NCBI RefSeq assembly: GCF_000091665.1
Contig: NC_000909.1
Coordinates: 850,712-882,711 of the forward strand
Direction of reading: 5' to 3'
DNA: 32,000 bases
DNA from: Methanocaldococcus jannaschii DSM 2661
GTDB taxonomy: Archaea; AGJL01; Methanococci; Methanococcales; Methanocaldococcaceae
Shown here piece after piece: positions 1 to 32,000 of this stretch (positions within the stretch are counted from its first letter, which is position 1; every line of letters starts with the position of its first letter). The notes under the pieces were generated by a model. That model made no database searches, was not told the DNA's origin, and was given only the letters and a program-made list of their open reading frames with translations. The translations under genes and the position numbers were made by a program.

Positions 1-284
1 TCATTTCTCATCTTTCTGATGATTTCGATAAATTCATCATCAATCTCCTTCTCTAAGTTGGGAGTTTTTGCTATAACGATATATCCCGCTTCAGCCATCA
101 CTATAGCATTTACAGCATCTTTTTCATCTTCAATACTGCAAACCTTTATAATTACTTTCTCTTCTTCAACTGGAGTTAGTGGGATTTCCTCAATTTCTTC
201 TAAGTAGTCATCTACAGATACTGGTGCGGGGGTTGAGAAATTATCTCCTTTTTTACTCAAAAGTTTCTTTAGCTTTTCTAACAT
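1..284 (-). CDS. SepF-like cell-division protein; N-terminal part only, the gene runs off the window start
   Basis: Own translation from the ATG at 284 (minus strand): MLEKLKKLLSKKGDNFSTPAPVSVDDYLEEIEEIPLTPVEEEKVIIKVCSIEDEKDAVNAIVMAEAGYIVIAKTPNLEKEIDDEFIEIIRKMRN... An amphipathic N-terminal helix, a linker and an alpha/beta core resemble SepF (DUF552). It starts 4 nt after the GTPase stop. It is absent from the ORF track because it is open at the window edge. Confidence 0.5.
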   Translation of the reverse strand, partial: MLEKLKKLLSKKGDNFSTPAPVSVDDYLEEIEEIPLTPVEEEKVIIKVCSIEDEKDAVNAIVMAEAGYIVIAKTPNLEKEIDDEFIEIIRKMRN

Positions 285-288
285 TGCA

Positions 289-846
289 TCACCTTTTCAA
301 ATACTTAATAATTATATCCAACAATTCAGGGATTCCTTCAAAAGTTTTTGCTGATACAAATATTGGAGTATTTTTTATTCTTCTTTCAACATAATTCTTT
401 AAATGTTCTTTATCACTATCATTTAATAAATCACATTTATTGATTACCACTATAATAGGTTTTTGGTATCTGAATTTTAACAAGTGGTGGAGTCTCTCAA
501 AGCTCCTTAATAATCCAACACTGCCATCAATTACATGTATAATCATATCTGAATCATTAATCTCCTCAAACGTCTTTTCTAAAACTTTTGGTGTCATAAT
601 TGGGGATTGTTTGTCAGTTGTTGTATATAATCCTCCCAAATCAACAAACACTAAATTCACAAATTCTGGCTCCTCCTTAATTCTCCCAATCTTCAACTTT
701 CCCCAGTATCTTTTTATGGGCATTTTTGTAGTTCCACCTACCTCAGACACTAATGAAACATATTTTCCAAACAATGCGTTCATTATTGATGACTTTCCAG
801 CATTTTCTGGGCCAATAATGGCTATTTTAAACTCTTTATCTTGCAT
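289..846 (-). CDS. small TRAFAC-class GTP-binding protein (Era/EngA-like MMR_HSR1 domain)
   Basis: G1 GPENAGKS, G2 GGTT, G3 DLGG, G4 NKCD, G5 SAK, all in canonical order. 185 aa. Confidence 0.85.
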   Translation of the reverse strand: MQDKEFKIAIIGPENAGKSSIMNALFGKYVSLVSEVGGTTKMPIKRYWGKLKIGRIKEEPEFVNLVFVDLGGLYTTTDKQSPIMTPKVLEKTFEEINDSDMIIHVIDGSVGLLRSFERLHHLLKFRYQKPIIVVINKCDLLNDSDKEHLKNYVERRIKNTPIFVSAKTFEGIPELLDIIIKYLKR

Positions 847-855
847 AGTCTCACA

Positions 856-1758
856 TTATAGCTTAATGTCTTCACACAACTTTGGAGCTAATGAGTGATG
901 CTCAGCCAAACCTAAAGCAGCAACAGCCCCTATTATCCCTCCTTCTCCATTAATTGGAATTATTTTTATGTTATTTCTTAAAGCTATAGATTTTGCTTCC
1001 TCTATTTTAACCATTTCTTTTTTAGCTTTTAATGCAAAGAGCTTCATACTTTTTGATGGGAAAAGGCCATAATAAACAGCCATTGCTGTTTCATCTGATA
1101 AACTTCTTTCTTTTAATAATTTTTTAATGAATTTATCCAATTTGTATTTATATTCTGGATAGACCGCAAAACTTAAAGCGATGGAGACACAGTTTTGAGT
1201 TTTATTTGGATTTCCAGGATAAAGTTGAACAATTGTATGGTCTAAATAATAACCAAGCCCTTCTTTCTCAACTTCTAAACCAATCTCATGTGCTAAAACC
1301 CATGTAGCTCCTTCTTCTTTTGTATCTGTGTCATCAATTCCAATAATAACCTTTTCCATTTTTGGAGTTATAACCTCTGCCTTTCCAAGCCTTGAACCAC
1401 CTCCCTTTTCTAAAATATTTACTTCAAGGACATTTTTGGCTCCCTTCCTTAACTCAGCTCCTACGCCTCCTCCAGCTAATCCCGCATAGACAATATGAAC
1501 TCTATTATTTTCTATATAAACTTCTTCAATTCCTGCTGCCGATAATGAAGGGACTAAATTTAATTTTTCTTTACCAATTTTTGTTACAAAGTGGTGTTTG
1601 TTTCCTTCTCTCCATGCTGATAAGATTAGAGGAGAGGTTCTTTGATATTGATAGATAACCCATTCACTACCGTTTGGACAAGGATGTTCTTCAACTATCT
1701 CAACAAGGTTTAAGGCATCATCTACCATTGCAATGACACTTTTATAATTTACTGACAT
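856..1758 (-). CDS. conserved protein of unknown function; C-terminal half resembles the TiaS N-terminal catalytic domain
   Basis: 300-aa ORF with an AGGTGA RBS 4 nt upstream of the ATG. IGIDDTDT followed about 40 aa later by LYPGNPNKTQN resembles the TiaS pattern GIDDTDS...NPNxPxKTRGN (from memory). The N-terminal 130 aa are Gly-rich and unassigned. Confidence 0.6.
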   Translation of the reverse strand: MSVNYKSVIAMVDDALNLVEIVEEHPCPNGSEWVIYQYQRTSPLILSAWREGNKHHFVTKIGKEKLNLVPSLSAAGIEEVYIENNRVHIVYAGLAGGGVGAELRKGAKNVLEVNILEKGGGSRLGKAEVITPKMEKVIIGIDDTDTKEEGATWVLAHEIGLEVEKEGLGYYLDHTIVQLYPGNPNKTQNCVSIALSFAVYPEYKYKLDKFIKKLLKERSLSDETAMAVYYGLFPSKSMKLFALKAKKEMVKIEEAKSIALRNNIKIIPINGEGGIIGAVAALGLAEHHSLAPKLCEDIKL

Positions 1759-1773
1759 AGAATCACCTGTGAT

Positions 1774-1994
1774 ATTTAAATAGGACTTTCGCAGAGGTAA
1801 ATTTTATTATTTTTTATTATCATTATTGTATAGGACGTAATTGTATATGGATGTACAAAGGTGTTAAAGTTCCAAATAGAACTTTTTTGTAGTTTAAAAC
1901 ATTAGGTCACTTTTTTGTGCAATGATAAATTTTAGTCTACGAACGTTCTATCAAAGATGATATTATAAAAAACTACAGAAAGTCCTATTTGAAT
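1774..1994. mobile_element. MITE-like element with imperfect inverted-repeat arms of about 60 nt
   Basis: AAATAGGACTTTC (1778-1790) is the exact reverse complement of GAAAGTCCTATTT (1978-1990). Inner arm parts also pair: TATCATTATTGTATAGGACGT (ending at 1838) against the reverse complement of ACGTTCTATCAAAGATGATA (1943-1962). Both pairs share a centre near 1887. There is no ORF inside. Confidence 0.4.
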
Positions 1995-2047
1995 TTTATG
2001 AAAATTGTAATAAGATATGAAAATAGTTTAATATTTATTAATAATGC

Positions 2048-2464
<417 letters not shown>

Positions 2465-2618
2465 TTATAACACCTAAAAAATTTTAAAAGTTTTGGATCA
2501 AAAATTTTTAGGTTTAAATACATTATTTAAGAACTATTATATAACTTAGTTTGGTTAAATATTAAATAGTAACACATTTATATAGTCAGAAGGTAATAGA
2601 AAATATTTTATATTACAT

Positions 2619-2637
2619 TTGGACTAAATAAGTCCAA
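2619..2637. promoter_or_regulatory. candidate operator palindrome TTGGACT-N5-AGTCCAA between a TATA-like box and the 2656 start codon
   Basis: Perfect 7-bp arms (2619-2625 and 2631-2637). TTTATATT lies at about 2607-2614, just upstream. The ATG is 19 nt downstream. Confidence 0.45.
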
Positions 2638-2655
2638 TAGTGGCTATGTGATATT

Positions 2656-3549
2656 ATGGAAATATTTAAACTCTTAAGAAAAGATAGAAAGATGTTATTT
2701 CTAATGTTTATTGGAACAGTTTCTTTTTTATTTATATTTATCCCATTTCTTAAATTTCAGATGATAGGTTCAAGTCATAAAATTAATGCATATCCAAGTT
2801 TATCAGCTGTATGTGGTCTTTTATTGGGTCCAATTTATGGATTTTTTGCAGTTATGTTGGTAACATTAATATACTTTTTTTTAAATCCAAAAGCATTTTA
2901 TTTTGGAATTTATTCTTTAATACCTCCTACATTAGCGGTTATATCTGCTGGAGCGTTATCTGAAGGGAAATGGAAATATTCAGCTATAATTTTAATTGTG
3001 GGTTTATTACTATTTTATTTAACAGATGTGGGGAGGGTAGCTTTTTATTACCCATACCTTTCAACTCTTGCTTTATTACTTATCCTCATTTTTAGAGAAA
3101 AAATAAGTAAATTGTTGTTTAGTAAAGATTGGAAAAAAATGATAGTTGGGGCTACAATTTTATCATTCTCATCGGTGATGACAGACCATCTATATGGTTC
3201 AATTTTGGGAATTGTATATTTACATTTGCCAGCAGAGGATTACATTTCAGTAATTCCTCTCTTTATTAAAGAGAGATTAATAATGACTGTAATAGGTGCA
3301 TTTTTTGTAATTTTTGCAATAGAAATTAGCAAATGTTTCTTAAAAAATGCTACAAAATTAAAGGAAAAATTATTAAAAAGTTATATTGATAAAGAAATAA
3401 AAATAAACTGCAAAAATATGTTGAATGTAGATGAAGAGTTATTAAAGAAATATAATGTTAAAATACCGTCGGAAGAAGAACAGAAAGAAATTTTAAAGAC
3501 ACTTGTGGAAGTAGTGGTGTTCAATAACGATAAAGATGAAAATCGATAA
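2656..3549 (+). CDS. polytopic membrane protein (about 6 TM, possibly ECF S-component-like) with a charged C-terminal tail of about 70 aa
   Basis: 297-aa ORF with successive hydrophobic segments through residue 225, then a Lys/Glu-rich tail. Function was not recognised with confidence. Confidence 0.7.
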   Translation: MEIFKLLRKDRKMLFLMFIGTVSFLFIFIPFLKFQMIGSSHKINAYPSLSAVCGLLLGPIYGFFAVMLVTLIYFFLNPKAFYFGIYSLIPPTLAVISAGALSEGKWKYSAIILIVGLLLFYLTDVGRVAFYYPYLSTLALLLILIFREKISKLLFSKDWKKMIVGATILSFSSVMTDHLYGSILGIVYLHLPAEDYISVIPLFIKERLIMTVIGAFFVIFAIEISKCFLKNATKLKEKLLKSYIDKEIKINCKNMLNVDEELLKKYNVKIPSEEEQKEILKTLVEVVVFNNDKDENR

Positions 3550-3560
3550 AGATGAAAATC
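3529..3560 (+). repeat. perfect 16-bp tandem duplication (GATAAAGATGAAAATC x2) spanning the stop codon
   Basis: 3529-3544 is identical to 3545-3560. The stop TAA at 3547-3549 lies in the second copy. Confidence 0.95.
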
Positions 3561-3610
3561 AATGAAAAACACTATAAGTTCAAAAATTTATATATAGACT
3601 ACGAAAGCCC

Positions 3611-4381
3611 TTATAATAATGTGCTTTCCTTTATTTTCTCAATGACCTTTGGAATATCCCTTTCTTTTACCTCCTTTAACTTTTCTAAGGCATCAACGAT
3701 TTTGTCGATTTCTTCAACAAATTTCTTGTCTGAAGAGGTTAGATAAACTATTTCCTTTTTTGCATAAGACTGTTCTACAAGGGAATTCTTATGAATTATG
3801 GATATACACTCTAATCCTAAGATTTTCTTAATATCATTAATTACACTCTCTGGCAAATCTTCGGCTTTGTTTATTATAAACCCTGCAGGTGTGCTTTCTA
3901 AATAGTTCTTTCCAATAACTATTGTATTTATAGCCCCCTGCAAACTTGGACCAAAGGCAGTGTAATCCAAAACCGGGATAAAGTAGTCGGAAAGACCTAA
4001 AGCTAAGTAGGTTTCAACACCGCTTGATGTTGATGGAGCATCTATAAACACATAATCATAATCTCCTAACTCCTTAAATCTTTTTAAAATATTTATGTCG
4101 AATTTTAAGTAATCGGCAAGTGATTTTCCAACTGCCAATAATTCGATATTTTCAATTGGAGTATTAACGATAGCATCTTTTATTGGACGTTCTTCTTCTA
4201 TAATATCCGCCAAAAATATGTTTGATTTTACATTTAGAAGATGGGACAATGACTTTGACCCAACATCTCCATCGATTAGTAAGATTTTTTTACCTTTTTT
4301 TGCTAAAGCTGCTGCAGCATTTGCTGTGATAATTGTTTTTCCAGTTCCTCCCTTTGCAATTGAGAATGTGATTACCTTCAT
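3611..4381 (-). CDS. ParA/MinD-family deviant Walker-A ATPase
   Basis: KGGTGKT P-loop at the N-terminus and a DxD Walker B region (LLIDGD). I place the start at the ATG at 4381 (MKVITFS) because AGGTGGA lies 6 nt upstream; the track ORF extends to 4402. Confidence 0.85.
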   Translation of the reverse strand: MKVITFSIAKGGTGKTIITANAAAALAKKGKKILLIDGDVGSKSLSHLLNVKSNIFLADIIEEERPIKDAIVNTPIENIELLAVGKSLADYLKFDINILKRFKELGDYDYVFIDAPSTSSGVETYLALGLSDYFIPVLDYTAFGPSLQGAINTIVIGKNYLESTPAGFIINKAEDLPESVINDIKKILGLECISIIHKNSLVEQSYAKKEIVYLTSSDKKFVEEIDKIVDALEKLKEVKERDIPKVIEKIKESTLL

Positions 4382-4496
4382 TTGTATCCACCTATAATCC
4401 AATTATTTATTCAACTATTGCTTAAAAGAATTATTCCAAAAAGCGTTTAACAAAACATTTAAAGGAAATTAAGTTTTAACAGCATGTTTTTTGTGA

Positions 4497-4817
4497 TTAT
4501 CTTTCTTTGTCTCCAAGCATTCCTATTATAATCTTTGGAATTTTTGCTTCTTTCCACTTTGCTTCCCATTTCATAACATTTTCAATAATTTCCAATGCTT
4601 CCTGGCCTTTCTTTGTTAAATAGTATTTACTTCCATCTTTCTGTATTAAATTTTCATCCTCCAATTCATTTAATCTTTCCGCCAATGTTCTCGTGCTAAC
4701 CCCACATCCTTCCATATCTAAGGCGTTTTTTATGCTCGTGAAGGAATTTACTCCCTCTTTAATTTTATATAATATCTCTATCGTTCCCTTCTTTCCAAGC
4801 ACATAGAAGATTGACAT
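4497..4817 (-). CDS. small winged-helix (HxlR/ArsR-like) DNA-binding protein
   Basis: 106 aa. GKKGTIEILYKI...FTSIKNAL...GVSTRTLAERLNELEDENLIQK fits an HxlR-type wHTH layout. It lies directly upstream of the ParA gene on the same strand. Confidence 0.7.
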   Translation of the reverse strand: MSIFYVLGKKGTIEILYKIKEGVNSFTSIKNALDMEGCGVSTRTLAERLNELEDENLIQKDGSKYYLTKKGQEALEIIENVMKWEAKWKEAKIPKIIIGMLGDKER

Positions 4818-5025
4818 AATCCCACGCTAAATTTATTTTAATAAAATTTACTAAACTTTGACAATTTATTTTCTTCCATTTATTTCATTATGGTTAGGTT
4901 TATATAGTTTAATACTTTAGATTACTACCCGTATTTAAAATTTACCTACAATTACTTATTTTTAGATTTGAATATTTTTAAATAGTGTTATTAGTAATCT
5001 TTTTATACCCTATTAAGACATAAGT

Positions 5026-5047
5026 AAGGAAGGAACTTTCCTTCCTT
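5026..5047. other. perfect 9-bp stem / 4-nt loop hairpin or palindrome (AAGGAAGGA ACTT TCCTTCCTT)
   Basis: Read directly from the sequence. It lies in the noncoding region about 210 bp upstream of the wHTH gene start. Confidence 0.6.
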
Positions 5048-5179
5048 CCAGTATTGTTTTCATTGGTTGATTAATTTATTATTGTTTATGAAAAAGTTAA
5101 AATTTACAAAGATACGGATAATTTGAACTCCTTTCAAAGAAATGAGTTATTAATGTCTTAAATTATTAGGGTGAAATAT

Positions 5180-5527
5180 ATGAAATTAGTTGAAGTAATT
5201 CTACCTCAAGAAAAAATTCTACCCTGCATAAATATTTTGAAAAGATACACTATTATAGATGAGTATGTAGTTTCAGATATAAAAGAAAAAAGTAGTAAAA
5301 AGGTTGTTATTGAATATAGGGGGTAAATATATGAAACAGAAGTATTAGAGGAATTTACAAAAATTGAAGCTGTTATAGATGAAGATTAAACTAGATAAAT
5401 GCTTACAGGATTTACGTGAAATACTAAAATCAGAAAAATAATTGTTTATGATGTTGTAGATACAATACCAAGAGTTCAAAAAAAGAAAACTAAAAAAACA
5501 AACACTATGAATTTAAATACTATTTAA
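5180..5527 (+). pseudogene. decayed P-II-like (GlnB-fold) gene
   Basis: AGGGTGA RBS plus ATG at 5180: MKLVEVILPQEKILPCINILKRYTIIDEYVVSDIKEKSSKKVVIEYRG, then an in-frame TAA (5324), then IYETEVLEEFTKIEAVIDED. The sense continues in frame +1 (5379-5438, KIKLDKCLQDLREILKSEK) and returns to frame 0 at an A-run (IIVYDVVDTIPRV). Length and the YRG-x-Y T-loop pattern resemble P-II. Confidence 0.45.
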
Positions 5528-5665
5528 TGTGGAACATTATCAAGAGAAGAACTTTTAAAACAATTAGGAATTAAAGAGCCAGATGAGGACTTCATAGAGA
5601 ATATAATAAAAGAGGCTTTTGATTATGGAGAGGATATAATATTAACAGATGATGAAATAAAGGAT

Positions 5666-5929
5666 ATGGAACTTTCAATTGAGAATGAATTAGATAAAAA
5701 TATCTTATCTATATTAAAAGACCAAGATTTAATTGAAGACTATGCTTTAAAGGTTAAAATTGAGAGATGCAATAATAAATACATCTGCACATGTGATGTT
5801 ATAATAATACAGAAAAAACTCTTTATCAAAAAACCTGTAAAAATTGAACCAATAAAGAAAAGATTAATGGAAATTTTAGAGGCTAAACCATACAACGTGG
5901 AATATAGAATTGATATTAGATTATACTGA
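5666..5929 (+). CDS. hypothetical 87-aa protein, possibly a 5'-truncated remnant
   Basis: The frame is open from 5528 (CGTLSREELLKQLGIKEPDEDF...) with no ATG, GTG or TTG before 5666. RBS is weak. It is in the same frame as the upstream pseudogene. Confidence 0.35.
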   Translation: MELSIENELDKNILSILKDQDLIEDYALKVKIERCNNKYICTCDVIIIQKKLFIKKPVKIEPIKKRLMEILEAKPYNVEYRIDIRLY

Positions 5930-5951
5930 ATATTACTTTTTTAAATTAAAA

Positions 5952-6686
5952 TTAGAAATCTAAACTAATTATTTCTAAATCTAAATTTGAAGATAAGAAC
6001 TCTTTAAATTTCTTTAATCCAAAAACTTCAGTTGAGTAATGAGTAGCATCAACAACCACTAAACCAAGCTCCTCAGCTAAAATTTTTGAATGATGAGTTA
6101 AATCTCCAGAAAGATAGACATCTGCTTTCTCAGCAACATACTTTATGGATGATTGAGACAATCCATAACCAGATAAAACAGCTAATTTAAAGTTGTCATC
6201 TACCTCTTTACTTTTAACAACAATAGGGTTTTTGTGAATGTATTTTTTAGTTATCTCCAAAAATTCCTCAAAACTTCCTTTAAAAATTCCAACTCTTCCA
6301 AGTCCATTATCATATAAGGGCTTTGGATTTTCTAAATTATAAAGTTCAGCTAAAGCATCATTCAACCCATTTTTGCATATATCTAAATTTGTATGAGCAG
6401 AGTAGAGGATGATGTCATTTTCCATTAATATCTTTAGTTTTTTGTAAATAACTCCAGTAAAATTTCTTATAGGGTCTTTTAATAATGGATGGTGGGTAAA
6501 TAAAAAATCTACTCCTTCTTTTTCTGCTTTTTTAATAACTGATAATGAAGGGTCTAAGGCAATACCTAGCTTTTTTATCTCTTTATCTAAGTTGTCTCCA
6601 ACCTGAAGACCAATGTTATCTCCCTCAATAGCCAAATCTTTAGGAGCAAAGGTTTCAATAAACTCTATAATCTCTTTAGCTTTCAT
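5952..6686 (-). CDS. NIF3-family (GTP cyclohydrolase 1 type 2 homolog) metal-binding protein
   Basis: IGLQVGD...THHP...LYSAHTNLD...GDLTHH...DATHYSTE motifs are typical of NIF3/YbgI. I place the start at the ATG at 6686, 2 nt after the upstream stop, with GGAGGT 7 nt upstream. Confidence 0.85.
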   Translation of the reverse strand: MKAKEIIEFIETFAPKDLAIEGDNIGLQVGDNLDKEIKKLGIALDPSLSVIKKAEKEGVDFLFTHHPLLKDPIRNFTGVIYKKLKILMENDIILYSAHTNLDICKNGLNDALAELYNLENPKPLYDNGLGRVGIFKGSFEEFLEITKKYIHKNPIVVKSKEVDDNFKLAVLSGYGLSQSSIKYVAEKADVYLSGDLTHHSKILAEELGLVVVDATHYSTEVFGLKKFKEFLSSNLDLEIISLDF

Positions 6687-6688
6687 AT

Positions 6689-7282
6689 TTACAACCTCCA
6701 TGCATTTATAACCATAAGTTCCTCAAATGGAACTTTTAAACGGGCGGATATTTCAACTTTAAAACCAAGGGGTTTTAATTTGTTTATTGTTTCTTTTTCT
6801 CCAGTTAAAGAACTCTGTAATATTTGAACTACTCCTCCCTTTTTTAAATAATTTGGTAACTCATAGATAAACCTATCTAAAATTTCCCTTCCATCTTTTC
6901 CTCCATCAAATGCAAAATTTAGATAGCTGTCTATTTTTTCATCTTCAGATGTTGGTAAATAGGGAGGGTTAAATAATATAACATCAAACTTTCCAGTAAC
7001 ATTTTCAAATAAATCACTCTCAAAAAATGAGATATTAACATTATTTAGTTTGGCATTTTCTTTAGCTAATTTTACAGCATAAGGATTTATATCAACACCA
7101 ACAATTTTTTTAGCTCCCTTTTTTGCACATGCAATTGATATTAATCCAGTTCCCACACCTATCTCTAAAACATCTTTATTTTTAACATCTACAAGGTTTT
7201 TTAGTAATAAAATTGAATCTTCAGCAGGTTCATAAACTTCGGGATGTAGTTTTAGTTTAATTCCTTCTATCTCAATTATCAT
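6689..7282 (-). CDS. HemK/PrmC-family (Mtq2-like) SAM-dependent N5-glutamine methyltransferase
   Basis: SAM-binding VLEIGVGTG and the catalytic NPPY motif (ILFNPPYLP). 197 aa. Confidence 0.8.
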   Translation of the reverse strand: MIIEIEGIKLKLHPEVYEPAEDSILLLKNLVDVKNKDVLEIGVGTGLISIACAKKGAKKIVGVDINPYAVKLAKENAKLNNVNISFFESDLFENVTGKFDVILFNPPYLPTSEDEKIDSYLNFAFDGGKDGREILDRFIYELPNYLKKGGVVQILQSSLTGEKETINKLKPLGFKVEISARLKVPFEELMVINAWRL

Positions 7283-7400
7283 TAATTCTCACCAAGAAGA
7301 ATTATGTGAGTTGAGGATTTTAAATTTTGTTATTATATTTTTAAATATGTGGATTTACAGTAATAAAATAAAAAGTTGAGTTTATTCCAATATATCCAAG

Positions 7401-7633
7401 TTTAAAACCTCTTAGAGGTCTGATTTTAATAAAAAGATGAATAGATACCAAAAGTATAAGATAGTTATTTCCATCCTCCAAGAGGTCTTATTTTAATAAA
7501 GAGTATCTTTCTCCTACACTGACTCCTAATATCGTTTCCATCCTCCAAGAGGTCTGATTTTAACTAAATTCTTTTTTTAACTTTTTAAGGTGAGAGGATG
7601 TTTTTTCCATCCTCCAAGAGGTCTGATTTTAAC
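7401..7633 (-). CRISPR. orphan mini-CRISPR array: 3 good repeats plus 1 degenerate 30-nt repeat
   Basis: The plus-strand repeat TTTCCATCCTCCAAGAGGTCTGATTTTAAC is exact at 7604-7633 and 7535-7564. The copy at 7468-7497 has 2 mismatches and the copy at 7401-7430 has 6. Spacers are 37, 37 and 39 nt and unique. Degeneracy increases away from the 7634 side, so transcription is inferred on the minus strand (GTTAAAATCAGACCTCTTGGAGGATGGAAA). Confidence 0.9.
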
Positions 7634-8060
7634 AGGGCAATCATTCACAACATAATATACTTCATCACTCTTAATATTTAAGCTTTTCTATACCATATTT
7701 TTCTAAGGGTAAATAACCATCTTACAATATAAACCTTTTAGTATTTAAAATTTTATCTCTTTACTAAAACTAAGCATTTTTATCTTTTTAAATTCAAAAA
7801 TTTAACTTGTCTGTTAGAGAAATCTTATTTAGATAATTATTTAATTTTTATTTTCAAAAATCTGAATAATTCAATAAACTTAAATATTCTAAATAATCAA
7901 ACCAGCAAACCCTTAGAAATTAAATAAAAATCCTTTGAACTAATTAATAACTTCTAAATGCTCTTATTTTCAAAATCCAAACATATTCAACAAGACAATC
8001 CATTAACCAAACAACAAAATTAAAAATCCTAAAACCCAAATAATAAATTATAAACAGACT
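7634..8060 (-). promoter_or_regulatory. putative CRISPR leader (AT-rich, noncoding)
   Basis: About 495 bp without ORFs lie next to the best-conserved repeat. A TATATTAT box on the minus strand (7652-7659) sits about 20-25 nt upstream of the first repeat. The far boundary is uncertain and overlaps the purB promoter region. Confidence 0.45.
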
Positions 8061-8164
8061 TCTATAAGTAATTTTCTGAAAATGCTTTTTTAAATAAACA
8101 TCAAACTATAAAAATCATTAGCAATTAATTGGAACTTAATCAAATAATAAAGTCAGGTGAAAAA

Positions 8165-9517
8165 ATGGCTGTGCATCCAATTGATTATAGATATGGAACA
8201 CCAGAGATGAGAAAAGTTTGGGAAGAAGAAAATAAATTGGAAAAAATGTTAAAGGTAGAGGCTGCATTAGCTAAAGCTCAGGCAGAACTCGGCTTAATTC
8301 CAAAAGAAGCCGCTGAAGAGATAAACAAAAAAGCATCAACAAAATATGTAAAATTGGAGAGAGTTAAAGAAATTGAGAAACAAACAAAACATGATGTTGT
8401 TGCAATGATTAGAGCTTTAGCTGAAGTATGTGAAGGAAATGCTGGAGAATACATACACTTCGGAGCTACATCAAACGATATTGTTGATACTGCCAACTCC
8501 CTACTAATAAAAGAATCCATTGAAATTATAGAAGATAAGTTAAAGCAGTTAAGAGATATATTATTAGACAAAGCAGAAGAGCATAAATACACTGTCTGTG
8601 TAGGAAGAACACATGGACAGCATGCAATTCCAACAACCTATGGGATGAGATTTGCTCTATGGGCGGCTGAGATTGACAGACACTTAGAGAGATTAAAAGA
8701 AGCAAAAAAGAGAATATGCGTCTCTATGATTACTGGAGCTGTTGGAACAATGGCGGCTATGGGAGAGAAGGGTTTGGAAGTGCATAAAAGAGTTGCTGAA
8801 ATCTTAGGCTTAGAACCAGTTTTAATCTCAAACCAAGTTATTCAGAGAGACAGACATGCTGAATTCGTCTTTTTATTAGCTTTAATTGCTCAGACATTAA
8901 ACAAGATTGGAGTTACTGTTAGAAGTATGCAGAGAACTGAAATTGGAGAGCTAGAAGAAGAGTTCGACCCTACAAAGCAAACTGGTTCATCAACAATGCC
9001 TCACAAGAGAAATCCAATAACCTTTGAGCAAATCTGCGGTTTATCAAGGGTTATAAAATCACTATGTATAGCTGAAATGGACAATATCCCATTATGGGAA
9101 GAGAGGGATTTAACAAACTCATCAGCTGAGAGATGTATATTTGCAGAGGTTTGCGTTTTAACAGACCACATCTTAACATTAGCAATTAAAGGAGTTAAAA
9201 AGCTAAAAGTAAATAAAGAAAATGTTGAGAGAAACTTAGAATTAACAAAAGGACTGATAATGGCTGAGAGAATAATGATTGAATTGGCTAAGAGAGGTAT
9301 GGGCAGACAAACAGCTCATGAAATAGTAAGGCAGTGTGCAATGAAAGCCTATGAAGAGAAAAGGCATTTAAAAGATATTTTATTAGAAAATGAGGAAGTT
9401 ATGAAGTATATAACAAAAGAAGAGTTAGAGGAATTGATGAATCCTAAAACTTACATAGGTTTAGCTCCACAGATAGTTGATGAAGTTATTAAAACTCTAA
9501 AGAATAAAAAGTACTAA
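8165..9517 (+). CDS. purB: adenylosuccinate lyase
   Basis: Fumarate-lyase signature GSSTMPHKRNP and the N-terminal HPIDYRYGTPEM typical of PurB. I place the start at the ATG at 8165 (AGGTGA 5 nt upstream) rather than the TTG at 8129. Confidence 0.95.
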   Translation: MAVHPIDYRYGTPEMRKVWEEENKLEKMLKVEAALAKAQAELGLIPKEAAEEINKKASTKYVKLERVKEIEKQTKHDVVAMIRALAEVCEGNAGEYIHFGATSNDIVDTANSLLIKESIEIIEDKLKQLRDILLDKAEEHKYTVCVGRTHGQHAIPTTYGMRFALWAAEIDRHLERLKEAKKRICVSMITGAVGTMAAMGEKGLEVHKRVAEILGLEPVLISNQVIQRDRHAEFVFLLALIAQTLNKIGVTVRSMQRTEIGELEEEFDPTKQTGSSTMPHKRNPITFEQICGLSRVIKSLCIAEMDNIPLWEERDLTNSSAERCIFAEVCVLTDHILTLAIKGVKKLKVNKENVERNLELTKGLIMAERIMIELAKRGMGRQTAHEIVRQCAMKAYEEKRHLKDILLENEEVMKYITKEELEELMNPKTYIGLAPQIVDEVIKTLKNKKY

Positions 9518-9580
9518 AAATAATGGCTTATCCTATTTTTTCTATTTTTAACTTCTATATTTTCAGTTTTGGTGATTTTT

Positions 9581-10222
9581 ATGGATTTTATGGGAGCAAT
9601 ATCAAAAGATGGATTAAATATAGCAAATAAATCAAGGGAAATCGTTAGAAATAAAATAAAAGAGGTTTTAGGAGACAGAATAAATGAATTCAACGAAAAA
9701 GAAATGGGAATTATTGAAAGAGTAGTTCATGCTACAGCAGACCCTGAGTATGCCAAACTTTTAGTGTTTAAAAATAACCCAATAGAGGAAGGAATTAAAG
9801 CTATAAAGGAAGAAAAACCAATAATAGTTGATGTAAATATGATTAAAGCTGGGATTAGATATAATAAAGTACATTGTTTTATAAATCATCCAGATGTCTA
9901 TGAAGTTGCTAAAAAAGAGGGGATAACAAGAGCAGTAGCTTCAATGAGATTGGCTAAGGATTTGATAGATGATGGAATTGTAGTTATCGGAAACTCCCCA
10001 ACTGCATTGTTTGAGGTTATAAGATTAGTTAAAGAAGAAAATATAAAACCAAAATTAATTGTTGGAGTTCCAGTGGGGTTTGTTCAGGCATCAGAATCAA
10101 AAGAAGCACTTAGAGAGGTAAATGTTCCAAGTATATCAACCATAGGCCCAAAAGGAGGAACTCCAGTAGCTGTTGCCATAATTAACGGCATTATTGCCTA
10201 TGCAAAAAATGAAAAAGCTTAA
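9581..10222 (+). CDS. cbiC: cobalt-precorrin-8 methylmutase
   Basis: VVHATADPEY...GNSPTAL...VGVPVGFV motifs are characteristic of CbiC/CobH. The ATG at 9581 is preceded by GGTGA. Confidence 0.85.
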   Translation: MDFMGAISKDGLNIANKSREIVRNKIKEVLGDRINEFNEKEMGIIERVVHATADPEYAKLLVFKNNPIEEGIKAIKEEKPIIVDVNMIKAGIRYNKVHCFINHPDVYEVAKKEGITRAVASMRLAKDLIDDGIVVIGNSPTALFEVIRLVKEENIKPKLIVGVPVGFVQASESKEALREVNVPSISTIGPKGGTPVAVAIINGIIAYAKNEKA

Positions 10223-10232
10223 GGTGAGTAAA

Positions 10233-11354
10233 ATGGAAATATTAGTTAGATATGGAGAAATTGGATTAAAATCAGACCCAATTAGAAAAAACTTAGAGGA
10301 AATCTTAAGAAAAAACATTATAAAATTGCTTAGAAAATATGAGATTGATGCAGAGGTTAAAATTTTACATAGGAAATTGTTAGTCAAGATAAACACAAAA
10401 GATAAAGAAGATTTAGCTCTAAAGTTATTAAAAAAAGTTGCTGGTATTGTTTCCTACAGTCCAGTTTATGAGTGTCCATTGGATATCAACGAAATTGTAA
10501 GTTTTGCAGTTCAAATTATGAAGAAGAAATTAAAAACTCTAAATAAAGAAAAAGTAACTTTTGCAGTTAAAACAAAAAGGAGCTATAAAAAATTCCCATT
10601 CACATCAGTTGAAGTAAATAAAAAAGTTGGGGAAGCTATAGTTGAAAAGCTCGGATTAGAAGTTGATTTAGAAAATCCAGATATTGTTTTGGGAATAGAG
10701 ATTTTAAATGATGGAGCATATATTTTCACAGAAAAATATGAAGGAATTGGAGGATTACCAGCAGGAAGCCAGGGGAAAGTTCTCTGCTTAATATCTGATG
10801 GAATAGATAGCCCTGTAGCTGCATTTATGATGATTAGAAGAGGTTGTAGAGCTGTTTTGTTACATTTAAAGATGAGTGAAGAAGCATTAAATAAAGTTAG
10901 AAAGATTGTTGAGGTTTTAAGTGACTATGATACCGAATTGGAGTTTGTTGTCTATGATTACAAAAAAGATATTGAGGATATTGTAGAAAAACTTAAAAGT
11001 ATTAAAAAAGAGAATTATACATGCATATTCTGTAAAAGAAAAATGCTAAAAGTCGCTGAAAAATATGCAAAATATTTAGATTGTGATGCTATTGTTACAG
11101 GAGATAACTTGGGGCAGGTAGCTTCCCAAACATTAAAGAACTTGAGAGTCATAAGTGAAAATATAAATTATCCAATTTTAAGGCCTTTAATTGGTTTAGA
11201 TAAGAATGATATTGTGAAAATAGCTAAAGAGATTGGAACTTATGAAATATCTACTGAAAAAGAAATAAAATGTCCGTATCTTCCAAAACATCCAAAAACC
11301 ATTGCTAAACCAGAAGAAGTCAAAAAAATAAAGGAAAAAGTCAAACTTGTATAA
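10233..11354 (+). CDS. thiI: tRNA 4-thiouridine synthase / thiamine biosynthesis protein ThiI
   Basis: N-terminal YGEIGLKS (ferredoxin-like/THUMP region) and a PP-loop LISDGIDSPVAA. The ATG at 10233 is preceded by GGTGA. Confidence 0.9.
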   Translation: MEILVRYGEIGLKSDPIRKNLEEILRKNIIKLLRKYEIDAEVKILHRKLLVKINTKDKEDLALKLLKKVAGIVSYSPVYECPLDINEIVSFAVQIMKKKLKTLNKEKVTFAVKTKRSYKKFPFTSVEVNKKVGEAIVEKLGLEVDLENPDIVLGIEILNDGAYIFTEKYEGIGGLPAGSQGKVLCLISDGIDSPVAAFMMIRRGCRAVLLHLKMSEEALNKVRKIVEVLSDYDTELEFVVYDYKKDIEDIVEKLKSIKKENYTCIFCKRKMLKVAEKYAKYLDCDAIVTGDNLGQVASQTLKNLRVISENINYPILRPLIGLDKNDIVKIAKEIGTYEISTEKEIKCPYLPKHPKTIAKPEEVKKIKEKVKLV

Positions 11355-11432
11355 AGACATTTTATAAAAATTCCTATTTCCCAATATAAGGTTTTATTTT
11401 ATAAGATAAACTATCATAAACACTAAATCTAA

Positions 11433-11449
11433 ACCGAAAATTTTAAATA
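11433..11449 (+). promoter_or_regulatory. BRE/TATA promoter of the histone gene (ACCGAAAATTTTAAATA)
   Basis: It shares the ACCGAAAA-T-rich-TATA architecture with the three stable-RNA promoters in this window. It lies about 47 nt upstream of the ATG. Confidence 0.55.
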
Positions 11450-11495
11450 CCCTATTTTAATAAAAGAATCCTTGTAAAACTTCTGAGGTGGTATT

Positions 11496-11699
11496 ATGGC
11501 TGAGCTTCCAGTTGCACCATTTGAAAGAATCTTGAAAAAAGCAGGTGCTGAGAGAGTTAGCAGAGCAGCTGCAGAATACTTGGCTGAAGCAGTTGAAGAG
11601 ATTGCATTAGAGATTGCAAAAGAAGCAGTTGAATTAGCTAAGCACGCAAAAAGAAAAACAGTAAAAGTCGAAGACATAAAATTAGCATTAAAACAATAA
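11496..11699 (+). CDS. archaeal histone (HMf family)
   Basis: 67 aa: [67 protein letters not shown], a canonical histone fold. GAGGTGG RBS. Confidence 0.97.
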
Positions 11700-11878
11700 A
11701 TTAATGAATTTTTTAAATTTTTATTTTTTTGTTTATTTTTATTCTTGCATGAAAATTTAATGTTGGTTTTTCGTATAGCTTTTTGTTATTATTAATTTTG
11801 GGGAAAGTTATCAGTATAGGCTCTCAAAGTTATTAAAATTAATTTAAAAAATAAAAATACCATATAATAGCTTATTAA

Positions 11879-11950
11879 GCCCTGGTGGTGTAGAGGATAT
11901 CACGGGGGACTTCGGATCCCCAAACCCGGGTTCAAATCCCGGCCAGGGCC
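11879..11950 (+). tRNA. tRNA-Arg (anticodon UCG), no encoded CCA
   Basis: Manual cloverleaf: acceptor GCCCTGG/CCAGGGC, anticodon stem GGGGA/TCCCC, loop CTTCGGA (U33, UCG, G37), T arm CCGGG-TTCAAAT-CCCGG. Confidence 0.75.
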
Positions 11951-11979
11951 TCATTTAATTTATATTGGAAGTTGATACA

Positions 11980-12681
11980 ATGGAAACCTTGATAAGATTA
12001 TTCGTATCTATCTTAATTATATGTGTATTGGCATTGATGATTAAAAAGAGTAGATGCTTAGATAATGAGGGAGTCATTGGATCATCTATTATGGGTTTTA
12101 TATTACTTTATTTCTGTGGATTTAAATATTTGATATTACTTCTATCTTTTTTTATTTTAGGGGTTTTGGTGAGTAGAGTCGGTTTAGAAAAAAAGAAAGC
12201 TAAAAAAATGGATGAAACTTGTAGAAGTTTAAAAAATGTATTAGCAAATGGTTTAATTCCAATATTATTTGCAATTTTAGCTATATTTGGATTCAACTGG
12301 GCTTTAATTGGATACATATCATCAATAGCTGCTGCTACATCAGATACTTTTTCTTCAGAACTTGGAATATTATCTAACGAAAAGCCGAGATTAATAACTA
12401 CCTTCGAAGTTGTTGAAAAAGGAACTGATGGAGCAATTACAATATTTGGTACATTAGCTGGAGTCTTAGGAGCGTTTTTAATAGGGTTGTTTGGATATTT
12501 ACTATTTGGTGATATTAAAATTGTTTTATGTGGCACAGCTGGTGGAATAGCTGGGAACTTAGCTGATAGCTTAGTTGGGGCATTATTTGAAAGAAAAGGA
12601 ATTTTAAATAATGAACACGTTAATTTAATAGCTACTATTGTTGGTGGAATAATTGGAGTTTTGATTTATTGTACTCTGTAG
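11980..12681 (+). CDS. DUF92/COG1836 (TMEM19/VTE6-like) integral membrane protein
   Basis: Multi-TM protein with Gly-rich conserved segments (SSELGILS..., GTDGAITIFGTLAG, GNLADSLVGA). The start is ambiguous (TTG at 11965 or ATG at 11980). Confidence 0.7.
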   Translation: METLIRLFVSILIICVLALMIKKSRCLDNEGVIGSSIMGFILLYFCGFKYLILLLSFFILGVLVSRVGLEKKKAKKMDETCRSLKNVLANGLIPILFAILAIFGFNWALIGYISSIAAATSDTFSSELGILSNEKPRLITTFEVVEKGTDGAITIFGTLAGVLGAFLIGLFGYLLFGDIKIVLCGTAGGIAGNLADSLVGALFERKGILNNEHVNLIATIVGGIIGVLIYCTL

Positions 12682-12718
12682 GGGTTAAAATACATCAAAA
12701 TAACTAAATGATTTAATC

Positions 12719-12737
12719 ACCGAAAAGTTTATATATA
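12719..12737 (+). promoter_or_regulatory. stable-RNA BRE/TATA promoter (ACCGAAAAGTTTATATATA) for the tRNA-Thr/Pro/Tyr unit
   Basis: Near-identical motif at 13041-13059 and, on the minus strand, at 23091-23107. It lies about 31 nt upstream of the tRNA-Thr 5' end. Confidence 0.7.
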
Positions 12738-12767
12738 ACATCTGTAATTTACTAATACTGCAAACGA

Positions 12768-12844
12768 GCCTCGGTGGCTCAGCCTGGTAGAGCGCCTGAC
12801 TTGTAATCAGGTGGTCGGGGGTTCAAATCCCCCCCGGGGCTCCA
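12768..12844 (+). tRNA. tRNA-Thr (UGU), CCA encoded
   Basis: Acceptor GCCTCGG/CCGGGGC, anticodon arm CCTGA-CTTGTAA-TCAGG, T arm GGGGG-TTCAAAT-CCCCC. Confidence 0.92.
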
Positions 12845-12858
12845 TTCTCTTCTTCAGT

Positions 12859-12936
12859 GGGCCTGTGGGGTAGCCTGGTCTATCCTTTGGGATTTGGGAT
12901 CCTGAGACCCCAGTTCAAATCTGGGCAGGCCCACCA
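12859..12936 (+). tRNA. tRNA-Pro (UGG), CCA encoded
   Basis: Acceptor GGGCCTG/CAGGCCC, anticodon loop TTTGGGA (UGG, G37), T arm CCCAG-TTCAAAT-CTGGG. Confidence 0.88.
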
Positions 12937-12944
12937 CTTCGTGT

Positions 12945-13021
12945 CCGGCGGTAGTTCAGCCTGGTAGAACGGCGGACTGTAGATCCGCATGTCGCTGGTT
13001 CAAATCCGGCCCGCCGGACCA
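12945..13021 (+). tRNA. tRNA-Tyr (GUA), CCA encoded
   Basis: CCGGCGGTAGTTCAGCCTGGTAGAACGGCGGACTGTAGATCCGCATGTCGCTGGTTCAAATCCGGCCCGCCGGACCA has the C1:G72 pair. It matches my memory of the M. jannaschii tRNA-Tyr used for genetic code expansion. Confidence 0.97.
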
Positions 13022-13040
13022 TCTCCCATTTATGGGGAGA

Positions 13041-13059
13041 ACCGAAAAGTATATATATG
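13041..13059 (+). promoter_or_regulatory. stable-RNA BRE/TATA promoter (ACCGAAAAGTATATATATG) for the tRNA-Lys/5S/(tRNA-Asp) unit
   Basis: Same motif as 12719-12737. It is preceded by the hairpin TCTCCC-ATTTAT-GGGAGA (stems 13023-13028 and 13035-13040). Confidence 0.7.
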
Positions 13060-13101
13060 AGAAATGCGATATGTTTGAAACGCGCACGAGCTAAGGGCTG
13101 A

Positions 13102-13178
<77 letters not shown>

Positions 13179-13188
13179 CTATTTCCTT

Positions 13189-13308
13189 TGGTACGGCGGT
13201 CATAGCGGGGGGGCCACACCCGAACCCATCCCGAACTCGGAAGTTAAGCCCCCCAGCGATGCCCCGAGTACTGCCATCTGGCGGGAAAGGGGCGACGCCG
13301 CCGGCCAC
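13189..13308 (+). rRNA. 5S ribosomal RNA
   Basis: A GC-rich 120-nt segment with conserved 5S blocks (CCCATCCCGAACTCGGAAGTTAAGC, GAGTACTG). Its terminal segments are complementary and it is followed by an oligo-T tract. Ends are accurate to a few nt. Confidence 0.92.
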
Positions 13309-13352
13309 TTTTTATTATTTTAAATTCTCAAGGTAATCCTTGGCATTACTAT

Positions 13353-13430
13353 GCCCTGGTGGTGTAGCCCGGCCTATCATACGGGACTGTCACTCCCGTG
13401 ACTCGGGTTCAAATCCCGGCCAGGGCGCCA
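13353..13430 (+). tRNA. tRNA-Asp (GUC), CCA encoded
   Basis: Acceptor GCCCTGG/CCAGGGC, anticodon arm CGGGA-CTGTCAC-TCCCG, T arm TCGGG-TTCAAAT-CCCGG. Confidence 0.92.
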
Positions 13431-13510
13431 TTTGCCGGGCTTCTTTTTATTTTAGAACAATTAATCGATAAATTTAAATATTTTTAAAATATCTTAAGTA
13501 AGTGAGGTTT

Positions 13511-14131
13511 ATGGAAGAAGAATTTTACAAAATTTTTAAAGGGGCAGGATTGATAAAAACCTTAATAAGAAGCATTTTTTTAACAAATAGGAATAAGTTT
13601 TCAAAACCTTCAAAAACTAAGCCTATACAATTAACTGAGTGCATTGGTTGTGGTTTATGTGTAGATGTATGCCCTACAAATGCAATAAAAATATTTAGCT
13701 TTAGAGAAACCATATGCTCTGTTTGTGGAACTTGTGTTGATGTATGCCCAAACAACGCAATAATAAAAGATAGATTTACCATAGATGCTGATAAATGCAC
13801 AAAATGTGGAGTTTGTGTTTTATTTTGTCCAATACCTATAATAAAAAAAGAAATTCCTAAGCCAAAAACACCCGTTATTTTAAAAGATAGATGTAACAGT
13901 TGTGGGTTGTGTGAATGTGAAGCTATCGATATAATAAATAAAGAAATTAACCCGGAGAAATGCAAGCTCTGCCTAAGTTGTATTGAAAAATGTCCATTAC
14001 AAGCTATTTTGACACCCGATGAATACATAAACTCCTTAATTGTTAAAGTAGATATAGACAGCTGTATATTTTGTAGGGAATGTGAAGAAATCTGTCCCAT
14101 AAGGGGAAATTATGAGCATAGAGAAAGCTAA
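13511..14131 (+). CDS. polyferredoxin (six 4Fe-4S binding motifs)
   Basis: Five CxxCxxCxxxCP motifs (CIGCGLCVDVCP, CSVCGTCVDVCP, CTKCGVCVLFCP, CKLCLSCIEKCP, CIFCRECEEICP) plus one degenerate (CNSCGLCEC). The start is ambiguous (GTG at 13502 or ATG at 13511). Confidence 0.9.
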   Translation: MEEEFYKIFKGAGLIKTLIRSIFLTNRNKFSKPSKTKPIQLTECIGCGLCVDVCPTNAIKIFSFRETICSVCGTCVDVCPNNAIIKDRFTIDADKCTKCGVCVLFCPIPIIKKEIPKPKTPVILKDRCNSCGLCECEAIDIINKEINPEKCKLCLSCIEKCPLQAILTPDEYINSLIVKVDIDSCIFCRECEEICPIRGNYEHRES

Positions 14132-14738
14132 AGAAGATTTTAAATATTTGATAAATAGGGGCTATAAAAAGGATGTTGCTTTAAATTTTGTAGCAAATCA
14201 TTATAAGTTAAGTAAAGAGGATAGGCTTAAAATTATTAGAACTACTCACAGCGATAAAGAAATTAAATTAACTAAAAGAAAGCTTAAAAAATTAAAAGAT
14301 TTTAAAGGAAAAACCATATACATAGATGGTTTTAATGTTCTTATTAGTTTAGAAGCTTTAATTAAAGGAAATAAAATTGTTTTATGTGATGACAATATTT
14401 ACAGAGATTTTGAAAACGTTTATGGTAAATACAAGATAAATGAATACAGTGACAAAGCCATATCTCTTTTATTGGAGATTCTTAAGCATTACAATATTAA
14501 AGCTGTTATTTATTTAGATGCACAAGTATCAAAAAGTGGAATATTGGCTAAAAAGATTAGAGAAAAAATGAAAGCTTTTAGTATTGAAGGAGAGGTTTTT
14601 TGTGTTAAAAATTGTGACTACGAGCTTAAAAATAAAGAAGTTGTTGCAACATCAGACAGTGTAATAATTAAAAGTGAAAATGTAAAGTATGTGGTTGATT
14701 TAATAGCTGAAGCAATTGAATATTTAAAAAAGAAATAA
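14112..14738 (+). CDS. uncharacterised protein with a YacP/Rae1-type NYN (PIN-like) nuclease domain
   Basis: 208 aa. IYIDGFNVL ... VIYLDAQ ... VVATSDSVI parallels the DG(Y/F)N, (F/L)DA and ATSD acidic motifs of YacP-type NYN domains (from memory). A helical N-domain of about 65 aa precedes it. GGGGA RBS. The gene overlaps the polyferredoxin gene by 20 nt. Confidence 0.55.
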   Translation: MSIEKAKEDFKYLINRGYKKDVALNFVANHYKLSKEDRLKIIRTTHSDKEIKLTKRKLKKLKDFKGKTIYIDGFNVLISLEALIKGNKIVLCDDNIYRDFENVYGKYKINEYSDKAISLLLEILKHYNIKAVIYLDAQVSKSGILAKKIREKMKAFSIEGEVFCVKNCDYELKNKEVVATSDSVIIKSENVKYVVDLIAEAIEYLKKK

Positions 14739-14832
14739 TATTTCTCTCATTAAAAAATTGTTATATAAGAGATAATGACATAGATAGTGTTATAAAATAT
14801 TCTCCATTATAAAATATCTTCGAGGCGATAGA

Positions 14833-15333
14833 ATGAAAATTGGGATAATGAGCGATACCCATGACCACTTACCCAATATTAGAAAAGCTATAGAGATTTT
14901 TAATGATGAAAATGTTGAGACTGTTATTCATTGTGGGGATTTTGTTAGTTTGTTTGTTATAAAAGAGTTTGAAAACTTAAACGCCAATATCATAGCCACT
15001 TATGGAAATAACGATGGGGAGAGATGCAAATTAAAGGAATGGTTGAAGGATATAAATGAAGAGAACATAATTGATGATTTTATATCAGTTGAAATTGATG
15101 ACCTAAAATTCTTTATAACACATGGGCATCATCAATCTGTTTTAGAGATGGCTATTAAATCTGGTTTGTATGATGTTGTTATTTATGGACATACACATGA
15201 GAGGGTTTTTGAGGAGGTTGATGATGTTTTAGTCATAAACCCAGGAGAATGTTGCGGTTACTTAACTGGCATTCCTACCATTGGGATATTAGACACTGAA
15301 AAGAAGGAGTATAGGGAGATAGTGTTAGAGTAA
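14833..15333 (+). CDS. YfcE/MJ0936-type calcineurin-like metallophosphoesterase (phosphodiesterase)
   Basis: Metallophosphoesterase motifs SDTHD, GDF, GNND, THGH and GHTH in order. 166 aa. Confidence 0.92.
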   Translation: MKIGIMSDTHDHLPNIRKAIEIFNDENVETVIHCGDFVSLFVIKEFENLNANIIATYGNNDGERCKLKEWLKDINEENIIDDFISVEIDDLKFFITHGHHQSVLEMAIKSGLYDVVIYGHTHERVFEEVDDVLVINPGECCGYLTGIPTIGILDTEKKEYREIVLE

Positions 15334-15396
15334 AAGATTTAAACCACTTTTTTACTTTTTTATTATTACATTAATCCAAAAGCAAAAGGTGAGATT

Positions 15397-16731
15397 ATGA
15401 AAATTTTATTGATTGGAGGAGGAGCAAGGGAGAGTGCAATAGCTCACGCTCTAAAAAAGAATGAAGAAGTAAAGCTCTACACATTAATGAAAAACAAAAA
15501 CCCAGGAATTGCAAGATTATCAGAAGAGATAAAGTTAGCTAAAGAGACTGATTTAGATGCGGTTAAAGAGTTTGCTGAAAAAGTTAAACCAGATTTGGCT
15601 GTTATAGGTCCAGAAGCTCCTTTAGGGGAAGGTGTTGTTGATTTGTTAGAGGAAATGGGAATTTCAGCAGTTGGTCCTAAAAAGTTAGCAGCACAAATAG
15701 AAACAAACAAAGAATTCATGAGAAATTTATTCAAAAAATACAATATAAAAGGTTCTTTAATGTATAAAGCTTTTGAAGAGTATGGGGAAGAGTTAGAAAG
15801 CTTTATTGATGAATTAACTGAGAAAGGTATTAAAGCAGTCGTTAAACCCGTTGGATTGACAGGAGGTAAAGGAGTTAAGGTAGTTGGAGAACAGCTAAAA
15901 GATAATGAAGAGGCAAAGAAATATGCTAAAGAGATTTTTGAAACTGGTTTAGGGGGAGGAAAGGTCTTAATTGAAGAAAAATTGGAAGGAGTTGAATTCA
16001 CCTTACACGGATTTGTTGATGGAGATACTATTAAATTTACACCATTTGTCCAAGACCACCCACATGCATTAGAGGGGGATGAAGGAAGTATAACAGGAGG
16101 TATGGGTTCTTACTCATGCCCAGACCATAAACTACCATTTATGACAGAAGAGGATGTTAAGTTAGCAAAAGAGATTATGGAAGAGACTGTTAAAGCATTA
16201 AAGGAGGAGGTTGGAGGTTACAAAGGAATTTTATATGGACAGTTTATGCTAACAAAAGAGGGGCCGAAAATTATTGAATACAATGCAAGATTTGGAGACC
16301 CTGAAGCAATGAACTTATTAGCTATATTAAAGAATGATTTCTTAGAGGTTTGTGAGGCAATAGTAAATAAAAAACTTAAAGATATTGACGTTGAGTTTGA
16401 AAACAAAGCTACTGTTTGTAAGTATGTTGTTCCAAAGGGATATCCTGATAACCCAGTTAGGGGAGAGCCAATAACTGTTGATGAAGAAGCAATTAAGAAA
16501 ACTGGAGCTATATTGCATTATGCTTCAGTTAATGAGGATAATGGGTCTTTATATATGACTGGTTCAAGGGCTGTTGCTGTGGTTGGAGTTGCTGATACAA
16601 TTGAAGAAGCTGAGAGAATTGCTGAGGAGGCAACTAAATATATTAAAGGAGAAGTATATCACAGAAGTGATATTGGTAAAAAAGAGTTAATTAAAAAGAG
16701 AATAGAGAAGATGAACGAATTAAGAAGATAA
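15397..16731 (+). CDS. purD: phosphoribosylamine-glycine ligase
   Basis: N-terminal [10 protein letters not shown], an ATP-grasp core and the [10 protein letters not shown] motif. GGTGA RBS. Confidence 0.95.
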
Positions 16732-16757
16732 AATTTAATTAAATTTTAAAACCTTTT

Positions 16758-17495
16758 TTATGCTCTAATAATCTCTTTATACATTAGGTAGCATATCAAA
16801 ATCCCAGAAATTACTGCAGAGCTTAGAATCATCCACATAATGATAATTTGAATCTCTGCAGCATATATGGGATTTGCTCCACTCAACAACATCCCTACCA
16901 TAGCCCCTGGGATAAATATAACCCCAACTGACTTTGTTCTATTCATTTGAGGTATTACTGCTGACTTTACAGCATTTTTTATAAATGGTCTTAATGCTTC
17001 TATTTCAGTAGCTCCTAAAGCTAAATATCCCCACAAAATATCCCTCTCTGATTTAACCATGTCTATTATTTTATCTAATGCTAAATGGATGGTGTTCATT
17101 GTATTTCCAATGACCATTCCCATTAGTGGAATTACATATATCGGCTCAAATTTGACAACCTTTGGAATTGTTAATACTGCCAATGAAACTATTGTAGTTG
17201 TTAAAAACGTAATAAATAGACAAATAAAGAGTTTTGTTTTATTTTTTAAGTTAATTTCTCTCATTATAAGATAGGATGCTAAGGTAATCATCACACCAAT
17301 CATTAAAAATGCCCCAACCATTCCAAATGAAAATATATAGAGCAAAACAAATCCTAAAATAAACAGCTGGATTAAAGCTAAAATTGACACATAAAGGATT
17401 TTTTTCTCAATGCCCAACTTTTCCCTATATGCAATAAGAACTGCAATAATAACAAAAATAAAGGCATAAGTAAGCTCTATCAATAACATCACCAT
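16758..17495 (-). CDS. UPF0014/FetB (YbbM)-like ABC-type permease
   Basis: Polytopic membrane protein of about 245 aa with the conserved central GMVIGNTMN and LALGAT segments of the YbbM family. I place the start at the first ATG (17495); the track starts at the TTG at 17510. No partner ATPase gene is adjacent. Confidence 0.65.
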
Positions 17496-17565
17496 AACTT
17501 TTATAATCAATTTTATTGAATTCTGTCAAATATAAAATAATATCATAAAAATTATATTTAAAGTG

Positions 17566-18393
17566 ATGCCCATGGATTGGGAGATAACCTTTAAGGGAAT
17601 AACCTATGAATGCATAAATTGTGCTTACTGTTGCTCATGTAAAGGTTGGAGGATATATTTAAACTATTTTGATAGATTAAAACTTAAAGATTACGAATAT
17701 GCCATAGAACCTTGTGAAGGAGAATTTAAATATAGGCTAAAAGTTAATGAAAAGGGTTGTGTTTTATTAAATAACAACCTATGTAGAATTCATTTAGAGA
17801 AGGGCTATGAGTTTAAACCATTGATGTGCATGATTTTTCCTTTCAGTTGCATGATTAAATGGGATGGAACTCCTCTCCTAATTATAAAACATTATTGTAG
17901 TGGCATTAAAAAAGGAAAAATCAGTAAAAAAGTTGTTAATGAGGCTATAGAATTAATAAAAGAGCTTTATTTTGATATGTTTGAAGAGATTATAGAGAAC
18001 GGAATGGAACATAGTAGTAAGACAGAAATATTTGAAAATTTTAGAGTTGATTGGGAAGAGAGGGAAGATTTTGGAAGATATATTTTTAGCAGTAAGACAT
18101 TTGATGAGATGTTTGAAAGATGTAGAGAAATTTTTGGAAATAAAATAAATAAATTAAATCTCGAAGAGATTGATGAAATAAAGAATAATCTACAAAGATA
18201 CAATACTAAAGAAAATGAAGAGGAAATTTTGAGATACCTATTAGAATTAAATAGAAGAGAACATTTTAGAAAACTTCCTTTCTATAGAGAGGTTAATAAG
18301 CTCATAAATATAGGAAATTATTTGACCAAATACAAGAATGTATTTAAGGGAGAGGGGGAAGTTGATAAAAAATTATTTTTAAATTTGAAATAG
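17566..18393 (+). CDS. YkgJ-family CxxCxxCC zinc/iron-sulfur protein with a long helical C-terminal extension
   Basis: The N-terminal YECINCAYCCSC motif plus a downstream C...CRIH is typical of PF03692-type proteins. The start is ambiguous (17563, 17566 or 17572). Confidence 0.6.
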   Translation: MPMDWEITFKGITYECINCAYCCSCKGWRIYLNYFDRLKLKDYEYAIEPCEGEFKYRLKVNEKGCVLLNNNLCRIHLEKGYEFKPLMCMIFPFSCMIKWDGTPLLIIKHYCSGIKKGKISKKVVNEAIELIKELYFDMFEEIIENGMEHSSKTEIFENFRVDWEEREDFGRYIFSSKTFDEMFERCREIFGNKINKLNLEEIDEIKNNLQRYNTKENEEEILRYLLELNRREHFRKLPFYREVNKLINIGNYLTKYKNVFKGEGEVDKKLFLNLK

Positions 18394-18488
18394 CTATAAT
18401 ACTCGCTTTAGTAAGATAGATTTCTTCCACAATTAAAAATCAAGTTACTCCCCAAACTATAAGCATTATTATTCTATATTATTCTTAT

Positions 18489-18512
18489 AAAATCATAATA
18501 AAAATCATAATA
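18489..18512. repeat. perfect 12-bp tandem duplication (AAAATCATAATA x2)
   Basis: 18489-18500 is identical to 18501-18512. Intergenic. Confidence 0.9.
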
Positions 18513-18544
18513 AAAGATGAAAACTCTATATCCACAATTTTGGT

Positions 18545-18655
18545 AGAGGACTTTCATATTCATATACTTAATATAAGATATTTAGATGCCTTTAAATATT
18601 CAATTCTTTATAAAGATTATATTCTGTGGAACGTCCTATAGTATTTCTGATGATG
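18545..18655. repeat. partial copy of the 1774-1994 inverted-repeat element
   Basis: AGAGGACTTTC (18545-18555) resembles the outer terminus. GAACGTCCTATAG...GATGATGATA (18629-18657) resembles the right inner arm GAACGTTCTATC...GATGATA at 1941-1962. Confidence 0.35.
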
Positions 18656-18766
18656 ATACATAATTTTAATATAGGGATTATTAACGATAATAATAAGTTG
18701 AGTGTCCGAAATCTTGTGATATAAAAATATTACAAATAACTCCAATCTTCTATTTGGTGGATAAAT

Positions 18767-19723
18767 ATGGAAATAAAAAATAAAAAATTAAAAGAAACTT
18801 CTGATGTTTTATTATCATTAACTTATTTAATAAAATCATATGAATATAGAGACAGGGGAAATCTTTTAGAATCATTATATTATCTTGATAAAGCATTGGA
18901 GTTGAATCCTGATTTTAAATTTGCAAAATTTTTAAAAGCGATATCTTTGGCAATTTTGGGTGATATTAATAAATCTATAGAATGTCTTGAAGATATTACA
19001 AGTAATTCAAATGACCCGGTAGCTTATGCTCTTCTTGGCCAACTTTACGAGCTATTGGGAAATTTTGATAACGCTTTGGAATGTTATGAGAAGTCATTAG
19101 GTATTGAAGAGAAATTTGCTACAGCATTTTTCCTTAAGGTATTATGTTTAGGACTTTCAGGTAAATATGACGAATTATTAAAGTGTTGTGATAGATTAAT
19201 ATCGTTCGCTCCAAATTTCATTCCTGCCTATATAATTAAAGCAAATATGTTACGTAAATTAGGGAGATATGAAGAAGCTTTAGCATGTGTAAATAAAGTA
19301 TTAGAATTAAAGGAAAATGATACAAATGCAATATATTTAAAGGCGTTAATACTAAATAGAATAGGAAATTGTGATGAAGCATTAAAATACTATGAAAAAC
19401 TTATTGATGAACTAAATGTAACGTGGATAGAAGTTATTAGGGAAGCTATTTACTTATCCTTTCTATTTAATAAACTGGATAAAGCTGAGAAATATATTGA
19501 GATGGGACTAAAGTTAAGGCCCGACGATGCAAGTTTATGGTATTTTAAAGGTAAATTATACGAAAAGCAAAATAAATTTGAAGAAGCTTTAAAATATTAT
19601 AATAAGGCTATTCAGCTGATGCCTCATCACACAAAAGCTTTACTTGCTAAGGCAAGGGTGTTAGAAAAACTTGGAAGAATAGAGGAATCTATAGAGTGCT
19701 ACAATAAAGCACTTGATAGATAA
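18767..19723 (+). CDS. TPR-repeat protein (paralog 1)
   Basis: 318 aa with repeated 34-aa A/Y/L-patterned units (e.g. ALECYEKSLGIEEKF, ALKYYNKAIQLMPHH). GGTGGA RBS. Confidence 0.9.
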   Translation: MEIKNKKLKETSDVLLSLTYLIKSYEYRDRGNLLESLYYLDKALELNPDFKFAKFLKAISLAILGDINKSIECLEDITSNSNDPVAYALLGQLYELLGNFDNALECYEKSLGIEEKFATAFFLKVLCLGLSGKYDELLKCCDRLISFAPNFIPAYIIKANMLRKLGRYEEALACVNKVLELKENDTNAIYLKALILNRIGNCDEALKYYEKLIDELNVTWIEVIREAIYLSFLFNKLDKAEKYIEMGLKLRPDDASLWYFKGKLYEKQNKFEEALKYYNKAIQLMPHHTKALLAKARVLEKLGRIEESIECYNKALDR

Positions 19724-19757
19724 AATTATTATCCTTTATTTTTATGGTGATATGCGT

Positions 19758-20729
19758 ATGAATAGAAAGAGAACTCCAAGAGTGGATACCTTAGAAGCCG
19801 TGGCTAATGTTTTAAGAGCTTATAGAGAATTATTTGAGGGAAATTTAATAAAAGCACTTTATTATGTTGATAAAGCGTTGGAATTGGAGCCTGATTTCTA
19901 TTTGGCTTTGTTTTTGAAGGGATTAGCATTATCCGCTAAAGGAGAAATAAAAGAAGCAATTACAACATTTGAAGAATTGCTAAGCTATGAATCAAAAAAT
20001 CCAATTACATGGGTGTTTGTTGGGCAACTGTATGGAATGTCAGGAAATTGTGATGAAGCATTAAAGTGTTACAACAAAGCGTTGGGCATTGAAAATAGAT
20101 TTTTATCAGCATTTTTACTCAAAACGATTTGTTTAGAATTCTTAGGAGAGTATGATGAACTATTAAAATGCTATAATGAGGTATTAACATATACTCCAAA
20201 CTTTGTCCCAATGTGGGTTAAAAAGGCTGAAATCCTAAGAAAATTGGGGAGATATGAAGATGCATTACTATGTTTAAATAGAGCCTTAGAGTTAAAGCCA
20301 CATGATAAAAATGCCTTATATTTAAAAGGTGTTTTGTTAAAGAGAATGGGTAAATTTAGGGAGGCACTTGAATGTTTCAAAAAATTGATAGATGAACTAA
20401 ATGTAAAATGGATAGATGCCATAAGACATGCTGTTTCTTTGATGTTAGCTCTTGACGATTTAAAAGATGCTGAAAGATACATAAATATAGGATTGGAGAT
20501 AAGAAAAGATGACGTGGCTTTATGGTATTTTAAAGGGGAATTATATGAGAGATTGGGAAAGCTGGATGAAGCATTAAAATGCTATGAAAAAGTTATTGAA
20601 CTACAACCACATTATATAAAGGCACTTTTGAGTAAAGCAAGAATCTATGAGAGGCAGGGAAATATCGAAGCAGCAATTGAATATTATAACAAGGCTGTAG
20701 AAAATATTCACAAAGACCATGGAGAATAA
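19758..20729 (+). CDS. TPR-repeat protein (paralog 2)
   Basis: Collinear with the upstream gene, roughly half of positions identical by eye. I place the start at the ATG at 19758, preceded by GGTGA; the track TTG at 19713 overlaps the upstream stop. Confidence 0.9.
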   Translation: MNRKRTPRVDTLEAVANVLRAYRELFEGNLIKALYYVDKALELEPDFYLALFLKGLALSAKGEIKEAITTFEELLSYESKNPITWVFVGQLYGMSGNCDEALKCYNKALGIENRFLSAFLLKTICLEFLGEYDELLKCYNEVLTYTPNFVPMWVKKAEILRKLGRYEDALLCLNRALELKPHDKNALYLKGVLLKRMGKFREALECFKKLIDELNVKWIDAIRHAVSLMLALDDLKDAERYINIGLEIRKDDVALWYFKGELYERLGKLDEALKCYEKVIELQPHYIKALLSKARIYERQGNIEAAIEYYNKAVENIHKDHGE

Positions 20730-20780
20730 TATTTCCTCTTTTTTATTATTTTTTCTATAATTTAAAGTAAAGGGATTTTT

Positions 20781-22736
20781 ATGGAATTTAAAGGGTATAT
20801 TAAAGAGAAGTTTCCATATCCTAAAGTTAGGGAGCCACAGAAAAGGATGATGCTAAAAATTTACGAGTGTATAAAAAATAAGAGAAATTTGATAGTTGAA
20901 GCACCAACTGGTGTTGGAAAAACTTTAGGCTATCTAATTCCTGCTTTATACTTTGCAGAGAGAAGAAAGAGAGTTTTAATATTAACAGAAACGATAGACC
21001 AGCAGGTTAGGATTTATGAGGATTTAAGTTCTCTAAGGCATAATTTAAAGGTTGCATTCTTAATGGGAAAAAGTAACTTTATTTGCAAATCAAAAGGAGG
21101 AAAGGCTAATAGACTATATTGCCAATTGAATAAAAAATGCTTATATAGACCAAATAAAAGACCAATTTGCTATTGTGGAACAAAAAAACAACCAGTGAAT
21201 TTAGGGGATAAAGTTATTTACTACTGCCCATACTGCACCTGTGAATATCAAAAGGCAAAAATAGAGAGTATCTTAGCTGATATTGTGGTTATGAATAACA
21301 GTATGTTTTACTATGCTAAGGAAGATATTGAGGCAAAAAGAGATATTGATATAATTATTTGTGATGAAGCCCATAAATTGGAAAGCAGTATAAGAAATAC
21401 ATCAACAATAATTATAAATCCAGAATTACCAATTAATAGATTAAAATATATGGCTATACATTATGCTCCCAATATTTTAAAAAAGAGATTGGATATTGGA
21501 GACGAAAATTTTTGGGAAATTATTGAAAAATATTTAACAAGTAGAGGCATCAATATAGATATCTGCAAAGAGACAATTATTTTTGATGGAGAAAATTTAA
21601 GCTCTTGGAAATATAAGACAGAACTTGCTGTATTAGGGGCTATTTTAGATGCATATTATCAAATAAACAACATAAAGAATAAAATATTGAGATTTAATGA
21701 AAATGAGGAAATTGATAGAGAGGAACTTAGATTTGAAATTGACAATAAAGCTTTAATAGCTATAGAGCTTGATTTTATCCATAAAAAGAAATTATCTGAC
21801 CTATATCTTTTGGAATTTATAGAAAATATTAAAAATTTAAGATATATTAATGAAAATTATGTAGTTTATAGAAGTGGAAATTCTTTATTATGTGAGCCAG
21901 TTTTTGTAAGCTCTCATCTAAAAGAACTTTATGGAAATGCTGTAGTTATCCACTGCTCAGCAACAATTGGAAATTTAAAGATGCATGCTTTAAAGACAGG
22001 TTTAGATAAAGCAGAATTTTTAATTTTAGAGAGTCCATTTCCAAAGAATAGGAAGAAAATTATAGCTTTAAAAGATGGCGTTGATATGAAATACGAAAGG
22101 AAAGATAGAGAGAAAGCAAATAAAAATTTATTAAAAATATTGGAAGCAATAAATGGAAACTCTTTAGTTTTATTTAAGAGCTTTGAGGATTTAGATAGTT
22201 TTTATAAATATCTAAAAAGGGAGATTACAAAAACAAATATTAAAAATAAAAATATCCATGTGTATGAGCAAGGTATGGATGGAAAAGAAGCTAAAGAGCT
22301 AAAAGAGAGATTTGAAAAGATTGGAGGAATTTTGTTAGCAACTGGGAGGTTTGCTGAAGGAGTAGATATTCCTGGTGAGGCATTGGTTGGAGTTGTTATT
22401 GACTCCCTTCCATTCCCAGTTCCCACTCCTTTAATATTGAGAGAGCAGAAGATATTGGAAGAGAGATTTAAAATTAGAGGAGTTAGGGATGCTCATTGGA
22501 GAGCTTTTTTAATGACATCATTTGATAGAATGGCAAGGACATTGGTTCAGATGATTGGAAGATTAATAAGAACTGAGAATGATTATGGAGTTGTAGTTAT
22601 ACAGGATAAGAGGTTCGCAGATTGGGTAGGAAGAGTTATGAGAGAAAAAGGTTATCTAAAAGATAACTATGAGGTTATGAGTTTGGATATGGCTATAAAA
22701 TATATTCCAAAGTTTATGAGTCAGTTTAAAAATTAA
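20781..22736 (+). CDS. XPD/Rad3 (DinG)-family superfamily-2 DNA helicase with a Cys-rich Fe-S insert
   Basis: Walker A APTGVGKT, DEAH box CDEAHKLE, eight Cys between residues 102 and 154, and C-terminal motifs (ATGRFAEGVDIPG, QMIGRLIR). Confidence 0.88.
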   Translation: MEFKGYIKEKFPYPKVREPQKRMMLKIYECIKNKRNLIVEAPTGVGKTLGYLIPALYFAERRKRVLILTETIDQQVRIYEDLSSLRHNLKVAFLMGKSNFICKSKGGKANRLYCQLNKKCLYRPNKRPICYCGTKKQPVNLGDKVIYYCPYCTCEYQKAKIESILADIVVMNNSMFYYAKEDIEAKRDIDIIICDEAHKLESSIRNTSTIIINPELPINRLKYMAIHYAPNILKKRLDIGDENFWEIIEKYLTSRGINIDICKETIIFDGENLSSWKYKTELAVLGAILDAYYQINNIKNKILRFNENEEIDREELRFEIDNKALIAIELDFIHKKKLSDLYLLEFIENIKNLRYINENYVVYRSGNSLLCEPVFVSSHLKELYGNAVVIHCSATIGNLKMHALKTGLDKAEFLILESPFPKNRKKIIALKDGVDMKYERKDREKANKNLLKILEAINGNSLVLFKSFEDLDSFYKYLKREITKTNIKNKNIHVYEQGMDGKEAKELKERFEKIGGILLATGRFAEGVDIPGEALVGVVIDSLPFPVPTPLILREQKILEERFKIRGVRDAHWRAFLMTSFDRMARTLVQMIGRLIRTENDYGVVVIQDKRFADWVGRVMREKGYLKDNYEVMSLDMAIKYIPKFMSQFKN

Positions 22737-22792
22737 ATTTTTATTTTTAGTTTTATTAATTGATAAAACTAAATTAACAAATATTATTATCT

Positions 22793-22804
22793 AAAATAAA
22801 AAAA
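22793..22804 (-). terminator. oligo-T tract after the duplicated tRNA 3' end
   Basis: The minus strand reads ...GCCCTACCATTTTTTTATTTT. Archaeal termination commonly occurs at oligo-T. Confidence 0.4.
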
Positions 22805-22962
22805 TGGTAGGGCGGCGGGGATTCAAACGAACCTTTTAGTAAAAGGTTCATCAAAACAGGATACATTGCCTCGCTTTGCTCGGCAATGTCTCTTAGATTA
22901 CAGTGGGGCTGAACGTAGTGAAGCCCCGCTCTGGGTATCCCAATAGGGCGATAGCCCTATGG
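22805..22962 (-). ncRNA. candidate structured RNA / integration remnant ending in a copy of the tRNA-Ile 3' end
   Basis: About 50% GC against about 30% background. Hairpins (plus-strand coordinates): 22829-22849 (9 bp), 22863-22889 (8 bp), 22903-22929 (8 bp), 22943-22960 (7 bp). A possible long-range pair is GGATAC (22859-22864) with GTATCC (22935-22940). The 3' end (minus strand) repeats GAATCCCCGCCGCCCTACCA of tRNA-Ile. Strand is inferred from the tRNA-like end. Confidence 0.4.
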
Positions 22963-22974
22963 AAATAAAAAATA
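22963..22974 (-). terminator. oligo-T tract immediately after tRNA-Ile
   Basis: The minus strand reads ...CCCTACCATATTTTTTATTTCC. Confidence 0.4.
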
Positions 22975-23052
22975 TGGTAGGGCGGCGGGGATTCGAACCC
23001 CGGACCACTCGGTTATCAGCCGAGCACTCTAACCAGGCTGAGCCACCGCCCT
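22975..23052 (-). tRNA. tRNA-Ile (GAU), CCA encoded
   Basis: Minus-strand cloverleaf: AGGGCGG TG GCTC AGCCTGGTTA GAGT G CTCGG CTGATAA CCGAG TGGTC CGGGG TTCGAAT CCCCG CCGCCCT A CCA. Confidence 0.93.
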
Positions 23053-23090
23053 ACAACCACCAGAAGCAAAAATTAAATAATAATAAGTAG

Positions 23091-23107
23091 TATATATACT
23101 TTTCGGT
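23091..23107 (-). promoter_or_regulatory. stable-RNA BRE/TATA promoter (minus strand ACCGAAAAGTATATATA) for tRNA-Ile
   Basis: Same motif as 12719 and 13041. It lies about 39 nt upstream of the tRNA 5' end. Confidence 0.7.
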
Positions 23108-23154
23108 TATTGGTAAATTTGGAGATATAAAAATGTAAAAGATTTAAAATTTTG

Positions 23155-24399
23155 TTATTCAGTTGGAAATGGTGGCAATGGAGGTAGTGGGAATGGTGGT
23201 GTAGGTAATGGTGGCAATAAATCCGCCTCTCCACTAAATGGGACTTCCCCACTGCCTTCAATATATGCACTTCCAGATATTTCAGCAAAAACTTCTTCTC
23301 CACTTAATTTTCTAAGGATTTCATATCCCATCTTATTAATCGGTATATTTACTTTAACAGTTACTGGATTTTCTCCTGGTGTTATTACTATATTTGATAC
23401 CTCTCCTCGTCCTAAACTATGACCTTCATCATCAAACATATTTAAGATTATTTTATCGATTGTTATACTCTCTGAATTTGGATTATCTATTATTAAATCT
23501 ACATCCATAGAAACATATTTTAAATTTATTTTTTCTCCATTTTCCATTTCTATATTTACACCAATGTCTGGAGAGATTCCATTTATTGATGCTAAAAAAC
23601 CTGGATTCATAGCTAATTTTGTAATTATAATACTATTACTGGGTTTTATATCATCCACATATACTTCTATTTCTGAAAACTGAGTTTGTGTTTGTTGTAA
23701 GTCATTGCTTTCATAATTATTATCATACTCATCATAATTTTCGGATTCTCCACTGTTGTATGCAGTCCCTTCCTCAACATATACAGTTTTAGATGCTAAA
23801 ATTTTTCCATTATCTTCTGCTGTTATTGTGTGATAACCTGGCTCATAGAATACACACTCTACAATCCCGTATACATCATCTAATGTTCCAATGTAGTTGC
23901 CATCAACATATATGTCAATTCCTGCTAACCCTCCAACTATTGGGTCAATGACTTTAATATAATACAACATTTGTTCTTCTATTTTATCAGGAATAGTGCC
24001 ATCTGGATAAGTTATTTCGATATAATAATTATATGCTGGTTCATTATTATAATTTACTTCTGACTCTCCAACATTAGTCATGGCATTTTCATTCTCTTCA
24101 TTAAAATTACCATTGGTCTGTTCATAATTTTGATTACTTTGTAAAGGATGATTTTCTTGATTTTTAATTTCTTTATTTTCATAACTTTGAATATTCTGTG
24201 TTGATTGACTTTCTTTTTTATTTTCTACATTATTAACATTTTGATTTTCTTGATTTATAGGTTTTTCAGTATTTTCTCCATTATTCGTATTTGAATTAAT
24301 ATTTATATCTATCTTTTCTGGAGTATTCACACACCCACAAGCTAAAACCAAAATAGAGAGTATGCTAAAACAAACTAAAGCTTTTCTTATCGTGTCCAT
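23155..24399 (-). CDS. secreted or lipid-anchored protein: signal/lipobox, Asn/Gln/Glu-rich linker, beta-rich middle, LEA_2/WHy-like domain, Pro-rich tail
   Basis: Signal CFSILSILVLACGC. Low-complexity residues about 35-110. DLIIDNPNSESITIDKIILNMFDDEGHSLGRGEV...ITPGENPVTVKVNIPI fits the LEA_2 (NPN) pattern. C-terminus LPPLPTPPFPLPPLPPFPTE. I place the start at the ATG at 24399 after AGGTGA; the track GTG at 24408 lies inside that RBS. Confidence 0.75.
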   Translation of the reverse strand: MDTIRKALVCFSILSILVLACGCVNTPEKIDININSNTNNGENTEKPINQENQNVNNVENKKESQSTQNIQSYENKEIKNQENHPLQSNQNYEQTNGNFNEENENAMTNVGESEVNYNNEPAYNYYIEITYPDGTIPDKIEEQMLYYIKVIDPIVGGLAGIDIYVDGNYIGTLDDVYGIVECVFYEPGYHTITAEDNGKILASKTVYVEEGTAYNSGESENYDEYDNNYESNDLQQTQTQFSEIEVYVDDIKPSNSIIITKLAMNPGFLASINGISPDIGVNIEMENGEKINLKYVSMDVDLIIDNPNSESITIDKIILNMFDDEGHSLGRGEVSNIVITPGENPVTVKVNIPINKMGYEILRKLSGEEVFAEISGSAYIEGSGEVPFSGEADLLPPLPTPPFPLPPLPPFPTE

Positions 24400-24425
24400 T
24401 GTTATCACCTAATTAAATTCCACTT

Positions 24426-24524
24426 TTAACATTTTTGTTAAATTTAGCATATTTACTAACATAGATATAACTATACACAAATATAAACTTTTCTCTTTTT
24501 TGTGAAATTTAGCAAAAATGTTAA
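24426..24524. promoter_or_regulatory. 20-nt inverted repeat (19/20) in a divergent promoter region; candidate operator pair
   Basis: TTAACATTTTTGTTAAATTT (24426-24445) against the reverse complement of AAATTTAGCAAAAATGTTAA (24505-24524), with one mismatch and 59-nt spacing. TAAATATG TATA-like boxes lie at 24448-24455 (minus strand) and 24533-24540 (plus strand). Confidence 0.6.
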
Positions 24525-24587
24525 TTATCGTATAAATATGAAAATTCTCAAAAAAGCAAAAATAAAAAATCATAAAAGGGCTAAATC

Positions 24588-24950
24588 ATGCTTATTGGGA
24601 TACTAAGCAAAAAATATGTTAAAGAAATTTTGGAACTACTTAATGAAAAAGGAGAACTCCATTTTAGTCAAATTCATAAAGAAATTCCTACTCATATGAG
24701 CAGTTTAAACAGAACATTAAATGAATTGGTAAAATTGGGATTAATATCAAAAAGGAAAGAAGACAACAAACAGGCATTACCAAAAACATACTATAAATTA
24801 ACACCATTAGGAAAAAAGGCACTATTATTATATGAAGTAGAAAAAATTATTGAAAATTCAAAAAATAATCAAAATATCATCATTCAAATTATTAATGGAA
24901 AAAATCATAATATCATCAACGCAAAAATTGTTAATATTCATAATAAATGA
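24588..24950 (+). CDS. small winged-helix transcription regulator with an Asn/Ile-rich tail
   Basis: 120 aa. KKYVKEILELLNEKGELHFSQIHKEIPTHMSSLNRTLNELVKLGLISKR has a wHTH layout. It is divergent from the secreted-protein gene. Confidence 0.65.
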   Translation: MLIGILSKKYVKEILELLNEKGELHFSQIHKEIPTHMSSLNRTLNELVKLGLISKRKEDNKQALPKTYYKLTPLGKKALLLYEVEKIIENSKNNQNIIIQIINGKNHNIINAKIVNIHNK

Positions 24951-24971
24951 TTGAAAATCTTAATATAATTT

Positions 24972-25601
24972 TTATTCTATTGGCTCAACTCTAACGTTGT
25001 CATAGTATGCTCTACCCCCTCCAATTCCTATTCCACCTTTAAGTATTGGTGTATTATTGTCAGTGTATTCAATATATTTCTGCCCTCCTGCAAGGAAGAT
25101 TATCTTATTATCTTTTGCTACAACTTCATACCTATAAAAATCTGTGCCAGCAGGAGCGGCATCGTAAGATTCAGCCAATTTTTCAACCTTAGTTCCATTA
25201 AATTTGTAGAGAACATACCCCCTATCAAATCCTTCTATATCAATATAATATCCAGCATTTGCATTATTTATCAATCTGAAGTATATCTTTGGGCTATCTG
25301 ATTCTTCTAATCGCTTTATATCAACAATAAACTTAAAGTCAGTATAGTTTTTATCAATATATATTATTCCATTGTTTATTGGTACTGCAACTTTGTTTAG
25401 TGTTTTTTTATCTTCGCTTAATATGGCCTCAATCTTAAATCCCCCTTCTTTAACTTTCCATTCTCCAAACGGTGCTTTATCCCCCACATTATACGAAGAA
25501 AAATTATCATAAAAGGATTTTGGGACAATTTCAAAACAACCACACACTCCCAAATATACAATTGGGATAATCAAAATTACAGTAAGTTCTTTAAGATTCA
25601 T
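24972..25601 (-). CDS. secreted or lipid-anchored protein with a probable concanavalin-A/LamG-like (DUF1080-like) beta-sandwich
   Basis: Signal LTVILIIPIVYLGVCGC. GEWKVKEGGF...YTDFKFIVDIKR...GGIGIGGGRAYYDNVRV resembles the DUF1080 pattern (from memory). I place the start at the ATG at 25601 after AGGTGA; the track start at 25646 overlaps trm1. Confidence 0.6.
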   Translation of the reverse strand: MNLKELTVILIIPIVYLGVCGCFEIVPKSFYDNFSSYNVGDKAPFGEWKVKEGGFKIEAILSEDKKTLNKVAVPINNGIIYIDKNYTDFKFIVDIKRLEESDSPKIYFRLINNANAGYYIDIEGFDRGYVLYKFNGTKVEKLAESYDAAPAGTDFYRYEVVAKDNKIIFLAGGQKYIEYTDNNTPILKGGIGIGGGRAYYDNVRVEPIE

Positions 25602-25605
25602 AATT

Positions 25606-26730
25606 TCACCTAATCTTGGTACATTGATATATTGCCTCAATAACATTCTTTAATGTTGCATCAGTTTTTATTCCTTTCGGATTATAGTGAGTTACAACTG
25701 CATTAAATCCCATCTCTTTTAGCTTGTTTATAATATCTTGCATTGGTGGAACTGAAATCTTTAACATTTTCCCAATTTGGTGAGTGTCATAACATCCAAC
25801 TTGATTTATAGCAGATTCTCCTTTAATGGCATTTAAAATCTTTAAAACTCTTTCACTAAACTCCCTCTTTTCAGCTATTTTTAAAGCCTCTTCAACAAGA
25901 GCTTTATCATACAAATTGCCTATATATAAAGGCCCAGCAAATCCTTTCTCATAACCTTCTTCAAATTTTTTAATTATTTTAATTCCATTTACATCCTTAA
26001 CATAGCCAAGCATTTCAAAAACCTTATCAGCCCTCTTAGCTCCCCTATCCGTAACTAAATAAACTCTAACATAATGGTCTGTGGCATGGCAAAATACTGG
26101 CTTTAAAGCAAGCTCATATTTTGTAGCCATTCTCATAACATATCCAACTAAAACCCTCAATGCAAATTCATGACAATCCCTACCAAATAATGGATAAGCC
26201 AAGTATTTCCTTAAGCATGATTTTTTAGACCTACCACATAATGCCGCTGTATCTGTTGCTGTTAAACAGAGCAAACCATTTCTTGTTACTAAAGCCCTAA
26301 TTGCTTGCTCTACATAAGGAGCTGGAGAGCCAAACGGGTCTATATCAACAACATTAAAAAATCTAAAATGCTTAGATAAAAATGTGTTGGCATCTTCATT
26401 AAAAACATCTATATTCTCAATCTCATTTAATTTGGCATTGTTTATTATCTTCTCATAAGCTTTTGGATTTATATCATTTAAAAAAACCTTTAACTCTCCA
26501 TTAAACTCAAGCTCTTTAGCGTATCTAAGCCCCCTAATTCCACTTCCAGCCAAAGCATCAGCAATGTAAAACTTATCTCTCTTATGATACAAATTTAGAA
26601 ATGCCTGAATTACTGCTATACTTATATCCCTGCATGTTTTCATTCTTGGATTATAAAATACCTCATCCTTTTTTGTAACTGTCAATTTATCTGGAACTTC
26701 AAAAACTACTTCCCCCTCTTTTAGAATCAT
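25606..26730 (-). CDS. trm1: tRNA (guanine26-N2)-dimethyltransferase Trm1
   Basis: 374 aa. N-terminal FYNPRMKTCRDIS, the SAM-site ALAGSGIRGLRYA and DIDPFGSP motifs are typical of Trm1. Confidence 0.9.
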   Translation of the reverse strand: MILKEGEVVFEVPDKLTVTKKDEVFYNPRMKTCRDISIAVIQAFLNLYHKRDKFYIADALAGSGIRGLRYAKELEFNGELKVFLNDINPKAYEKIINNAKLNEIENIDVFNEDANTFLSKHFRFFNVVDIDPFGSPAPYVEQAIRALVTRNGLLCLTATDTAALCGRSKKSCLRKYLAYPLFGRDCHEFALRVLVGYVMRMATKYELALKPVFCHATDHYVRVYLVTDRGAKRADKVFEMLGYVKDVNGIKIIKKFEEGYEKGFAGPLYIGNLYDKALVEEALKIAEKREFSERVLKILNAIKGESAINQVGCYDTHQIGKMLKISVPPMQDIINKLKEMGFNAVVTHYNPKGIKTDATLKNVIEAIYQCTKIR

Positions 26731-26828
26731 ATTATCACACAGAATAATATTGTCTTAGTTTTATAAATTAAAAACAATTAAAAATAGAAATAAAAGTAAA
26801 AGTATTAAAGAAAACTAAAAAGAAATTT

Positions 26829-29800
26829 TTATTTATTTATTCTCTCAATAGCAATTTTAACGTTGTATTTCTCTCCATTTGGTGTTTTTATCTCCCAATC
26901 TTTTTCGTAATCTGCCTTTATCTCATCAACAAACTGACCTCTAACTTCCCTCTCAATAATCTCCTTAAATTCATCTAAGTCAATGCCCTCAACTTTAATT
27001 TTAATCTTCTCCTCAATATCTAAATCCATATCCTTCCTCATAGCTTGGATTCTTCTTATAACCTCTCTCATTAGCCCCTCTTTTATCAAATCATCAGTAA
27101 TCTCGGTATTTATAAAGACAGTTCCCTTTGAGAATTCAACTCCTGCTATATGTTCAGGAATTTCCAATCTAATTTCAACATATTCTGGCTTAATCTCATA
27201 TCCATCTAATATTACAGCTCCTTCTTTCAACCTCTCCATCAACTCCTTAGCATCTGCTTTATTTAATGCCTCAACAACCTTTGGAACCTCACTTCTATAT
27301 CTCTTACCTAACTCTCTGTAGTTTGGCTTTATTATATACTTGCTACCTTCAACCTCTCCAAATTTGATATTTTTAACATTACCTTGCTCTTTTATTATGT
27401 ATTCAAATCTCTCTACAGCTTTTTTAACCTCTTCTCCACCAGCAATAGTTATTTCTTTCAATGGGTATCTTAAGGTGTATTTTATCCTATCCCTTCCTCT
27501 GTAGATTGCATCAACGACATCTCTAACTATTGCCATATCTCTCTCTAACTCCTCATCAATAAACTCTTCATCAACCTCTATTTTATTCATGAAGATACTT
27601 TCTTCCATATCTTCTGTTTTTAGGTTTTGATATATTGCCTCAGCAGTATGTGGAGCTACTGGAGCCAATATTGTAGCTAACTTTAATAAGACATAGTAGA
27701 GTGTTTGATATGCTGCTAATTTATCAGCGTCATCCTTCTCTTTCCATGTTCTGTCTCTAATCAACCTAATATACCATCTACTTAAGTCATTTAATATGAA
27801 ATCCTTTAATGTCCAAGTGTATGTGTGGAAGTATGGGACTTCAAGATTTTCAATTGCTATCTTAGCAACACTGTTTATTCTGCTTACAATCCATCTATCC
27901 TCATCTTTTAAATATTCAAAGTATTTTTCATCTGGTTTAAAGTTATCTAACACCATGTAATTTACAGCAAACATATAGGCGTTCCATAAAGTGTTGAATA
28001 AGCTTAAAACATCATCCATCTCACTCCATACAAACCTTAAATCTTCCCAAACCTTATTTGCACTCAATAAATAAAACCTTAATAAATCAGCCCCATACTT
28101 TTCAACGACATCATCTGGATTAACTACATTACCCAAACTCTTACTCATCTTGTCTCCATGCTCATCTAAAGTGAAGCCATGCATTAAACACTTTTTGTAT
28201 GGAATATCGTTAAATACTATTGCTGAGAGTGCATGCTGTGAATAAAACCATTTAGTAACTTGGTCATGTCCCTCTGTTATAAAGTCTGCTTTTTTAAGCT
28301 CTTTTACTCCAATTGAAGCATAAGGAGCTAAACCAGAGTCAAACCAAACATCTAAGACATCTGGAACTCTTTTCATTTCTCCTCCACATTCACATCTCAG
28401 CTTTATTTTATCAACTGTTGGTTTGTGTAAATCATTAATCTCTCCAACTTCATCTTTATTTATCATCTTCTCTTCTAATTCTTCAACACTTCCTACAACA
28501 ATGTATTTTCCACACTTCTCACACACCCATACTGGAATAGGGATTCCCCAGTATCTCTGCCTACTTATATTCCAGTCTCCAACGAACTTAACTCCATTTA
28601 TATATCTTGTTTCAACCCAGTGTGGTATCCACTGAACTGTTTTAGCATGCTCTATAATGTTATCTTTAATCTTTGATATCTCTAAGAACCACTGCTCTGT
28701 AGCTCTAAATAATAGAGGAGTTTTACATCTCCAACAGTGTGGATAGCTGTGTTTTATCTTTCCAGCATAAACTAACAATCCTTTGTTTTTTAGGGTTTCA
28801 ATTATTTCAGCATCCGCATCTTTAACAAAAACGCCCTTCCATTTTCCTTCTACATATTTACCTTCATCGTCTATTGGTGAATAGATTGGCAAATTGTATT
28901 TTTTACCAACTTCAAAGTCCTCTTCCCCGTGTCCTGGGGCAGTATGAACCAACCCAGTTCCTCCCTCTAAGGTTACATGCTCTCCTAAAATAACTGTATG
29001 AGCATTTTCTAATTCTGCAAATTCTTTCTGTCTCTCATTCTCTTCTAATAATGGATGAATATATTTTATACCTTCCAATTCTTTTCCTTTAACTTTTTTG
29101 ATTATTTTGTAGTTTTTGATGTTATGGAATTTTTTAGCTTTGTTTATAACTTCCTCAACTAACTTTTCAGCAATAATCCAAACCTCTTTTTTGTCATCAA
29201 ATTCAACTTCTACATATGCATAGTCATAATCTGGATGGACAGTAACAGCCAAGTTAGCAACTAAAGTCCATGGTGTTGTTGTCCAAATAACAATGTATGT
29301 GTTTTCTTCATTTGCTAATCTGAATTTTACATAAACGGATGGGTCATAAACTTCCTTATACTCTCCTCTAACCTCATGCTCCGCTAAGGCAGTTTCACAT
29401 CTTGGACACCAATAGACAACCCTTAAATCTCTTGTTAATAATCCCTTCTCATGAGCAACCTTTAATGTCCACCATCCAATTTCCATATATTCCTTAGTTA
29501 TTGGCATATAGGCGTTTTCCCAATCTAACCAAACTCCTAAGTTTTTAAATTGCTTTTCCATAATTTCCTTATGTTTTAAAGCGAATTCTTTACACTTTTC
29601 TATAAATTGCTTTACTCCAATTTTTGTTTCTATCTCTTTCTTGTTCTTTATTCCAAATTCATTTTCAACTTTAACTTCTATTGGCAATCCATGCATGTCC
29701 CATCCAGCTTTATCCAAAACATTATAACCTTGCATTCTCTTAAATCTTAGATAAGTGTCTTTAATTATCTTATTCCATGCAGTCCCTAAGTGTATAGCTC

Positions 29801-29948
29801 CAGAACAGTATGGAGGACCATCAACAAAATAAAATTCCTTATTTCTTTCATTCTTTTTCTTTACTTTTTGATATATGTCATTCTCTTCCCAGAACTTTTT
29901 TATCTTCTTATCCAACTCTCTAAAATTAACAGGCTCTACTTTTTTCAT
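26829..29948 (-). CDS. ileS: isoleucyl-tRNA synthetase
   Basis: 1039 aa. HIGH-type PYCSGAIHLGTAWNK, KMSKS (KMSKSLGN), a CP1 editing insert, and Zn-binding CPRC and CWRC motifs. GAGGTGA RBS. Confidence 0.97.
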   Translation of the reverse strand: MKKVEPVNFRELDKKIKKFWEENDIYQKVKKKNERNKEFYFVDGPPYCSGAIHLGTAWNKIIKDTYLRFKRMQGYNVLDKAGWDMHGLPIEVKVENEFGIKNKKEIETKIGVKQFIEKCKEFALKHKEIMEKQFKNLGVWLDWENAYMPITKEYMEIGWWTLKVAHEKGLLTRDLRVVYWCPRCETALAEHEVRGEYKEVYDPSVYVKFRLANEENTYIVIWTTTPWTLVANLAVTVHPDYDYAYVEVEFDDKKEVWIIAEKLVEEVINKAKKFHNIKNYKIIKKVKGKELEGIKYIHPLLEENERQKEFAELENAHTVILGEHVTLEGGTGLVHTAPGHGEEDFEVGKKYNLPIYSPIDDEGKYVEGKWKGVFVKDADAEIIETLKNKGLLVYAGKIKHSYPHCWRCKTPLLFRATEQWFLEISKIKDNIIEHAKTVQWIPHWVETRYINGVKFVGDWNISRQRYWGIPIPVWVCEKCGKYIVVGSVEELEEKMINKDEVGEINDLHKPTVDKIKLRCECGGEMKRVPDVLDVWFDSGLAPYASIGVKELKKADFITEGHDQVTKWFYSQHALSAIVFNDIPYKKCLMHGFTLDEHGDKMSKSLGNVVNPDDVVEKYGADLLRFYLLSANKVWEDLRFVWSEMDDVLSLFNTLWNAYMFAVNYMVLDNFKPDEKYFEYLKDEDRWIVSRINSVAKIAIENLEVPYFHTYTWTLKDFILNDLSRWYIRLIRDRTWKEKDDADKLAAYQTLYYVLLKLATILAPVAPHTAEAIYQNLKTEDMEESIFMNKIEVDEEFIDEELERDMAIVRDVVDAIYRGRDRIKYTLRYPLKEITIAGGEEVKKAVERFEYIIKEQGNVKNIKFGEVEGSKYIIKPNYRELGKRYRSEVPKVVEALNKADAKELMERLKEGAVILDGYEIKPEYVEIRLEIPEHIAGVEFSKGTVFINTEITDDLIKEGLMREVIRRIQAMRKDMDLDIEEKIKIKVEGIDLDEFKEIIEREVRGQFVDEIKADYEKDWEIKTPNGEKYNVKIAIERINK

Positions 29949-29952
29949 CCAC

Positions 29953-30519
29953 TCACCTCATGTTTGAGATTATATCTGAAACTATCTCATCCAAATTGCT
30001 TTTAAATTCTTTTAATCGACTAATTCTTGAAATTATCTTACTCAAATATTTATTTTGAAGGTTTGGGTCTTCTTTTGTTTCCTTAGGATAGTCATCTGGT
30101 AGATTCTGAATTTTCTTTAAAATATTTTTATCATCAATATTGGCAAGTTTATATAACTCCATGCACGTCTTTTTTATACTTAAGCCATTTTCAACCACAA
30201 TATTTAATAACTCCTCATATGGAATTTTCTCTTCTATTATTTTCCAATAATCTTCAAATATGTTACTTTCTATAATATATTCAACCACTTCTAATATTTT
30301 TATGCTTAAATCTAATTTTAAAACTTCAGATGTTAGATGACTTTCTTCCTCTTCCAATTGAGCAATAGTATCTAAATCATCTGGATTGCTCGTCCTTAAT
30401 TCGTTTAATTTTACTCTTATGTTATTTAAATCTCTAAGTTTTGCCTCCCCCTTCTCAATCATTTCTCCTTTTTTGTCTTTTATTTCCACTAATGTTGGAT
30501 ATTCTGTGCTATTTTTCAT
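29953..30519 (-). CDS. hypothetical acidic, predicted coiled-coil protein
   Basis: ORF of 188 aa from the ATG at 30519 (AGGTGA 5 nt upstream). It ends 4 nt before the ileS start. No recognisable motifs. Confidence 0.6.
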   Translation of the reverse strand: MKNSTEYPTLVEIKDKKGEMIEKGEAKLRDLNNIRVKLNELRTSNPDDLDTIAQLEEEESHLTSEVLKLDLSIKILEVVEYIIESNIFEDYWKIIEEKIPYEELLNIVVENGLSIKKTCMELYKLANIDDKNILKKIQNLPDDYPKETKEDPNLQNKYLSKIISRISRLKEFKSNLDEIVSDIISNMR

Positions 30520-30553
30520 AAAAATCACCTAATACTAATGAAAATTAACCAAT

Positions 30554-30925
30554 TTACTTCTTTTTCTTCTTATCTTTTTTCTTAGATTTGTAATAGCCCT
30601 TTAACACTGGAAGTTTTGGGAAGTCGTCCAATAACTTATAATATATGTCACCATATCTCTCACTAATCACAACAATATGAGCAGGTGGATGAATTTTTCT
30701 AATTCTATCTATTGCTTTTGGTGCTTTTTCAGCAATCTTTGCTAAGCATGCAGTTTTACATGGTTTTTTAACTTCCCCCAATATATGACTTAATATTTCA
30801 TCTGCAGCTTCTGGAACAATAATTTTTGGCTTTCCAATAATTGTTAGCTCTGCATGCCTATCAACATCAGCTAAGGCATTCTTTAATTTTTCATAACTAT
30901 CTCCTCTGATTAGCAATATCGTCAT
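30554..30925 (-). CDS. hypothetical 123-aa protein with a poly-Lys C-terminal tail
   Basis: AGGGA RBS. Ends YYKSKKKDKKKKK. No recognised family. Confidence 0.6.
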   Translation of the reverse strand: MTILLIRGDSYEKLKNALADVDRHAELTIIGKPKIIVPEAADEILSHILGEVKKPCKTACLAKIAEKAPKAIDRIRKIHPPAHIVVISERYGDIYYKLLDDFPKLPVLKGYYKSKKKDKKKKK

Positions 30926-30968
30926 AACTATCCCTAAACGTGTTTTTTAATATTAATTTTAAATTTTC

Positions 30969-31658
30969 TTAGTATTTTATCCTCAAATGTCTATCATTAT
31001 GTTTCAAATATTCCTCAAGCATAAATGGAAAATCAGAAGCATCAACAAATCTCAAGCCCAGCCTCTGAGCCCATTTTTCAATGCCTCCATCACTTGCCAC
31101 TACCGCAGCATCTAACTCCTTGGCTAACAATAACACATCTAAATCAGGGGCACTATCTAAAGTTCCCACTCTCAAAGCACTTCTATATTTATTTCTAAAG
31201 GTATTTATTGTTTTTGATAACACTTTATTTATGATTTCATTTTTACCCATTTCTGGATGTTTTTTTGATAACTCATAAACCATGTCTGTGGCTTTTATTA
31301 TATGCTCCTCTCCAATCCTCATCCCTTTGTTAATTCTTTCTCTCAAATCTTTAACATATTCATAAAAAATCTCTGAAGGGATTTTTATCTCATATCTGTT
31401 TGGGGTTTTTTTAACAAGCCATGTATCAACTTTAACTATAACATCTCTCGGACAATTCTCATTCTCCAAAAATCCCATCAATTCATTATATACAGTTGGA
31501 TATGGAATGTGACAAGATATATTTAACTTTATCCTTGCCTCAGCTATCAAATCCATAACCTTATCTGTTAGTTCAGTAACTGTTTTAACCCCTAACGCTT
31601 TCCTAACTGACGGTTCAGTAAAAGCACTTGTGTCTAAGCAGAATCTCTGTTTTTGCAT
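30969..31658 (-). CDS. PIN-like HARP (homolog of Aquifex protein-only RNase P; former UPF0278)
   Basis: FCLDTSAFTEP near the N-terminus, INKGMRIGEEH, and GTLDSAPDLDVLLLAKELDAAVVASDGGIEKWAQRLG match my memory of the Aq_880/HARP pattern. The start is ambiguous (TTG at 31670 or ATG at 31658). Confidence 0.65.
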   Translation of the reverse strand: MQKQRFCLDTSAFTEPSVRKALGVKTVTELTDKVMDLIAEARIKLNISCHIPYPTVYNELMGFLENENCPRDVIVKVDTWLVKKTPNRYEIKIPSEIFYEYVKDLRERINKGMRIGEEHIIKATDMVYELSKKHPEMGKNEIINKVLSKTINTFRNKYRSALRVGTLDSAPDLDVLLLAKELDAAVVASDGGIEKWAQRLGLRFVDASDFPFMLEEYLKHNDRHLRIKY

Positions 31659-31854
31659 ACCTCTCCCCAAAATTTAGTTTCTATTGAAATTTATATCTAA
31701 AAAGTTTCGCTTTCTATTAAATGAAAATTATAGGATTTCATATTCAAAGCATTAAGATTTATAAGCAACTATATATCGTTATTTACCTATTTATATACTA
31801 AGAGACATTAAGGGACTGAAAGTCCATTTAATGCATCGTTTTGATGAAACTTTC

Positions 31855-32000
31855 TTAAAGTTTCACTGCAAGTATTTTTATCTTTGCAGGATAGTTATTT
31901 ATATATTTTGATAAAGTTTCATTTGGAATCCTTGCCTCTAATTTAGATAAAATCCTCTCCCTAAAATGCCTTGAAAATCCATAAGGTAGAGAGTTTTTTA
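31855..32000 (-). CDS. 3' end of an unidentified gene running off the window end
   Basis: Own translation of the minus strand: ...[46 protein letters not shown], stop at 31855-31857. The stop is embedded in the hairpin GAAACTTT-CTT-AAAGTTTC. Confidence 0.45.

Follow-up and report, generated by a model that had tools for sequence, protein, structure and literature searches.

The GC-rich insert that follows tRNA-Ile(GAU) in Methanocaldococcus jannaschii DSM 2661 probably belongs to a family of modular, non-coding hairpin elements that are dispersed in the genus Methanocaldococcus. As we read them, these elements are non-autonomous, duplicate their target and are later reshuffled through homologous recombination. 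The insert was analysed within a window, by which we mean the whole stretch of 32,000 nucleotides under study (contig NC_000909.1, positions 850,712 to 882,711). The insert amounts to 170 nt, comprising a T-rich trailer, some 136 nt of hairpins and 21 nt that repeat the tRNA end. What looks like a second tRNA 3' end is best read as a duplicated target and not as part of an RNA. The features of the locus, together with those of the related sites described below, are collected in Table 1.

Table 1 Features of the tRNA-Ile locus, of a second family member and of gene-end duplicates at other sites. Positions are those of the window; loci outside it are given by their identifiers.
Feature	Position or locus	Strand	Support or detail
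tRNA-Ile(GAU), intact, encoded CCA	22975-23052	minus	ARAGORN; Rfam tRNA, 68.5 bits
DR1: last 21 nt of tRNA-Ile (T-loop G57 to CCA+T) and T-rich trailer ATTTTTTATTTCC	22961-22994	minus	exact 21-mer repeat
Module a: hairpin ATAGGGC-TATC-GCCCTAT (stem 22943-22960), CC/GG flanks	22940-22962	minus	
Putative closing-helix 5' strand GGATAC, conserved CAGAG and module b hairpin GGGGCT-TCACTACGTTC-AGCCCC (22905-22927)	22903-22939	minus	
Joiner J, CTGTAATCTAAGAG, single-stranded	22890-22903	minus	invariant in alignment
Module c: (A)CATTGCC-GA-GC-AAA-GC-GA-GGCAATG(T), tandem G.A pairs, then conserved ATCC	22859-22889	minus	
Conserved GTTTTGAT and module d hairpin GAACCTTTT-ACT-AAAAGGTTC (22829-22849), then GTTT; element 3' end	22825-22858	minus	
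DR2: displaced duplicate of tRNA-Ile 3' end (21 nt) and native T-rich trailer	22793-22824	minus	flank TTTTAGAT... equals empty-site trailer
Second, partial family member: J, c-like hairpin, ATC, GTTTTGATGAA, d hairpin	31798-31865	plus	R2 63 bits, E about 1e-11
SMC-like gene end	L014		duplicate ENGLSKVIGIRL (stop) vs ENGLSKVVGIRL (stop)
RFC small subunit end	L016, L036		57-nt duplicate, NERIQLSALLAKMALMG(R/K) (stop), twice
cfbD end	L017, L036 (M. vulcanius)		51-nt duplicate
cfbD end	L029 (M. fervens)		33-nt duplicate
Start (first eight codons) of a 307-aa gene	L010 (sp. 28A)		29-nt duplicate

A preliminary description of this DNA had reported that the last 21 nt of tRNA-Ile recur downstream of the gene. 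Indeed, ATGGTAGGGCGGCGGGGATTC is found exactly at 22804-22824 and 22974-22994 and nowhere else, and a 20-mer within it has two matches in the window even when three mismatches are allowed, against none expected from 100 shuffles. The duplication also extends to the A-rich terminator flank, as had been noted, in the form of an imperfect repeat that reaches the A/T-rich trailer (family D1, 41 nt, 85% identity). On the other side of the 21-mer, GGTTCG is met again after a TTT insertion, which bears out the further match claimed there; the resulting GGTTCG-TTT-GAATCC directly before DR2 is an imperfect mimic of a T arm. The view that the second copy is not a tRNA holds, ARAGORN and the Rfam tRNA model giving one tRNA only: in DR2 the acceptor 5' strand, the D arm and the anticodon arm are not present, and the fragment begins at T-loop G57.

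DR1 is the copy that belongs to the working tRNA-Ile gene, 77-78 of whose 78 nt are identical in the filled loci L012 and L018, and a T-rich, archaeal terminator-like run lies between this gene and the element. In each of the three filled lineages the trailer starts with CCATA, where native trailers have CCATT. Downstream of DR2, the flank CCATTTTTTTATTTTAGAT... matches the tRNA trailer at empty sites (sp. 28A, sp. 16A and L008), whereas the trailer CCATATTTT... that follows the intact tRNA-Ile matches none of them, from which it follows that DR2 is the displaced native tRNA 3' end.

Empty sites, which the preliminary description had proposed as a check, do exist. In Methanocaldococcus sp. 28A (L007), in an ENA metagenome contig (L008) and in Methanocaldococcus sp. 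16A (L011), tRNA-Ile adjoins the helicase gene that flanks the locus (651 aa, DinG/XPD-like), and the insert is absent. The insert is present at the identical tRNA-Ile site in L012 (MAG FK190211_WC_175, found by a genome scan with the tRNA 3' 20-mer) and in L015 and L018, both found by a metagenome scan with a core 21-mer. When 1 kb of the helicase gene was used for a neighbour-joining tree, the window, L012 and L015, all of them filled, grouped in one clade, sister to sp. 16A and sp. 28A, which points to a single old insertion at tRNA-Ile. Comparison of filled and empty sites shows a single entry of the element into the T-loop-to-trailer region of tRNA-Ile, in the common ancestor of the three sampled lineages. 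With its entry the gene end from G57 to the terminator was duplicated, the upstream copy keeping the tRNA intact and the downstream one being the displaced native end.

Since that insertion the element has been retained about as well as coding sequence. Its identity in the three pairwise comparisons between lineages is 94%, 87% and 89%, against 94%, 89% and 88% for the helicase coding sequence; the identity of AT-rich spacer is 80-89%, the element being equal or higher in five of six comparisons. Furthermore, four independent Logan assemblies (L002, L003, L004 and L006) end 30-31 nt, or about k-1, beyond the junction of the element with DR2, and we infer that the 30-mer at this junction is repeated elsewhere in the same strain. 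Copy number is read from assembly breaks only, and about seven insertion sites were seen.

The hairpin core stands out from its surroundings in composition, as first described, with a GC content of 0.47 (22825-22960), or 0.50 when 22793-23052 is taken, against 0.31 for the whole window. The four strong hairpins attributed to it are all real (22829-22849, 22863-22889, 22905-22927 and 22943-22960). The two strands of the window copy fold with z-scores of -5.0 and -4.1, none of 200 shuffles being equally good, and a long copy of the element reaches -7.7. A long-range GGATAC/GTATCC helix, also proposed, could form but would overlap the 22863-22889 hairpin by two bases. The claim that no ORF is present is essentially right, the sole one being of 43 aa (22959-23090) and mostly antisense to tRNA-Ile.

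Read in the sense of the tRNA, the order is the tRNA with its CCA, T ATTTTTTATTTCC, hairpin a, TGG GATACC CAGAG, hairpin b, joiner J and hairpin c, followed by T ATCC TGTTTTGAT, hairpin d, GTTT, GAATCCCCGCCGCCCTACCA and then TTTTTTTATTTT. Module a is present in inverted form at the 3' end of long copies, and both kinds of element 3' end lie 0-6 nt from a hairpin foot. The segment at 22903-22939 is aligned and near-invariant in six copies, on all of which model R1 (see below) scores 97-113 bits. The motif CTAAGAG of J usually opens the other family members at their 5' end, as in L014, L017, L029, L036 and the second window copy.

The conserved structure claimed for this core is backed by compensatory changes in its stems. 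In the alignment of J-c-d, 93.6% of cells pair, against 27-44% with slid partners; five pairs are altered on both sides, and the covariation score is matched by only 3 of 500 shuffles. Module c has four pairs changed on both sides and 92% of its cells paired, and other copies retain the GCATT...AATGC base of this hairpin with an entirely different distal part. Module d carries a compensatory change from C-G to A-T in L012 and in the second window copy. The six stem variants of module a are all perfectly Watson-Crick and include the forms GGGC/GCCC, GGGGC/GCCCC, GGAGC/GCTCC and GAGGG/CCCTC. The joiners are invariant while the stems covary. Used as a strand test, wobble pairs fit the antisense strand only in three cases and the sense strand only in two, and relative to neighbouring genes four copies are in sense and two in antisense orientation. 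Because the wobble pairs are mixed and the copies lie in both orientations, we make no call between RNA and folded DNA as the constrained form; compensatory changes are equally expected for hairpins that act as folded DNA.

The core is not confined to tRNA-Ile, and relatives of the element lie at the ends of at least four further genes. Two covariance models, R1 (b-J-c) and R2 (J-c-d), recover family copies at E-values of 1e-25 to 1e-5. The metagenome scan with the core 21-mer gave three further loci away from the tRNA (L014, L016 and L017), and R1 and R2 identified further copies in L010 (sp. 28A), in the window itself at 31798-31865, in L029 (M. fervens) and, twice, in L036 (M. vulcanius M7); a weak R2 match in L011 lies inside a TPR coding region and was discarded. 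At the second window copy, a minus-strand ORF runs into the element. In all, the family was seen at about seven insertion sites in at least six genomes, and at cfbD its presence or absence varies between species.

The cyclic order of the modules (a, b, J, c, d) is constant, and it is their combination that varies between copies, even at one site. At tRNA-Ile all five are present (a-b-J-c-d), and the second window copy has J-c-d. A long form of about 215-260 nt is arranged as J-c / a'-e-f-b-J-c'-(d) / inverted a, and a basal form of 70 nt, found after the RFC gene in M. vulcanius, consists of J-c-ATCC-inverted a. The internal direct repeat of the long form (J-c ... J-c') could allow its collapse to the basal form.

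All copies with clear boundaries carry at their flanks a duplicate of the adjoining gene end, 21-57 nt in length, and in each case the integrity of the gene is kept by the duplicate contiguous with it. At cfbD the reading frame continues into J, giving the C-termini ...DYMLRGTAEH in M. vulcanius and ...DYTLRDAVQPL in M. fervens. The same site is empty in M. jannaschii, FS406-22, M. bathoardescens, sp. 28A and sp. 16A, where the protein ends in ...DYALE or ...DYALK, and a variant ending in ...DYMLSKI (L031) looks, from its sequence, like a deletion scar. Microhomology is seen at several junctions, between TAAGAG of J and native TTAAGAG or TTGAAAG near stop codons, and also as GGTTC at the tRNA and TATGG at the SMC-like gene.

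The duplicates carry a record of their own history. Over seven pairs of coding duplicates there are 33 synonymous and 9 nonsynonymous codon differences, a split with a probability of about 1e-6 even with one copy evolving freely, and most of the nonsynonymous ones fall at the transition from DR1 into J. The RFC pair of M. vulcanius has 11 differences in 57 positions, every one synonymous, and its cfbD pair is identical at 41 of the 42 positions before that transition. Most duplicates have diverged by 8-25%, even where the element copies are 98.5% alike; being more diverged than the elements, they are not fresh products of the present copies, and an insertion model needs later recombination.

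Recombination is also indicated by the genome that holds both L016 and L017, which is close to M. vulcanius (identity of 94.7% over the RFC body, 93.6% over cfbD and 94% over the element). Between these two genomes RFC DR1 differs at 12 of 57 positions, against 13 of the 300 preceding nucleotides (Fisher P = 9e-5), while only 5 of 57 positions differ in DR2. The divergence of DR1 exceeds that of the gene body, and the gene end beside the element has therefore been exchanged with another lineage. The edge of the exchange lies within about 38 nt of the left boundary of the repeat, and no lineage varies in the 36 nt that precede DR1. Moreover, the L016 and L017 copies of the element, which share one genome, are 98.5% identical, whereas orthologous copies between genomes are 94% identical, this greater likeness within a genome being a sign of ectopic conversion or of recent copying. 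A mosaic test of cfbD (L017 against sp. 16A) gave a signal that is suggestive and noisy.

A sequence of events that would account for these observations begins with a non-autonomous DNA element being copied into a gene end, with tens of bases of the target duplicated. The duplication may arise from widely staggered breaks that are filled in, or from a replication template switch at microhomology (TAAGAG, GGTTC or TATGG). Survival would then be restricted to those insertions whose duplicate restores a whole gene end. Later homologous recombination, between duplicates, copies or lineages, could excise the element, transfer it to the same site elsewhere, and homogenise or collapse it. The hairpins are probably recognised by an enzyme acting in trans, either as folded single-stranded DNA or as RNA. 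No transposase, integrase, other candidate enzyme or RAYT-like gene adjoins the window copy. To our knowledge, no prokaryotic transposition produces target duplications of 21-57 bp, which counts against a target-duplicating element, and the combination of invariant single-stranded joiners with covarying stems is closer to what a functional RNA shows than to a typical MITE.

The long duplicates and the foreign RFC end could alternatively come from a miniature integrative cassette, a small circle composed of a gene-end copy and a hairpin module and resembling a bare attP, which recombines at the left edge of the repeat. The element-borne end would become the working gene end and the native end would be displaced downstream, by a recombinase acting in trans or by host homologous recombination. 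We hold this, the main rival, to be unlikely, although several observations fit it. At RFC it is DR1, the end in use, that is foreign, and the divergence of the displaced DR2 follows that of the host, with a switch no more than about 38 nt from the left edge; substitutions have a coding-type history in both copies; and the tRNA repeat begins inside the T-loop, with the T-arm mimic before DR2. The T-loop is reportedly a known crossover sublocation of tRNA integrases. Archaeal att sites typically have repeats of 21-57 bp, which also counts in favour of a cassette, and in tRNA-targeting proviruses, as in phage 21 at icd, an element-borne gene end replaces the native one. However, the five unrelated targets share no recognisable core at the crossover edge, which makes a single site-specific recombinase unlikely, and a new gene could be colonised only after capture of that gene's end. 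In addition, ordinary allelic recombination in the invariant 36-nt block upstream of RFC DR1 would leave an equally sharp edge, and neither a circle nor a recombinase gene was seen.

The family could also be a very small integrating element of a new kind, in which a structured module of 70-260 nt travels with a duplicated host gene end that serves as its address. It would insert beside the homologous gene, put its own end in place of the gene's and leave the native end as a silent duplicate; we would give this a small chance of being correct. The hairpins would then be the substrate of a nuclease or recombinase acting in trans, or of the host recombination machinery. Were it true, insertion would be guided by homology instead of by a particular site, and the cargo would be no more than a few hairpins.

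It is also conceivable, if quite unlikely, that the copies belong to a family of structured non-coding RNA genes whose dispersed members are functional, the flanking repeats being by-products of copying. Covarying stems, invariant joiners (CAGAG, CUGUAAUCUAAGAG, AUCC and GUUUUGAUGAA), variable distal stems at fixed positions, strong fold z-scores and GC enrichment over a 31% GC genome are what such a family would display. Against it, copies occur in both orientations, vary in module content within one site, overlap coding ends and alter protein C-termini; the wobble pairs single out no strand, and no consistent promoter or terminator was found. The element matches no Rfam family even at E-values up to 10, and the Hgc families suggested for it earlier gave a negative result. 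In searches of the window region with gathering thresholds and with E-values up to 10, only tRNA-Ile passed, the best other match over the element being permuted tmRNA (17.9 bits, gathering threshold 47), which rests on the T arm of the tRNA. Two long copies searched at E up to 1 returned only mir-1256, with 24 bits against a gathering threshold of 70.

One particular form of this idea, a stable RNA ending in a tRNA-like CCA tail, was the second of two readings in the preliminary description, and it finds no support in our comparison. The 24 nt that end in the CCA of DR2 (the 21-nt repeat and 3 nt of the element) are the same in the window and L018 and carry three substitutions in L012; elsewhere it is the ends of protein genes that are duplicated; and a terminator-like run intervenes between tRNA and element.

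The other reading, att-like repeats left by integration of a larger element, stands as regards the repeats, the empty sites and the downstream copy with its ancestral trailer, and finds no support as regards a larger element that was mostly deleted, the core being a dispersed unit. A large virus or plasmid relic, integrated into tRNA-Ile and almost wholly deleted since, would leave just this classic footprint of a tRNA 3'-end direct repeat and empty sites in relatives, but it is very improbable: the core recurs at non-tRNA sites, always alone and only 70-260 nt long, no integrase or other element genes lie between the repeats, and the insert is retained at coding-like identity across 11-13% host divergence. 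The comparison with mobile elements gave nothing either, with no match in BLASTN of short and long element forms against plasmids and phages, nor in an exact-pattern scan of viral contigs (IMG/VR) with three core motifs. A 17-mer of hairpin c had ten matches in viral contigs, none of which fits R1, and the one inspected, in L019, is an unrelated GC-rich tandem repeat.

Some further candidates were rejected. By eye, C/D box, H/ACA, hammerhead, K-turn and tetraloop-receptor motifs were sought: a UGAUGA has no matching CUGA, the G.A pairs come without a K-turn bulge, and Rfam gave nothing. Splicing out of the element with use of the downstream duplicate, considered for the coding-type conservation of both copies, was judged unlikely, since at the tRNA the element comes after a T-rich terminator-like run and no bulge-helix-bulge pairing was visible by eye. 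Off-target integration by CRISPR Cas1-Cas2 was set aside, repeats of 21-57 nt fitting no ruler and the insert being a conserved structured family.

The family has consequences for both biology and annotation. The question of mobility becomes tractable, with sharply bounded insertion sites and duplicates that record recombination between lineages. Cultured species offer filled, empty and scarred alleles: the element is present in M. vulcanius M7 and M. fervens AG86, and the cfbD site is empty in M. jannaschii, FS406-22 and M. bathoardescens. The inserts rewrite real proteins, namely the C-terminus of CfbD, which acts in a step of F430 synthesis, and a helicase end. For annotation, a partial tRNA beside a GC-rich island is not necessarily a provirus or a new RNA gene.

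Several known systems resemble the dispersed hairpin element in part. The Hgc RNAs (HgcC, HgcE, HgcF and HgcG), found by GC-content screens in M. jannaschii, are likewise GC-rich islands in the AT-rich genome of a hyperthermophile, but the element has no Rfam match to any Hgc family. With SSV- and pNOB8-type archaeal integrases and with phage 21 at icd it has in common repeats of 20-60 bp from gene 3' ends, an intact gene and a repeat that starts in the T-loop, and also a working RFC copy that is a foreign allele. It differs from these integrative elements in an insert of only 70-260 nt with neither integrase nor cargo, in several unrelated targets, and in one target that is a gene 5' end.

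The closest likeness in form is to small palindromic repeats, which are known in bacteria and have once been reported in M. jannaschii; we know of no mechanism described for their movement in archaea. REP/BIME sequences of enterobacteria, which are RAYT-associated, and MITEs such as Correia and RPE are also GC-rich imperfect palindromes at gene ends, built as mosaics of modules in varied orientation, non-autonomous and readable as protein. However, REP/BIME sequences make no target duplication and MITEs one of 2-10 bp, whereas the duplication at the hairpin element is 21-57 bp and reproduces a gene end. The element differs further from REP sequences and MITEs in its invariant joiners and covarying stems, and no RAYT-like gene adjoins the window copy. 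A terminal inverted repeat with a short target duplication of fixed length was not found, since the window copy is without such an inverted repeat and the flanks vary over 21-57 nt; long copies have similar hairpins near both ends.

Within the same genus, the palindromic repetitive elements MJRE1-3 of M. jannaschii have been described (Suyama, Lathe & Bork, FEBS Lett 2005; cited in PMC2229807, PMC2996958). As summarised there, these are short, non-coding, palindromic and multi-copy, and some copies lie within the ends of coding genes, which are not destroyed. M. jannaschii is without the hairpin element at cfbD, the one site checked, and the MJRE were compared by description only. The MJRE reportedly average about 100 nt, and the abstract that introduced them is said to make no mention of long gene-end duplications. 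The hairpin element family may belong to the MJRE repeats, and it is best filed among the small prokaryotic repeat elements, rather than as a new RNA gene or a decayed provirus.

The four independent Logan assemblies that carry an identical DinG/XPD-like helicase gene (L002, L003, L004 and L006) all stop inside the element, at a distance of 30-31 nt (about k-1) from the displaced duplicate of the tRNA-Ile 3' end. This shared break implies that the 30-mer at the 3' end of the element is present again in the same strain, beside a different neighbour.

Extra modules within elements are flanked on both sides by short ATGCATCC repeats of 6-10 nt, as seen in the copy at the SMC gene end (L014, about 1380-1450) and in the comparison of a copy at the RFC gene end (L016) with M. 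vulcanius M7 (L036). Since the repeats bracket the extra modules, this suggests that the palindromic ATGCATCC spot is a place of module insertion or loss. In ENA contig k141_319503 (L031, about 3040-3065) and in protein P0268, the C-terminus of CfbD is ...DYMLSKI*, coded by TATATGCTAAGTAAGATTTAA, and the gene end retains a CTAAG resembling the single-stranded joiner J with no element after it; this end looks like a scar left by imprecise element loss. The gene of the RFC small subunit has family members at both of its ends in M. vulcanius and in the genome that holds L016 and the cfbD-end copy L017. Inteins are present in this subunit in some of the L016, L032, L033 and L036 genomes, and none is found in M. 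fervens or Methanocaldococcus sp. 16A.

The window contains a second, partial family member, listed in the table together with the other features. A perfect TTTATATA box lies immediately upstream of it, and its d hairpin contains the end of a minus-strand ORF.

Features of the window and of the tRNA-Ile site of Methanocaldococcus sp. 16A
Feature	Position	Strand	Details
Partial family member	31798-31865	+	AT-richer; J, c-like hairpin, GTTTTGATGAA, d hairpin
CRISPR repeats	7467-7633	+	At least 3; Rfam CRISPR-DR39; spacing 67-69 nt
tRNA cluster	11879-13430	+	Arg, Thr, Pro, Tyr, Lys, Asp
5S rRNA gene	13192-13306		Embedded in tRNA cluster
ORF, 417 aa	23155-24408	-	Adjoins promoter side of tRNA-Ile
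Distinct insert, ~100 nt	L011, about 4895-4985		Between helicase gene and tRNA-Ile

The 417-aa ORF, for which Pfam gave no match, combines a hydrophobic N-terminal segment, long low-complexity stretches rich in Asn, Glu and Gln, and a proline-rich tail (PPLPTPPFPLPPLPPFPTE). On this side of tRNA-Ile, the gene order of the window is unlike that of sp. 28A. Outside the archaea, 20 nt of the tRNA-Ile 3' end are matched exactly in a bacterial contig from a Gemmatimonadales MAG (L013, 2410-2429), which may be a chance match or a similar tRNA end.

The insert at the tRNA-Ile site of sp. 16A has perfect terminal inverted repeats of 16 bp (AATAGGACTTTCGCAG...CTGCGAAAGTCCTATT) with a hairpin inside, and the helicase frame continues into it, ending ...MSQFRIGLSQE* instead of ...MSQFKN*. 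This insert, whose ends (ATAGG...CCTAT) are similar to hairpin a of the family, is MITE-like or like the MJRE palindromic repeats of M. jannaschii.
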